Shown here in pieces: positions 1-64,000 of a stretch of DNA of 64,000 nucleotides; within the stretch, counting starts at the first letter, position 1; each line of letters opens with the position of its first letter. A program made the translations under genes and the position numbers. Source of the DNA: an uncultured delta proteobacterium (GTDB lineage: Bacteria > Desulfobacterota > Desulfobacteria > Desulfobacterales > JAHEIW01); the NCBI GenBank assembly GCA_963706575.1, contig CAVPNL010000022.1, positions 1-64,000 of the forward strand. Direction: 5' to 3'. The notes under the pieces are model-generated. The model was not told the origin of the DNA and searched no databases. It saw only the letters and a list, made by a program, of their open reading frames with translations.

Positions 1-101
1 AGATAATTTTTGTTGACCGCGAAGATTCGGTTTTATATCTATCTTCAAATTCCCCTGGTAAAAATTAAATAAACCATTTCTCATTTGGAGCCCTCAAGTC
101 C

Positions 102-1028
102 ATGGCATCGGCATCTTCTAAAAAGGTCATCTTTGCAGCCTTAATCGGAAATTTTCTGATTGCGCTGACCAAATTCATCGCTTTTTTTATGACCAAAAGC
201 TCGGCCATGCTCTCAGAAGGGGTCCATTCGGTGGTCGATACCAGCAATCAAGTGTTGTTGCTTTACGGACTTCGCCGGGCAAAGCAGCCGGCAGATGTGC
301 AATTTCCGTTTGGGCACGGCAAGGAGGTCTATTTCTGGGGATTTATTGTTGCGATTATGATTTTTACCGTTGGCGCCGGGGTCTCCATTTATAAAGGGGT
401 TCACCACTTGCTGCATCCGGTACTCATCCAGAACCCGACCCTCAACTATATCGTGCTGGCCTGTGCCCTGGTGTTTGAAGGTGCGGCCTGGTATTTTGCC
501 CTGACCGAATTTAGAAAAGTCAAAGGCAGAAGGGGCTATCTCGAAGCAGTACATCGGGGTAAAGACCCCTCCATGTTTGTGGTGCTTTTTGAGGACTCAG
601 CCGCCATGCTGGGCATCCTGGTTGCTTTTGCCGGGATATTTCTGAGCCAGGTCACGGGAAATCCCGTTTACGACGGCGCTGCTTCTGTGGTCATCGGATT
701 GATCCTTGCCGGGACTGCGGCCTGGTTGGCCTATGAAATCAAAGGATTGCTGATTGGAGAGAGCGCCCACCCGGAGATTATCAAGGGGGTAAAAGAAATC
801 GCCAAATCCTACCCGAGAATCAAACACGTCAATGAAATTTTAACCCTGCATATGGGGCCGGATTTTATTTTGCTGAATTTAAGCGTCGACTTTGTCGACA
901 GCATCCTGGCCGGGGATCTTGAAGATACAATTTTAAGGCTGAATAGACACATCAAACAGACTTATCCTAAAATCAAACGCGTTTTTGTGGAGGCAGAGGC
1001 CAGGCGAGCGGCGCATACTGATATTTAA
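102..1028 (+). CDS. Cation diffusion facilitator (CDF) family transporter
   Basis: 308 aa with 6 TM segments; 'SAMLSEGVHSVVD', 'FPFGHGKE' and 'LFEDSAA' motifs typical of CDF proteins; C-terminal dimerisation domain. Confidence 0.92.
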   Translation: MASASSKKVIFAALIGNFLIALTKFIAFFMTKSSAMLSEGVHSVVDTSNQVLLLYGLRRAKQPADVQFPFGHGKEVYFWGFIVAIMIFTVGAGVSIYKGVHHLLHPVLIQNPTLNYIVLACALVFEGAAWYFALTEFRKVKGRRGYLEAVHRGKDPSMFVVLFEDSAAMLGILVAFAGIFLSQVTGNPVYDGAASVVIGLILAGTAAWLAYEIKGLLIGESAHPEIIKGVKEIAKSYPRIKHVNEILTLHMGPDFILLNLSVDFVDSILAGDLEDTILRLNRHIKQTYPKIKRVFVEAEARRAAHTDI

Positions 1029-1031
1029 ATA

Positions 1032-1222
1032 GCCACGGACCCCTCTTCGCTCTATCGAGCTTCGCTGCAGCGACGCGGCAGGCCCACACGGACTCACACA
1101 AACATTTTTGCCTCGCGGCCAAATGGCCTAATGGAGCGCTGCGCTTTAGGAGCACTTTGTTTTAGGAGCAGCCCTGCGGGCTTTGAGGTGGGAAAAATTA
1201 TCCGCAGATTACGCAGATTGAT
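1032..1222. repeat. Intergenic low-complexity 9-mer repeats (CCACGGAC/CACACGGACT/CACACAAAC; CGCAGATTA x2) with an inserted hairpin module
   Basis: gccacggacc-[cctcttcgctctatcgagcttcgc...gcggcaggc]-ccacacggactcacacaaac, and atccgcagattacgcagatt. Confidence 0.5.
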
Positions 1223-1276
1223 TAAAAAAATAAATCACAAAAATCCACTTATCGAGATAATTATCTGTATAATTTT

Positions 1277-1735
1277 CTAATAATTTTTTATTTCACGGTC
1301 TAAATCTCGCTGCTCATCGCGACGCTTGATGGCCTCGCGTTTGTCATACTTGCGCTTTCCTTTTACCAGGGCCAGCGTGATCTTGACTTTTCCGCTTTTA
1401 AAATAAAGCCGGAGGGGAATCAGAGTGTGGCCTTTTTCATTGACTTTGCCGTAGAGCCGCTTGATTTCATGTTTGTGCAAAAGCAGTTTGCGCGGCCTTA
1501 AAGGGTCGTGGTTGTCATAATAGGCAAAGGGATAGGGCGCGATGTGCAGCTGGTAAACAAACACCTCACCGTCTTTGATCCTGGCATAGGAGTCTTTTAG
1601 ATTTGCACGCCCCTGTCTCAGGGATTTTACTTCGGTACCCCTGAGAACCAGCCCGGCTTCGTATTCATCGACAATAAAATAATCCCGGCGGGCTTTGCGG
1701 TTCTGGGCGATTATTTTGATGTGTTCATTCTCCAA
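1277..1735 (-). CDS. smpB: SsrA-binding protein SmpB
   Basis: 'NRKARRDY', 'EAGLVLRGTEVKSLR', 'HDPLRPRKLLLHKHEI' and 'KGKRKYDKRE' signature motifs; TTG start. Confidence 0.98.
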   Translation of the reverse strand: MENEHIKIIAQNRKARRDYFIVDEYEAGLVLRGTEVKSLRQGRANLKDSYARIKDGEVFVYQLHIAPYPFAYYDNHDPLRPRKLLLHKHEIKRLYGKVNEKGHTLIPLRLYFKSGKVKITLALVKGKRKYDKREAIKRRDEQRDLDREIKNY

Positions 1736-1744
1736 TTTTGGTTT

Positions 1745-1778
1745 CCAATACCCAATACCGAATACCCAATACCCAGTA
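1745..1778. repeat. Heptamer tandem repeat (CCAATAC)x4-5 between ptsI and smpB
   Basis: tccaatacccaataccgaatacccaatacccagtat. Confidence 0.8.
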
Positions 1779-1789
1779 TTTTTTGCCTA

Positions 1790-3553
1790 TCACCCGGAGT
1801 ACAATTGCTCTGCCAGAATGCTGCCGTAGGTATCCTTTATGAGCTCAAACGTACTTTTGGCCGTGGTCTGCTTGAGGACCTCCTTCATAAAGGAACGGGT
1901 ATCCGCAACATTCAAGGACCGGATAACCCGTTTGATATCCGGAATGGATTGCGGGTTCATGCTGAGCTCATCCATTCCAATGCCCAATAAGAGCGGGATG
2001 TGATGGGGGGTGCCGGCCATTTCGCCACACATAAAGATCTTTATGTTTTTTTCCCGGGCCACGTCGGCGGTATGCTTGAGCATGCGTATAATGGCCGGAT
2101 CGAGGGGCTGAAACAGGTGGGCGACCTGCTCATTGCCGCGATCGATGGCCAGGGCGTACTGAATCAGATCATTGGTCCCGATACTGAAAAAATCGACGTT
2201 TTCAGCAATGACGTCCGCCATGATCACTGCCGAAGGCACCTCTATCATGGCACCGGTTTCAATATCACGGTTATAGGGCAGGCCGTCTTTCTCCAGCGAT
2301 TCGGCGGCTTCGTCCAGCATCCGATTGGCTTCGCGGATTTCAAAATAGGTTGATATCATCGGAAACAAAATTCGGGTGTTGCCAAATGCGGCCGCTCTGA
2401 GAATGGCTCGAAGCTGATCTTTAAATACCTGGGGTTTTTTAAGGCAATAGCGGATGGCGCGCATTCCCAGGGCCGGATTGGCTTCCTCAGCGCTGAATTG
2501 ATTGTTTAAAGCCTTGTCTCCATTGATGTCGAGTGTTCGGATGGTGACCGGTTTCGGGTGCATGGCCTCAATGACATCTTTGTAGTTATCAAAAAGTTCA
2601 TCTTCGTCGGGAAAATCAGGACGGTTGAAATATTGAAACTCGGTGCGGTAAAGACCGATTCCATCACCACCATAATTCAGCAACGCAAACACTTCCTCCG
2701 GAAGCTCGATGTTGCCCATAACCGCCAAACGAACCCCATCTGCCGATTCAGCCGGCGCTTTGCTCTCGCTGGTGATGACAGCCTTGTAATCCTCGTAATC
2801 GATTTTACGCTCTTCATACCGGACCAGGGTTTCTTCGGCGGGCCGGATGATGACTGTACCGCTATTGCCATCCACAATGATGAGGTCATCACTGCGAATC
2901 GATGCCATGGCGGTTTTCAGCCCGACAACAGCGGGTATTTCAAGGCTGCGCGCGATAATGCCCGTATGAGATGCTTTGCCGCCGCGATCGGTAATAAAAC
3001 CCATCACCCGTTCAAGATTGATCTGGCAGGTTTCAGCCGGTGTCAGGTCATGGGCAACCAGGATGACGCGCTTGTCGATTGCAGCGATATTGACCTTTTT
3101 CGTACCCACCAGGTTGTGCATGATGCTGTCGGCGATCTGAACGACATCAACTGAGCGCTCCTTTAAATACGGGTCTGTCATGGTCTGGAAAACTTCTATC
3201 AGGTTCGATACCACTTTTTTCAGCGCCCACTCGGCATTGACGCTTTCCTGCTTGACGGTCTCGATGGTGCGGCCATACAGCATTTTATCCTTGAGCAAGG
3301 CCATATGGGTTTCAAGGATGTGGGCATGCTGCAATTCTTCGGGGCTTTTTTCGACAATTTTACGCAGCTCATCCTTGGCATTTTTTACCGCCGCTTTGAA
3401 CCGTTTGACCTCATTGGATAGCTCTTTGTCTTCGATGCGGTATTTTGGGACAACCTCGACGCCTTCGCTGTCAACCAGGTAGGCCTTTCCAATGCAGATC
3501 CCCGGAGAGGCGTTGATTCCTTTTATGATTATTTCTTGCGCTTCTGTTTCCAT
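1790..3553 (-). CDS. ptsI: Phosphoenolpyruvate-protein phosphotransferase (PTS enzyme I)
   Basis: 'GGKASHTGIIARS' phospho-His motif, 'GIGLYRTEF', 'NPALGMRAIR', 'DFFSIGTNDLIQY', 'CGEMAG'. Confidence 0.97.
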   Translation of the reverse strand: METEAQEIIIKGINASPGICIGKAYLVDSEGVEVVPKYRIEDKELSNEVKRFKAAVKNAKDELRKIVEKSPEELQHAHILETHMALLKDKMLYGRTIETVKQESVNAEWALKKVVSNLIEVFQTMTDPYLKERSVDVVQIADSIMHNLVGTKKVNIAAIDKRVILVAHDLTPAETCQINLERVMGFITDRGGKASHTGIIARSLEIPAVVGLKTAMASIRSDDLIIVDGNSGTVIIRPAEETLVRYEERKIDYEDYKAVITSESKAPAESADGVRLAVMGNIELPEEVFALLNYGGDGIGLYRTEFQYFNRPDFPDEDELFDNYKDVIEAMHPKPVTIRTLDINGDKALNNQFSAEEANPALGMRAIRYCLKKPQVFKDQLRAILRAAAFGNTRILFPMISTYFEIREANRMLDEAAESLEKDGLPYNRDIETGAMIEVPSAVIMADVIAENVDFFSIGTNDLIQYALAIDRGNEQVAHLFQPLDPAIIRMLKHTADVAREKNIKIFMCGEMAGTPHHIPLLLGIGMDELSMNPQSIPDIKRVIRSLNVADTRSFMKEVLKQTTAKSTFELIKDTYGSILAEQLYSG

Positions 3554-3562
3554 TGGGTCCGT

Positions 3563-3847
3563 TTATTCCCCGAATCCGCTTTCAACCAATTCCGTGATGT
3601 CGTCTAGAATACTAAAATCGGATTTATTTTCGATGCGAATGGTAATTTTTGTGCCTTTTTCACAGGCCAGGGTCAAAATATCCACGATGCTGGATGCATC
3701 TGCTTTATCGTCACCTTTTTGTATCCAGACCGAAGCCGTTGACCGATTGGCGAGTTCGGCTATTTTGGCGGCCGAGCGCGCGTGCAAACCGAATTCGTTT
3801 ACGATAGTGACTTCTCGGGACAGGGCTGGCTTAAATTTACTCATCAA
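3563..3847 (-). CDS. ptsH: HPr family phosphocarrier protein
   Basis: 'GLHARSAAKI' (His15 motif) and 'DASSIVDIL' (Ser46 region); adjacent to ptsI. Confidence 0.95.
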   Translation of the reverse strand: MMSKFKPALSREVTIVNEFGLHARSAAKIAELANRSTASVWIQKGDDKADASSIVDILTLACEKGTKITIRIENKSDFSILDDITELVESGFGE

Positions 3848-4003
3848 TTATTACTTGAATCTTGCATGAAAAGTCATGAGAAGTTTGTATTATGTTTAAT
3901 GACAGCATGTTAAGCAAGTTATAATTGTAAAGGGACTGTCAATTTAAATTAAAAGGATGATAATCATTTTATCTCATTACTTTTCACCCTTAAAACAACG
4001 CGG

Positions 4004-4100
4004 CGAGCCGGAGGCTTCCATCTGCTGCGTTATTAAGGCCGAAGCATAGTTCACTATAGCTTCGCCCTTAAGTGCCTTGCATATGAAAGCCTCCGACTCG
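4004..4100. repeat. Long imperfect palindrome (nested hairpin), REP/MITE-like
   Basis: cgagccggaggcttccat pairs with atgaaagcctccgactcg; inner stem taaggccgaagcatag-ttca-ctatagcttcgccctta. Confidence 0.7.
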
Positions 4101-4175
4101 TGCAAAATCCAAGTCTATATTCAATTAAAATTTTTGCAAGTTATCAAAATTTCAATATATGTCAATTTGAAAACA

Positions 4176-4204
4176 TTGACAAGACAGGAATTGGCTGTTA
4201 AGGT
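4176..4204 (+). promoter_or_regulatory. Putative sigma70 promoter for the selenoprotein gene
   Basis: TTGACA(4176-4181)-N17-TAAGGT(4199-4204). Confidence 0.45.
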
Positions 4205-4252
4205 TTTGCTGGTTTTGATCACAACTATTTGAAATTAATATAGAATAATAAC

Positions 4253-4407
4253 TAGAACCCATCTTAAAAAGGTGGATTAGGGTTCAGGGCAAGGCGCAAA
4301 CCGATTCGAAAGTCGTTGTTCCGAGCATACACGGTCGTATGTGAGCATTTTGAATTGGTTAGCAACACCGCCATGGACACTTAGACGCATTTTTAAGATG
4401 GGTTCTA
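4253..4407. mobile_element. MITE-like element, 155 bp, perfect 18-bp terminal inverted repeats beginning and ending in TA
   Basis: TAGAACCCATCTTAAAAA (4253-4270) and TTTTTAAGATGGGTTCTA (4390-4407); non-coding interior with hairpin gcatacacggtcgtatgt. Confidence 0.75.
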
Positions 4408-4436
4408 ATCACCCTTTAAATCCGGAGGATCGAACC

Positions 4437-4664
4437 ATGTCTGAAAAAATATTGATTTTCGGCAAAGATGCCTGACCTTACACCAGGGCAGCTCGTGAAG
4501 CTTATGCCAAACAGAATAAGGATGTTGAATATCTCAACGTTAAATCGGATCCCAAACAACTTGATGTCATGCTGAAACATTCCAACGGCGCGCGCAAAGT
4601 TCCGGTGATTGTTGAAGGTGGAGACGTTACCATTGGTTTTGATGGCGGGACATGAGGGGTTTGA
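4437..4664 (+). CDS. Glutaredoxin-like selenoprotein with two in-frame UGA codons (UXX-star-type), 75 aa
   Basis: SD GGAGGA 4424-4429, ATG 4437; MSEKILIFGKDA-U-PYTRAAREAYAKQNKDVEYLNVKSDPKQLDVMLKHSNGARKVPVIVEGGDVTIGFDGGT-U-GV*; TGA at 4473-4475 in the CPYx active-site position and at 4653-4655; Grx 'VP' cis-Pro and 'IGF' motifs. Confidence 0.88.
4487..4508 (+). promoter_or_regulatory. Putative bacterial SECIS element for the first UGA
   Basis: GGCA-GCT-[CGTGA]-AGC-tta-TGCC hairpin starting 11 nt after the UGA. Confidence 0.55.
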
Positions 4665-4690
4665 TTTTTTCAGCAGTTGGCTGAAAAAAT
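4664..4690 (+). promoter_or_regulatory. Hairpin after the second UGA: SECIS and/or terminator
   Basis: ATTTTTTCAGC-[AGTTG]-GCTGAAAAAAT perfect 11-bp stem. Confidence 0.5.
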
Positions 4691-4930
4691 TAGTTATTGG
4701 TTATTCGTTAATGATTTCTCGTTCTCTGCTGCTGGCTCCTTGCTTCTTGCTGCCATCTGAATCAGTGACCAGTAGCCAGCAGCCCATTATTCTCTTGACT
4801 CAAGTGCAGATACATTATAGCTAAATCACTTTAACTATAATTCGTTCAACCAGATGAATTTAATTCATATTTTTTATATTCTGATGATTGGCAAGAGAGC
4901 CGGTCTCAATATTGGACGCGTGTGTGTTTG

Positions 4931-5692
4931 ATGGCGACTTTAAACGTTAACGACGTCACCCTTTCATTTGGTGGCTTAAATGCACTGAGTGAGGTGTCCC
5001 TGACGATTGAACCGGGACTGATCACCTCGATTATCGGCCCGAACGGGGCCGGCAAAACCAGCCTGTTGAATTGTATTTCCGGTTTTTATCATCCCACAAA
5101 AGGCGGGATCTTTTACGGCGACCACAACCTTTCCAAAGCGTCTCCGCACCAGGTTACCAGCCTGGGAATTGCGCGTGCCTTTCAGAATATCGAGTTATTC
5201 AGCGGCATGACGGTCCTGGACAATCTGCTGCTGGCACGCCATCAGAACTTGAAATACAATATATTTCAAGCCGTTTTCTATTCCGGCAAGACATCCGCTG
5301 AGGAGGCTAAAAATCGACAATATGTCGAGGAGATCATCGATTTCATGGAGCTCGAACCGTATCGCAAAAAAACGGTCGGCAGCCTCAGCTACGGTATCCA
5401 AAAAAGCGTTGAGGTCGCGCGGGCGCTGACCCTGGGTCCGGATTTGCTTTTGTTGGATGAACCCATGGCCGGTATGAATATCGAAGAAAAAGAAGATATG
5501 GTGCGCTTTGTAATGGACATTCAGAAAGAACGCCATACCACCGTGGTGCTGGTCGAACACGACCTGGGCGTTGTGATGGACATATCCGACCATGTATACG
5601 TACTCGACTTCGGAGAACTCATTGGCGCCGGCCAGCCCGATGAGGTCGCTAAAGATCCAAAAGTCGTTGAGGCCTATATTGGGGAAGAATAG
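4931..5692 (+). CDS. Branched-chain amino acid-type ABC transporter ATP-binding protein (LivG-like)
   Basis: Walker A 'GPNGAGKT', 'LLLDEPMAG', 'VEHDL', C-terminal 'DPKVVEAYIG'. Confidence 0.92.
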   Translation: MATLNVNDVTLSFGGLNALSEVSLTIEPGLITSIIGPNGAGKTSLLNCISGFYHPTKGGIFYGDHNLSKASPHQVTSLGIARAFQNIELFSGMTVLDNLLLARHQNLKYNIFQAVFYSGKTSAEEAKNRQYVEEIIDFMELEPYRKKTVGSLSYGIQKSVEVARALTLGPDLLLLDEPMAGMNIEEKEDMVRFVMDIQKERHTTVVLVEHDLGVVMDISDHVYVLDFGELIGAGQPDEVAKDPKVVEAYIGEE

Positions 5693-5697
5693 TTAGC

Positions 5698-7626
5698 ATG
5701 GCAGGCAAAGACGACATACTGAAATATACGATTCCGCAGCTGTTGCGCTGGCGGGTTAATGAGACCGGCGACAAAGTCGCTCTGCGTGAGAAAGAATTCG
5801 GGTACTGGAACAACTACACCTGGAACGACTTTTACGACCGCGTGCGCAAAATCGCCCTTGGGCTCGAAAAGATGGGCCTCAAAAAGGACGACAAGCTGGC
5901 ATTGATCGGCGATAATATTCCCGAGATGTTGTTCATGGCCATTGGGGCCCAATCCATCGGCGCGATTTCAGCCGGGATTTATCAAACCAGCCTGCCTGAT
6001 GAGATTGCCGAACTGATCAATTATATGGACGTGACGGTCGTTTTTTGCGACGACCAGGAGCAGGTGGATAAGCTGGTTGAAGTCCGGGACCAGATTCCCC
6101 AGGTGCGCAAGGTGATATACGAGGACCCGCGCGGCATGCGCGACTACCGATCCGACGACTGGTATCTCTTTATAGAAGATCTCTATGAAATGGGCGCTGC
6201 GGCTTATGCTGAAAACCCTGAAAAATACGACGCCTTGATTGACCAGGGAAGCCCTGACGATGTTTGCCACTTTTGTCTGACCTCCGGTACTACCGGGCTG
6301 TCCAAAGCCTCCATGATGACCCATAAAAACTACGTCAACATGGGCATTCAGATCACCAAGGTCGACAAACTATCGGACACCGATGAATATCTCTCCTTTC
6401 TACCCTTTGCCTGGATCGGAGAGCAGATGAACTCCTTCGGCGTGGCCATGGCCACGGGGATCACCATCAACTTTCCGGAGTCGGTTGAAACCAGCATGGA
6501 GGATCTCAAGGAGATCGGGCCTCACTTTATGTTTGGTGCGCCCAGAATCTATGAAACCATACGCTCTCAAATTTGGCTCAAGATCGATGAATCTTACTGG
6601 CTCAACCGCTTTCTTTACGGAAAATTCATTAAGATCGGGGAGAAGGCCGCCCGCTATCGGATGAGCGGCGAACGGATGCCGGCATCCCTGCGTTTCATGG
6701 CCTGGCTGGGAAAGATTATGGTTATGGATCCGCTGATCAACCAAATCGGGCTGCGCAGGCTGCGGCGGGCCTATACCGGAGGTGCGGCCCTCGGGCCCGA
6801 GCTGTTCACCTTTTACCAGGCCATCGGCGTCAATTTGAAGCAGATTTACGGCCAGACCGAAATTACCGGCATCGCCTACATGCATCTTGACGGTGACGTT
6901 CGGCCGGATACAGTGGGCAAACCGCTGCCGGAGACCGATTGCAAAATCAGCGAGCAGGGAGAGATTCTGTCGCGCTCCCCTTCGGTTTGTGCGGGCTATT
7001 ATAAGCTAGACGAGCAGACCGAAGAGCTGCTGGAGGGGGGATGGCTCCATTCCGGCGACGCCGGATACATTGACGAACATGGTCACCTGGTCGTGATCGA
7101 CCGGGTTTCCGACGTCATGCATAACAGCAGGGGCGAGATGTTTAGCCCCATGTTTCTGGAAAACAAGCTCAAATTCAGTCCATACATCAAAGAGGCTGTC
7201 ATTTTCGGCGATAAACGGGATTTCGTGGCTGCGCTGATCAACATCGACCCCATCGTGGTCGGCAAGTGGGCCGAAGACCGGGGGATTTCTTTTACCACCT
7301 ACATGGATCTTTCCAATAATCCGGAGGTGGCGGAGCTGCTCCAGGAGGCCGTGATCGATATCAACGCGCGTGCGGAAAAAGATCATTTTAAAATCAAACG
7401 CTTTGCGGTGTTGTATAAACTGCTGGACATGGATGACGGCGAGCTGACCAAAACCGGCAAGATACGCAGAAAATTCGTCATGGAAAAGTACCAAGATCTT
7501 TACGATGCCCTCTACGATGAAAGCGTCAGCAAGAAGAAGGTCGAAGCCTTTTTCCAGTATCAGGATGGCCAGACCACCACCGTAGAGGCCGAAATGGCGT
7601 TTTATACAATGGAAGGGATTGCATGA
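5698..7626 (+). CDS. Long-chain fatty acid-CoA ligase (AMP-binding)
   Basis: 'TSGTTGLSK', 'YGQTE', 'GWLHSGDAG' and 'ELTKTGKIRR' adenylate-forming motifs. Confidence 0.92.
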   Translation: MAGKDDILKYTIPQLLRWRVNETGDKVALREKEFGYWNNYTWNDFYDRVRKIALGLEKMGLKKDDKLALIGDNIPEMLFMAIGAQSIGAISAGIYQTSLPDEIAELINYMDVTVVFCDDQEQVDKLVEVRDQIPQVRKVIYEDPRGMRDYRSDDWYLFIEDLYEMGAAAYAENPEKYDALIDQGSPDDVCHFCLTSGTTGLSKASMMTHKNYVNMGIQITKVDKLSDTDEYLSFLPFAWIGEQMNSFGVAMATGITINFPESVETSMEDLKEIGPHFMFGAPRIYETIRSQIWLKIDESYWLNRFLYGKFIKIGEKAARYRMSGERMPASLRFMAWLGKIMVMDPLINQIGLRRLRRAYTGGAALGPELFTFYQAIGVNLKQIYGQTEITGIAYMHLDGDVRPDTVGKPLPETDCKISEQGEILSRSPSVCAGYYKLDEQTEELLEGGWLHSGDAGYIDEHGHLVVIDRVSDVMHNSRGEMFSPMFLENKLKFSPYIKEAVIFGDKRDFVAALINIDPIVVGKWAEDRGISFTTYMDLSNNPEVAELLQEAVIDINARAEKDHFKIKRFAVLYKLLDMDDGELTKTGKIRRKFVMEKYQDLYDALYDESVSKKKVEAFFQYQDGQTTTVEAEMAFYTMEGIA

Positions 7627-8516
7627 GTTATTTTTTTCAACTGGTGGTCAGTGGGATTGTTGTCGGCTCTATCTATGCGCTTTCCGGGCTCGGATTTGTC
7701 CTGATTTATAAATCCAGCCGTGTGCTCAATATTGCCCATGGACAATTCATTGCCCTGGGTGCTTTTATTACGTACGCACTGACGGTGGGGCTGCACATTC
7801 CCATCTACATTTCATTTTTGCTAAGCACGGTCATTACCTTCCTGGTCGCCATGAGCGTGGAACGCATCTTTTTGCGCCGCCTGATCGGTGAACCGATTAT
7901 ATCGGTGATCATGGTCACCATCGGACTGATGTCCATACTTGACGGGCTCATCTATCTGACCCCGTTTGGAACGGAAAATTTCTCCTTTCCGGAATTTTTG
8001 CCGAAAGCGCCGATCACCGTGGGCGGGGTTTCGATTTCCTGGACCCAGTTTGTGGGCGTTATTATTACGATCATATTGATTGCCGGCTTTTCCTGGTTCT
8101 TTAAAAAATCGACCCTGGGCATATCCATGCGTGCGGTTTCGGATGATCAAATGGCCTCGATGTCCATCGGGATTTCTATCCCCAGAGTGTTCGGTCTGGC
8201 CTGGGCGGCCGCCGGTTTAAGCGCCGCCGCCGCCGGGGGCATCATTGCCAATATTACCGGGTTGAACTTCGACACCCTGGTTTCTTTTGGTATTATCGTA
8301 TTTCCCGTGGTGATTCTCGGCGGGCTGGATTCGATTTTCGGCGCGGTGGTCGCCGGTATCATCGTGGGGCTGATTCAGCAGTTTGCCGCCGGATACCTGG
8401 ACGGTCTCTGGGGCCTGTTCGGCACCGCCGACCTGGTGCCCTGGTTTATCCTTTTGATCATTTTATTAATCAAACCTCACGGTCTTTTTGGCATCCATGA
8501 AATTGAACGGGTCTAA
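7623..8516 (+). CDS. LivH-like ABC transporter permease
   Basis: 'GSIYALSGLGFVLIYKSSRVLNIAHG', 'GISMRAVSDD'; multi-TM. Confidence 0.92.
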   Translation: MSYFFQLVVSGIVVGSIYALSGLGFVLIYKSSRVLNIAHGQFIALGAFITYALTVGLHIPIYISFLLSTVITFLVAMSVERIFLRRLIGEPIISVIMVTIGLMSILDGLIYLTPFGTENFSFPEFLPKAPITVGGVSISWTQFVGVIITIILIAGFSWFFKKSTLGISMRAVSDDQMASMSIGISIPRVFGLAWAAAGLSAAAAGGIIANITGLNFDTLVSFGIIVFPVVILGGLDSIFGAVVAGIIVGLIQQFAAGYLDGLWGLFGTADLVPWFILLIILLIKPHGLFGIHEIERV

Positions 8517-8519
8517 GTT

Positions 8520-9614
8520 ATGGCGCAGAATCGTTGGCTGGCAACCGGTAATTTTTTCGCATCGCACAAGCAGGAGCAGCGTATCTTTTTTACGCATCTG
8601 GACCGGTTGATCTTTACATGCTTTTTGGTTTTGCTGTTTGTCTGGCCGCTTTTTTTTGAGCTCGGCAATAAAAACATGCTGGTGATCGACAATATTCTGG
8701 TTGCCATTATTGCGATTTACGGGTTAAACCTGGTGACCGGTTATGCCGGCCTGATTTCCATCGGGCATGCCGCTTTTGTCGGTGTGGGGGCTTACACCCT
8801 GGCGACCTTTGCGCGATTGCTGGGGGACAGCCATGTGTTGCTGACTCACGCCTGGCCGTTGATGATCCTGATTTGTGGTGCGGTGGGTGCCGTGATCGGC
8901 GCCTTTGTGGGCTTGCCGGCATTACGGCTGAAACATCTATACCTGGTGATTGCCACCCTTTCGTTTCAGATGATCTTCCAGTGGGTCATCAATTTTTCGA
9001 AGTTTTTTAATCAGGGCCAAACGATTGCCATCGGCCGGGTATTCTGGTTTGCCGGAGAAGTGACCCGCAGCCAGCATTATTTATTCTGGTATTATATCGC
9101 CCTGATATTTGTAGTGATTTTTGGATTTTCAGTCCGCAATTTGCTGCGAACCCGTTACGGACGGTGTTTGGTGGCCGTGCGCGACAATGACCGCGCCGCC
9201 GATGCCATGGGCATGCACCCCGGATTTACCAAGGTGTATGCATTTGCGCTGGCCGGGTTTTTTGCCGGTGTCGCCGGAGCACTGCACGCCTACCTGTGGC
9301 GCGGAGTGGGCTTTGAATCCTTTACGCTGCACCACTCCATCAACTATCTGGCCATGGCGATTGTGGGCGGATTGGGCAGCCTGATGGGCTCATTTTTGGG
9401 GCCCGCGGCGATTTTCATGCTGGATGTCCAGGTCGAGCACCTTTCTGAATTTGCCAAAACGTTGTTTCCGGCGGCGCTGGATCTGGCGACGGCGCTGCGC
9501 CCGCTGTCATTTGGTCTGGTAATCGTGCTGTTTTTGATGTTTGAACCGCGGGGTATCGCCAACTGGTGGCGGATTTTGCGGTCCTATTTAAAACTCTGGC
9601 CGTTTCGTTACTGA
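8520..9614 (+). CDS. LivM-like ABC transporter permease
   Basis: 'GLNLVTGYAGLISIGHAAFVGVGAY', 'GLPALRLKHLYL', 'AVRDNDRAA'. Confidence 0.92.
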   Translation: MAQNRWLATGNFFASHKQEQRIFFTHLDRLIFTCFLVLLFVWPLFFELGNKNMLVIDNILVAIIAIYGLNLVTGYAGLISIGHAAFVGVGAYTLATFARLLGDSHVLLTHAWPLMILICGAVGAVIGAFVGLPALRLKHLYLVIATLSFQMIFQWVINFSKFFNQGQTIAIGRVFWFAGEVTRSQHYLFWYYIALIFVVIFGFSVRNLLRTRYGRCLVAVRDNDRAADAMGMHPGFTKVYAFALAGFFAGVAGALHAYLWRGVGFESFTLHHSINYLAMAIVGGLGSLMGSFLGPAAIFMLDVQVEHLSEFAKTLFPAALDLATALRPLSFGLVIVLFLMFEPRGIANWWRILRSYLKLWPFRY

Positions 9615-9797
9615 GTTTGAATATATTACCATTGGCAGCACTAAATGCCGATTGAAAAACCGCTTTTTGGTGACGGCCCTAAACCTTGAATTAGTATTAG
9701 AGAAATCGTATATAAAGCATAATTCTGTGCACAAAATGTTTGAGTATGAAGTTGATTTCATAAATTAAAAGCTCAAAACGAAAGGAAGGAGAAAAAA

Positions 9798-11120
9798 ATG
9801 AACATGTCCCAAAAATTGTTATCTGTCACAACGGTTATCTGTCTTGCACTTTTCGTGTTTGCCTGCGGTGAAGGTGAAAAAGTAGCCGGTCTCGAGAAAC
9901 AAATTGAGCAGCTTTCCAGCGAAAAAGCAGAATTGCAAAATCAAGTCTCAGCTTTAGAAGGAAAAGCCGCCAAATCAGCAGGAGGGCAAACCATTAAAAT
10001 CGCCTCCTCGCTGGCGATTACCGGAACCACTTCCGATGTCGGCAACCCTTATTCAAAAGGCATCGAAGACTATGTCAAGTATGTTAACGATGAGAAACTG
10101 CTGGGCGATAACCAGTTGGTCGCCACTGTCAGAGACGACGGCTATAAAACGGAAGTGACCAAGCGTAATTTCGAAGAGTTTCTGGATGACGGCATCGTGC
10201 TTTACCTGAACTACTCGACCGGCAGCACACTGGCCCTGGGAAAAGATTTTGATGAAGAAATGATTCCGGTGATTACCGCTTCCTTCCACGCCGGAAATCT
10301 GGCCGCAAAATACGTTTTTCTGCCGATCGTTTCCTATTCCAGCCAGACAATTGCCTTGTCGGAATATATTGCGAACAATCATAAGGGCGGCGGGAAAGCT
10401 AAGATCGCCATGTTCATCCATCCTTCCGCCTTCGGTCGCGGACCGGTGGAAGACACCCAAAAGGCAGTGGCTGAGGGTCTGAACATCGAAATCGTTGAAG
10501 TGGTCGAGCACGGCAAGGATCTGGATAACACGGCAATGCTGCAACGCTTCTTAGATAAAGGGGTGCAGTACGTCCTGTCCCATACTGTCCAGCCACCGGT
10601 GGCAACCATGCTGAAAAGCGCTCAGAGCCTCGGGGTGGCTGCTAAAACATACGGCGAAGAGGGCAAGTTGACCTTTCTTGGGGTTCACTATTCCGGGGGG
10701 CCGGATTTGATCGCCCTGGCGGGTTCGGCCGCCGAAGACTTTTACTGGACCACCTCTTACAAGCTGACAACGGCTCCGGGTCCGGGAACCGACGCCCAAC
10801 TGGCGCTGGCCAAACGTTACGGCCGGGATGAAAAAACGGCAAATTCCCAGAACTACACCAACGGGATTCAGGTGACCCAGATTGCCGTTGAAGCCATGCT
10901 GCGCGCAAAAGCCAAAGGCAAGGAAATTACGCGGGCGGCACTTTACGATGAACTTCTGGCAATGAACGGTTACAATGCCTATTATCCGCTGACCACAGTG
11001 GGGCCGGTCTCTTTTTCCGAGAACGACCGCCAGGGTGTTGATCAACTGCAGCTCTATCGGGCTCAAGGCGGTGTATTCAATCCGGTCGGGGCGCCGTTTA
11101 CCTCGAAATATATCAAATAA
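9798..11120 (+). CDS. ABC transporter substrate-binding lipoprotein (LivJ/K-like, PBP type 1)
   Basis: Lipobox 'FVFAC', strong SD; 'TGTTSDVG', 'DDGYKTE'; located in the LIV operon. Confidence 0.88.
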   Translation: MNMSQKLLSVTTVICLALFVFACGEGEKVAGLEKQIEQLSSEKAELQNQVSALEGKAAKSAGGQTIKIASSLAITGTTSDVGNPYSKGIEDYVKYVNDEKLLGDNQLVATVRDDGYKTEVTKRNFEEFLDDGIVLYLNYSTGSTLALGKDFDEEMIPVITASFHAGNLAAKYVFLPIVSYSSQTIALSEYIANNHKGGGKAKIAMFIHPSAFGRGPVEDTQKAVAEGLNIEIVEVVEHGKDLDNTAMLQRFLDKGVQYVLSHTVQPPVATMLKSAQSLGVAAKTYGEEGKLTFLGVHYSGGPDLIALAGSAAEDFYWTTSYKLTTAPGPGTDAQLALAKRYGRDEKTANSQNYTNGIQVTQIAVEAMLRAKAKGKEITRAALYDELLAMNGYNAYYPLTTVGPVSFSENDRQGVDQLQLYRAQGGVFNPVGAPFTSKYIK

Positions 11121-11189
11121 CCGATGCCGCCTGTAAAAAGGTGGCTGTCGGAAAGCATTCGTTATTCGTTCAAACGCCAAGGTGCGTTT

Positions 11190-11240
11190 GGCAAAAACTT
11201 GCCGGCGGGCGGTGGGATGCCGCCTGCCGGCAGATTTGCC
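11190..11240 (+). other. Intercistronic GC-rich stem-loop after the substrate-binding protein gene
   Basis: ggcaaa-aact-tgccggcgggcgg-tgggatg-ccgcctgccggca-ga-tttgcc. Confidence 0.55.
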
Positions 11241-11308
11241 GTTATTCTTGTAGCGGCATGCATTGGCCATTATTTTTTTCTGAAATTTCCTCGGGAGACT
11301 TTGGCGAA

Positions 11309-12130
11309 ATGGCAACCCAGGATACCAACTCAATTTTGCTGGATGTCAACAACATTGAAGTTGTTTACAATGACATCATTCAGGTTCTGCGCGGGGTCAG
11401 TCTGAATGTGCCGCAGGGCGGTATCGTGGCTTTGCTGGGCACCAACGGCGCCGGCAAGACCACAACGCTGCGGGCCATCAGCGGTTTGCTAAAGCCTGAA
11501 AACGGATTCATCAAGGATGGCTTCATCAAGTTTCGCGGCAAAGATATTACCAACCAATTGGGGACGATGGTTGTAAAAGAGGGTGCCGTAATGGTGCCTG
11601 AAGGGCGCCGGGTGTTCAAGCATCTGACGGTGGATGAAAACATCCGGGTCGGATCGATCACGCGCAGCGAGGGGCAGGCCGGTATCCGACAGGATCAGAA
11701 GTTGATGTATGCGCACTTTCCGCGTTTGTCCCGGGTGACCAACCGGCTGGCCGGCTATTGTTCCGGCGGCGAACAGCAGATGATTGCCATTGCGCGCGCC
11801 CTGATGTCGGCCCCCAAAATGCTGATGCTGGATGAACCCTCTCTCGGCCTGGCGCCTTTGCTGGTCAAAGAGATTTTCGAAAACATCCAACGCATTAATC
11901 AGGACATGGATACCACCATCCTGCTTGTGGAGCAGAATGCCAGGATGGCGCTGGAGATTTCAAATTATGCCTATATCATGGAATCCGGCAAAATCGTTTT
12001 GGAAGGTCCTTCCGCCGAGCTAAAAAACAATCCGGACGTGAAGGAATTTTATATGGGGGTTACCAAAGGCGGTCGCCGCAAATCCTTTAAAGACGTAAAA
12101 TCTTACAAACGGCGCAAACGCTGGATGTAA
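11309..12130 (+). CDS. LivF-like ABC transporter ATP-binding protein
   Basis: 'GTNGAGKTT', 'VPEGRRVF', 'SGGEQQM', 'LDEPSLGLAP'; start moved to ATG 11309 after GGGAG. Confidence 0.92.
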   Translation: MATQDTNSILLDVNNIEVVYNDIIQVLRGVSLNVPQGGIVALLGTNGAGKTTTLRAISGLLKPENGFIKDGFIKFRGKDITNQLGTMVVKEGAVMVPEGRRVFKHLTVDENIRVGSITRSEGQAGIRQDQKLMYAHFPRLSRVTNRLAGYCSGGEQQMIAIARALMSAPKMLMLDEPSLGLAPLLVKEIFENIQRINQDMDTTILLVEQNARMALEISNYAYIMESGKIVLEGPSAELKNNPDVKEFYMGVTKGGRRKSFKDVKSYKRRKRWM

Positions 12131-12173
12131 ACGGAACCACCGCCAAATGCGGTGGTGGTTAGTGAGGTGCAGC

Positions 12174-12566
12174 ATGAAATTTCTGGTCGGCTACAATGGC
12201 TCTGTCGAAGCCAGAGCGGCTTTGTCATTGGCAAGGGATTTCGCAAAAATATTCAATGCCAGAGTTTTTGTGATGGCATCCATGGAAGGCGGTGCCGGGG
12301 AAAAAATCGAAGATATTACTCAGGCTGAACAGAACCTGAGAGAAGCAAAGGAATTTTTTGAGGAGCAGGGTGTTGAATGCGAAACCCATCAGCTGGCCAG
12401 AGGCCTTGCGCCCGGAGAAGACCTGGTAAAATTCGCTGAAGAAAATCAGATCGATCAAATTTATGTCGGAATTGAAAAGAAATCCAAGACCAGCAAGTTA
12501 TTGCTCGGGTCTACGGCTCAATATGTGATTTTAAAAGCGCCCTGCCCGGTAATTACGGCCAAATAA
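12174..12566 (+). CDS. Universal stress protein (UspA family)
   Basis: 'KFLVGYNGS', 'LLLGSTAQYVILKAPCPV'; SD GAGGTG before ATG 12174. Confidence 0.92.
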   Translation: MKFLVGYNGSVEARAALSLARDFAKIFNARVFVMASMEGGAGEKIEDITQAEQNLREAKEFFEEQGVECETHQLARGLAPGEDLVKFAEENQIDQIYVGIEKKSKTSKLLLGSTAQYVILKAPCPVITAK

Positions 12567-12912
12567 GCCATCGTAATTTTAGGATTTGATTATGGGCATC
12601 ACCGAGCTTCCCCTGTTGGAGGATGGATCAGCGGATCGGGCTCAAATCAAAGCGCTTTACGGCGGTCCGCAGGAATAATGGCATGGCGCAAAGCGTTAGA
12701 ACCGATAGTGGTGATAGAAAAAAGGTAAACCGATATTTCTTATCGATGTCGTTTTGGATTTTTCCACTGATCTCATGATCTCTTACCTCAATGATGGTTG
12801 ACTTCAACTCTTAATTCTCCTATATGTTCACACTTAGTGCTTTTAGCCTTTCTTAAGTTACCTGAAAATAAACGAAATATAAAATCGCGCAGCGATTTAT
12901 AAGGAGAAGATA

Positions 12913-13392
12913 ATGGTCAGAACCGAAATTTCACTTTTTTTGAAGAATGTGCCGGGTGAGCTCGGCCGGCTGGCAACCATGTTCGGAGAAGCCGGCATAA
13001 ACATCGATGCCCTCACGATACAGGATGCGTCTTCCTATGTTCAGGAGCTTTTTAAGGCCAGAGGAAAATCCCTTAAGCGGATTGCTTCGGCTGCCAGTTA
13101 TAATTCCATGCGCAAAGATTCGGCCGAATTTGCCCTGATTCGCCTTCTGGTCGGCGATACGGACAAGGCCGTCGACCTGCTGGCAAAAAATGATTTTATT
13201 TTTGATGTGATGCCGGTCATTGCCCTCGAACTCGAAAACCGGGCAGGCGAATTGGCAAAAATATCCTCAAAATTCGGCGAAGAGGGAATCAATATCAATT
13301 ATGTGTATGGATCGGTTTCCTCACCGGATGAGAAATGTCTTTTTGTGTTTTGTCCGGAGGATATTGAGCAGGCAGCAAAGATATTCAAGTGA
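12913..13392 (+). CDS. ACT domain-containing protein (two ACT domains)
   Basis: 'ISLFLKNVPGELGRLATMFGEAGINI' and 'LENRAGELAKISSKFGEEGININYVY'. Confidence 0.88.
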   Translation: MVRTEISLFLKNVPGELGRLATMFGEAGINIDALTIQDASSYVQELFKARGKSLKRIASAASYNSMRKDSAEFALIRLLVGDTDKAVDLLAKNDFIFDVMPVIALELENRAGELAKISSKFGEEGININYVYGSVSSPDEKCLFVFCPEDIEQAAKIFK

Positions 13393-13408
13393 AGACAGAA
13401 GTCAGATA

Positions 13409-13939
13409 TCAGCACGCCTGATCCATTTTGAAGGTCTTCATCAGGATGCTGGATCCAATCATATTGGTACCGTGTACCAGGGCATCCATAATATCGCTGT
13501 CTGTCCATCCATGATCATGCAGTCTTTCCATATCTTGCTTTTCAATAGCATCCGCTGATTTGATCGCCTTCATCACAAAGGACACCATCGCCCGGTCCTT
13601 ATCGTCCAATGGTGCCTGGAGAGGATCTTTTTCCATCTTTTCGATATCCTCGTCCGATAAGCCCTGCACCTTCAACATTTTCCTGTTGAAGCCGGTGCAG
13701 AAAGCGTAGTCGTATTGTTGCGCCACCAGATAACGTATACTGGAAAGCAGCCCGAACCCTAGCTTCGAATGCCGGGAAAAATACTGAATTGAGTTCCAAA
13801 CCATGTCCAGCATCCAGGGGCTGGCGCTTGCCAGCTGCAGCGGAGCGGGAATTACGCCGGCATTTTTCTGCATGAAGTCATAAATCTCCTTAACTTTACC
13901 TTCGGCGTTATCGGGTTCGACCGTTTGTATGAGAGCCAT
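13409..13939 (-). CDS. AhpD/carboxymuconolactone decarboxylase-like protein
   Basis: 'IQTVEPDNAEGKVKEIY', 'YAFCTGFN', 'GWTDSDIMDA' pattern of AhpD-like helical proteins; SD AGGAG. Confidence 0.7.
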   Translation of the reverse strand: MALIQTVEPDNAEGKVKEIYDFMQKNAGVIPAPLQLASASPWMLDMVWNSIQYFSRHSKLGFGLLSSIRYLVAQQYDYAFCTGFNRKMLKVQGLSDEDIEKMEKDPLQAPLDDKDRAMVSFVMKAIKSADAIEKQDMERLHDHGWTDSDIMDALVHGTNMIGSSILMKTFKMDQAC

Positions 13940-14053
13940 TGTTTTCTCCTTTGCAGTAATTACAGATATTATGTCCGGGGTTCAAGGTTCCCCCCTTCGC
14001 CTTTATGGCTATGGCGCGGCGAAGGCCCGACACCTGAAACCTGTATTAAGTTG

Positions 14054-15208
14054 TTACGGTTTACGTTTGTCTTTCAGAATATGATTTGAAATCACGATGC
14101 GCTGAATTTCGGAGGTGCCCTCGTAGATGGTAAATACACGGGCATCCCGGTAAAAGCGCTCAACCGGATACTCCTTGGTAAAGCCGTACCCGCCGTGTAT
14201 TTGAAGGGCTGTTGCGGTGGTGCGGTTCACCATTTCAGAAGCAAACAGCTTGGCCATTGAAGCCTGAGCCGTGTAGTTTTCCCCGCGATCCTTCATTTCA
14301 GCGGCTGAAAACGTCAATAGCCGCGCGGCTTCTATTTCAGTCGCCATATCGGCAATCATCCAGCGCAATCCCTGAAACTTGGAAATCGGCCGGCCGAATT
14401 GCTCCCTTTCCTGCGCATACCGAACGGCGGCATCAAACGCTGCCTGGGCCACGCCCACCGATTGAGCGGCAATCCCGATTCGACCGCCGTCAAGGCCGGT
14501 CATGGCAATTAAAAAACCATCGCCTTCATTGCCCAGACGATCTTCAGCCGGAATGCGGCAATCTTCAAAAATCAGATCGGTGGTGTCGGATGCACGCAGT
14601 CCCATTTTGTCTTCTAATGGGCCGACCTTAAACCCAGGGGTTCCTTGTTTTACGATAAATGCACTGATTCCCCGGTGGCGCAATTTCTCATCGGTTTTTG
14701 CAGTTACGATAATAACGCCGGCATTTTTTCCCGTGGTCGTAAATCGTTTGCTGCCATTGATTATGTAACTGTCGCCATCAAAAACGGCCTTGGTTGTCTG
14801 TCTGGCGGGATCGGAACCTGCATTCGGTTCGGTCAGGGCAAATGCGCCAATGATCTCTCCGGTTGCCAGCTTTGTGAGATGACGCTTTTTCTGGTCCCCG
14901 GTACCATAACGCAATATACTCTCGCAGACGATTGAATTATGAACCGACATCACCGCCGCCGTTGAAGCACAGGCATAGGCCACCTCAGAAAGCGCCAGGA
15001 CATAGCTCACGGTATCCGCTCCGGAACCACCGTATTCAGGTGGTACCATCATTCCCATTAACCCCAATTCGCCAAGTTTGCTCAAATTGTCGGCCGGAAA
15101 CTCTTTGGTTTGATCACGTTCTTTGGCCTTAGGGGCAAACTCTGTCCTGGCCAAGTCCCGGGCCATGGATTGAACCATGAGTTGTTCTTCGGTTAGCTTG
15201 AATGACAT
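14054..15208 (-). CDS. Acyl-CoA dehydrogenase (butyryl-CoA dehydrogenase-like)
   Basis: 'FALTEPNAGSD', 'KMGLRAS', 'REQFGRPI', 'QIHGGYGF', 'IYEGTSEIQR'. Confidence 0.96.
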   Translation of the reverse strand: MSFKLTEEQLMVQSMARDLARTEFAPKAKERDQTKEFPADNLSKLGELGLMGMMVPPEYGGSGADTVSYVLALSEVAYACASTAAVMSVHNSIVCESILRYGTGDQKKRHLTKLATGEIIGAFALTEPNAGSDPARQTTKAVFDGDSYIINGSKRFTTTGKNAGVIIVTAKTDEKLRHRGISAFIVKQGTPGFKVGPLEDKMGLRASDTTDLIFEDCRIPAEDRLGNEGDGFLIAMTGLDGGRIGIAAQSVGVAQAAFDAAVRYAQEREQFGRPISKFQGLRWMIADMATEIEAARLLTFSAAEMKDRGENYTAQASMAKLFASEMVNRTTATALQIHGGYGFTKEYPVERFYRDARVFTIYEGTSEIQRIVISNHILKDKRKP

Positions 15209-15417
15209 ATCTCAATTCCTTGTTAGCTTCTGGCTGCTTGTCTCTGCCCGCCAGTCACTTTGGATTTACTGCTCGTTACACGTCATTGGCTACTGGCAAA
15301 TGGCTGCCCGCTCCGACTCGGCTGAGCTCGTCGCAGGCTGGCAAGCACTTGAACCAGGGAAAAAAAACAACGGTTCCGTATGTTGCAGAAAGCCAGCGAC
15401 CAACAGCCAGGCGCCAG

Positions 15418-15969
15418 CTAGGGTGAATAAATCACAACCAATAACTCCGTTGTTTCATCGCTGATACTCTTCATGCCATGATCAATTCCGGAGTTGAAAT
15501 GCAAAGAGTCTCCGGTTTCCAAAATGTTTAGATGTTCACCGACAGCAACCTCGATTTTGCCCTGCAGCACATAAACAAATTCCTCGCCTTCATGGTGATA
15601 ACCGACGCCCTTGTGATCTTGATGGGGTTCGACTGTGACCAAAAACGCTTTGAGGTGTTTATTTTCAGCGCCGGGTGTTAAGGTCGTGTAGGCATAATTT
15701 TCCGTTCGCTTGGTATGGGCCTTTATGCGGCTTTCCAGCTGGGATTCCGGCTCCTTGAGCAGGGCGCCCGAGTCAATCTCCAGAGCTCTGGAAATTTGTA
15801 AAAGGGCTCCAACCGGGGGAATGGCTTTACCCGATTCGATCTTCTTTAGATAATCGGTGGAAAAGCCTGTCTGGTTCGCCAGCTGGTCAAGTTTCACTTT
15901 TTTGCCGGTTCTGACTTTTTTGATTTTTTGGCCTACCGGGACTCGTTTTTTTGCCTTTTTTCTTGGCAT
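15418..15969 (-). CDS. XRE-family HTH regulator with cupin domain
   Basis: N-terminal HTH 'LANQTGFSTDYLKKIESG', C-terminal 'HEGEEFVYVLQG...GDSLHFNS..H'; SD GGGAGG before ATG 15969. Confidence 0.92.
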   Translation of the reverse strand: MPRKKAKKRVPVGQKIKKVRTGKKVKLDQLANQTGFSTDYLKKIESGKAIPPVGALLQISRALEIDSGALLKEPESQLESRIKAHTKRTENYAYTTLTPGAENKHLKAFLVTVEPHQDHKGVGYHHEGEEFVYVLQGKIEVAVGEHLNILETGDSLHFNSGIDHGMKSISDETTELLVVIYSP

Positions 15970-15984
15970 GATTCCTCCCAATGT

Positions 15985-16087
15985 TAAAATGACTAAAATT
16001 AAAAATGCCTAAAATGCCTAAAGTTAAAAAGAGCATATCTTACAAATTTTAGGCATTTTAGATCACTTTAGGCATTTTACATTTTTA
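15985..16087. repeat. Family A inverted 9-mer element (AAAATGCCT arms), copy 1
   Basis: taaaatgactaaaattaaaaatgcctaaaatgcctaaagtt ... ttttaggcattttagatcactttaggcatttt. Confidence 0.85.
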
Positions 16088-16936
16088 TTCATACTCATAA
16101 AACCCTCTTCCGGATTTTCTCCCCAACCATCCGGCTTCGACATATTTGCGCAGCAGCGGGCAGGGGCGATATTTGGAGTCCTTAAACCCGTCATACAACG
16201 TTTCCATAACAGCCAGGCAGGTATCCAATCCGATCAGATCGGCCAGGGCCAGAGGGCCCATGGGATGATTCATCCCCAGCTTCATAACGGTGTCAATGTC
16301 TTCGCGTTTGCCGACACCGTGGTAAAGGCAATAGACAGCCTCATTGATCATCGGCAGCAGAATTCGATTGGCGATAAAGCCGGGGTAGTCGTTTGCTTTT
16401 GCGGGTGTTTTACCAAATTTTTCCGCAAGATCCCAGGTGATCTGAAATGTCTCATCCGAGGTGGCAATGCCGGGGATGATTTCCACAAGCTTCATAACGG
16501 GCACCGGGTTCATAAAATGCATGCCGATCACTTTTTCCGGCCGCCCGGTTTGTGAGGCGATACGGCCGATCGGAATCGACGAGGTATTGGTGGCCAGGAT
16601 AACCTGATCATCGCAGATTCCATCGAGATCTCTAAAAAGTTGATATTTAATTTCTTCATTCTCGGTGGCCGCCTCAACGACGTAATCCGCCGAGGCCATA
16701 TCCTGTAAATCAACACTGGTCTTGATTCTGCCCAGAATGGTGTTTTTATCGTCTTCTGACATTTTTCCTTTTTCGACCCCGCGGCTCAAGATCTTTGTGA
16801 TGATTGCAAGGCCTTTTTCGACAAATTCCGTTTTGATGTCATTCATAACAACATCCAGACCACTCATGGCCGCAACCTGTGCAATTCCGCCGCCCATCTG
16901 GCCGGCACCAATGACGCCAAATGTTTTAATCTCCAT
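16085..16936 (-). CDS. hbd: 3-hydroxybutyryl-CoA dehydrogenase
   Basis: 'VIGAGQMGGGIA', 'ILATNTSSI', 'GMHFMNPVPVMKLVE', 'HPMGPLALADLIGLD'. Confidence 0.96.
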   Translation of the reverse strand: MEIKTFGVIGAGQMGGGIAQVAAMSGLDVVMNDIKTEFVEKGLAIITKILSRGVEKGKMSEDDKNTILGRIKTSVDLQDMASADYVVEAATENEEIKYQLFRDLDGICDDQVILATNTSSIPIGRIASQTGRPEKVIGMHFMNPVPVMKLVEIIPGIATSDETFQITWDLAEKFGKTPAKANDYPGFIANRILLPMINEAVYCLYHGVGKREDIDTVMKLGMNHPMGPLALADLIGLDTCLAVMETLYDGFKDSKYRPCPLLRKYVEAGWLGRKSGRGFYEYE

Positions 16937-16950
16937 TTTCTCCTCCTTTA

Positions 16951-17028
16951 TTTTACCACAGAGCTCACAGAGCCCACTGAGAAAGGGATTTAATATTCTC
17001 TGTGTTCTCTGTGCCCTCTGTGGTTAAA
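16951..17028. repeat. Family D inverted 9-mer element (CACAGAG arms), copy 1
   Basis: ttaccacagagctcacagagcccactgag ... ctctgtgttctctgtgccctctgtggttaa. Confidence 0.85.
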
Positions 17029-17036
17029 GATTTTTT

Positions 17037-18212
17037 TTATCTCTTTACGATCATAGCCACGGCTTCTCCGCCACCCAGGCACAAAGAGGCCAGACCGGTT
17101 TTTTTGTTCTGTTTGATCATTTCATATAAAAGGGTCACGAGCACCCGGCAACCGCTGGCCCCGATGGGATGCCCGAGGGCCACGCTGCCGCCGTTGACAT
17201 TGACTTTGGCCGGGTCAAGATTCAGTTCTCTTAATACCGCCACAGTCGAACCACTGAAGGCCTCGTTGATCTCGAACAGGTCGATCGCATCCTGGGAGAT
17301 ACCCTCCTTTTGCAGGACTTTGGGGATGGCTAAGATGGGGGCCACCAGAACGTACTTCATTTCCAGGCCGGCCGATGCCTGGGCGCCGATGGTGGCCATG
17401 ATATCACAGCCCAGCTCGTTGGCCTTATCCTTGGACATGACCACAACCGCAGCAGCCCCGTCACTGATGATTGATGCATTGCCGGCGGTGGCTTTTCCGT
17501 TTTTTTGAAAGGCCGGTGACATTTTTGCTAAAATTTCATAAGAGGTCTCCTGGGGACATTCATCCTGTTCAAACTGCACCGCATCGCCTTTTCGTTGCGG
17601 GATCTCCACCGGCATAATTTCGTCTTTAAATTTTCCGGCGTTGATGGATTCTAAAGTTCTGCGATATGATTCGGCGGCATATCGATCCTGATCCTCGCGG
17701 CTGACTTTATATTTTTCTGAACACAGATCATTGGAAATCCCCATGTGAAAATCATTAACAATGTCCCACAGACCATCATGAAACATATGGTCCTGCAGCT
17801 TTCCGGGGCCCATGCGATAGCCGAAGCGGGCCTTTTCCAGAAAGTAGGGTGCCAAACTCATATTTTCCATGCCGCCGGCCACAATGATATCTGCATCGCC
17901 CAGCTGGATGGCTTGTGCAGCCAGCATCACCGCCTTTAAGCCCGAGCCGCAGACCTTATTGATGGTGAAACATTCTGCCTCCCAGGGCAAATCCGCTTTG
18001 ACGGCGGCCTGCTTTGCCGGATTCTGGCCATAGCCGCAGGGCAATACCATTCCCATGATCGCTTCATTGACCGCTTTTTTGGGGATGCCGGCTCTATCGA
18101 TAGCCTCCTCAATCACCAGGCCGCCTAGCTGAGTGGCCCCCAAATTGGCCAGCGATCCGTTAAAACTGCCCAAAGGCGTACGCACCGCACTCACAATGAC
18201 TGCCTCTTTCAT
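17037..18212 (-). CDS. Acetyl-CoA C-acetyltransferase (thiolase)
   Basis: 'INKVCGSG', 'EINEAF', 'GGSVALGHPIGASG', 'SLCLGGG'. Confidence 0.97.
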   Translation of the reverse strand: MKEAVIVSAVRTPLGSFNGSLANLGATQLGGLVIEEAIDRAGIPKKAVNEAIMGMVLPCGYGQNPAKQAAVKADLPWEAECFTINKVCGSGLKAVMLAAQAIQLGDADIIVAGGMENMSLAPYFLEKARFGYRMGPGKLQDHMFHDGLWDIVNDFHMGISNDLCSEKYKVSREDQDRYAAESYRRTLESINAGKFKDEIMPVEIPQRKGDAVQFEQDECPQETSYEILAKMSPAFQKNGKATAGNASIISDGAAAVVVMSKDKANELGCDIMATIGAQASAGLEMKYVLVAPILAIPKVLQKEGISQDAIDLFEINEAFSGSTVAVLRELNLDPAKVNVNGGSVALGHPIGASGCRVLVTLLYEMIKQNKKTGLASLCLGGGEAVAMIVKR

Positions 18213-18361
18213 ATCTCACTCTCCTTTATAATACCTGAATTGAGCGTTTCAAATTTTAAAAAGAGGTAACCGTTTTAATATTAAAGAATTCTATCGATTT
18301 ATTTTGAATCTGTTTTATTCTCTATAGTGCATAAGGCACGAATGCAAGCCCCAATGTAAAC

Positions 18362-18410
18362 TGAGCGAGCGCTCAATCGATGAATAGCATGACTATTTTT
18401 GGATTGTCAA
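18362..18410 (-). promoter_or_regulatory. Promoter of the thiolase operon with downstream operator TGAGCGAGCGCTCA
   Basis: TTGACA on the minus strand at 18410-18405; operator at 18362-18375. Confidence 0.6.
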
Positions 18411-18505
18411 GTTTTTCAGTGTCTAGCACGATTATACAAATTAACTATTTGAAATTTAATTAAATATTATTAGTTTTGAATAAAAGGGCCGGATTCACAA
18501 AGCTA

Positions 18506-18560
18506 TTGACAAATACGGCTGACTCCACTAAAAATAGAAATATGAGCGAGCGCTCGCTCA
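18506..18560 (+). promoter_or_regulatory. Promoter of the crotonase operon with perfect 18-bp palindromic operator TGAGCGAGCGCTCGCTCA
   Basis: TTGACA 18506-18511, TAAAAA(T) near 18529; palindrome at 18543-18560. Confidence 0.65.
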
Positions 18561-18670
18561 GCAAGAAATGTTTTGCAATATCATCTTAAATAACAAATAA
18601 CGAATAACGGATAACACCCATTTGGAAGGATTAAATCCTCTATAATCAGGTTGAGCACAGGAGGGAATAT

Positions 18671-19453
18671 ATGAGTGATAACGTTTTATTGGTTGAAAAA
18701 GAGAACGGTGTTGCCACATTGACCTTAAACCGTCCGGAGGTCATGAACTCATTCAATTTTGCCATGCTGCATGCATTGCGAGATCAGATCGATTCTTTTC
18801 GCTTTGAGCCGAACATACGGGTTGTCATCATTACCGCGGCCGGCGAGAAAGCCTTTTGTGCGGGAGCGGATCTTAAAGAGCGGGCGACGCTGTCACCGGA
18901 TCAGGTGAAAGAATATATCTTTACCATCCGCAATCTGTTCACCTCCATCGAACAGCTCAACAAGGCGGTGATTGCGGCTGTAAATGGAATCGCCCTCGGC
19001 GGTGGCACCGAGCTTGCACTGGCCTGCGATATTCGGATTGCATCCACGAATGCGACCATGGGCCTGACGGAAACCCGTCTGGCGATCATTCCCGGCGCCG
19101 GCGGCACTCAACGGTTGCCGCGGCTGGTCGGGCGCGGAAAAGCCAAAGAACTTATTTTTACCGGACAGCGCATCGGCGCTGAAGAAGCCCGGCGCATCGG
19201 TCTGGTCAACAAGATCTGCGAGCAGAAAGATCTGCTGGACGAATGCGGAAAAATGGCGGCCATGATCTGTGAAGCCGGCCCGGTGGCTATTGAACAGGCC
19301 AAGTATGCCATCAACCATGGTCTGGAAACCGATTTACACACCGGCCTGGCCATCGAATCCAACGCATACTGGGTTTGCATTCCGACTGAGGATCGGCTTG
19401 AAGGGCTGGCCGCCTTTAAGGAGAAAAGAAAACCAATCTATAAGGGAAAATAA
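18671..19453 (+). CDS. Enoyl-CoA hydratase/isomerase (crotonase family; methylglutaconyl-CoA hydratase-like)
   Basis: 'AFCAGADLKER', 'NGIALGGGTELALACD', 'GLTETRLAIIPGAGGTQRLPR'. Confidence 0.93.
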   Translation: MSDNVLLVEKENGVATLTLNRPEVMNSFNFAMLHALRDQIDSFRFEPNIRVVIITAAGEKAFCAGADLKERATLSPDQVKEYIFTIRNLFTSIEQLNKAVIAAVNGIALGGGTELALACDIRIASTNATMGLTETRLAIIPGAGGTQRLPRLVGRGKAKELIFTGQRIGAEEARRIGLVNKICEQKDLLDECGKMAAMICEAGPVAIEQAKYAINHGLETDLHTGLAIESNAYWVCIPTEDRLEGLAAFKEKRKPIYKGK

Positions 19454-19457
19454 CAAA

Positions 19458-19560
19458 GGCATAGAGCATAGCGCATAGCGCATGGCGCAAAGGGTTTTGA
19501 TTTTTGCAATATGTGCATCACCCCTCAAAAACGCTATGCGCCATGCGCTTTGCGCTATGC
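19458..19560. repeat. Family B inverted heptamer element (GCATAGC arms), copy 1
   Basis: ggcatagagcatagcgcatagcgcatggcgcaaag ... cgctatgcgccatgcgctttgcgctatgc. Confidence 0.88.
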
Positions 19561-19638
19561 TGGACATTATTATGTTCATTCAACATTAAATATAACCAGT
19601 TTGGCAGCTAAATAATCATAAGGAGGGAAAGATAAAAC

Positions 19639-20805
19639 ATGACTGAATATGATTACTGGAAAATATTTCCAAGAATGCCGAAAAAAGTAACCATCGGCGA
19701 CATCACCGTCAGGGACGGATTTCAACACCTGGAGCAATTTATCTCCACCCGCGCCAAGACATTTTATGCCGAAGAATTGATATTTGCCGGCTGCCGCAAT
19801 ATCGAAGTGACGAATCTGGGCAATCCCTATCTGATGCCGCAATTTAGCGATGCCGAAGAGGTGCTGGCACATCTGCGAAGCGATCGCTTCAAAAAGCGCT
19901 GTGCCAAAAAAGGGGTTAACTATGATGACATTTGCATCACGGCGGTTACCATCCGGGAAGGTGCTGTTGATCAGGCCATCCGGCTCAAGGAAAAAGGGGT
20001 GGGCCCTGATCGATGTTTGATGATGGTTTCAACCGAGGAAGAACATCATTTCGCCAATTCGGGAACAACCCTGCCGGAGTACTGGAAAGAGGCGGAGCGC
20101 TGCATTAAAAAATGTTCGGATGCGGGCCTGAAAATGTGCGGGACCGTCAGCACCATCTGGGGCAGCCCGATCGCCGGCGCCACTGAACTGCAAGATGCCG
20201 TCGAGTTCACCAAACGCTGGCTGGAGATCGGCGCTTCCGACATCGAACATGCCGACCATGACGGCAGCGCATCGGCTCCGGAGGTGTATCGTTATTTTTC
20301 CATGATATTGGATCAAATACCGGATACATCCCTTCATATCGCCCATTTTCACGAAACCAAACGAGTGGCCTCAGCTTCGGTTCTGGCAACGCTGCAGGCC
20401 GGTATCACTCATTTTGAGGCCACCCTGGGCGGCATGGGCGGTCAGCCGGCCAATTTTCTGGACGACTGCCCGGTGCCCGGGACCGGTGAATACTATTATG
20501 AAGATCCACGGTATGTCGGTCTGACCTGTCTGGAAGATATGTTGGTCCAAATTGATGAGATGGGCATTGAGCACGGCTATGATGTCGATCGCGTCTTATG
20601 GCTCGGACGCCAGATGGAGCGCACCGTTGGCAAGCGCCTGCGCAGTGAAGCGGCCATCAACGGGCGAACCCTGAAAGAAGGCCATCCCAAATTTGCAAGA
20701 CCCGGACTTAAAAAGTTAAAAGAAAAATTAAAGGAAAAACCCGGACAGAACTGGCCTGCAGAATGGGATGCAACACCGGCGCTGCCGGAGCAGTACCGTC
20801 CCTAA
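19639..20805 (+). CDS. DRE-TIM metallolyase, HMG-CoA lyase-like
   Basis: 'DITVRDGFQH' (R-D-G-x-Q motif), 'AHFHET' (HxH), 'TLGGMGG'. Confidence 0.8.
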   Translation: MTEYDYWKIFPRMPKKVTIGDITVRDGFQHLEQFISTRAKTFYAEELIFAGCRNIEVTNLGNPYLMPQFSDAEEVLAHLRSDRFKKRCAKKGVNYDDICITAVTIREGAVDQAIRLKEKGVGPDRCLMMVSTEEEHHFANSGTTLPEYWKEAERCIKKCSDAGLKMCGTVSTIWGSPIAGATELQDAVEFTKRWLEIGASDIEHADHDGSASAPEVYRYFSMILDQIPDTSLHIAHFHETKRVASASVLATLQAGITHFEATLGGMGGQPANFLDDCPVPGTGEYYYEDPRYVGLTCLEDMLVQIDEMGIEHGYDVDRVLWLGRQMERTVGKRLRSEAAINGRTLKEGHPKFARPGLKKLKEKLKEKPGQNWPAEWDATPALPEQYRP

Positions 20806-20853
20806 ATTGGCCTCAAAACTCATCGGTTTAAAATCTAACGGGAGTTTAGCGGT

Positions 20854-21555
20854 ATGCCTGATGTGGTTTCATTATTTCCTCCGGCCTATTCAAATCTGGA
20901 GGACCTCGTTGAAAAAATAAAAGGGAGGGACAACCGTTTGGTTTTGGCAGTCACCGGCGGGATTGCAACCGGCAAGACCACCGTCGCAAACATGTTGACG
21001 GAGCTGGGTGCTCCCCACATCGATTTTGACGTGTTGGCCAGACAGGTTGTTGAGCCCGGTACGCCGGCCCTGGAAAAAATCATTGAATATTTTGGCAAGC
21101 AGGTGCTGCAGGAAGATGGCACCTTGGATCGGAAGAAGCTTTCCAAAGTCGTTTTCCAGGATATTGAGAAGCGCAAAAAACTGGAAGGTTTTACCCACCC
21201 GGCCATACTGCAAGAATTTTTGAAACAAATCAATGCGATTGCCAAACGGGACCCAAACGCTATCATCCAGGTTTCAGTCCCGCTTTTAATCGAGCTGAAT
21301 TTGCAGTATATGTTCGATAAAATTTTGGTCGTCTACGCCAACACTGAGCAGCAGGTGCAACGGCTTTGCAAAAGAGATCACATCAGCAAAGAAGAAGCCG
21401 CTAACATTCTCAAAGCCCAGATGCCCATCGACGAAAAAGTGGGTTATGCGGATTTTGTTGTTCGAAACGAAACCAATTTGAAAGAAACCCGGCGCCAGGT
21501 TGAAAAAATCTGGCAAGCCCTAAAAAAAGATCAACGGGATCAACAAAAATCTTAG
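20854..21555 (+). CDS. coaE: Dephospho-CoA kinase
   Basis: 'VTGGIATGKTTV', 'IDFDVLARQVV', 'LDRKKL', 'THPAI', 'VPLLIE', 'AQMPIDEK'. Confidence 0.95.
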   Translation: MPDVVSLFPPAYSNLEDLVEKIKGRDNRLVLAVTGGIATGKTTVANMLTELGAPHIDFDVLARQVVEPGTPALEKIIEYFGKQVLQEDGTLDRKKLSKVVFQDIEKRKKLEGFTHPAILQEFLKQINAIAKRDPNAIIQVSVPLLIELNLQYMFDKILVVYANTEQQVQRLCKRDHISKEEAANILKAQMPIDEKVGYADFVVRNETNLKETRRQVEKIWQALKKDQRDQQKS

Positions 21556-21573
21556 AAGTGGTTTCAAAACGCC

Positions 21574-23664
21574 CTATGATTTTCGCCGGATTCTGCAGCC
21601 GATGCCCTTCAGGTTGGGTGTGCCGAATTCTTTGCCCAGCGTTTCCATCGAGGTGAGCATATTAAAATTGGATGTTTTCCAGTCGTACTGGTCTTCGGAT
21701 TTTGCTTCGGGAAACCACCAGCCATAAGCAGCATTGATCACCTTCGGATGAATGGCATCGGTCACCTGCGCCATCTGCGTGATCTCACCGTGGCGGGTTT
21801 CAATGATGACCGCATCGCCATCCTTGATACCCAATTTTTCTGCTGTTTCCGGATGGATTTGAGTCGTTGGGTGTTTTCTTTTTTCTCTGAGCGGCTTCAG
21901 CCATCGGTAAGATGAGTGCAGGTAAAAGCGGCTTTTGGCGCTGGTCAAAACCAGCGGAAAGTCCTCATGGTCTTTATCGGGCAGGCCGCTGAATCCCGGC
22001 AGGGATGAGAGTTTCAATTTTTCCGCCTGGGACAATGACAATTCTACCTTGCCGCTGGGGGTTTTGAAGCCCGCAGACAGGTATTTTTGAAATTGCTCGC
22101 CGCCCTTCAGATATCCCTGAGCAGCGAATTGCGCATAGCTGAGGCCGCTGGGTTCCAGCACTTCGTCCAAAAGCTTTTCATAATCATCGTACCAGTATTC
22201 ATCCGACGGTGAGTGCTTTTCCCAGTTCATTTAAAATTTTGATATCCGGCCAGCACCCCTCGGGCGGGTCAACCACCTTCGGGCGCGCCAGAATATAGCC
22301 ATGGCCCAGCCCGTAATGGCCGATGTCGTTGAATTCGAAAGTGCGTGGCAGCGGGAAGTACGATATCGGCCATTGAAGCACTTGGCGTCATGAAGATATC
22401 GGCGACGGCTATAAAATTAAGCTTTGAATAGGCCTCGAACGTCTTACGGCTGTCGGCATAGGTGACCAGCGGATTGGTGCCGTGCAGATAAATCCCTTTG
22501 ACCGGGTAAGGGAATTCCTCCAGGATCGCTTTACGGAATAAGCCCGGCGGAACGGTCATCAATTTGGGGCTGGTCTGGTGATAGGCAGGAATCATTTCTT
22601 TTCTCTTTGAGGGAACCCGGTCTGCCCCGAACAAATTTTCCGAAGGGGATGGTTTTCGGTTCAGTGGCTTTAACATTGCCCCCCGCTATGTCGAGGTTTC
22701 CGCAGATGGCCATCAGGCAGACCAGCGCCCGGGCGGCATCAAAATTATGCATCGTCTGTTCGATGGGATTACCCCATTGAATCGCAGCCGGATGAGAATG
22801 TGCATAGAACCTTGCGGCTTCCCGGATCAGATCAGGGGAAATCCAGGTCACCTCTGACATCTTTTCCGGGGAATATTGCTGGATATGATTGGATAAATCG
22901 TCGAATCCAAAGGTCCATTTCTCTACGAAATCGGTATCATAAATTTTTTCGTTGATAATGACGTTTAAAAAGGCCAATGCCAGCGCGTGGTCCGTTCCCG
23001 GTCTAATTTGCAGCCAGTATCTGGCCCTTTTAGCCAATTCTGTTTTTCGGGGATCGATTACAATGAGCTTGGTCCCCTTTTTTAACTGCTTCAACAGGAG
23101 GCTGCAGATGGCCCCCTCCTCGTTGGTGCTGGTGATATTGCTGCCCCAGAGAACAACCGTCTTGCTGGGATGCTGGAAATCCGCAATCGGATAAAACCCG
23201 CAGGTGTGCAACCCGCTGATTTCTCGCGGGGCATGACAAACATCCTGTGGGCCGACCACATTTGGCGAGCCAAACGTATTGGCCAGGCGCGTTAAGACAA
23301 AAAGCTCCAGACCCTTGGGCATTCCCTGGCAAAATGCAACGCCTTTTGCCCCATGCCTGTCTTTAATCCGGTTAAAATTTTGACAGATTTCCTTAATGGC
23401 CTCATCCCAGGAAATCGTCTTCCAGCGTCCTTCTCCGCGGTGACCGATTCGTTTCAGCGGAGACTTCAGGCGGTCGGGATGCGTGAGCCGCTCATGGGAT
23501 ACCGTGCCTTTAACACACATATAGCCCTTATTTAAAAACCCGTCGGGATCTCCCTTGACTTTCACGATGCGGTTATCTTTAACACCGACAACCACAGCAC
23601 AGCCCCCGTGGTCCAATCGGGCGCAATGTGTTTTTACCCACCGGATATCATTATCCATTTCCAT
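21574..23664 (-). pseudogene. Molybdopterin (bis-MGD) oxidoreductase, acetylene-hydratase-like, interrupted by three +1 frameshifts
   Basis: Four ORF pieces join into one ~695-aa DMSO-reductase-family protein if one base is removed at 22625-22628, 22338-22340 and 22208-22209; motifs 'HPDRLKSPLKR', 'ADIVLPAAT', 'FKTPSGKVE', 'IHPETAEKLGIKDGD'. Confidence 0.8.
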
Positions 23665-23690
23665 GCTTGCGTGTCTCCTTATGATGCCCT

Positions 23691-24182
23691 TTACGGGCCA
23701 CCCTGCTTGATGTCGACAATGGGCTCGACAAACCGGGATTCAGTATCCCAGGGGAACAATATCCACGTATCCTGACTGACTTCGGTAATGAAAGTATCCA
23801 CCAGCGGACGGCCCTCCGGTTTGGCATAGACGGTGGCAAAGTGAGCCTTGGGGAGCATTTCTCTGACGATGCGCGCCGTCTGGCCGGTATCCACCAGATC
23901 ATCTACAAGCAGCCAGTCTTTGCCGTCCATGTCCACCGATTTAAGAACAGTAAACTCGCCCTGTGCCCGCACATCGTAACTGGAAACACATACCGTATCG
24001 ACATGATGGATTTCCAATTCGCGAGCGATGATGGATGCCGGAACCATACCGCCCCGTGTTATGGCGACAATGCCTTGCCATTTCTGCAAATCTACCAGCC
24101 GCCAGGCCAATGCCTTGGAATCACGATGCAGCTGCTCCCATGATATGGGGAAGGTTTTTGTATATCTTTCCTGTGTTGCGAT
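23691..24182 (-). CDS. gpt: Xanthine-guanine phosphoribosyltransferase
   Basis: '[11 protein letters not shown]', PRPP motif '[12 protein letters not shown]', '[10 protein letters not shown]'; conserved N-terminus '[17 protein letters not shown]' extends upstream to an ATC codon 9 nt after GGAGG. Confidence 0.9.
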
Positions 24183-24375
24183 GACTTGAAACCTCCAATA
24201 TGATTGAATTCACGTGACGTATCACAACCCGTTAACGAGTGCAAGCATCAGGTGTTTATCTTTGGGCAGTTGGCAGGTAAAGCGCTGTTTTGAAATCCGA
24301 TCCTTTATTTTTTATCCAAATGTGGGTATGGTCTTATATGCATATCGTTAGATGGGATTTTGAAATCATTTTTGT

Positions 24376-24483
24376 CAGAAAACAGAAGTCAGAGGACAGA
24401 AGACAGAGAATAAGGATGGTGACTCGAGGTCAACATGCTACCTGCTGCATTCTGCTCTCTGTCCTCTGAGGCCTGACACCTCA
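24376..24483. repeat. Inverted heptamer element (CAGAAGA/CAGAGGA arms)
   Basis: cagaaaacagaagtcagaggacagaagacaga ... ttctgctctctgtcctctga. Confidence 0.7.
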
Positions 24484-24501
24484 AATTGAAGGAGACTGAC
24501 C

Positions 24502-25971
24502 GTGATAGACCTAAGCGTTGTTCCCGAACCGCTTGAAAGAGCCGTAAAAAGAGCGAAAGAAAAAAGCATCATTATTCCGACCTTTAAGCAGCAAAAGGAC
24601 CCTGGCCGGATTCCGCAAGCCATTGTATCCAGGCTCAAAAACATCGGGCTGTGGGACATCGATCCTTTGAACCTTTTTCGGATCAGCTGGCATAACGAGC
24701 CGGTTGCCCACGGGGGTGGGTTTGGTGATGTTAATTTTATTGAGTTTCCCAAGAGCTTAACCGGCGTCGATGCACGGATTGTATCGGTCATCGGCAAATG
24801 GTTTCCCACCGGTGCCCACAAGGTGGGGGCAGCATTCGGCTGTCTGGTTCCCCGGTTGGTGACCGGCCAGTTCGATCCCAGCACTCAGAAAGCTGTCTGG
24901 CCGTCCACCGGCAACTACTGTCGCGGCGGGGCTTATGATTCCACACTGCTGGGTTGTGAATCCATTGCCATCTTACCCGAAGGCATGAGCCGTGAGCGCT
25001 TTGAGTGGCTCACCTCGGTCTCCGGAGAAATTATTAAAACTCCCGGCAGCGAAAGCAACGTTAAAGAAATTTTCGACAAATGCTGGGAACTGCGGGAATC
25101 GGGGCAGAGCCTGGTGATTTTCAATCAGTTTGATGAATTCGGTAATTACCTCTGGCACCACGAGGTCACCGGGCCGGCCATATTGGAGGTGCTGGAGCGT
25201 ATTTTGGGTCCCGAAGATAAGTTTCGGGGATTTATGTCAACGACGGGATCGGCCGGCACTGTCGCCTGCGGGGATTTTCTCAAAAAACAGTTTCCGCTCA
25301 GCAAAATCGTCGCCAGCGAAGCGCTGCAGTGCCCGACCCTGCTGCGTAACGGGTTCGGTGAGCACCGCATCGAGGGCATCGGTGATAAGCATGTCCCCTG
25401 GATTCATAACATTAAAAACCTCGATTTCGTGGTCGCTGTTGATGATGAAACCCCGATCAGCCTGATGCGCCTGTTTAACGAACCGGCCGGCAAAAAACAC
25501 CTCAAATCAAAGGGCGTTGACACAGCGCTGATTGATATGCTGGACCTGTTGGGAATATCGGGTATCGGAAACCTTGTTACAGCCATTAAATTCGCCCGGT
25601 ACTATGAACTGGGAGAGCATGATGTTGTGATGACAGTGCTGACGGATTCAATGGAGATGTACGCCAGCCGGTTGCAAGAACTCAATCAAGATCGCGGAGA
25701 ATTCACAGAAGGCGATGCGGCCGCCTGTTTTGCGCAACATTTACAGGGACTGGCGATCGACAATATGGAAGAACTTACCTATTACGGCCGCAAGCGCATT
25801 CACAACCTTAAATATTATACCTGGGTTGAACAGCAGGGCAAAACATACGAAGAAATTCAGCGGCAATGGGATGACGATCAATACTGGGAAAGCATACCCG
25901 GGTGTGTGGACCAGATCGATGCGCTGATCGAGGAATTTAATGCCAAGACCGGCTTGCTCAAGGCTTTGTAG
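24502..25971 (+). CDS. PLP-dependent enzyme, fold type II (beta family), substrate unknown
   Basis: 'TGAHKVGAA' PLP-lysine, 'PSTGNY', 'TTGSAGT', 'HRIEGIG'; SD AAGGAG and GTG start. Confidence 0.85.
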   Translation: MIDLSVVPEPLERAVKRAKEKSIIIPTFKQQKDPGRIPQAIVSRLKNIGLWDIDPLNLFRISWHNEPVAHGGGFGDVNFIEFPKSLTGVDARIVSVIGKWFPTGAHKVGAAFGCLVPRLVTGQFDPSTQKAVWPSTGNYCRGGAYDSTLLGCESIAILPEGMSRERFEWLTSVSGEIIKTPGSESNVKEIFDKCWELRESGQSLVIFNQFDEFGNYLWHHEVTGPAILEVLERILGPEDKFRGFMSTTGSAGTVACGDFLKKQFPLSKIVASEALQCPTLLRNGFGEHRIEGIGDKHVPWIHNIKNLDFVVAVDDETPISLMRLFNEPAGKKHLKSKGVDTALIDMLDLLGISGIGNLVTAIKFARYYELGEHDVVMTVLTDSMEMYASRLQELNQDRGEFTEGDAAACFAQHLQGLAIDNMEELTYYGRKRIHNLKYYTWVEQQGKTYEEIQRQWDDDQYWESIPGCVDQIDALIEEFNAKTGLLKAL

Positions 25972-25981
25972 CCAAATTTCC

Positions 25982-26008
25982 TCAAGTTTTTGCGCATTCG
26001 ACCGATAT
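25982..26008 (+). promoter_or_regulatory. Putative sigma28 (FliA) promoter for the HDOD gene
   Basis: TCAA-N15-ACCGATAT versus consensus TAAA-N15-GCCGATAA. Confidence 0.6.
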
Positions 26009-26063
26009 CATCTTTACACACTATAGCGATTTTATTTGGCGTCATTGTGGTGGAGAAAATCCT

Positions 26064-26918
26064 GTGAACAACCGAAATTTATACAACATTACACTCAAAG
26101 TCGAAGCGTTTCCGGGAATGCCGGCTACGGCAGCGAAACTGCTTCCGCTTCTTGACGACCCGGATTCGACACCAGCTGAAGTAGAAAATATTGTAAAATA
26201 TGATCCGGGGCTCACCGCCAACATCCTGAAACTGACCAATTCTGCCTATTTTGGCATCCCCACCAAGGTCAGCTCGATTAAACAGGCTGTCATCCTCTTG
26301 GGGTGGAAACGGTTGATGCAGGTGGTGACGACCATCTGTATGAGCCCGTTAATGAAAAAAGCCGTCCCCGGATATGATTTGCGCAGCGGGGAATTATGGC
26401 GGCATTCCATTGCGGTTTCGGTGGCGGCAGAATTACTGGTAAAGGCCCTGAAAATACCTGATGCTGATGAAGTTTTTACAGCGGCCCTGCTGCATGATGT
26501 CGGCAAACTGATACTGGGCAGCTTTGTGAACAATGATTTAGAGCAAATCCGAGCCATGGTGACAAAGGGAATAACCTTTGATGTTGCCGAATCCATGGTG
26601 CTGGGAACCAATCATGCTGAAGTCGGCGGTCAGATATTGCACAAATGGTCGTTTCCGGTCGAGCTGGTTAATGCCGTTCGATGGCACCATGATCCCGAAT
26701 CCTGTGAAAATACATGTGTCCTGAGTGATATTGTGCATGTTGCCAACACGGTGGGGTTGATGACGGGTTTCGGGAAAGGAGAAGAGGGGATCGATATCGA
26801 ACCATTTGGTCCGGTCATAGACCGCCTCGGTTTAAAGGCTAACCACCTCGAAGCAATGGCGCAGCAGACACTGCTGGAGCTTGAAAAGCTTTCCGATCTA
26901 TGGGATATGAGGCAGTAG
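26064..26918 (+). CDS. HDOD domain protein
   Basis: 'DPGLTANILKLTNSAYFG', 'LWRHSIAV', 'AALLHDVGKL', 'HAEVG', 'WHH'. Confidence 0.93.
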   Translation: MNNRNLYNITLKVEAFPGMPATAAKLLPLLDDPDSTPAEVENIVKYDPGLTANILKLTNSAYFGIPTKVSSIKQAVILLGWKRLMQVVTTICMSPLMKKAVPGYDLRSGELWRHSIAVSVAAELLVKALKIPDADEVFTAALLHDVGKLILGSFVNNDLEQIRAMVTKGITFDVAESMVLGTNHAEVGGQILHKWSFPVELVNAVRWHHDPESCENTCVLSDIVHVANTVGLMTGFGKGEEGIDIEPFGPVIDRLGLKANHLEAMAQQTLLELEKLSDLWDMRQ

Positions 26919-26945
26919 TGACTTCAAAATGCCAACAAAAAAAAG

Positions 26946-27072
26946 AGTGACTAAAGTTAAAAGTGATCTAAAGTGACTAAAGTTGATGAATTCTATCATT
27001 TTTATAAAAGACGGAGCGTAGCGACACATTCACTTTAGGCACTTTAGCTCATTTTAGTCATTTTAGGCACTT
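26946..27072. repeat. Family A inverted 9-mer element, copy 2 (overlaps the 3' end of the radical SAM gene)
   Basis: agtgactaaagttaaaagtgatctaaagtgactaaagtt-core-actttaggcactttagctcattttagtcattttaggcactt. Confidence 0.88.
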
Positions 27073-28666
27073 CCAGAAAACTATCCCACTCCCATCTGAG
27101 CTCGTCATCTTTGAGATTCAATTTTAAATTCCCATCCTCAACCACCTGCTGCAGTGTGACTTTAAGCCGGTCTGGATCCATATCACTGGAACGTATAATG
27201 CGATCGATGAGTATCTCAAGGCCCTTTTCTTTGCTGATTTCCGAACCCGCGGCGGCTAGCGATAACGAACCGCAGTCTTCAATATGGTTTTGCATCATCA
27301 AGTCATAAAGCGTCACAGTGTTTTCAAGGTTCCTAAGCTGGCTGATCTCTTCGTCAGTGGCGCTTCCGTTCTGGATTTTTTTATGGATATGTCCCAGGTA
27401 TTGATCAAATTGATCTTCCCAGTCGACCACCACGGCGTCCAGCATTCGGTGGTTTACCGTTGCGGTCTCGATGACTGCCCGGTTGGCATCATATCTTGAC
27501 CAATCATCCGTTAAAATCCGAATTCCCAAGCGGTCACTTTGCTCACGAACCTCGGTCCCGGGGAAAGGAGCTAAAATGTGAAATCCGTATGCCAGACCTT
27601 CTTGCTGCAAATTTGCGGCAAACGCTTTCGTCTCTTTAATCGTTTGCGGCGTCTCCCCCGGAAGTCCCAGAATAAAGGATGCATACGGGCTGATCCCCAC
27701 CCGGCGGCAGATGCGGATTGCATTTCGAATCTGCTCAACGGTGATTCCTTTTTTGATCGTTTTTAAAATAGCCGGATTGGCCGATTCGATTCCAAAACTG
27801 ACGGCCGTGCACCCGGCGGCTTTCATCCTTGATAAAAGCTTTTCTGAAATCGTGTCGACCCGGGCAAATGAGGTCCAATTGATTTCTAAATTTCGTTGCA
27901 AGATTTCTTCGCAGATCGCCAGGCAGTGATTTTGATTGGCGGTGAAAAGATCATCGGCAATGTTGATTTGATGAAATTTTAGATCTGCCAGATACTGCAG
28001 TTCGGTGGCGACGCGCTCGGCACTGTGGTAGCGGACCTTGGCGCCTCCCATCTTGCGGCCAACACAAAAAATGCATTTATAGGGGCATCCCCGGCTGGTA
28101 GTCATGCTGATGGGCATCCTCAGCGCCCGGTATCTGCCCAGGGGCAGAAGGTGTCTGGCCGGAAATGGCAGGGCATCGAGGTCTTTAACCCATTGGCGTT
28201 TAGCTGTGGTCACAATTTTCGAACCCGCCCGATAGGCGATGCCGTTGACCGTATCGAAATTGCGATCACATTTAACCGCGCGTAAGAGCTCAACCAGCGT
28301 TTCTTCCCCCTCGCCGATAACCACAGCGTCCAATTCGGTGAAGCTTTCCAGAGTTTCTTGTGCGCAAAATGTGACATGCGGCCCTCCCATCACTGTCAAA
28401 ATTTCAGGATCGATGGCCTTTACATCGCTAAGAACCTGCCTGGCGTGATCAAAGGTCATGCTTACCGCGGTGGCCCCCGCAACCTGAGGCTTAAATTCTT
28501 TCAAGACAGATTCAAGCCTAGCGCGCCGGTACGGATAAACGACATAATCCAGAATCTTTACCTGAGCACCTGTCTGTTCCAAAACGGCAGCCAGATAAGC
28601 CAGCCCCAGCGGCGGCGAAGGCGTTTCGGAAATGGGATAATACGGGTTGATCAGGAGGACGCGCAT
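27044..28666 (-). CDS. Cobalamin-binding radical SAM protein (class B methyltransferase-like)
   Basis: 'PPLGLAYLAA', 'GGPHVT', 'GEGE', 'SRGCPYKCIFC' (CxxxCxxC), 'GIES', 'GLPGET'. Confidence 0.93.
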   Translation of the reverse strand: MRVLLINPYYPISETPSPPLGLAYLAAVLEQTGAQVKILDYVVYPYRRARLESVLKEFKPQVAGATAVSMTFDHARQVLSDVKAIDPEILTVMGGPHVTFCAQETLESFTELDAVVIGEGEETLVELLRAVKCDRNFDTVNGIAYRAGSKIVTTAKRQWVKDLDALPFPARHLLPLGRYRALRMPISMTTSRGCPYKCIFCVGRKMGGAKVRYHSAERVATELQYLADLKFHQINIADDLFTANQNHCLAICEEILQRNLEINWTSFARVDTISEKLLSRMKAAGCTAVSFGIESANPAILKTIKKGITVEQIRNAIRICRRVGISPYASFILGLPGETPQTIKETKAFAANLQQEGLAYGFHILAPFPGTEVREQSDRLGIRILTDDWSRYDANRAVIETATVNHRMLDAVVVDWEDQFDQYLGHIHKKIQNGSATDEEISQLRNLENTVTLYDLMMQNHIEDCGSLSLAAAGSEISKEKGLEILIDRIIRSSDMDPDRLKVTLQQVVEDGNLKLNLKDDELRWEWDSFLEVPKMTKMS

Positions 28667-28708
28667 AATTAAAGGTGTTTCATATAGGATTTCAGATATC
28701 TGTAACCA

Positions 28709-28845
28709 GGGTTCAGCGGTTCAGGGTTCAAGGGTTGCGGTTTACGCGTTGCGTGTTACGAATTCTGAGCAGCGAGTAGCCAGAGGTCAGCGGCCAGCAG
28801 GCAGAGGCGAACCTCTGAACCTTGAACGCTGAACCTTGGAACCGT
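28709..28845. repeat. Composite inverted 7/8-mer repeat (GGTTCAG... / ...CTGAACC)
   Basis: ggttcagcggttcagggttcaagggttgcggtttacgcgttgcgtgttacg ... cgaacctctgaaccttgaacgctgaaccttggaacc. Confidence 0.8.
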
Positions 28846-28848
28846 GAG

Positions 28849-28885
28849 AATAAAAATGGGGCCTGGAAACGATTTCCAGACCCCA
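28849..28885 (-). terminator. Intrinsic terminator of fhs
   Basis: tggggcctggaaa-cga-tttccagacccca stem with an A-tract on the left (U-tract on the minus strand). Confidence 0.7.
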
Positions 28886-28910
28886 AGGTGGTTTATATTT
28901 GGGCCATTGT

Positions 28911-30674
28911 TTAGAACAGTCCTGACACTTTGCCGGTCTTGACGTCGACATCCACCCTTCTAAAAGCCGGGTTGGAGCCGGTTCCGGGCATCAGGCTGAT
29001 AGTACCGGCGCAGGGACACAGAAACTTTGCGCCGGAATAAATCAGCACGTCCCGAACGGGCAACGTCCAGCCTTTGGGCGCACCCTTGATCGTCGGGTCG
29101 TGGCTCAGGCTGAGATGGGTTTTGACCATCATGGTAGCAAAGTCGGCGTACTTGGGATCGTCCTCAAGCATCTTGGCCTTGGCCTCGGCTTCCGGGGTCC
29201 AGGCCACGCCGTCGGCACCGTAGACTTCCTTGGCGATCAAGTCGACACGGTCGCGCAATTTCATCTCCAGCGGATAGAGGAATTTGAAGTCGTTTTTCTC
29301 TTCGCAGGCTTCCACGACGGCATCGGCGAATTCCAGGGCACCGTCGCCGCCCAGTTCCCAGTGTTTGGACTCGGCGCAGCGCGCACCGGCGGCCTCGGCC
29401 GCTTTGCGGACAATCTTACATTCCTCATCCGTATCGGTGTAAAAGCGGTTGATACAAACGACCGGGTTGATGCCGGCCTTGCGGATGGTGTTGATGTGAT
29501 GCACCATATTCACACAGCCTGCTTCGACCATGCCCACATTCTCCTTGGTGTACTCATCCGGCATGGCGATGCCCGGAGTTACTTTGGGTCCGCCGCCGTG
29601 GCTTTTCAGCGCGCGGATGGTGGTGGTCAGAACCGATACATGGGGTTTCAATCCGCTGAAGCGGGATTTGACGTTCCAGAATTTCTCGAAGCCGATATCG
29701 GCGCCAAAACCCGATTCGGTGACATGGTAGTCGAACAGTTTCAGACCAACACGGTCGGCGATGATGGAAGACTGTCCGACGGCGATGTTGGCAAACGGTC
29801 CGGCATGCACCATGCAGGGGTTGTACTCGGCAGTGCACATCATGGTGGGGTTGATGGTGTTGCGCATAAAAGCGGTCATGGCGTTGCCGCATTCGAGATC
29901 GCCGGTGGTCACCGGCTTGCCGCTCTTATCGAATGCCACCGTGATGTTGTTGAGCCGTTCTTTTAAGTCGGCCAGATCGCGGATAACCGACAGGATGGCC
30001 ATACACTCGGAACCGACCGCAATGCCGAATTTGGACTGCATGGTAAAGCCATCCATGCGCCCGCCGATGCCGATGATGATGTTTCGCAACGCCTGGGCAC
30101 AAAAATCCATGATCCAACCCAGCTCCACACGGGTGGGATCGATGTTCAGCCGCGGCATGCCGGTCAGTCGTTGCAGCTGCTCATCGTTGTAATTGCGTTC
30201 GTGCTGCATGCGGGAGGTCATGGCCACCATGGCCAGGTTGTGGGCGTTCATGATATCATTGATATCACCGGTTAAACCCAGCGAAAATTCGGTCATGGGG
30301 ATCAGCAGGGAGTTGCCGCCACCGGCAGCGGTTCCCTTGACGTTCATGGTGGGGCCGCCGGAGGGCTGGCGCAGCGCGCCACCCACGTTCTTACCGCGTT
30401 TGCCGAGGCCTTCCATCAAACCGCATGAAGTGGTGCTTTTGCCTTCACCCAGGGGAGTGGGTGTGATGGCGGTCACCTCGATGTATTTGCCGTCGGGTTT
30501 GTCCTTGAGCCGCTCGATGATTTTAAGAAAATCGAGTTTCGCCAGCCTGCCCATGGGAAGAATTTCGTCTTTTTCCAAACCCAGCTTTTCCTGCCATTCT
30601 TCCGGTGTCGGCATGTTCTTTTCTGCCGCTTCAGAAATCTGCCAGTCTGCCATCTTTACTGCATCATAAGCCAT
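28911..30674 (-). CDS. fhs: Formate-tetrahydrofolate ligase
   Basis: '[14 protein letters not shown]', '[10 protein letters not shown]', '[14 protein letters not shown]', 'MPGTGS'. Confidence 0.97.
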
Positions 30675-30835
30675 CTATCAAATCCTCCTTTCATTTTTTA
30701 TCGATCTGTTAGAGAAATCGTGGGGAATAATCTTGTGTGAATCACTTTGCTCTAAACAGCGTAACACCGTGTTTTTAAAAAACACCATGCGTTTATCATC
30801 TGCCCGTTCTTTTGGCAAGAGATTTGTTTCACAAG

Positions 30836-31066
30836 ATTCAAGGTTCAGGGTTTAAGGGTTCAGAGGTTCATGATTCAAGGGTTCAGGGGTTGTGGGACCG
30901 GTTAGATTAGTTTTATTTGTTTCATTGGTTAAATTGGTTAATAGTTCAATGGTTAAATTGGTTCAATTAGTGAAATTGGTTAAATTGTTGAATAGATTGA
31001 ATGGTTGATCTGCAGACCTCCAATCGAACCAATTGAACGAATTGAACCAATCAAACCAATTAAACC
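30836..31066. repeat. Family C composite element (GGTTCAAG 8-mers plus AATTGGTT 9-mer inverted arms), copy 1
   Basis: 30-bp block 30901-30930 is the exact reverse complement of 46256-46285. Confidence 0.88.
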
Positions 31067-31069
31067 GCT

Positions 31070-33046
31070 CTACTTCTGGAACTGACTGAGGCGATAGTAG
31101 AATCCTTGCCGGTCCATCAGCTCGGCATGGCTGCCGGTTTCGATGATGCGGCCGCGGTTGAGGACGATGATCCGATCGACATGGCGCACCGTCGATAGCC
31201 GATGGGCGATGATCATCGCGGTTCTGTTTTTCATCAGTTTCTCCAGGGCCTGTTGGATCCACAGCTCGGTCTGTGAGTCGATATAGGAGGTGGCTTCATC
31301 AAATAAAATCAACTGGGGATTTCTGGCAAATGCCCTGGCAATCGAAATCAGCTGCCGTTCTCCGCTGGAAACGGATGTGCCCCCTCCGGTTAGAACCGTT
31401 TCCAGGCCGTCGGGTAAACGTTGAATCAGAGAGCGGCAGTTTGCGGCCTCAATGATTTTCTGCACCGCTTCTTCCGTCGTATGATCTGCCTTTTCGAATA
31501 TGTTTTGCCGGATAGTACCGGAAAACAGAAAGGGCTCCTGCATCACCAGCGCCATCTTATCGCGAAATACAGCGCTGTCAAATTTTCTAATGTCGATGTC
31601 GTTGATAAGAATGCGACCCGATGTCGGATCATAGAATCGGGGCATCAGATTAACCAGAGAAGTTTTGCCGGCCCCGGTAGGGCCAACGACCGCCACGGTT
31701 TCCCCGGCATTAATCTGCAGGGTTATGTTTTTAAGCACCTTTTCATCACCGATATAGCTGAAAGAAACATCTTCCAGCCGGATTTCTCGAATACGATCCA
31801 AGGTCGGCGGGCCGATCTGGATCGGAGTTTTCGCTAGCGTATTTTCTGTATCCAGAATCAACAATATTCTTTCGGCCGAAGACATGGCATTTTGCAAAAT
31901 ATTGTATTTTTCCGCCAGATCTCTTATCGGTCTGAAAAACATCCGGATATAGGAGATGAATGCCACCAGGGTCCCCAGACTCAGGGTGTCATTTAACACC
32001 CGGCTGCCGCCGTAAAAAATCACCAGGGCTGCGGCGGTGACGCCCAAAAGCTCGATAATGGGCATAAATACGGCCAGAACGTGAATCTGCCGCATGCCGG
32101 CTAAATAATTCTCGTGGTTAAGCTGGTTGAACTTTTTATAATTTTTCGCTTCCTGGCCCAACAGCTGAATAACCCGGATGCCTTCGATGGTTTCGGCAAA
32201 GCGGGTGTTAATTTCGGCGATTTTTATTCTCAGGGTTCGGAAAACATCCCGGGCCTTCACAGAAAATTTAGCGGAAGCAAAAATTACAATCGGCAGGACC
32301 GTAAAGGAGACCAGGGCAAGTTTCCAGTTGAGAACCAGCATGACGGAGGCAATTCCCACCAGCAGGAAGCAGTCTTTAAAAACCAGGGAGATGACCGAGG
32401 TAAATAATTCGTGCATGTTCTGGACATCATTTGTCACCCGGGTCACCAGTCGGCCGACCGGGTTGCGGGTAAAAAAGTCAATGGTCAGATTCTGTATATG
32501 AGTAAAAAGCTTCATCCTCAAATCGTGCATGATCATGTGCCCGCTGTATTCCATGATCATTTTTTGGGTGAAATTGAGAATGAAATCAAGAAAGACAATT
32601 GCCAGGAAGATCAGTGCTATTGTGCCAAGGCCGGTAAAATCCTTCTGGCGCAACATTTTCAGATCGGATTTTTCAAGGCGCGCCAGCTCATCAAATGAAA
32701 TAAAGGCGGTTTGGCCTTCAATTTGAAACAAAGCACTGTATTTTTGGACAACATCGCGCTGTCGGGGGTTTTTCAGGTCCGCTTTAAGATATCTGTTGCG
32801 GGTTCCATCGTTGCGGGTAAGCGCTCCGGCCGCATCGGTTGTTTGCGGAACGATATAGCGGTCAATCGCCACCTTGGTCACATAGGGCAACGCAAGATCC
32901 AGCGCTGTGATACCGATTACCAAAAAAATCGACCATAATATTAGCAACTTATATGGCTGGACAAACGGCAAAAGACGCTTTAGCAGCTTTACATCATAAG
33001 ATTTGCCCAGCTGAGTTTCCTCAAAATATCCATAATCAGGATGCAT
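31070..33046 (-). CDS. ABC exporter ATP-binding/permease subunit (MdlB-like)
   Basis: TM domain plus 'GPTGAGKTS', 'SSGERQL', 'FDEATS', 'IAHRLST'. Confidence 0.93.
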   Translation of the reverse strand: MHPDYGYFEETQLGKSYDVKLLKRLLPFVQPYKLLILWSIFLVIGITALDLALPYVTKVAIDRYIVPQTTDAAGALTRNDGTRNRYLKADLKNPRQRDVVQKYSALFQIEGQTAFISFDELARLEKSDLKMLRQKDFTGLGTIALIFLAIVFLDFILNFTQKMIMEYSGHMIMHDLRMKLFTHIQNLTIDFFTRNPVGRLVTRVTNDVQNMHELFTSVISLVFKDCFLLVGIASVMLVLNWKLALVSFTVLPIVIFASAKFSVKARDVFRTLRIKIAEINTRFAETIEGIRVIQLLGQEAKNYKKFNQLNHENYLAGMRQIHVLAVFMPIIELLGVTAAALVIFYGGSRVLNDTLSLGTLVAFISYIRMFFRPIRDLAEKYNILQNAMSSAERILLILDTENTLAKTPIQIGPPTLDRIREIRLEDVSFSYIGDEKVLKNITLQINAGETVAVVGPTGAGKTSLVNLMPRFYDPTSGRILINDIDIRKFDSAVFRDKMALVMQEPFLFSGTIRQNIFEKADHTTEEAVQKIIEAANCRSLIQRLPDGLETVLTGGGTSVSSGERQLISIARAFARNPQLILFDEATSYIDSQTELWIQQALEKLMKNRTAMIIAHRLSTVRHVDRIIVLNRGRIIETGSHAELMDRQGFYYRLSQFQK

Positions 33047-34799
33047 TTACACCTGCTTCATATTCTTGAAGTTTAAATGCTTTGGCATAATAGCGTTGGG
33101 TTGTGATCAAATCCCGGTGCGTGCCCTGTTCAATCACTTTGCCCTGTTGCAGGGCGATAATCTGGTCCGCAAAGCTCACCGCCGAAATGCGATGGGATGC
33201 AATGATGATCGTTTTTTGGCCGATCATGGATTTGATGGTATCGATCATTGCAGACCCCGTTTCCAGATCCACCTGACTGGTGGGGTCATCTAAAATGAGT
33301 ACACCGGCCTCCTTCAGCAGGCAGCGGGCTAAAGCGATGCGCTGCTTTTGGCCGCCGGAAAGGATAACCCCTTTTTCTCCGACAATGGTGTCAAAACCGT
33401 TCGGAAAGGTGCGGATGGTATCATCAAGGATTGCTTTTTGACAGATCCCTTCCAGCCTGTTTTGCTCAATCAACGGGTTATCGAAAGCAATGTTTTCCCG
33501 GATGGTGCCCGCAAACAAGAAGGGTTCCTGGGGCATAAAGGCGATATGCGATCTTAAATTGTCAATTTTCAATGAACGGATATCGTTGCCGTCAATAAAG
33601 ATGCCGCCTTGAGACACGTCGTATAGCCTGGGGATTAGACTCAACAGCGTTGTTTTGCCGCTACCGGGAGGGCCGACGATACCCAGGACTTTTCCCGGTT
33701 CCACCGCCAGGCTGATCCCTGAAAGCACCGGCGTGCTGCCGTTAGCGGTACCATCATGGTTGTAGGCGAAGTCGACTTCCCTAAATTCGATCCGGCCCTG
33801 AAGCTGCGCCAGCCTAAGCGCGGGATGTTGGTTTTTGATTTCAGGAGGTATTTCCAAAATGCGATTAATCCGATCCAGCGAAGCCCGTCCGCGCTGAATC
33901 AGGTTGGTTACCCAGCCCAGGGCCATCATGGGCCAGGTCAATAATCCCAGATAGCTGATAAAGGCCACAAAGTCCCCCGGGGTAATGGTCATGGTAATGG
34001 TCTGGCGCCCCCCCAGATACAGCACGATCGCCAGACTTAAATTGGTAAACAGCAGCATCATGGGAAAGAAAACGCCGACAATTTTTACCAGGCTCAGATT
34101 TTCTTTAACATATTCTTTTGAAACGGATTCCACCCGCGCGGTTTCTCTTGCATTGCGGTTATGGGCTTTAATAATGCGAATTCCGGCAAAGCGCTCCCGG
34201 ATGACTTCAGTCAAATTTGAAAACGTGGCCTGAACGCTCTGGTAGCGGTGGTGCATCTTTCTGCTGAAAAAACGGGTAGAGATGGTGATCAGCGGCATGG
34301 GGATCAATACAAAAAGGGTCAGGGTCACATTGATATAGAGCATAAAACCGATGGCGGCGGCACCCAGTACGATGGCATCGTTGAGGGCCACCAGCCCCAT
34401 TCCGGTCGCCATTCTGACCTGCTGGATGTCATTGGTGGCGTGGGCCATTAAATCACCGGTTTGGGTTTGATCAAAATAAGACGCCGACAGGGTCTGGATA
34501 TGGGCAAACAGGCGGTTGCGTAAGCCCTCTTCAACCCGACGGGAGGTTCCCAGCAGACAGCGCCGCCAAACATAGCGAAACGCGCTAATCAATACGGCGA
34601 TGACCGCCATGTAGATTGCGTAAATCAACAGCTGTCTCAGATCGATTCGCAAATCGGTCAGCCCGTCAACCGTCCATTTGATGATGCGGGGTATGAAAAG
34701 CTGCAGCATATCGACAATAATCAAACTGAGCAGGCCGATGGCGATTTTTCGTCGGTTTTCCTTAAAATACGGCTTGATCACTGCGATGGATTTCATCAT
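33036..34799 (-). CDS. ABC exporter ATP-binding/permease subunit (MdlA-like, degenerate site)
   Basis: 'TGDLMAHATND', 'GPPGSGKTT', 'LSGGQKQRIALAR', 'LILDD'. Confidence 0.93.
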   Translation of the reverse strand: MMKSIAVIKPYFKENRRKIAIGLLSLIIVDMLQLFIPRIIKWTVDGLTDLRIDLRQLLIYAIYMAVIAVLISAFRYVWRRCLLGTSRRVEEGLRNRLFAHIQTLSASYFDQTQTGDLMAHATNDIQQVRMATGMGLVALNDAIVLGAAAIGFMLYINVTLTLFVLIPMPLITISTRFFSRKMHHRYQSVQATFSNLTEVIRERFAGIRIIKAHNRNARETARVESVSKEYVKENLSLVKIVGVFFPMMLLFTNLSLAIVLYLGGRQTITMTITPGDFVAFISYLGLLTWPMMALGWVTNLIQRGRASLDRINRILEIPPEIKNQHPALRLAQLQGRIEFREVDFAYNHDGTANGSTPVLSGISLAVEPGKVLGIVGPPGSGKTTLLSLIPRLYDVSQGGIFIDGNDIRSLKIDNLRSHIAFMPQEPFLFAGTIRENIAFDNPLIEQNRLEGICQKAILDDTIRTFPNGFDTIVGEKGVILSGGQKQRIALARCLLKEAGVLILDDPTSQVDLETGSAMIDTIKSMIGQKTIIIASHRISAVSFADQIIALQQGKVIEQGTHRDLITTQRYYAKAFKLQEYEAGVNAS

Positions 34800-34846
34800 C
34801 TTTTGCCTCGTTGACTTCGTCGAGGTCGATTGTTATTGTAATTTTT

Positions 34847-36844
34847 ATGGAATCAGGAAGCATTGTTGAATACATAGACCGCCAGAAGATTATGTGCGCC
34901 GTCGTTCTGGAAGTCAAGAACCAGCGTCTACGGTTGTTAACTGAAAACAATCGAGAGGTCAACCTGTCACACCAACGTTTGTTGCACAAAGATAAAACAT
35001 GCCTGGCTCGCACTTTAAGCCGGGATCAGATGGTCGAAGCTCTTAAACAGGTTGTTCAGAAGCGTCAGGAGTTGATCAACAATATCGATATCAAAGAATT
35101 GTGGGAGGTGCTGAATTCAGAGCAGAATTGGATCGACCTGGCCACCATGACCGAATTTTGTTTTCCGGACAGCCCTTCAGGGGACCATGAGTCCGCTGTT
35201 ATACGCGCACTATTTAACGATCGGATTTACTTTAAATTCAACCCGGATGGATTCCTCCCCAATTCCGAAAAACGGGTTGAACAAATCGCCGCCCAGCGAG
35301 AAGCGGAAAAACGGAAAAATAGGCTCATTGAGATCGGAAGCGCCTGGCTCAAAAGCACGCTGAATTCCGCTGAATCCGCAGATCTTCAAATGTTGCCCGA
35401 TGAAATTCACCAATCGATTGACATTCTGAAATCCTACTACCTTTTTCAAAAGGACAGCAAAGATGATGAGATTGCCAGGGCCATAATCGCCAGGGCCGGA
35501 ATTGAAAGCCTTAATGATATTTTCCGGATTTTTGGCAAACTGGGTATATTTGATGAAGATGAAAATATCGAATTGCTTCGTTGCGACGTATCCTCTGAAT
35601 TTACCGAAAACGTTGTAGCCCATGCGGCGCAAGTGGTCAGCTCAAATACCATTGGCTCAATGGACGGCTCCCGCAAAGACCTGACTCAACTGCCCCTAAT
35701 GACGATAGATGGTCAGGGGACTTTAGATTTTGATGATGCCATTAGCATTGAAGAAGTGGGTGATTCATTTCGGCTGGGTGTCCATATCGTCGATGTGGGC
35801 CACTTCATTCAAAAAAACGACGTTGTTGACCAGGAGGCGCGATTGCGCGGCAGCTCCATTTATATGCCGGATCAGAAGATTTCCATGTTGCCTTCAGTTC
35901 TGGCTGAAGGCCTCTGCAGCTTGAAAGCCGGAGAGTTGCGACCTGCTATCAGTATTATGATTCATCTGAGTCCGATGGCTGAGATTGTGAATTATGAAAT
36001 TTTTCAAAGCCTGATCAAAGTCGAGCAGCAATTCACCTACTATGATGTCAATGTTTATGCCGAGCAAGACCGAACTGTGCGTATTTTGCGAGATATTGCC
36101 GAAAAATTTCGCAAGAAAAGACTGGATGACGGTGCCATCCAAATAACGGTTCCGGAAATCAGCATCTGGCTCAATGAAAAACGGGAAGTGTCCATCAATA
36201 AAATTAATCGCGAAAGCCCCGGCAGGATGCTGGTTTCTGAGCTTATGATCATGGCGAACTGGTTGATGGCGAAATATCTAAAAGATCGCCAGATACCCGC
36301 CATATTCAGATCGCAACCCAAACCGCGGGAACGATTATACAAAAATCACGAGGGAACACTGTTTCAAAATTGGATGCAACGGCGGCTATTGAGACGTTTC
36401 GTCTTAAGCACCAGTGCCGAATGGCATTCGGGTTTGGGCCTGGATGCATATGTTACCGCTACTTCACCCATTCGAAAATATTCCGACGTGGTCACCCAGC
36501 GACAGATCAGAGCTTCACTGGGGCTTGAAAGTGCTTACACCGTCGATCAAATCGATGAAATCATTCAATCCCTTGAACTGCCGATGAGCCAGGTTGGCAG
36601 GATTCAATATACGCGCCATCGCTATTGGCTGCTCAAATACCTGGAAAGTCAAATTGGACAAAAGGAAGAAGCCATCATACTGAATCGAACCCGCAGAAAT
36701 TATCAGATCCTTTTAACCCAGTACATGCTTGAGTGCGATCTGCCGATATCAAGCGGCATCGAATTAAAGCCGGAAGATTTAATACAGATCACCGTTCAGC
36801 GGGTTAACGCCAGGAAGGATGTATTACAAGTCGCCATCGGGTAA
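34847..36844 (+). CDS. RNB-domain exoribonuclease (RNase II family)
   Basis: 'TIDGQGTLDFDDAIS', 'HIVDV', 'RGSSIYMP', 'ELMIMAN', 'HSGLGLDAYVTATSPIRKYSD'. Confidence 0.92.
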   Translation: MESGSIVEYIDRQKIMCAVVLEVKNQRLRLLTENNREVNLSHQRLLHKDKTCLARTLSRDQMVEALKQVVQKRQELINNIDIKELWEVLNSEQNWIDLATMTEFCFPDSPSGDHESAVIRALFNDRIYFKFNPDGFLPNSEKRVEQIAAQREAEKRKNRLIEIGSAWLKSTLNSAESADLQMLPDEIHQSIDILKSYYLFQKDSKDDEIARAIIARAGIESLNDIFRIFGKLGIFDEDENIELLRCDVSSEFTENVVAHAAQVVSSNTIGSMDGSRKDLTQLPLMTIDGQGTLDFDDAISIEEVGDSFRLGVHIVDVGHFIQKNDVVDQEARLRGSSIYMPDQKISMLPSVLAEGLCSLKAGELRPAISIMIHLSPMAEIVNYEIFQSLIKVEQQFTYYDVNVYAEQDRTVRILRDIAEKFRKKRLDDGAIQITVPEISIWLNEKREVSINKINRESPGRMLVSELMIMANWLMAKYLKDRQIPAIFRSQPKPRERLYKNHEGTLFQNWMQRRLLRRFVLSTSAEWHSGLGLDAYVTATSPIRKYSDVVTQRQIRASLGLESAYTVDQIDEIIQSLELPMSQVGRIQYTRHRYWLLKYLESQIGQKEEAIILNRTRRNYQILLTQYMLECDLPISSGIELKPEDLIQITVQRVNARKDVLQVAIG

Positions 36845-36849
36845 GAGAT

Positions 36850-36950
36850 GGCATAGCGCAAAGAGCAAAGCGCATAGGGCAAATCCGTTTGAATATAAAG
36901 AGCGAAATTCAATTTTTTCCGTTCTGCTCTATGCGCCATGCGCTATGCTA
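36850..36950. repeat. Family B inverted heptamer element, copy 2
   Basis: ggcatagcgcaaagagcaaagcgcatagggcaaa ... tgctctatgcgccatgcgctatgc. Confidence 0.85.
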
Positions 36951-37018
36951 ATGGGTATGCCTCATTCATCAAAATTTAGGCAGCTTGCATCCGAACTTTT
37001 TACAAAGTCGCAAACTAA

Positions 37019-37498
37019 TTACTTAACCGATATGACGGTTCCGTTGGTGATCGTTTTGAGATCTTCGGGGGTTAACTTAAAAACAGCGTGAGGTGTGCCG
37101 GCGGCGGCCCAGATTTCTTCATACTGCATCAGATCCTCATCGATAAAAATTTTCAGCGCATGACGGTGGCCGACAGGAGGGACCCCACCAATGGCAAAAC
37201 CGGTCATCTCACGCACAAATTCAGGATTGGCCATTTTTATGGATTCAGCCAGCTTTTGCCCGATGGTCTTTTCATTGACGCGATTGGCACCACTGGTAAC
37301 GACCAGAACGGGCTGGTGGGACTGCTTACCTTCAAAAATAAGCGATTTTACGATTTGACCGACTTCACAGCCGACCGCCCGGGAGGCATCTTCTGCGCTT
37401 CGCGTGGTGTCCTGCATCTGGACGACTTCACACGTCAGGCCGTAGCTTTGCAGTGCTTCCTGAACTCTTAGAGCGCTGGATTTTAGCTTCTCACTCAT
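37019..37498 (-). CDS. YbaK/EbsC family aminoacyl-tRNA editing domain protein
   Basis: 'GQIVKSL', 'TGFAIGGVPPVGH', 'IWAAAGTPH'; SD AGGAGG before ATG 37498. Confidence 0.92.
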   Translation of the reverse strand: MSEKLKSSALRVQEALQSYGLTCEVVQMQDTTRSAEDASRAVGCEVGQIVKSLIFEGKQSHQPVLVVTSGANRVNEKTIGQKLAESIKMANPEFVREMTGFAIGGVPPVGHRHALKIFIDEDLMQYEEIWAAAGTPHAVFKLTPEDLKTITNGTVISVK

Positions 37499-37785
37499 TT
37501 TCCCTCCTTTTAGAATTATAAAACACCATGGCATTTGTATCTTCATCTGACAAGTTTTTATTGCACACTAGATGTTTAATAAATTTATGAACGCTTATCA
37601 TTTCTGAGAAAATATCGAATTAGGCCCAATAATGGAAAATAATAATAATTATTTTAAATCCAGTTAGTTAGAATGAATTTAGTGGTCTGAACCATATCCT
37701 GCCCTAAAATATTTTTCTTGACTAAATAATAAATACTAATTATATAGTCATATTATAAATAAATAATATTCAGAGGAATGACGCT

Positions 37786-38415
37786 ATGGGAATCCAGGAA
37801 AGGAAAGAAAGAGAAAAGGAAAGGCGACGGCAGCAGATAATGGTCGCCGCCAAAAGGGTTTTTTCCGATAGAGGCTTTAATAAAGCCACAATGGAGGACA
37901 TCGCTCAGGAAGCCGAACTTAGTCCGGGTACTCTTTACCTTTATTTCAAGAATAAAGAAGAACTTTACGCCTCTCTATCTTTGCGGATACTCCAGTACCT
38001 TTTAATCAGGGTTGAACATGTTAATGAAGAAAAAGACGCCGGGCCCGAGGAAAAGTTAAAGTCCCTGGTGGATGCGATGTACGATGTTTACGAATTTGAC
38101 CCCTTAATTATCATTAACATGTTTCATCTCCAATCCAGTGAAACCCTCAAGAATTTATCGCCGCAACTGATGGAAGAAATTAAAGTGCTGTCGCGCAAAT
38201 CACTCGGCTCCATTGCCCTGATATTCAAAGAAGGCGTGGATAAGGGGATTTTTATCGACCAGCACCCCACGGCTCTGGCGGATACGTTTTGGGCACTGTT
38301 TTCAGGAGTTGTTTTATGGCTGACCAGCAAAAAGATTATCGATCAGAGAAAGGATTATCTCAAACAGACCCTGGATGTCGCCTTTGAAATATTCCGCCGC
38401 GGCCTAAATAAATAA
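37786..38415 (+). CDS. TetR/AcrR family transcriptional regulator
   Basis: 'GFNKATMEDIAQEAELSPGTLYLYFKNKEEL'. Confidence 0.95.
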   Translation: MGIQERKEREKERRRQQIMVAAKRVFSDRGFNKATMEDIAQEAELSPGTLYLYFKNKEELYASLSLRILQYLLIRVEHVNEEKDAGPEEKLKSLVDAMYDVYEFDPLIIINMFHLQSSETLKNLSPQLMEEIKVLSRKSLGSIALIFKEGVDKGIFIDQHPTALADTFWALFSGVVLWLTSKKIIDQRKDYLKQTLDVAFEIFRRGLNK

Positions 38416-39864
38416 TTTCGTAATTTCATCCACCTCAAAAGCGGGCCAGGGCACCTGCTTTTTTCCTTTGTAGGCCCTGATTCCCTTCCCCCTGCCCATG
38501 ACTTCACCGATGAGGTTGACTTCAACGCCGGCAGCACCAATATCTTTCATCAGTTTTTTACAATCTTCGCTGCGGCAGCATATCAAGAGGCTGCCGGAAC
38601 CGATTAATCCCAGGGGGTTGATATCCAATAAGGCACATATTTTCCGGGTTTCCGGAAAAACCGAAATGCTGTCGGTGTCGATCCTGATGGAATGGCCACC
38701 CGCAGCGCTCAACTCTTCAAGCGCTGTTGCCAGCCCGCCTTCGGTAATATCATGCATGGCGCTGGTGCCCGCGGTTGCAGCGGCGATTTTTGCTTCGGTT
38801 ATAATGCTGATGTTATCCAAAAATTGGCGGCAACGATTAATTTCGCCGGCAGTCAGGCCTAATTTTTTAAGGCGAACGCCAAATTCTCTGGCAATAATGG
38901 CCGTTCCCTCTACCGCCACCCCTTTGGTTAACAGCACCCGGTCCCCTTTTTCCAAACGGCGTTTATCAATCAGGTCACACCGGGCAACCGTTCCGGTCAT
39001 CATGCCCGCAACAATCGGCCGGTTAACGGCATCTGTGATTTCGGTGTGTCCGCCACATAAGGTAATGCCCCATTGCCGGCAAAAACTTTTGAGTTCTTCG
39101 AACACATGTTGAATTTGCGACGGCGTTGTACCGCCGGGGAAAAACAGGGTGGTTAAAAGCCACCGGGGGATCGCACCGGAGGTGGCAATGTCATTGGCAT
39201 TTACCAGCACCGCATATTGCCCGATGGAATCGGTGGCAAAGGTAATCGGATCGGCCTTAAGAACCAGTACTTCGTGGGATTCAATATCGACAGCTGCGAT
39301 ATCCTCTCCTACGCCGGGATTGATTAAAACCGAAGGGTCATCGAAGACAAACTGATTCAAAAAATCATGCAACAGCCGGTTGGGCAATTTGCCCGGTGGA
39401 AGCGGGACTCCCATGCGGACAATATCTTTTATCTCGGCAATATTTTCGACCTCAAAGTCGCCGGCGGAGGCTTTCAGGTCGGCACTCTGTCCAGGGCGCA
39501 TCCATACAGTTATGGCGCCAATTCGCTGAACGGCGCGGATCTCGGACGTATATGGCGATATGAACAGAATATTGTCTGCCGCTACGTTCATCTTTTGGGC
39601 TGCACGATGAACCAGATCCGCATCTGCTTTTTGTTTCATGATGTCAGGCCGGCTGATGATGACATCCATCTCATCTTCATTGACAAATCCACAATTGCTT
39701 AAATCCTGCCGAACGGTGTTTATGTCCGAGCGGCTGATAATTCCCCGCCGCAGATCTTTTGAAATCAAGTACTGACTGGTGGTCAGCAAAGCAGCCGTCG
39801 GTTCAAGGCGAAAAAGAACGGCTTTGATATGAATGGGTCGGTTTTTCATATTGCGTGTTTCCAT
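38404..39864 (-). CDS. AIR synthase-related (HypE/PurM-like) protein with a degenerate N-terminal HAD-like region
   Basis: 'GKLP', 'PGVGED', 'DPITFAT', 'VNANDIATSGA', 'GGHTEIT', 'MHDITEGG'. Confidence 0.82.
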   Translation of the reverse strand: METRNMKNRPIHIKAVLFRLEPTAALLTTSQYLISKDLRRGIISRSDINTVRQDLSNCGFVNEDEMDVIISRPDIMKQKADADLVHRAAQKMNVAADNILFISPYTSEIRAVQRIGAITVWMRPGQSADLKASAGDFEVENIAEIKDIVRMGVPLPPGKLPNRLLHDFLNQFVFDDPSVLINPGVGEDIAAVDIESHEVLVLKADPITFATDSIGQYAVLVNANDIATSGAIPRWLLTTLFFPGGTTPSQIQHVFEELKSFCRQWGITLCGGHTEITDAVNRPIVAGMMTGTVARCDLIDKRRLEKGDRVLLTKGVAVEGTAIIAREFGVRLKKLGLTAGEINRCRQFLDNISIITEAKIAAATAGTSAMHDITEGGLATALEELSAAGGHSIRIDTDSISVFPETRKICALLDINPLGLIGSGSLLICCRSEDCKKLMKDIGAAGVEVNLIGEVMGRGKGIRAYKGKKQVPWPAFEVDEITKLFI

Positions 39865-40098
39865 GACAGAAAGCATTTAAAAAGTCAAACCCCGCATTTG
39901 CCATGCATTGCGGAGACGGATACGGCGGGTTTGATGCCCGGTCGCATGCTTTGATGATTTTTGGTTTCTCATTTTTTAGTCCATTTTCAGGAAATTGACT
40001 ATGACATTATCGGGGAAGGGAATATACGTTTTTAAATCTGGCCAATTGCCGCAGTGACGGGAAAATAAATGAAATTAAACAAATTAATGGCCTTGAAT

Positions 40099-40143
40099 AA
40101 AAAAACTCCCCGACTCCTGATCGAATTGAAGGGTCGGGGAGTT
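40099..40143 (-). terminator. Intrinsic terminator downstream of the lipoprotein gene
   Basis: aaaaaaactccccgac...gtcggggagtt stem with an A-tract. Confidence 0.7.
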
Positions 40144-40177
40144 CCTTCGATATGAAGAAAACGTCACGATTTATGAA

Positions 40178-41827
40178 TTATTTTGCGATTTTAAAATTGA
40201 TCGGCTTTTTTAAGATCGGCTGAATGGTCATTTGTCCGATAATTTCGGTTTGCTCGGGATTATCAACTCCCCACCAGTTATTAGCCGCTTTAACGCCGTT
40301 GGCTGAGCTGACCACTTTTATGGCCCAGTTGCCGTTGTTCAATATATTGTTTTGTTCGATTTGAGCTTTTGATTTCTCTAAAATAAAACCACCGGAGCCG
40401 TTTTCCGTGATGACCGAGTCTTTTACCAGAAGATGCGCTTTGCGGGCAGCGATGCCGATTTTGTCCGATGTTCGAACCAGACTGTTATAAATTTCAGTTT
40501 TTCCCTCGTCAATCACGATGCCCCAGACATTATCTTGAAATATGCAATTTTGCAGATTAACCGTCGAGGCGGACGATCTGATACCAAATTCAGCATTGGA
40601 AATCTGGCAGTACTGCAACTGGTTTGCGGTTTGGCTTTTGTCAAAAAAGATCCCCTTCCAATTGTTCGATCCTAAACTGGCGAAGCGCACCGGCTGAGCT
40701 TCTGTGCCGTTAATCTGGAGCTCGCCTTTAACAATTAACCCAAGCTTGCGAAACCAGATAACGGTACCGGGTTGTACCGTGAGCCTGGCCCCGGGCAAAA
40801 CCACCAGCGCGCCCTCGACAAGATAAGGGCTTCTGGCGGCATTCAGGACTGTATTTTTAGAAATTTTTGCAGGCAGCACTGTCGGCTCGCCAATTTTAAC
40901 AGGCCCTAAGGTATCTACCCACTGGCTTCCGGCCCCGGTATCGGACCGCAGATACCCGATGACGCGTCCATTGGGTAAGCGGTCTTTATTCCGGATGCGA
41001 TAAGCGCCGATGTAGACTCCGGGTTCTTTTTCCTTTAACGGAAGATTTTCCACCAGCGGGGGAATGCTCCAGCTGGCGGTCTGGCTTTTTTCGCCGATCA
41101 TGGCGATTTTCAATAAATCTCCGGGTTGCAGCAGTTTGCCCCCCGCGTTGTGAACCAGCGCGATAATCCGGGGTGGCGGCTCAGTCACCGCCTCAGGGTT
41201 GGGGATCGTCGCCACCATCTGCATGCATAGTTCGGCGGCTGCCTGGAGGTGAGTCGCCTTTTGATGGCTGATGGCGGTCTTTACAATCGTTGCCGCCAGC
41301 CCGGTGAGGCTCAATGGCACACTGCCTTCCTGGATGCGGATATTGTGTTCGAGCTCCCAGATGACCTGCTCGTTGTCGCAGCGCACCATTTTCGCCTTGA
41401 GTCCGGCCGCATTATCGGAATACACCAGGGCGTAGGTTTTGCCTAAACTGAGAACCTCTCCGTATATGACCGCGTCAACACCCAGCAATTGTCCTAAACG
41501 CGCTGCGGAAATCGCTTCTCCCGATAAGATGGGCTGATATAGCTCATTTCTCTTCAGGTTGTCGTCGATCACAAAGGGTTCCAGGTCAAGGTAATTTAAG
41601 GAACCAAAAAAGTTGTAAAACATCTTGCGGACCACACTGCCAGCTTCGGGGTTGGATGTTTGGTTGACAAAGGGCACAATCGCTACTTTGTGCGGGAGCC
41701 GTTCTTCTTCCAGTACAGTCGGTTCCGGTTCGGGGAGCAGCATATTTTTAAGCGCGCAGGAATTCAGGCCCAGTGCTAAACAGAGAATTGTCAAAACGCT
41801 AATCGCTGTGTTTTTCATTTTTTTCAA
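40178..41827 (-). CDS. Lipoprotein: DUF799/GNA1162-like domain plus C-terminal right-handed beta-helix
   Basis: Lipobox 'LGLNSC'; 'KVAIVPFVN...LGQLLGVDAVIYGEV'; 'SPYLVEG..V..GARLTVQPGT', Asn-ladder repeats, 'ANNWWG'. Confidence 0.72.
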   Translation of the reverse strand: MKKMKNTAISVLTILCLALGLNSCALKNMLLPEPEPTVLEEERLPHKVAIVPFVNQTSNPEAGSVVRKMFYNFFGSLNYLDLEPFVIDDNLKRNELYQPILSGEAISAARLGQLLGVDAVIYGEVLSLGKTYALVYSDNAAGLKAKMVRCDNEQVIWELEHNIRIQEGSVPLSLTGLAATIVKTAISHQKATHLQAAAELCMQMVATIPNPEAVTEPPPRIIALVHNAGGKLLQPGDLLKIAMIGEKSQTASWSIPPLVENLPLKEKEPGVYIGAYRIRNKDRLPNGRVIGYLRSDTGAGSQWVDTLGPVKIGEPTVLPAKISKNTVLNAARSPYLVEGALVVLPGARLTVQPGTVIWFRKLGLIVKGELQINGTEAQPVRFASLGSNNWKGIFFDKSQTANQLQYCQISNAEFGIRSSASTVNLQNCIFQDNVWGIVIDEGKTEIYNSLVRTSDKIGIAARKAHLLVKDSVITENGSGGFILEKSKAQIEQNNILNNGNWAIKVVSSANGVKAANNWWGVDNPEQTEIIGQMTIQPILKKPINFKIAK

Positions 41828-41923
41828 TTTTCGTGCTTTCGTGATAGATTTATTTGTTTCCCTACAAGTGGTTTCCCTTGGGGGGCACTTCTATTCATGG
41901 TTGATGAGTGTCCACGATAGGGG

Positions 41924-43618
41924 TTACCACGGGGAGTCGGAACTCTTTTCACCCTCTTGCTCTTCAAACAGATATTTCATGATCCAGGAGCTTTCGGTTC
42001 CGGTCTCTTCCAGCAGCCGCTGAACCTCTTCGCGCTTCTGATTGTCTTCCTCTTGCGCAATTCTGTTTTTGCGGCGACTGGATTTTGTTTTTCCTTTTCG
42101 GGCTGACGCCATTTTTTGGCGACAGGCACTTATTTTTGCTTTAATTTCAGGGGACTCAGGATCGATGATCGCGTAGCGTTCAAAATATGAAAGTGCCTTT
42201 GGCCAGTCTCCCTTTTTATAATAGCCGTCTCCATGTTCTCGGTAAAATGTTTTGATTTGTTCAATGCGCTGAAGTGCCAGTTCATGCTTGGGGTTCAGTG
42301 AAAGAACAGCCTGATATGCTGCAAAGGCATTTTTATTGACCGGTGTCAGGTAGCGTTTGGCGAGAAAGTGGGTCTCCGCTTCTTTAAGCAGCTGGGCGAC
42401 GTTTTGTTTCTGGTGTGTTTTTTTCTGATAGGCCAGCCAGATGCGGCGAATGGCTTTCTGGGCCTCTTCGAAATACAAACTGTCTTCCCGTATCGACGAA
42501 TATTCCCTGAGGGCAGATTGATGCTGATTTATCGACTCCAGCTGTTCGCCAAGCGTTAAGCGATAAAAATCCAGACGGTCCCAGAGCGCTGCTGCTTCTT
42601 TGCCGTGGCCGTATTCCGCCAGATAGTTTTTTAAAAACACCTTGGCCTCGTCTACATTTCCTTTTTCAGCTTTCTGCTGGGTGATGGCCAGGGTGATTTG
42701 AGCCAGCATTTCCCTCGCTGTTTGGGCATTTTCAGAGGAAATATCGGCTAACAACAGCTGCTTGAGCGTATCTCTGGCAGGCAGGTAATCTCCCAGTTCG
42801 ATCTGGTCGGCAACCTCGGCCAGCTTCTGGCGGGTCTCCCACGGCGTGTAGGCATGCACATAGAGCAAGTAGCATGTAAAAATAAAAATCAATAGGGCCG
42901 CCAGCCAGACCCCGCGGTTGGAACGCGTGTGTTTGGTAATGATTTTTTGGGTCGCCTGGCGGGTGTCGGCCTTCTCATCCGAAATAAAAGTGATCGAAAA
43001 TGTACCCATTTGGAGTTTATCCCCCGAAAACAGACGCTGTTCGGATACATTCCGCTCATTTAAATAAAGCGGATTGGTGGTGCTGATATTTCTGGCAAAA
43101 AAGCCGTTGTCACGCTTTTCAATAACGCAGTGCTTACGTGAAATCGACGGGTGCATCAACTTCAAAGCGGCTTCATTCGATCTGCCAATGATGAGCTTTT
43201 TCAGCTTGAGGGGGATGATTTTGCTTTTGCCGGTAGAGGTGGTGCACACCAATCGAGGCCCCAGCGATTCCTCGCTGCGGGAATCGAGCACCATCGTTTT
43301 ATCCTCCATTGGCGTTTGCTGGGATGGCTGCTGATCTTTATTTTCCGTCTGAATGACATATTTGGATTTGCCCAGTGCCAGCTCGTCCCCGTTATTTATA
43401 AATTGTTCCCCGATGGGATTGCCGTTTACGGAAATTGGATTGGATCCCAGGTTTTTGATAAAATAGCGGCTGTTTTTTGTGCTGACCTTGGCCTGAATAT
43501 CTGAAATCTTAGGATCCCCGATGACGATTTCACACTGCTTCGATTTTCCGACCAGAAAACTTTGTTTCGGGGTTTCAAAATGATTTTGAGGGTTCGATTT
43601 TTGAATTAATTTAAACAT
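41924..43618 (-). CDS. Two-FHA-domain, single-TM, TPR-containing protein
   Basis: FHA motifs 'VGK...ISDIQA...NLGSNP' and 'IGRS...SISRKH...ISTTN'; TM 'GVWLAALLIFIFTCYLLYV'; helical TPR-like C-terminus. Confidence 0.82.
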   Translation of the reverse strand: MFKLIQKSNPQNHFETPKQSFLVGKSKQCEIVIGDPKISDIQAKVSTKNSRYFIKNLGSNPISVNGNPIGEQFINNGDELALGKSKYVIQTENKDQQPSQQTPMEDKTMVLDSRSEESLGPRLVCTTSTGKSKIIPLKLKKLIIGRSNEAALKLMHPSISRKHCVIEKRDNGFFARNISTTNPLYLNERNVSEQRLFSGDKLQMGTFSITFISDEKADTRQATQKIITKHTRSNRGVWLAALLIFIFTCYLLYVHAYTPWETRQKLAEVADQIELGDYLPARDTLKQLLLADISSENAQTAREMLAQITLAITQQKAEKGNVDEAKVFLKNYLAEYGHGKEAAALWDRLDFYRLTLGEQLESINQHQSALREYSSIREDSLYFEEAQKAIRRIWLAYQKKTHQKQNVAQLLKEAETHFLAKRYLTPVNKNAFAAYQAVLSLNPKHELALQRIEQIKTFYREHGDGYYKKGDWPKALSYFERYAIIDPESPEIKAKISACRQKMASARKGKTKSSRRKNRIAQEEDNQKREEVQRLLEETGTESSWIMKYLFEEQEGEKSSDSPW

Positions 43619-43713
43619 GCGCCTTTCCGTTTTCGAGCGATTCTCCTGGGTCCAAATCGCACATAAGGGGGATTCGGGTGAATATTATGCTGCGCCATTT
43701 AGGTATATGTTTT

Positions 43714-43740
43714 TTATCGGCATTTTTTAGAAAGGCTTTA
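43714..43740 (-). promoter_or_regulatory. Sigma28 (FliA) promoter for the FHA-TPR/lipoprotein operon
   Basis: Minus strand TAAA-gcctttctaaaaaat(15 nt)-GCCGATAA, a perfect consensus match. Confidence 0.8.
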
Positions 43741-43829
43741 ATCCCGATCCGGCATTTTTTAAATGAATTCATTTTGTTTTCTGCCGAGGATTAAATCGTT
43801 TGGATCGACCCACCCGTGAAGCCCTGTTT

Positions 43830-43947
43830 TGTCACAGAATTTGACAATATTTGTCAGAACCGCCTCGGGATTAAAGGTCCGGATATCTATAACCATTTGA
43901 AATGTTTGTATTTTTAAATTCTGTTGTTTTGGGCCTGTTTATTGCAT
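43830..43947 (+). promoter_or_regulatory. Putative sigma54 promoter with upstream activator palindrome and IHF-like site
   Basis: GG(43932-33)-N10-GC(43944-45) in gGGCCTGTTTATTGCA; TGTCA-N7-TGACA at 43830-43846; TAACCATTTGAAAT near 43890. Confidence 0.6.
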
Positions 43948-43986
43948 CTTCGGGAAGCGGAACTAGCGTTAAAAACAAAATAAAAT

Positions 43987-44084
43987 TGCTTTTGAAAACG
44001 CCAAACCCCGAGTAATCGGGAGACGGAAAGCCACGGGTCCCACAAATACTTTTTCAAGCGGGATCGCCGGGTTGCCAGAAGAGC
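43987..44084 (+). ncRNA. Cyclic-di-GMP-I (GEMM-I) riboswitch
   Basis: GCCAAACC-ccga[GTAA]tcgg-gaGACGGAAAGCCACGGGTCCC...GGGATCGCCGGGTTGCC matches the class I core (GNRA-capped P2, P3, GTTGCC). Confidence 0.9.
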
Positions 44085-44088
44085 TCTG

Positions 44089-44129
44089 AAAGCTGGGTTA
44101 CCGGGTATTGGTGGCGCAGCTTTTTTTTT
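44089..44129 (+). terminator. Riboswitch expression-platform intrinsic terminator
   Basis: aagctgggttacc-gggtatt-ggtggcgcagctt followed by T9. Confidence 0.8.
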
Positions 44130-44254
44130 GTAAAATTTGTATATTTTACTGGAATCTTTCTACATTTTTCATGGGGGGGTACCTCGTAGCAGAGTCGGCA
44201 CCAAGCGTTCGAGGTCCTGAGATCTGATTCGAATTGACAAAAGGGGGATATCCA

Positions 44255-45046
44255 TTGGTTGAGATAACCGGCAGGACAATATTGGGCAGGGGGAAAGGAA
44301 GATGGATTGCCGTTATAATCGGTCTTATCGTTTTATGCGGGTGCGGCGCCAAGCTTCCGTTTGTCAAAGATAGTGATGATACCGCCCAGCAAGTTATTCT
44401 CAGAAATCCTCCCAAATCCATTGCGATTCTGCCATTTGGCAATCATACCGACTCTGAGGACATCGATGAAATTGTACGTACGACATTTTACAGCCACCTG
44501 AGTGCACAACCCTATAAAGATATTGAACTGTATGAAGTTGATCGTAAACTCAAACGCGTTAATCTGCCGGAGTATGAAAAGTTCAGCAAGGTATCGGCGA
44601 AAAGGCTGGGCCGAATTCTGAGCTGCGATGCGGTGGTGGTCGGTGAAGTAACCGAATTTCAAAAAGTGTATGCGGGTCTCTATTCCCAGATGGCGGTGGG
44701 TGCATCGATTACGGTCTGGGATACCCGAACCGGTAAAAAAATCTGGTCCGATGAGCATGTCACCCGCAACCACGAAGGGGGAATCCCGCTGGCCCTTACC
44801 GATTTGGCGATGATCGGGATTCGGTCCGGAATGAACCTGACCGAAGAAGAGAAGATCAAAACGGTAGATGAATTGTCGCGGCATTTTACCAGCCGCATTC
44901 CGATTCCCGGTGTAAACGGCTATAATAACGGCTCCAAACTCGTCAGCCTCAAGCGGTTGACGAAATCGAAATATCAGATTTCCGAAAAACCAAAACTGAG
45001 AAGCTTGAAGGAACTCACAAAAGACCGGCCTCCCCGATACCGCTAA
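44255..45046 (+). CDS. DUF799/GNA1162-like lipoprotein, paralog of 40178-41827
   Basis: Lipobox 'VLCGC'; 'SIAILPFGN...LGRILSCDAVVVGEV'; probable TTG start after AGGGGGA. Confidence 0.72.
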   Translation: MVEITGRTILGRGKGRWIAVIIGLIVLCGCGAKLPFVKDSDDTAQQVILRNPPKSIAILPFGNHTDSEDIDEIVRTTFYSHLSAQPYKDIELYEVDRKLKRVNLPEYEKFSKVSAKRLGRILSCDAVVVGEVTEFQKVYAGLYSQMAVGASITVWDTRTGKKIWSDEHVTRNHEGGIPLALTDLAMIGIRSGMNLTEEEKIKTVDELSRHFTSRIPIPGVNGYNNGSKLVSLKRLTKSKYQISEKPKLRSLKELTKDRPPRYR

Positions 45047-45192
45047 GCGAAAGTGAGTTCTAATATCTCTCCGCATTTCCCATCGATTGCGCTTGCAATT
45101 GCACCTCAGCTTCTTTAAAAATACCATACGCCATTTTAAAAATAGGGTTCCCTTTCAAAAGCACCAAAATCACAGGCGTTTAAAGTTAAAAA

Positions 45193-45292
45193 ATTTCACC
45201 ACAAAGTCACAAAGTTCACGAAGGGTTCTAAACGATTTTTCGACCGCACCTTTTGCCCTTCTTTGTGTTCTTTGTGCCTTTGTGGTGAAAAA
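45193..45292. repeat. Family D inverted 9-mer element, copy 2 (CACAAAG arms)
   Basis: tttcaccacaaagtcacaaagttcacgaag ... ctttgtgttctttgtgcctttgtggtgaaa. Confidence 0.85.
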
Positions 45293-45314
45293 AATATAGG
45301 TCCAACCACTTAAG

Positions 45315-46121
45315 ATGAAAATTTTCCATAAACTGGAGGTCCAAATTCGTCAAATCCTGGACCGATTCTATGCCCGCTGGCCGCAAGCCATTCCCGGCAG
45401 AGATCGCCTGCAGCACTGCAAGATTATTTCGCATCGGGGAGATTACGATAATCGGAACATATTTGAAAATACCATAGCTGCCTTTGATCGGGCTAAAGGT
45501 CAGGGAATCTGGGGAATCGAGTTTGATTTGCGCTGGACCAAAGATCTGAATCCGGTTGCCATCCATGACGCCGATCTTCGCAGGGTGTTCGGTCTTGATT
45601 TTGGCATCCGTCAGATGACCCTGAAGGAACTAAAATCCCGCTGCCCCCTGGTCCCGTCGCTGGCTGAACTGATCCAAAGATACGGGGGAAAAATTCATCT
45701 GATGATCGAGATAAAAGCCGAGCCCTATCCGAACCCGGTTGGTCAAAACCGAATTCTAGCAGAACTGCTTGCCTCCTTGGAACCCGAAACAGATTATCAT
45801 CTCCTTACACTTACGCCGGCGATGTTTAACTTAATCGAGTGCGTTCCCAGATCCGCATTGCTTCCCGTAGCCCATTTTAATTTCCTGCGGCTAAGCAAAA
45901 TGGCCATAGAGCAAAATTACAGCGGGTTTGCCGGGCACTACGTTTTGCTGACGAGGGCCCGTCTGAAAAAGCATAGAAAATTGAAGCAGAAATTGGCGAC
46001 CGGTTATGTAAATTCCAAAAATTGTTTGTTTCGTGAGCTGAATCGGAATGTGGAATGGATATTTTCTGACAATGCGGTGGAACTACAAAAAGTTGTTAAT
46101 CGGTTGCTTGGAGATGAGTAG
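45315..46121 (+). CDS. Glycerophosphodiester phosphodiesterase family protein
   Basis: 'ISHRG', 'ENTIAAF', 'GIEFDLRWTKD...IHD', 'IEIK'. Confidence 0.9.
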   Translation: MKIFHKLEVQIRQILDRFYARWPQAIPGRDRLQHCKIISHRGDYDNRNIFENTIAAFDRAKGQGIWGIEFDLRWTKDLNPVAIHDADLRRVFGLDFGIRQMTLKELKSRCPLVPSLAELIQRYGGKIHLMIEIKAEPYPNPVGQNRILAELLASLEPETDYHLLTLTPAMFNLIECVPRSALLPVAHFNFLRLSKMAIEQNYSGFAGHYVLLTRARLKKHRKLKQKLATGYVNSKNCLFRELNRNVEWIFSDNAVELQKVVNRLLGDE

Positions 46122-46196
46122 GTTTCGGGTGTCCCCCCTTCGCCTTAAAGGCTACGGCGGGCAAGCAGGTGTCAGCCAAACGACAGTCGTTACATC

Positions 46197-46331
46197 TGTT
46201 TAATTGGTTTGATTGGTTTAATTCGTTCAATTGGTTCGGTTAGGCCAACCAATTCAACCAATGAAACAAATAAAACTAATCTAACAGATCCTTGTACCTT
46301 ATCCCTTGAATCCCTGAACCTTTGAACCTGA
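46197..46331. repeat. Family C composite element, copy 2 (inverted relative to copy 1)
   Basis: gtttaattggtttgattggtttaattcgttcaattggttcg ... aaccaatgaaacaaataaaactaatctaac ... cccttgaatccctgaacctttgaacct. Confidence 0.88.
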
Positions 46332-46339
46332 CGCACAAC

Positions 46340-47677
46340 TTAGTTGGCCTCCAACAGCTCTGCCTGCTCCCGGCCTTTTTCTTCATCGACAAAATAAAAA
46401 AGAATCGCTCCGATAATAAAAAGAATTAAAATGGAAGCAATGCCCCAGCGGGACGCCAGTTGGCCAACAGCGATCACCTGCTCGGGCGTGGGCGCAGGCG
46501 GCATCAGGATGCGTTTGGCGATCAGGCCGACAAGTCCCATCAAAACCGGCCCCAAAATGACAGCGAACTTGCCCAGCATGTTATAAAATCCGTAATATTC
46601 GGCCGCCTTATTTTTGGGAATCAGGCGCGAATAATAAGAACGGCTGAGGGCCTGAATACCGCCCTGCACCAGTCCGATGACCACAGCCAATATGTAGAAT
46701 TCCATTTTGTCGGTCATCATCGTACCCCATACGGTGACCCCCATGTAAATGGCGATAGCGAGATAGATGGATTTGCGGGCCCCCCAGCGCTCTCCCAATT
46801 TGCCGAAGACCAGTGCCGCAGGGAAGCCGACAAATTGAACGATTAATAGCGCCACAATTAAATCGCTGGATTCAAATCCGAGAGCAAGGCCGTAATCCAC
46901 CGCCATTCGGATAATGGTGTCGACTCCGTCGATATAAAACCAATATGCCAGCAGAAAGAGAAAGACGACTTTGAGGTGATGAATCTTTTTGAATGTCCCG
47001 ACAAATTGCCGGAAACCGGCGGCGACAATACTTCCACCGTTGTTATCGGCCGAGGCGTCTTTTTTTTCCGTTACCCAGGATATGGTAAAAAAAGTAAACA
47101 GGCCCCACCACAGCGCCACGGATAGAAATGATACCCGAACGGCGGCTGCGGCGTCGGGCAATCCGAATTTTTGCGGCATCAACGTCATGAGCACATTGAT
47201 CAGAAACAGCAAGCCGCCGCCGAGATAACCCATGGAAAAGCCCAGACCGGAGACGTAGTCGATTTTTTCCTCGCCGACGATAGCCGGCAGCAGGGAATCA
47301 TAAAAGACATTGGCACCGGAAAACCCAATGATGCCCATCGCATAGACAAATATGGCCCAGGCCCACTGCCCCTCTTTGACCAGGAACAAGGCCGCCGTCA
47401 TCAGGACACCCAGGTACGCAAAAAAAACCAGAAATTTCTTTTTGGCCGATCCTTTATCGGCAATCGCGCCCAGAATGGGGGCCATCAAGGCCACCATTAA
47501 ACTGGCAATGGAATTGCCAAATCCTAGCTGGGCGGTACTGACGTTAACATCCGCGCCGGCGCTCCAGAACTGTTTGAAGAAAATCGGGAAAAATCCGGCC
47601 ATCACAGTGGTGGCAAAAGCAGAATTCGCCCAGTCGTATAGTGCCCAGCCCCAAATTGCCTTTCTATCAGGTTTCAT
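46340..47677 (-). CDS. MFS transporter (UMF1/YxiO-like)
   Basis: 'WALYDWANSAF', 'NVFYDSLLP', 'GYLGG', 'QALSRS'; 12 TM. Confidence 0.9.
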   Translation of the reverse strand: MKPDRKAIWGWALYDWANSAFATTVMAGFFPIFFKQFWSAGADVNVSTAQLGFGNSIASLMVALMAPILGAIADKGSAKKKFLVFFAYLGVLMTAALFLVKEGQWAWAIFVYAMGIIGFSGANVFYDSLLPAIVGEEKIDYVSGLGFSMGYLGGGLLFLINVLMTLMPQKFGLPDAAAAVRVSFLSVALWWGLFTFFTISWVTEKKDASADNNGGSIVAAGFRQFVGTFKKIHHLKVVFLFLLAYWFYIDGVDTIIRMAVDYGLALGFESSDLIVALLIVQFVGFPAALVFGKLGERWGARKSIYLAIAIYMGVTVWGTMMTDKMEFYILAVVIGLVQGGIQALSRSYYSRLIPKNKAAEYYGFYNMLGKFAVILGPVLMGLVGLIAKRILMPPAPTPEQVIAVGQLASRWGIASILILFIIGAILFYFVDEEKGREQAELLEAN

Positions 47678-47706
47678 ACCGATGTCTCCGTGTTCAGTAT
47701 CAGCAT

Positions 47707-47805
47707 GTGTCAGGTGTTAGTTATAAAAAGGTTTCAGGTGTCAGGTGTCAGTTTTCGAATTCCTGACACCTGAACACTGAAACCTAATATTGGATACCTG
47801 AACCT
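47707..47805. repeat. Inverted heptamer element (CAGGTGT / ACACCTG arms)
   Basis: ggtttcaggtgtcaggtgtcag ... cctgacacctgaacactgaaacct. Confidence 0.85.
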
Positions 47806-47866
47806 AAGAATTAATACGAAAACTTAAAAGTATCAAGGGACTGCTGCTTTGATTTTATGCTTTTTG

Positions 47867-48583
47867 CTACCGCCCGACCGGCACAAAATACAGCGGCTGC
47901 TCATCGGTGGGCAGGTTGGCAATTGCTTTCACCTCTGCGTCACGAAAGGCACCGATCACTGCCGTGTGAAGCCCCAGTGCAATTGCCTGCAAACAGACGT
48001 TCTGGGCCGCATGACCGGCCTCCATATGAACATAACGGATTCCCCTTTGACCGTACTTTCCCGTCGTACGCTCATATACAGCGCAGAACAATATAACCGC
48101 GGGTGCTTTTTTTATGGAGCCCTGGCGCAGGGCAGCGCGGCTGAGATCGGATCGTTTGTCTCCTGAGACGATTTCAAGCAGGGCATGGTCTTGAGGCGTG
48201 TACTTATATATAGCGGCCGGCAGGTTTTTAACATTCCCGGCAATTAGGTATAACTCCAATGGATAAAGCGCACCGGCGGAAGGCGCCGTCCGAAAACCCC
48301 GCCTGCTCGTAATACCCTGGGCCGACCACAAGATCTGGGAAATTTCGGTGATGTCCAACCGGTCATCTTTATATGATCGCACAGACCGTCTCTGCTGCAA
48401 GGCCTGTTCGACCGATACATCTCCAGCATAGCGCGGTTCGGGCAAGGGGATGGGCTTTGAAGGGGTTGCCGGTGACATGGTTTCACATCTTCCGGGCGAA
48501 ACAGGATTTAATATCAGGCACACGACGATTACGGCCTGGGCTGCCGCCCCAAGGTGGTGTCCCCAATGCAATTTACAAAACAT
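47867..48583 (-). CDS. SagB/ThcOx-type nitroreductase family protein
   Basis: 'RRSVRSY', 'QILWSAQG', 'RTAPSAGALYPLE', 'EAGHAAQN', 'IGAF'; start uncertain. Confidence 0.88.
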   Translation of the reverse strand: MFCKLHWGHHLGAAAQAVIVVCLILNPVSPGRCETMSPATPSKPIPLPEPRYAGDVSVEQALQQRRSVRSYKDDRLDITEISQILWSAQGITSRRGFRTAPSAGALYPLELYLIAGNVKNLPAAIYKYTPQDHALLEIVSGDKRSDLSRAALRQGSIKKAPAVILFCAVYERTTGKYGQRGIRYVHMEAGHAAQNVCLQAIALGLHTAVIGAFRDAEVKAIANLPTDEQPLYFVPVGR

Positions 48584-48624
48584 GGGTTGATTGCATAAAA
48601 TTTCTGTTTCAAAAGTAAATACGT

Positions 48625-48775
48625 TTAAATCCCAAATTTCAAGCACTAAATTCGACTCGACTGAGCCGTTCGGCCCTGAGCTCACGGTCGATGGGCTCGT
48701 CGCAGGCCAAATAAGCTCCAGATTCCAATGTTTCAATGACCCAAATATTGTTTGAGATTTTGAATTTCGATTGCA
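48625..48775. repeat. Inverted low-complexity element (AAATCCC/TTTCAAT units) carrying nested hairpin modules
   Basis: aaatcccaaatttcaagcactaaa-[module]-caaataagctcc...gtttgagattttgaattt. Confidence 0.65.
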
Positions 48776-48777
48776 AT

Positions 48778-51700
48778 TTAATGGGGGTTGGATTTTTTTG
48801 AGTATTCCATTAAGCGTTTATGCAGCCGCTCAGCCCGCAAGCAGAACGTTTCCAGCTTGGCATCAATCACTTGCGGAAAAGGAGAACCATCGCTTTCGAT
48901 TGCCAGAAATGGAAGGTCCTCGATATCGGTCAGAACAGCCTTCAGTTGATTGTTTTTCGGTTCAGTGGCCAGTTTCCCCTGGCGGGTCATGGTTTCGTTT
49001 AAAATGGCCTCCGACAACCGGTTGGGCATGCAGCCAAACGGACCGATAGCGATGACACCGCAAGAAAGGGATACGATTTCCGTCAGGGAGCCTCCGACGG
49101 TCAAAACCGCTTCTCCCGGAAGATCCTTCGAAATGTAGCTTGACGCATTGTTGACGAAAGTGTCAATATCGATGGGCTCAGCGTGCACCAGCCCTGATTC
49201 TGAAAGAATGGCTTTGATTCGCTTTTCATAGCGGGCCTGGAATTTGCTGCGAAGCTTAAATTTTAATTTCTCCAGCAGGGTCATCGAATCGGGGCTCAGC
49301 CCCTGATCGACCATGTAGTTGCAGTACAAAACCCATTCTGCCACCGGTGAGCACATCGTGGCGAATCCTTTTTCAGCCAGACGCTCGGTGATATTTTGAC
49401 GGGAGAGCGCATCCCGGCGCACAAATATTTCGCCTGACAGGGTGATTGTCGGAACCGTTTCAACCGGCTGCTTCATGGGAATTTTTCGCAGATGGCCGGC
49501 GGTGTGCATTAATTGTTCTTCAAGTACCGAAAATCCTCCCTTTTCCAGCGCTGCTAATATCGCCTGCCACTCCGCTTCAAATGTTTCCACGGCTTTTTCG
49601 GTGTCCACCGCATTGACCAAAATCATCGATCGGATATCTTCCATGACGTCGGCAGCAACCACGGCCCACCAGGCCCGGGTGTCAAAATCCTTTTCCATTC
49701 CCACATAGCCGTCCTCGGAAGACAGCGTAAACAGGGCGACATCCGGAATTTCAAGGCGCTTGATGAGATCCTCCATAAAAATATAATATTGCCCGAAGCG
49801 ACACGGTCCGGAGCCGGTGGCAAAAAAATAGACGACGACCTCGCCGTCCCTTTTACCGTTATTGACGTAATTCAGAAGTGTTCCGGTCGTTAGAATCAGC
49901 GGCAGACATTCTTTGCAGGATGTGTTGGCGCGTCCGAGTTTTAACACCGCTTCGTCCGAAGGCCGATGGGCTTTGGCATGAAATCCCGATCCTTTCAAAA
50001 CAGCCGCAAAGGCCTCGGAAGTCAATTTCCCCATGGAGGGCAGCAGCACGGTAACCCGTGGATCGGCCATCGGCAAAGCTTCGCCGGATGAGGTCAGCAC
50101 TTTTGCCGTTCCGTTTACGTTGGCTATCTGAGCCGGTCGAAAGGATTTGTTGGGTTGAATAATTTTTTTCTGAGCAACCAGCTTTCGATAGGCGTGCACG
50201 ATATCCAAAAAAGCTTCAACACGGGTCTCCAGCCCGGCGTCGGCCGTATGGCTGTCGAGTTCCAGCGTTAAAGAAGGTTTGCGACCCATAATCTCTCTGA
50301 AATACCCGACGACAAATGAATCCGGCCCGCAGGAAAAGTTGGTTATATAGGTGCCGAACAGCTGGGGGTGGCGTTCGACGAGCCGACCCGCCTTCATCAT
50401 TATTTTGCCCATTCCCCAGTACATATGGCGCTTGGAACGCTCTTTATCAAATTTGAGAAAATCCAGCGGCATCACCAGAACACCTCGTGATGCGAATTTG
50501 TGGGGGATACCCATGTGGGCTTCATCCGCATACCCGTTATAGGGTCGCGAGAAAATAACCACTGCAAATTTATCAGGATCAGCTTCCAGCTGCGCTAGGG
50601 CCTTTTGCCCGATCACTTTCATTTCCGCCATACAATCGTTTTGTTTCCGCAAGGCTTTTGCAAAGGCGGCCTCGGCTGTTTTGCGCTTCAATCCCATTTG
50701 AACGGCGGATTGTATCAGTGGCGCTTTGGCGTCCTCTAATCCGTGGGATAGATCGATCAATGGGCTTAACAGCTTGGTGCCGGTTTGCGCCAGCCGGTCC
50801 AGCCGGTTACGGAACGTGGTTTGCAGATAAAACGTTTCACCCTGAACCAGCGGGCAAACCTGGGATTGGGAATGCGCATCGGAGGCGTTATCGCTGGGCA
50901 CCGCTTTGAAATGCGGCAGAAAAATGTAGTCCAGGGGGTTGCCGGATTTGATCAGCGTATAGAAAAAGCCATGGGCCAGTTCGGCCGGATAACAAAACGG
51001 GGCATTGCGTTGCTCAATGCCTTCCTGGGATGGTTCCCGGGGTAATACGATTTCGTAACCCAGTTCAGCGAAAAAGTTGGAATACAGCGGATAATAGGTG
51101 TACGTCAAAAAGCTTCTGTTAAAACCGATCGTGCCCCGTTGTTTTACACCCATTTTTACCGGGGAGCTGGCGCCGTATTTTTCAAATATGAGCTTCTGAC
51201 GAAGTTTGACAAGGTCGAGGCTGGCAACATCATAGCTTACGTTGTGGCGCAAATTATAATAACGATTGCAGGCGCCGCCGAAGGGATATTTTTTGCCTTC
51301 AATCTTTATCATTGCAATTTCACAACGCCGGTCGCATTTTTCTTTGCCGCCTTTGCATACAAATGATTTCCCATAGGCGACTTCGCGGTTTGTCAGGGTT
51401 TGCAGATCAAAATCCGTTGCAGTCAGCAATCCGGCATCAATGCGATTTTTAACTTCCAGGGCAACGCCGTAGGCCCCCATAAGACCGGGTTCCGGCGGAA
51501 CAACGATGGGTTTGCCGACCAGTGATGCCATTGCCAGCGGTACGGCTTTATTGTAGCAAACACCGCCCTGCATATACACTTTTTCACCCACCGGTCGGTT
51601 GCCTTTTACGCGATTTGAATAGTTCATGCAGATGGAATAGACCAGCCCGGCAACAATGTCCTGGTGCCGCACCCCTTCATGAATGGCGTTTTTGATATCC

Positions 51701-53193
51701 GAAGATATGAATGCGGCGCACTGATCATTAAAATTGGGCGGATGCTCCCCCTGCAAGGCCACATCGGCGATTTTTTCCATTTCAACCCCAAGGGTTTCAT
51801 AGGCCGATTCTTCTAAGAAAGATCCGGTACCGGCCGAACAGGCCTCGTTCATGGCATAGTCGGATGGCACCGCATTGGTGATATAAGTGTATTTGGCGTC
51901 CTGCCCGCCGATTTCGAAGATTGTGTCCACCTTGGGGTCAAAGTATATCGCGGCGGTGGCATGGGCGATGATTTCGTTGATGACACCGTCGGTGAGGGCA
52001 TGCAAACCGGCAATCTGACGTCCTGAGCCGCAAACCCCGAGGCCGACAATCGATAATTGGGCCGGATCCATCTGCCGTTTGACCTGCTCTAAAATGGAGC
52101 CATAACAGCGCCGGGAGGCGCCGACCGGGTCACCGTCTGTGCGCAGGTACACTGAAGCTAACATGGCATTATCTGAAGTTCGCATCAGTACCGCTTTGGT
52201 TGTGGTGGAACCGACATCCAGGCCAAAAATACAAACATCACCGGGGGCCATTTGTCCCTTTTCGATGGTTTTAAATTCCACCTGCGCGGCATAATCATTT
52301 AACGGCGGCAATGTGTCGAAGGAGGCCATTTCCGAAAAAAATAAGTTCTCCAGACCGGGATAGCGGTCTGTTTCATGCTCAAGTGCCCATACGGCGGCGC
52401 CCAAAGCCTCGAAATAGGGAGCTTCATCCGGAACGATGAGCCCCGGTATCTCCTGGTTCAAGTATTCGATCATCATGCGGTTGCGAGCCGTGCCGCCGGT
52501 AACCATCAAATTGCGCTTCTCGACTTTTTTCAGGAGTTCCATAACTTTATTGGCCATCATTTTACACAATCCGGCGGTGACCTGTGATTTTGGAATTCCT
52601 TTGTTGGTGGCGTGGGTGCAATCGGATTTGCAGAATACCGAGCACCGTCCGGAAACGTGATGGGGCGACTCGACTGCCGCCCACCGGGCGGCCTCATCCA
52701 ACGAAACATTCATGCGCCGCAATTGCTGCAAAAAGAATTCGCCGGTGCCTGAGGCACATTTGTTTCCGGTGATGACATTGGATATGCGCCCGGCTCGATC
52801 CAGAGCATAAACCATAAAGGTTTCTCCACCGGCGGAGATTACGGCCGGGCAGGAAACATCTGCCGGTTTGATATGTTGATATGCGTATTCCACCGCCTCC
52901 GGTTCGGATATGGATGTCAGGTTTACAAATTTGCGGAATTTACGTCCGGTGGCGGCGATTCTGTCAAATGAACTCAAATCCAGCTGTTCAAGGGCTTTTA
53001 CCAGTGTTTGTTTGGGATCGCCCTCATGGGGAAAAAGGCCATACTCAATCAGTGTCGGTTTTGGACCCTGATGGTCATCACCGGGACCACGCTGGTCGTG
53101 ATTGTCGCTTTGGTCTTGATCCAGTTTCATCTGGACCAGGGATACGGTCGATGCTCCCAGACAGATACCCAGAGATTTTATTGTTTCAGCCAT
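48778..53193 (-). CDS. Multidomain 2-hydroxyacyl-CoA dehydratase activator (CoA activase; two ASKHA ATPase domains plus DUF2229-like region)
   Basis: 'KCASGTGEF', 'GLDVGSTTTK', 'EIGGQDAK', 'MNEACSAGTGSFLEE', 'FSCGPDS', 'GPCRFGQY', 'PFGCMP'. Confidence 0.9.
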   Translation of the reverse strand: MAETIKSLGICLGASTVSLVQMKLDQDQSDNHDQRGPGDDHQGPKPTLIEYGLFPHEGDPKQTLVKALEQLDLSSFDRIAATGRKFRKFVNLTSISEPEAVEYAYQHIKPADVSCPAVISAGGETFMVYALDRAGRISNVITGNKCASGTGEFFLQQLRRMNVSLDEAARWAAVESPHHVSGRCSVFCKSDCTHATNKGIPKSQVTAGLCKMMANKVMELLKKVEKRNLMVTGGTARNRMMIEYLNQEIPGLIVPDEAPYFEALGAAVWALEHETDRYPGLENLFFSEMASFDTLPPLNDYAAQVEFKTIEKGQMAPGDVCIFGLDVGSTTTKAVLMRTSDNAMLASVYLRTDGDPVGASRRCYGSILEQVKRQMDPAQLSIVGLGVCGSGRQIAGLHALTDGVINEIIAHATAAIYFDPKVDTIFEIGGQDAKYTYITNAVPSDYAMNEACSAGTGSFLEESAYETLGVEMEKIADVALQGEHPPNFNDQCAAFISSDIKNAIHEGVRHQDIVAGLVYSICMNYSNRVKGNRPVGEKVYMQGGVCYNKAVPLAMASLVGKPIVVPPEPGLMGAYGVALEVKNRIDAGLLTATDFDLQTLTNREVAYGKSFVCKGGKEKCDRRCEIAMIKIEGKKYPFGGACNRYYNLRHNVSYDVASLDLVKLRQKLIFEKYGASSPVKMGVKQRGTIGFNRSFLTYTYYPLYSNFFAELGYEIVLPREPSQEGIEQRNAPFCYPAELAHGFFYTLIKSGNPLDYIFLPHFKAVPSDNASDAHSQSQVCPLVQGETFYLQTTFRNRLDRLAQTGTKLLSPLIDLSHGLEDAKAPLIQSAVQMGLKRKTAEAAFAKALRKQNDCMAEMKVIGQKALAQLEADPDKFAVVIFSRPYNGYADEAHMGIPHKFASRGVLVMPLDFLKFDKERSKRHMYWGMGKIMMKAGRLVERHPQLFGTYITNFSCGPDSFVVGYFREIMGRKPSLTLELDSHTADAGLETRVEAFLDIVHAYRKLVAQKKIIQPNKSFRPAQIANVNGTAKVLTSSGEALPMADPRVTVLLPSMGKLTSEAFAAVLKGSGFHAKAHRPSDEAVLKLGRANTSCKECLPLILTTGTLLNYVNNGKRDGEVVVYFFATGSGPCRFGQYYIFMEDLIKRLEIPDVALFTLSSEDGYVGMEKDFDTRAWWAVVAADVMEDIRSMILVNAVDTEKAVETFEAEWQAILAALEKGGFSVLEEQLMHTAGHLRKIPMKQPVETVPTITLSGEIFVRRDALSRQNITERLAEKGFATMCSPVAEWVLYCNYMVDQGLSPDSMTLLEKLKFKLRSKFQARYEKRIKAILSESGLVHAEPIDIDTFVNNASSYISKDLPGEAVLTVGGSLTEIVSLSCGVIAIGPFGCMPNRLSEAILNETMTRQGKLATEPKNNQLKAVLTDIEDLPFLAIESDGSPFPQVIDAKLETFCLRAERLHKRLMEYSKKSNPH

Positions 53194-53583
53194 TATTTAT
53201 TGTGCAACTCCCAGTCGATTTAATCTTTAACAATATTGATAAGCAGGTATCCAAAAATTTTTCTATTGGGAATTTTTGTGGCCCAATATTCGGTTCATGC
53301 CATAGCAGGCCTAGAACCTGATTATGGAATTCATTTTCCAAATATCCGGTCACCCGAAGGTTGGCTAAAAGATAATGTCCGGTCTTCTGGCGTTATGTCA
53401 CCGCCAAAAGGCCAGCTTTTCCGGAAAGGCTTTCAAATAGGCTTAACACGCTCCCGGGGGAAGAACTTAAACCTCCGCAGCGGACATCGTTTTTATTTTA
53501 TGCAACTTTGTAGCACCTATTGAACTTTTTTTATTACTTTAATTTGAACCCACATGCAAGGCTTATATTCGTTAAAAAAGCGG

Positions 53584-53620
53584 TTGACAATAAAACGATT
53601 GTTTTATACAAGCGTTTGAT
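53584..53620 (+). promoter_or_regulatory. Promoter with overlapping palindromic operator (probable TetR autoregulation)
   Basis: TTGACA 53584-53589 followed by TAAAAC-GATT-GTTTTA (53591-53606) and a second imperfect copy. Confidence 0.6.
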
Positions 53621-53641
53621 TCGTGCAAAGGATAATACCCC

Positions 53642-54310
53642 ATGGATGATAGCCAAAAACTGAAGACCGCCAATAATGATCACACCAAGGAACGGATTCT
53701 TGATGAAGCCGAAGCGCTGTTTGCCTTAAAAGGATATGATGCGGTCAGTGTCAGGGAAATTACGGGTGCAGCCAATTGCAATCTTGCTGCCGTAAACTAT
53801 CACTTCGGCAACAAAAAAAATCTTTATCTGGAAGTTTTTCGGTCCCGCTGGCTGCCACGCGCCTCCCGCATAAAAAAAAGTTTTCAGGATTCTTTAAAAG
53901 CCGACGTTCCGTTGACGCCATCTGCGGTTGTCCAGTCTCTGGCCCGGGCTTTTCTGGCAGGACCCTTTTCGGAGGAAGAGCGCAAACGCCACCACCAGTT
54001 GATTTCCAGTGAACTGGCCAAACCCACCGAGGCTTTCAAAATGATCGCCGACCAGGCCATGCGGCCTTTGTTTGACAGTTTGTTTGAGGATTTGCGATGC
54101 GTTCTACCGGATGATATTGAGGAGGAAAAACTGGTCCTTAACATCTGCAGTGTGTTTGCCATGGTGCTCTATTTTAATTTCGCGCGAATACTGATTAGCA
54201 GATTTACCGGCTGTGATTATGATGCGGATTTCAAAGGGCGTTTGGTTGATCACATCGTTGAATTTTCAATCAATGGATTGGGCGCCAAATCAAAGGAGAC
54301 CGGGATATGA
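53642..54310 (+). CDS. TetR family regulator (CecR-like)
   Basis: 'GYDAVSVREITGAANCNLAAVNYHFGNKKNLY'. Confidence 0.93.
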   Translation: MDDSQKLKTANNDHTKERILDEAEALFALKGYDAVSVREITGAANCNLAAVNYHFGNKKNLYLEVFRSRWLPRASRIKKSFQDSLKADVPLTPSAVVQSLARAFLAGPFSEEERKRHHQLISSELAKPTEAFKMIADQAMRPLFDSLFEDLRCVLPDDIEEEKLVLNICSVFAMVLYFNFARILISRFTGCDYDADFKGRLVDHIVEFSINGLGAKSKETGI

Positions 54311-55782
54311 AATATTGGTTTTTTTTATTTAGCTTGGCATTCCTTTTATTTACCGGCCTGAACGGCTGCATTAACTTGGGTCCTGATTACCAGCGTCCCG
54401 AGCTGGGGGTGAAAATTCCGGAATCCTACCAGAATGACCGCAGCGAACCGGCCTTCAATCCGGTTATGGAGGATCGCTGGTGGCAGGATTTCGATGACCC
54501 TGAGCTCAATGAGCTGGTTGAAGAGGTTTTAAAACGAAACTGGGATTTGAAGCAGGCAACCGCCCGAATATTAGAATCCCGGGCCCAGTATGTTCAGGTC
54601 AGTGCCGACCGCTGGCCTCAGGCCGGTCTTGATTATAAATGGGATAAACGTCGCTTCGGCGGCGTTAATGTCGGTCGCGGCGAAACGATTACCACCCATC
54701 AGCTGACCTTCCCGGCGCTTTTTGAAATCGATCTGTGGAGTCAGCTGGCCAAATCATCCGAAGCGGCCCGCCATGACATCCTGGTAAGTGAAGAAAATCG
54801 CCGAACCATCGCCCAGACCCTGGTGGCCGAAACCATCAACCTGTATTTGCAGATCGAAGCGTCCGAGCGCAGATTGCAAATCGCCGATCAGAGCATCGAG
54901 GCCTTCAAACGCAGTTTGCAGTTTGTTGATACCCGCTACAGGCGCGGCCTGACATCAGTGCTGGATGTGCGGCAGGCACGACGATTACTGGCCGGGGCTG
55001 AAACGCTTGTTCCCCAGTTGCAGCAGCAGCTGGGGATTTTACAGCAGCAGCTATCGGTTTTGCTGGGACGCTACCCCGAAACCCGGCCGGCGCGCTCCCA
55101 GCCTGCAGATTATTACCGGCGGCCGGATCCGGTGCCGACCGGGCTGCCTTCGACATTGCTGTTGAGGCGACCGGATATCCGGGCGGCAGAGGCCCGACTG
55201 GTGGCCTTAAACCAAAGGATTGGTTCGGCCAAAGCCGCCCGCTTTCCGGCAATCACCTTAACCGGCAGTTACGGCTGGAATGCCGATGGCAAAGACCGGC
55301 TTTTTAAAAGCGACAGTGTCATCTGGAACTTTTCCCGCGGGGTTGTGCAACCGTTGATGGACGCCGGCCGCTTGAAAGCCCGCCAGCGCGGCATTGAAGC
55401 CCAGTACCAGCAGGCCGTATCGGATTATGCCGACGCGATTTTAAATGCCTTTGCCGAAGTGGAAGGCGCCCTGTTGACCCGCAAAAAGCAGCTCGAACGC
55501 CGGGAACGTGAGATTATTTTTTTAGAGGAGGCGCGCGCAACCCAGCGCGTGGCCCAAAACCGCTATATCAAAGGACTGAGTGAATATCTGGATGTACTCG
55601 ACGCCCAGCAAACCCGTTTTACCGCTGAAGGCAATCTGGTCCTGGTGGATTTGAACATTTTAACCAACCGCGTCAATTTGCATCGCGCCCTGGGCGGCAG
55701 CTGGGCAGTGCCCGCGCCGATAGTGCTCGAACGTGACGGCTACTTCTTTGACTTTAAAACGAGAGACACCTCCTATGAGTAA
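54307..55782 (+). CDS. Efflux outer membrane lipoprotein (NodT/OprM/TolC family)
   Basis: Lipobox 'LNGC', 'GPDYQRP', 'WWQDFDDPELN', 'RRPDIRAAE', 'RALGGSW'. Confidence 0.93.
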   Translation: MKYWFFLFSLAFLLFTGLNGCINLGPDYQRPELGVKIPESYQNDRSEPAFNPVMEDRWWQDFDDPELNELVEEVLKRNWDLKQATARILESRAQYVQVSADRWPQAGLDYKWDKRRFGGVNVGRGETITTHQLTFPALFEIDLWSQLAKSSEAARHDILVSEENRRTIAQTLVAETINLYLQIEASERRLQIADQSIEAFKRSLQFVDTRYRRGLTSVLDVRQARRLLAGAETLVPQLQQQLGILQQQLSVLLGRYPETRPARSQPADYYRRPDPVPTGLPSTLLLRRPDIRAAEARLVALNQRIGSAKAARFPAITLTGSYGWNADGKDRLFKSDSVIWNFSRGVVQPLMDAGRLKARQRGIEAQYQQAVSDYADAILNAFAEVEGALLTRKKQLERREREIIFLEEARATQRVAQNRYIKGLSEYLDVLDAQQTRFTAEGNLVLVDLNILTNRVNLHRALGGSWAVPAPIVLERDGYFFDFKTRDTSYE

Positions 55783-56965
55783 GCACAAACCGCGAATTAT
55801 TCATTTTATCGTTACCCTGGTCTTCATCGGAATCGGCGCCCTGGTATTTGTGGTCCTGACGGCCACCAAACCGAAACTGGAGCGCACCCAACCGCCGGTG
55901 CCCAAACCGATGGTTAGCGTGGCCAGGATTAAAACGCGTCCTCAGGTCGTGATCATCAGCGGCGAAGGCACCGTTAGACCCCTGCGTGAAATCCAACTGG
56001 TTCCGCAGGTAAACGGCAAGGTGGTATTTACGTCCCGGGCCCTGGTAAACGGCGGTGAGTTTCAAAAAGGAGACGTGTTGCTGCGCATTGATCCGGTTGA
56101 CTATCAATTAGCGGTTACCCTGGCACAGGCCCAGATCAAAGACTCTGAAAGCAAATTAAGAATCGCCGAGGAAGAAGCGGCGGTATCCCGGGATGAATGG
56201 CGCCTGCTTTATAAAGATAAAGCTGATCCTCAAAACAACGAGATACCGGCCCTGGCCGCCAAAGAGCCTCAATTGGCAGCGGCGAAAGCCAAACTGGCAG
56301 CCGATCGGGCCAATCTTCAGAAAGCCATGCTGAATCTGGAGCGGACCGAAATCAAAGCGCCGTTTGACGGTCGGGTTGACGAGGAAAATGTCGATATCGG
56401 TCAATACGTCGCCGTCGGCCAGGCGCTGGCCACGCTTTTTTCAATCAACCAGGCGGAGATTGTGGTGCCCTTCGAAGACGAGGACCTTTACTGGTTTCAC
56501 GTACCCGGATTCACCCCGGGTGACGAAGCGGGATCGGTGGTCAGCGTCAGCACCCGCGTTGCCGGTAGAGAATCCCTCTGGCCGGGCAGGGTGGTTCGGG
56601 CGGAAGGCAAGCTCGATGAACGCACGCGCATGATCAATGTCGTCATCCGCGTGAACAAGCCCTATGAGACGAAGCCGCCACTGGTCGTCGGGCTCTTTGT
56701 TACGGTGGATATCGAAGGTCGTACGCTGGAAAATGCGGCCATGCTGCCCCGGGCGGCCTTGCGTGAAAACAATGTGGTCTGGGTGGTTGATGAAAACGGG
56801 CAGTTGACTTTCCGCAAAGTAAACGTTGCCCGCCTGACATCCGATGCGGTGCTCGTCGAAGGGGGGCTTAAAAACGGTGAAATGGTTGTGGTCTCATCAC
56901 TAAGGGCGGTGACCGACGGCATGAAGGTGCGGTTCCGGCAGGCACAGGAGGGCAATGCATCATGA
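55775..56965 (+). CDS. RND efflux periplasmic adaptor (membrane fusion protein)
   Basis: N-terminal TM; 'PQVNGKV', 'IKAPFDGRV', 'TRMINV'. Confidence 0.92.
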   Translation: MSKHKPRIIHFIVTLVFIGIGALVFVVLTATKPKLERTQPPVPKPMVSVARIKTRPQVVIISGEGTVRPLREIQLVPQVNGKVVFTSRALVNGGEFQKGDVLLRIDPVDYQLAVTLAQAQIKDSESKLRIAEEEAAVSRDEWRLLYKDKADPQNNEIPALAAKEPQLAAAKAKLAADRANLQKAMLNLERTEIKAPFDGRVDEENVDIGQYVAVGQALATLFSINQAEIVVPFEDEDLYWFHVPGFTPGDEAGSVVSVSTRVAGRESLWPGRVVRAEGKLDERTRMINVVIRVNKPYETKPPLVVGLFVTVDIEGRTLENAAMLPRAALRENNVVWVVDENGQLTFRKVNVARLTSDAVLVEGGLKNGEMVVVSSLRAVTDGMKVRFRQAQEGNAS

Positions 56966-59900
56966 AAACGATGATCGCCTGGTTTGCCGGAAATCATGTT
57001 GCCGCAAATCTCCTAATGCTCTTCTTTTTGATAGCCGGAATCATTACGGGCCTGACGATGAAAGTGGAAGTTTTTCCCGAAACCGATCTGGATATCATTA
57101 TGATTACCACTGAATATCCGGGAGCCTCTCCTTCTGAAGTCGAAGAGGCCGTCCTGCGCCGTATCGAAGAAAAGATCGCCGGGTTGGCCGGTATCGAACG
57201 CATCGATTCCAGAGCACGCGAAGGGTGGGGCACCGTCACCATCGAAGCCATCAAAGACTGGGATCTGAAAAAGCTTCTGGAAGAGGTCAAAGCCGAGGTC
57301 GACCGTATTACCACATTTCCCGATGAGGCGGAAAAACCAGAAGTTCGCGAGGTCACGCGCCGCAGCAATGTTCTCAATGTGGCCGTCTACGGGGATGCCC
57401 GTGAAAAAACCATCAAACATCTGGCCGAACAAATCAAAGATGATATTACCAATCTGCCGGGCATCACCCTGGCGGAAATTTACGGTATTCGCAAAAATGA
57501 GGTCTCTATTGAAATTTCAGAAGCCACGCTTCGGCGTTATGGACTGACCCTGGGCCAGGTGGCCGAGGCCGTACGCAAAGCCAGCCTCGACCTTCCGGCC
57601 GGTCGAATCAAGACCGCCGGTGGCGAAATTTTAATCCGCACCAAAGGCCGGCGTTATTTTGCCGAGGATTATCGCGATGTGGCGGTTATTACGCGTCCCG
57701 ATGGCAGCAAAGTTACCCTGGGGCAGATCGCCGACCTGAAGGACGACTTCGAAGACGTCGATATCAGTGCCAGGTTTCAGGGCAAAACCGCTGCAATGAT
57801 CTATGTATATCGCGTGGCCGATCAAAATGCATTAACGGTGGCCAAAACGGTCAAAGACTATATCGAAAAAAAGCGGCCCGGTCTTCCGGAAGGTGTCAGC
57901 ATCGCCTTTTACTCGGATCGATCCGAGATATTGAAAAGCCGCTTGGAGCTGCTGTTAAGAAATATGGCCATCGGTCTATTTCTGGTTGTCTTGCTGCTGG
58001 GGGTGGTGATGAATTTGCGTCTGGCCTTCTGGGTCACCCTGGGCATACCGATTTCTTTCGCCTTCGGATTATTTCTCCTGCCGCAATTTGATATCTCCAT
58101 CAATATGATTTCCGTGTTTGCCTTCATCATGGTACTGGGCATCGTGGTTGATGATGCCATCATCATCGGTGAAAACATTTATCGCAAGCAGGAAGAAGGT
58201 TACGGTCCCCTTAAGGCCGCCGTGGAAGGCGCCCTGGAAGTGGGCCGACCGGTCATTTTTTCGGTGTTGACCACCATGGTCGCCTTCTGGCCCTTGCTGC
58301 TGGCCGGCGGCCGCATGGGCAAATTGATGCGCAACCTTCCGATCGTGGTGATCCTGGTTTTATTGGGTTCATTGATCGAGTCTCTTTTTATTTTGCCCTC
58401 ACATCTGGAGCGCAGTGCCCGCAGCGCCACCCGGCAAAAAGAAGCGCGTCCGAAAGAAAATCGATTCTCACGGTGGTTAAAACAGTTTATCAACGGGCCC
58501 TATGTGCGGGTGGTCGATTTTTGCGTCCGGTGGCGCTACGCAACGCTGGCTTTTTCCATCGCACTGTTAACGATCAGTTACGGGATCTGGTATGCCGGAT
58601 GGGTCAAATTTACGTATTTCCCCACAGTCGAGGGCAATACCATGCGCACCTATGTGACCATGCCGGTGGGCACGCCGGTCGAACGCACCTGGGAGGTGAT
58701 CCGTCAGATGGAGCGAGCCGCTCTGGAAGCCGTGTCGGAAGCCGAGAAAAAGCGTCCCAAAGATGCGAGGCCCCTTTTGGAATACAGTATGGTACAGGTC
58801 GGCAGTCACTCGGGTCGGGGTGCCACCGAAGGGACCGGCGGTCATCTGGCTCAGGCCTGGATCAACCTGTTAGACAGTGAATACCGGGATATCAGCACGG
58901 CCCAGCTCACCCGGAACTGGCGCCGCAAAGTCGGTTCAATTCCGGACGCGGAAACGATTACCTACCGCAGTGAAATCCATACGGCCGGCAATCCGATTGA
59001 AGTGCATCTGTCTTCCGATGATCATGATCAGCTGTTGGTGGCTGCCGCCGCTTTGAAGACGGAGCTGCGCAGCTATCCCGGCGTATTTGATGTCGGCGAT
59101 AGCTTTCTGCCCGGCAAAAAGGAAATGCAGCTCAAGTTGAAACCGGCTGCCCGCAGTCTGGGATTAACCCTGGAGGATCTGGCCCGCCAGGTGCGACATG
59201 CCTTTTACGGGGCCGAGGCCCTGCGCATGCAGCGGGGCAAAGACGAGGTCAAAGTGATGATCCGCTATCCGGAGAGTGAACGCCAGTCTATGGGATATGT
59301 GGAAAATATGCGGATACGGACACCCGCAGGTGCCGAGGTGCCGTTTAATCAGGTGGCGCAGGTTGATATCCAGCAGGGCTATGCAACCATCGAGAGAGCC
59401 CAGCGCTATCGTGTGGTAAAGGTCACCGCCGACGTGGAAGAGAAAGTGACCAACGCCAATGAGGTTCGAAATCTGCTGACAGCGGATTTCCTGCCTGATC
59501 TGAAAGCCCGCTATCCCGGTTTGCGCTATACGATTGAAGGCGTGGGCAAGCAGCAGCAGGAGACCTGGGCGGATGTCTTTAAGGGATTCGGTTTGGCGCT
59601 TTTCGGGATTTATGCGCTGCTGGCTATTCCTTTCCGTTCATTTACCCAGCCCCTGGTGGTTATGGTGGCCATACCCTTTGGTTTTGTCGGGGCCTTATGT
59701 GGGCACCTGATTATGGGGTTCAATTTAAGTATCCTCAGCATCTTCGGCATGGTCGGCCTGGCCGGCGTTGTGGTCAACGATTCCCTGGTTCTGGTTTATG
59801 CTGCCAATCGTTTGCGGAGTGCTGGCGACAATGCCCATGATGCCGTCATTAAAGCCGGTTGTATGCGCTTCAGAGCCATTTTGCTGACCTCGTTAACGAC

Positions 59901-60105
59901 CTTTGCCGGACTCTCCCCCATGATTTTCGAACGCAGCGTGCAGGCCCAGTTTCTAATTCCCATGGCAATAAGTCTGGGCTTTGGTGTTTTGTTCGCCACC
60001 TTTATCACGCTGATTTTGGTTCCGTGTGGCTTTATAATCCGGGAAGATATCCTTCATTTGGCGAGTGCCATCAAAGCCAAGCTAATTTCAACTCCCACTT
60101 CTTGA
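56962..60105 (+). CDS. RND efflux permease (AcrB/CzcA superfamily)
   Basis: 1047 aa; 'YPGASPSEVE', 'GIVVDDAIIIGENI', 'GVVVNDSLV', 'RFRAILLTSLTT'. Confidence 0.95.
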   Translation: MKTMIAWFAGNHVAANLLMLFFLIAGIITGLTMKVEVFPETDLDIIMITTEYPGASPSEVEEAVLRRIEEKIAGLAGIERIDSRAREGWGTVTIEAIKDWDLKKLLEEVKAEVDRITTFPDEAEKPEVREVTRRSNVLNVAVYGDAREKTIKHLAEQIKDDITNLPGITLAEIYGIRKNEVSIEISEATLRRYGLTLGQVAEAVRKASLDLPAGRIKTAGGEILIRTKGRRYFAEDYRDVAVITRPDGSKVTLGQIADLKDDFEDVDISARFQGKTAAMIYVYRVADQNALTVAKTVKDYIEKKRPGLPEGVSIAFYSDRSEILKSRLELLLRNMAIGLFLVVLLLGVVMNLRLAFWVTLGIPISFAFGLFLLPQFDISINMISVFAFIMVLGIVVDDAIIIGENIYRKQEEGYGPLKAAVEGALEVGRPVIFSVLTTMVAFWPLLLAGGRMGKLMRNLPIVVILVLLGSLIESLFILPSHLERSARSATRQKEARPKENRFSRWLKQFINGPYVRVVDFCVRWRYATLAFSIALLTISYGIWYAGWVKFTYFPTVEGNTMRTYVTMPVGTPVERTWEVIRQMERAALEAVSEAEKKRPKDARPLLEYSMVQVGSHSGRGATEGTGGHLAQAWINLLDSEYRDISTAQLTRNWRRKVGSIPDAETITYRSEIHTAGNPIEVHLSSDDHDQLLVAAAALKTELRSYPGVFDVGDSFLPGKKEMQLKLKPAARSLGLTLEDLARQVRHAFYGAEALRMQRGKDEVKVMIRYPESERQSMGYVENMRIRTPAGAEVPFNQVAQVDIQQGYATIERAQRYRVVKVTADVEEKVTNANEVRNLLTADFLPDLKARYPGLRYTIEGVGKQQQETWADVFKGFGLALFGIYALLAIPFRSFTQPLVVMVAIPFGFVGALCGHLIMGFNLSILSIFGMVGLAGVVVNDSLVLVYAANRLRSAGDNAHDAVIKAGCMRFRAILLTSLTTFAGLSPMIFERSVQAQFLIPMAISLGFGVLFATFITLILVPCGFIIREDILHLASAIKAKLISTPTS

Positions 60106-60172
60106 ATTTTCTGAAAATCGACAGTTCATTTTTAAAACAGAGAAAAAAGTTACAAAGGTGCCCTCAACAATA

Positions 60173-60302
60173 AGTGAACTAAAGTTGGGAGTGATCTAAA
60201 GTGACTAAAGTTAAGGAATTCTGTCATTTATATATAAAAGCCAGAGCGCAGCGAAACCATAACTTTAGGCATTTTAGTTCATTTTAGGCATTTTAGGCAC
60301 TT
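60173..60302. repeat. Family A inverted 9-mer element, copy 3
   Basis: agtgaactaaagttgggagtgatctaaagtgactaaagtt-core-actttaggcattttagttcattttaggcattttaggcactt; core nearly identical to copy 2. Confidence 0.9.
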
Positions 60303-60370
60303 CTTGTTTTAGAGCACAGCTATCAGGTACGAAATGAATCTTGAAAATAACTTCTAAGGACAAATAACCA

Positions 60371-61858
60371 TTAATGCACTCCGGCGGGTTTTGTGCGGGT
60401 TTCCCGGGCGGCGACCTGGGGATCGATGCGCCACGTGATGATGGGTGAAAGGGTATAAAGCAGCATGTAAATCAGGCAGGCTTGGCCATAGTAGGGCGTA
60501 AATACAGTGAAGATGACAATCAATGATGCGCGCCCAAACCAGGGATGCCGGCTCATGAAGCGACCCAGATGCAGATAGCGGACCGGATAGAGATTCATCA
60601 GCATTGCGGCAATTATCACCAATCCAAAGCAAAAAATACCCCAAAATCGTATCCAGTCTGAGGCGTCATTAACTGCCTGACCAAAGATGATCAAACCCGA
60701 CATGACCAGCATCGCCGCCGCCGGCGTCGGCATGCCTTTGAAAAATCCGGGAATCGGTGATTTGTCCAATGTGAAATAAACCAACCGGACGATTCCCAAC
60801 AGTGCATACAGCCAGGCAATCAAGCCGACCGGCAATTTTTGAATGAACGGATCCGGATAGCTGATAAGTACGATATAAAATATCCAGGCCGGTGCAATAC
60901 AGAAGCTGACGGCATCTGATATATCGTCGAGCAGGCTTCCAAAATTGATGGCTTTTTTCGGCTTCTCCTCCTCCAGGGGTTCTGTCAGACCCAGTTTGCG
61001 CGCTACGGCACCGTCGAGCTTGTCAAATAATGCCGCACCGATTAAAAATAGGGATGCTTCCCGGATGCGCCCTTGATATGCAAAAAACACGGCCAGCAGC
61101 CCCATCATTGCATTCATGACGGTCAACGCGTTGGGAAAGAAAGCCAGAATCCGGCGGCGCAGCGGTTCGTTCCCCAGACACAGCTCATCCAAACATAACG
61201 TCCCATACTTGCGGACGTATCCCGCAATTGATCCGAAATTAATGATCAAGAATATGATTTCGATAAAGAATAAACCCCGCAGCGGCAAATTGCCCAGCCA
61301 TGAAATCCAGAAATAAATTTTTGAAGGCGGGCCCTCCGGCACATAAAACGCATAGGCATAAAGCAGGGCGCCAACCGGTGCGGCAACAATGGTTCGCAGG
61401 CGGGTGAACTCTTTTAATTCGGGTTCCTGGTCGGTGCGGACGGCAAAACCGCGCATGAAATGCGCGAAATTATCCCGGACGAGGACGGTTACCGCCAGAA
61501 AGAGAACCAGAATGGCATGCAGCATTTCCCCTCTGGTGGGGTCCGGTGAACTGAAGTGAACCCGCCACATGACTCCGACGGCGACCAGCGGAAAAATAAT
61601 GGAGTAGACTAATTTGTCCATCAGGCGGTCGGCCAGTTGCTCCAGTCTGGGATGGAGCTCGAAGCGGGCAGCAAACCAGCCATCGACCAGGTCAAAACTC
61701 ATGGAGATAAATAACAACAAAACCCCAATCGTATACAGAATCGGGCTCTGCGTCCACATAACGGCAACGGCGCAGATCAATCCTGCAAAAACCAGGGGTG
61801 GGCGCCCGTAAACGAAAAGCGCCGTGATTTTCTGTGAAATGATTTCTTTCTTGGTCAT
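60371..61858 (-). CDS. Double-domain CDP-alcohol phosphatidyltransferase family protein
   Basis: Two CDP-AP motifs, 'DLVDGWFAARF...LADRLMD' and 'DKLDGAVARKLG...GSLLDDISD'; 'FFKGMPTPAAA' (PssA-like). Confidence 0.85.
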   Translation of the reverse strand: MTKKEIISQKITALFVYGRPPLVFAGLICAVAVMWTQSPILYTIGVLLLFISMSFDLVDGWFAARFELHPRLEQLADRLMDKLVYSIIFPLVAVGVMWRVHFSSPDPTRGEMLHAILVLFLAVTVLVRDNFAHFMRGFAVRTDQEPELKEFTRLRTIVAAPVGALLYAYAFYVPEGPPSKIYFWISWLGNLPLRGLFFIEIIFLIINFGSIAGYVRKYGTLCLDELCLGNEPLRRRILAFFPNALTVMNAMMGLLAVFFAYQGRIREASLFLIGAALFDKLDGAVARKLGLTEPLEEEKPKKAINFGSLLDDISDAVSFCIAPAWIFYIVLISYPDPFIQKLPVGLIAWLYALLGIVRLVYFTLDKSPIPGFFKGMPTPAAAMLVMSGLIIFGQAVNDASDWIRFWGIFCFGLVIIAAMLMNLYPVRYLHLGRFMSRHPWFGRASLIVIFTVFTPYYGQACLIYMLLYTLSPIITWRIDPQVAARETRTKPAGVH

Positions 61859-62192
61859 GGCGATGTTAATTTTATCTGAAGTGAACCCGGGTTTCCAATC
61901 AAACCGGTTGAAGCGTTTCAGGAACGGCGGTTGATTCGATTCATAGACAGTGAAGTGCAGATATTGATGGCCACACAAGTATACGCTTCAGGTGGTACAG
62001 GATGAACCCAGCTCATTATTCGCTAGGAACTGCCATAATAGAAGATCTGCCAAAACCTGTCAAGAATGTGTGCGATCCTTTGCCTTCTCCGTTGCTTTCT
62101 GATAATGCAATGGAAGCAATGAAAGCCACCACCATTATTTAATTTGCCACCTCAATGCCTTTTTTTGAGATAGCGTCTAAACTGGATTGCCC

Positions 62193-63809
62193 ATGTCACA
62201 GTCGGTCTATAAAAAAGTCGGAATCGCCTCGCTGATCATGATGGCCTCGATTTTTTTGAGCCGGCTTTTCGGGTTTTTGCGGCTAATGATCATTGCCTAT
62301 GTTGGCGGACGCAGTGGCGAAGTCGATGCCTATCAGGTTGCCTTTGTCATTCCCGAAATTTTAAACCACATTATCGCCAGCGGTTTTCTTTCCATCACGT
62401 TTATCCCCATATTTTCCCGCTACCTGGCAGCCGGCAGAGAAGCGTACGGGTGGAAAATTTTTTCCATCATTTTAAGCTGTTTTGGGACGCTGCTGATTTT
62501 GTTTATGATGATTGGCATGATATTTACGCCTGAAATCGTGACGCTGATCGCCCGCGGGAGAACGGACCCGGCCTTCCGGCTGCAGGTTATCCGGATGACA
62601 CGCATTATTTTGCCCGCCCAGTTTTTCTTTTTTGCCGGTGGGCTCTTTATGGCCGTTCAATTCGCCAAGGAGAAATTTTTGATACCCGCTCTGGCACCGC
62701 TTTTCTATAATCTCGGAATTATTGCCGGCGGTCTTTTGCTGGGCCCTAAACTGGGAATGGAAGGCTTCTCCTGGGGAGTGCTGCTTGGAGCGCTTGTCGG
62801 AAATTTTGGCCTCCAGTACTGGGGGGCCAGAAGGATCGGCATGCAATATTCGCCAATTTTTGATTTCAACCATCCGGATCTGAAAAAATATATCAAGCTT
62901 ACCCTGCCGCTGATGCTCGGGCTAACCCTGTTTTTTTCCATGGAAATTTTCATGAAATTTTTCGGCAGCTATCTGCCGCCGGGCAGCATTGCAGATTTAG
63001 AATACAGCCTGCGAACCGTGCTTCTTTTAGTCGCATTTTTTGGCCAGGCCTTAGGCGTGGCTTCCTATCCGTTTATGGCCCGTCTGATTGCCGAAAATAA
63101 ATTGGCGGAAATGAACCAATTGCTCAATGACACCCTGCGCTATCTATCCCTGGTCATTCCTTTTTCGGTGCTGCTCATGGTGCTTCGGCAAGAGGTGATT
63201 TTAATACTGTTTCAGCGGGGAAAATTTGATGCCGCTGCAACCGGTCAGGCATCTGTGGTGCTTATTTTTTTCCTGATTGGATCTTTTGCCTTTGCGGCCA
63301 ATACCATTGTGCCGCGTGCCTACTACGCCATGCAAGACACACTTTTCCCGGCAATTTATGCGACCATTGCTGTGATATTAAGCATCCCGCTGTATCTGGC
63401 CGGTTTAAATTTCCTGGGAGCCCGGGGAATCGCACTGGCGGTTTCGCTGTCGGCGATATTTCAGGTCTACCTCTTATACACACTTTGGAATAAACGTACC
63501 CAAAACAAGGGAAGTCGTGATGTGTATGTGACTTATCTGAAGATGTTTTTTCTCAGTGTGCTGCTGGGAATTTTCATGGTCGGGTTTAAGTTAAAGGTGC
63601 TGGGCGGGATTGATTCAACAACATTTAGCGGCAGCTTATGGGTTGCGTTTATCACCGGAATCGTTTTTATGGGGATCCTGTTTTTGGGCGGTTACCTCCT
63701 TAAAATCAAGGAGATCAGAGAAGTGATTCATCGGGTCACCCAAAGATTACCAGCGAATCAGCGCACTGCCCCAGGTCAGTCCGCCTCCGAAAACCGGCAA
63801 ACAGATTAA
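62193..63809 (+). CDS. murJ: Lipid II flippase MurJ (MviN)
   Basis: 'LSRLFGFLR', 'DAYQVAFVIPE', 'TFIPIF', 'LFQRGKFD', 'RAYYAMQDT'. Confidence 0.9.
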   Translation: MSQSVYKKVGIASLIMMASIFLSRLFGFLRLMIIAYVGGRSGEVDAYQVAFVIPEILNHIIASGFLSITFIPIFSRYLAAGREAYGWKIFSIILSCFGTLLILFMMIGMIFTPEIVTLIARGRTDPAFRLQVIRMTRIILPAQFFFFAGGLFMAVQFAKEKFLIPALAPLFYNLGIIAGGLLLGPKLGMEGFSWGVLLGALVGNFGLQYWGARRIGMQYSPIFDFNHPDLKKYIKLTLPLMLGLTLFFSMEIFMKFFGSYLPPGSIADLEYSLRTVLLLVAFFGQALGVASYPFMARLIAENKLAEMNQLLNDTLRYLSLVIPFSVLLMVLRQEVILILFQRGKFDAAATGQASVVLIFFLIGSFAFAANTIVPRAYYAMQDTLFPAIYATIAVILSIPLYLAGLNFLGARGIALAVSLSAIFQVYLLYTLWNKRTQNKGSRDVYVTYLKMFFLSVLLGIFMVGFKLKVLGGIDSTTFSGSLWVAFITGIVFMGILFLGGYLLKIKEIREVIHRVTQRLPANQRTAPGQSASENRQTD

Positions 63810-64000
63810 ATCGTTGGGCTTGATGCTTCCGTCGCGGACCGCTTCATCTAGTGAGATAGCACAGGAAGCCGAAGAGATATTGCCGTATTTGTGCAGGGTC
63901 AAATAAAAACGCTCAAAGGGCACCTTCAGGGATTTGGCAATATTTTGAAACATGCGGATATTGGCTTGATGGGGAATAAACCAGTCGACGTCTTCAACGT
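63747..64000 (-). CDS. fabH: 3-oxoacyl-ACP synthase III, C-terminal part (runs off the window)
   Basis: 'IPHQANIRM', 'KYGNISSAS', 'FGGGLTWGSALIRW'. Confidence 0.9.
   Translation of the reverse strand, partial: VEDVDWFIPHQANIRMFQNIAKSLKVPFERFYLTLHKYGNISSASCAISLDEAVRDGSIKPNDLICLPVFGGGLTWGSALIRW

Follow-up and report, generated by a model that had tools for sequence, protein, structure and literature searches.

An unannotated UXX-star family 1 gene in an uncultured delta proteobacterium, with two in-frame TGA codons that very probably encode selenocysteine

Positions 4437 to 4664 of the window (the whole stretch of 64,000 nucleotides that was analysed) contain an unannotated member of the catalogued UXX-star selenoprotein family 1. 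Two of its 75 codons, at positions 13 and 73, are TGA, and both very probably encode selenocysteine (Sec). A preliminary description of this DNA had read the two codons in the same way, and that reading is supported by the family score, by the selenocysteine machinery of the genome and by the codons found in homologues. The features of the gene are as follows.

4424 to 4429, plus strand: Shine-Dalgarno sequence GGAGGA, 7 nt 5′ of the ATG (4437 to 4439), identified from the sequence
4437 to 4664, plus strand: UXX-star selenoprotein family 1 gene, 75 amino acids followed by a TGA stop; 115.1 bits with NF041114 (cut-off 72)
4473 to 4475, plus strand: TGA codon 13, likely Sec, opening the U-P-Y-T active-site motif; of 93 genes, 90 have TGA here and 3 have Cys; aligned to Cys13 of the glutaredoxin in PDB entries 7c10 and 7c12
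4653 to 4655, plus strand: TGA codon 73, likely Sec, within the tail motif U-x-x-stop (G-G-T-U-G-V); TGA in 93 of 93 genes
4662 to 4664, plus strand: true stop TGA (codon 76); TAA in 47, TGA in 35 and TAG in 11 of 93 genes, with conservation of 0.20 beyond it

Family assignment and homologues

The preliminary description held that the open reading frame track had missed a tiny gene, and this was borne out: the 75-codon frame is absent from the standard list (at least 60 amino acids, window positions 1 to 14000), and the gene is real by its profile scores. The protein obtained by reading through both TGA codons matched Pfam Glutaredoxin with 37 bits (cut-off 22.9), the Uxx-star subfamily NF041212 with 89.3 bits (cut-off 66) and NF041114, the model of UXX-star selenoprotein family 1, over the whole profile (1 to 70); the NF041114 score was still 106.6 bits when the protein was ended at the second TGA. 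Because the read-through protein exceeds the Pfam Glutaredoxin and NF041114 cut-offs, the gene is not a product of chance. The UXX-star assignment, also made earlier, was confirmed by the NF041114 score. The read-through protein fell below every cut-off of the other 11 families listed. It scored 55.2 bits with UXX-star family 2 (NF041211, cut-off 100), 52.4 bits with family 3 (NF047338, cut-off 97) and 46.4 bits with the HUGP/GUXX-star fusion (NF045501, cut-off 325); the resemblance to these families and to the NF041212 subfamily is that of a short glutaredoxin-like domain with a tail Sec. Scores with the classical glutaredoxin model TIGR02181 (36 bits, cut-off 90) and the NrdH-redoxin model TIGR02194 (28.6 bits, cut-off 85.75) were also low, and the motif is UPYT rather than CPYC or CPYS, and UxxT rather than CxxC.

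All of the features of family 1 are present, namely UxxT (U-P-Y-T, residues 13 to 16), two Sec codons and a U73-G-V-stop tail, and no difference from the family was found. The tabulated part of a 2026 review (PMC13188914) already lists a 'Distant Grx-like protein 1' with the motif UxxT and two Sec residues, and the two-Sec state is therefore not a new feature; the review cites Haft and Tolstoy 2025 for related families. Literature searches turned up no biochemical work on this family, whose double selenoprotein is common, although Haft and Tolstoy 2025 may treat its mechanism. The phrase 'distant grx' is absent from the main text of PMC2398784, a text search of PMC13326102 gave no match, and the passages of the Haft and Gwadz preprint that were consulted do not mention the family.

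A genome scan gave 266 relatives, of which the best 80 were used (mostly Desulfobacterales by title, with a few from other phyla). The 107 loci correspond to 93 distinct genes, including that of the window, and these genes are kin rather than independent samples. The gene is ordinary for its lineage, with a match over the family 1 cut-off in 27 of 41 related genomes (its own genome counted); in a sample of the phylum, matches above the wider NF041212 cut-off were present in 67 of 301 genomes. Purine-rich runs were seen by eye 5′ of the start at most homologous loci.

Homologues had been expected to carry Cys or TGA at positions 13 and 73 and to remain conserved past the first TGA, and both expectations held. 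Sec or Cys is kept at both positions in all 93 genes with a spacing of 55 to 60 residues (60 in 83 genes), residue 16 is Thr in every one of them, and the U-x-x-stop spacing of the tail is the same throughout the genes as parsed. In a 73-row alignment the mean frequency of the modal residue was 0.72 for residues 1 to 12, 0.69 for residues 14 to 72 and 0.77 for residues 74 and 75, and it fell to 0.20 over the 12 codons past the stop (92 genes). Lys10, Arg53, Val55 and Pro56 are invariant in this alignment. A chance open reading frame or a pseudogene is ruled out by the profile scores, the pattern at codons 13 and 73 and the conservation through both TGA codons. The TGA at 4662 to 4664 is a true stop because the same position varies among the three stop codons, and a third Sec at this site is ruled out by the TAA or TAG found there in 58 of the 93 genes.

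Trp was assigned to codon 13 in 119 of 120 homologues among those listed in public gene calls, and many more distant homologues are annotated as ending at the tail TGA. We infer that the Trp calls stem from the gene caller choosing code 4. The Trp reading is rejected, given that relatives carry Cys at both places and that the genome has the selenocysteine machinery. It is because the public gene calls get it wrong that the gene matters for annotation. The Cys/Cys forms, P0136, P0193, P0198 and P0204, all score above the NF041114 cut-off and come from 14 sequences chosen by eye among 150 listed distant representatives. Contigs from RNA libraries, derived from relatives about 90% alike, span most of the gene in two of four runs and list no difference at the first TGA; as contigs, they cannot show transcription and are not proof of expression.

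Beyond family 1 the arrangement of the redox residues varies. The related Uxx-star proteins L120 to L122, L124, L126 and L127 have a complete CxxC in addition to the tail Sec, and the tail Cys or Sec is missing in some family-level relatives (for example, L133). L143 and P0153 are CPFC variants with a short insertion ahead of a tail ending in Gly-Gly, which may lengthen the arm that carries the tail Sec. The members of the HUGP/GUXX-star fusion family (NF045501) that were seen carry CxxC as well as a PF09719 domain at the N-terminus, both absent from the protein described here; five intact-looking loci (L120, L122, L126, L127 and L136) consist of an H-U-G-P/PF09719 domain joined to a Uxx-star domain with CxxC and fit the NF045501 description, and L128 is an apparently frameshifted PF09719 fusion. 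A search for longer forms containing a fused family 1 domain gave 10 matches among 7999 candidates scored. Six longer proteins were examined, four of those 10 together with P0231 and P0217, and the four resemble read-through or mis-called starts. P0231 joins an ArsR/SmtB helix-turn-helix regulator to a Uxx-star domain with CPYT and ends where the tail TGA is expected.

SECIS-like hairpins and the host genome

At the level of sequence, a SECIS-like hairpin of the kind expected in bacterial selenoprotein genes lies just after each UGA.

4490 to 4502, plus strand: SECIS-like hairpin 1, within the coding region; 4-bp apical stem, loop 4494 to 4498, from 18 nt past the first TGA
4661 to 4693, plus strand: SECIS-like hairpin 2, over the stop codon and 3′ UTR; loop 4675 to 4679, from 19 nt past the second TGA

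The folding energy of hairpin 1 alone, computed on the single sequence, is not significant (z −1.39). Synonymous codons in this region are constrained. In all 90 Sec genes Arg20 is encoded by CGT or CGG, which make up 65 of the 208 Arg codons found elsewhere in these genes, and Ala19 by GCT or GCC, which make up 121 of the 210 Ala codons elsewhere. This constraint preserves a short stem whose loop, N-G-K-N-N, starts 18 nt past UGA13. The combined pattern GCY-NGK at Ala19-Arg20 occurs in 100 of 100 genes with Sec13 versus three of seven with Cys13; this count adds 14 family-1-like genes from 29 phylum loci, and because the pattern was derived on the first set, a p-value from it would be overstated.

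Hairpin 2 folds with z −3.75 over 4653 to 4720, and the signal is weaker in longer windows. A hairpin with the same type of loop and a stem of at least 5 bp is found in 81 of 92 genes versus seven of 267 downstream control stretches. Pairing was seen in 91.4% of the cells of a 48-row alignment, with two-sided changes at all seven pairs; this level was reached by none of 500 shuffles, and slid controls gave 24 to 47%. The 48 rows are the window and 47 of 80 loci, and the exclusion of near-duplicates and of loci with a differently placed hairpin favours the result. A search of Rfam gave two weak matches far below the gathering score and no match to a SECIS model.

We also considered that one or both TGA codons are true stops and that the gene is broken or truncated. 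Hairpin 2 is terminator-like by score as well, and this together with the insignificant energy of hairpin 1 would suit such a reading; it is possible that hairpin 2 serves as both recoding signal and terminator. The conservation through both TGA codons, the Cys residues in relatives, the selenocysteine machinery, the codon constraint and the covariation make true stops extremely improbable. The evidence at the codon level for two recoding hairpins is an addition of the present work.

The genome is 91.8% complete with 6.4% contamination. The preliminary description had predicted selA, selB, selC and selD elsewhere in the genome, and all are there: profile searches found selA (604.8 bits), selB (376.5 bits) and two selD genes, all over their cut-offs, and a tRNA-Sec is present on contig C3. 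The gene at 4437 to 4664 is the only one in the genome above the Uxx-star cut-off. Each of the selD genes (G000:C5:349796 and G000:C3:439886) has an in-frame TGA at the active-site position, and the profile match of the C3 copy is split into two pieces. In the region G000:C15:118432-122500, a tRNA-Pyl is followed by four open reading frames that, by eye, we take to resemble pylS, pylB, pylC and pylD, and the genome appears to use pyrrolysine as well as selenocysteine.

In this 91.8% complete genome there was no match to gshA (PF04262) and none above the cut-off to gshB (TIGR01380); because of that level of completeness, the missing genes are not proof that glutathione is absent. Two thioredoxin reductase genes exceed the cut-off, and there are further thioredoxin reductase-like genes, two of them with N-terminal redoxin-like domains. 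A glutaredoxin-domain/thioredoxin reductase fusion lies at G000:C6:255442-256657, where the reductase match occupies two frames near the end, owing to a frameshift or an assembly error. A small glutaredoxin-like gene with a C-S-H-C motif (G000:C15:303945-304151) is followed by an open reading frame that we guess could be a ferredoxin-thioredoxin reductase-like subunit.

Predicted structure and candidate mechanisms

An AlphaFold model was built on the 73-row alignment with Cys replacing Sec. It has a pLDDT of 88.3, with an ordered tail block at 86, and adopts the NrdH/glutaredoxin fold with four strands and two helices, the last helix being missing. The closest solved structures are BC3987, the Clostridium oremlandii selenoprotein glutaredoxin 1 and NrdH (Z 9.7 to 10.4, rmsd 1.5 to 2.0 over 65 to 67 residues); Z scores of 9.7 to 10.0 to 4fiw, 1h75 and 4hs1 mark the fold as glutaredoxin-like, as in NrdH-redoxins. 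Residues 72 to 75 aligned to none of the 50 structural matches listed.

The C. oremlandii protein (7c10, 7c12) ranks first among PDB entries by sequence (E 8e-4; Z 10.2 to 10.3) and shares the catalytic Sec at residue 13. It differs in having a U/C-P-H-C motif with a resolving Cys inside the motif, a third helix and no tail Sec, and the identity is about 25%. It is the proposed reductant of MsrA, according to the parts of PMC7642778 and PMC4479559 that deal with it. NrdH-redoxins and BC3987 share the fold over model residues 4 to 70 (Z 9.7 to 10.4), with Gly-Phe at the position of the GG-kink; they have a CxxC, which is absent here, and no nrd gene was judged to be among the recurrent neighbours of the 93 loci. 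We take NrdH-redoxins and BC3987 to be thioredoxin reductase-dependent glutaredoxin-like proteins, with which the title of the 1h75 entry agrees.

In the model there is no helix past residue 48 that would complete the glutathione site after the GG-kink, and the chain ends at residue 75. DSSP assigned strand or bridge at residues 54 and 55, 68, 71, and 73 and 74. In a control model lacking residues 71 to 75 the assignments at 54 and 55 and at 68 were lost, and for this reason the tail is predicted to bridge to the cis-Pro loop. The simplest reading is that residues 68 to 71 form a turn and residues 73 and 74 pair with Lys54-Val55, which would lay the tail on the loop before cis-Pro56; this pairing is deduced from the DSSP letters of the two best models, which carry Cys for Sec. 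In glutaredoxins, the Cys of glutathione pairs through its backbone with the residue preceding the cis-Pro. The cis-Pro loop and the helix following it form the glutathione-scaffold site, as described in the relevant section of PMC5382279. Our tail-deletion model makes the idea of a tail in this groove directly testable.

The hypothesis that we favour, at roughly even odds, is that the protein is a glutathione-independent redoxin in which the tail Sec, lying in the glutathione groove, resolves Sec13, and in which thioredoxin reductase recycles the diselenide. Each UGA would be decoded by SelB with the help of the hairpin that follows it. The invariant Lys10 would activate Sec13, which might then attack a protein disulfide or similar oxidised group; PMC5382279 states, in its treatment of this residue, that a Lys three residues ahead of the catalytic Cys activates that Cys. 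Sec73, at the position that glutathione takes in true glutaredoxins, would free the substrate and leave a Sec13-Sec73 diselenide, whose formation in the family 1 protein is plausible and has indirect support from the two models. It would thereby assume the role of the second Cys, which is missing here (Thr16). Re-reduction could be carried out by one of the thioredoxin reductases of the genome or by another low-potential donor. The retention of Sec or Cys at 13 and 73 together with Thr16 in all 93 genes, and the existence of Cys/Cys forms, would fit a pairing of the two chalcogens. The lack of gsh matches, the two thioredoxin reductase genes and the structural likeness to NrdH-like redoxins and to the C. 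oremlandii protein are also in keeping with this mechanism. The tail is not merely a substitute for the second Cys, since CxxC relatives retain the tail Sec. Several observations count against this mechanism: position 73 retains selenium more strictly than position 13, the tail Sec persists in relatives with CxxC, some relatives are without a tail Cys or Sec, and no likely partner gene is conserved next to the gene. Diselenides are hard to reduce.

More generally, and with somewhat less than even confidence, we suggest that family 1 proteins are enzymes of the glutaredoxin fold in which the last helix is replaced by a tethered Sec-Gly tail that mimics glutathione at the cis-Pro loop, and that they cycle through a Sec13-Sec73 diselenide as self-contained, all-selenium redoxins for anaerobes lacking glutathione. 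If the tail is indeed a built-in glutathione, the protein would represent a small, naturally occurring redoxin built around an intramolecular diselenide, which could be examined with the 75-residue protein and its natural Cys/Cys relatives.

Alternatively, Sec73 might be an outward-facing catalytic arm, as in large thioredoxin reductases, which attacks the substrate, swings back and is reduced through Sec13. The tail is Gly-rich, with a Sec near the C-terminus as in the arm of those enzymes, and the invariance of TGA at codon 73, where codon 13 may be Cys, suggests that selenium matters more at the tail. The CxxC relatives with a tail Sec suit a relay from CxxC to tail, and because a swinging arm also needs contact between 13 and 73, both AlphaFold models fit it. 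Yet large thioredoxin reductases have a flavoprotein body and a Gly-Cys-Sec-Gly tail, in which Cys and Sec are neighbours (PMC6155587, in the passage on the mammalian tail), whereas the protein here has no flavoprotein body, its Sec is third from the end, and in none of the 93 tails is Sec73 flanked by Cys. The analogy to the thioredoxin reductase tail drawn in the preliminary description is thus weak. The UxxT core, moreover, has no second thiol to complete the relay, and the tail is modelled as ordered, and we think that an outward-facing arm is unlikely.

One could also envision a chaperone or a detoxification protein in which both selenols serve as ligands for a soft metal or metalloid (Hg, As or Cu). 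In its section on UXX-star proteins, the review (PMC13188914) allows that their Sec may be a metal-binding ligand or may bind unknown substrates, and the ArsR/SmtB fusion P0231 would fit such a role; P0231 is, however, a single sequence among the 150 listed and falls below the family 1 cut-off (63.8 of 72). No metal-resistance cluster stood out among the recurrent neighbours of the 93 genes, which were judged mostly by eye, and Pro56 is invariant, a cis-Pro that precludes metal binding according to the title of one paper. We therefore consider metal binding improbable.

A further scenario is a small selenium-dependent peroxidase in which UxxT is peroxidatic and Sec73 resolves. Peroxidases of the selenium-dependent type usually have a distal resolving residue. 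The top matches in both sequence and structure are nevertheless all glutaredoxin, NrdH or glutathione S-transferase domains, with no stand-alone Prx or GPx fold among the matches listed, and a peroxidase seems quite improbable, even though UxxT is also given for glutathione peroxidase-like proteins in the table of PMC13188914.

Genomic neighbourhood and adjacent elements

The gene is divergent from ptsH-ptsI-smpB, which lie on the opposite strand; these three were found in the clusters of 47, 61 and 31 of the 93 loci, respectively, in flanks of 1.5 to 3 kb that were often cut. We read this association as conserved gene order in kin and not as a functional link. Downstream genes vary between loci, a LOG-like gene being present in 32 of 93, and across the 93 loci no gene for a reductase, a peroxidase or a substrate is conserved nearby. 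A promoter scan gave four sites versus 2.8 expected. In the window, genes of a branched-chain-type ABC transporter lie downstream in a cluster (4922 to 12130) that also contains an AMP-binding gene resembling those of acyl-CoA ligases.

Two repeated elements lie on the 5′ side of the gene. The first (4004 to 4100) is an imperfect 42-nt inverted repeat element, REP- or MITE-like, with four near-full-length blastn matches in the genome (itself included) at 80 to 100% identity. The second (4253 to 4407) has terminal inverted repeats, ends 30 nt ahead of the start codon and is likely a small mobile element; it has 55 blastn matches, 13 of them long, and is matched by many RNA-library contigs, with loose ends at its borders.
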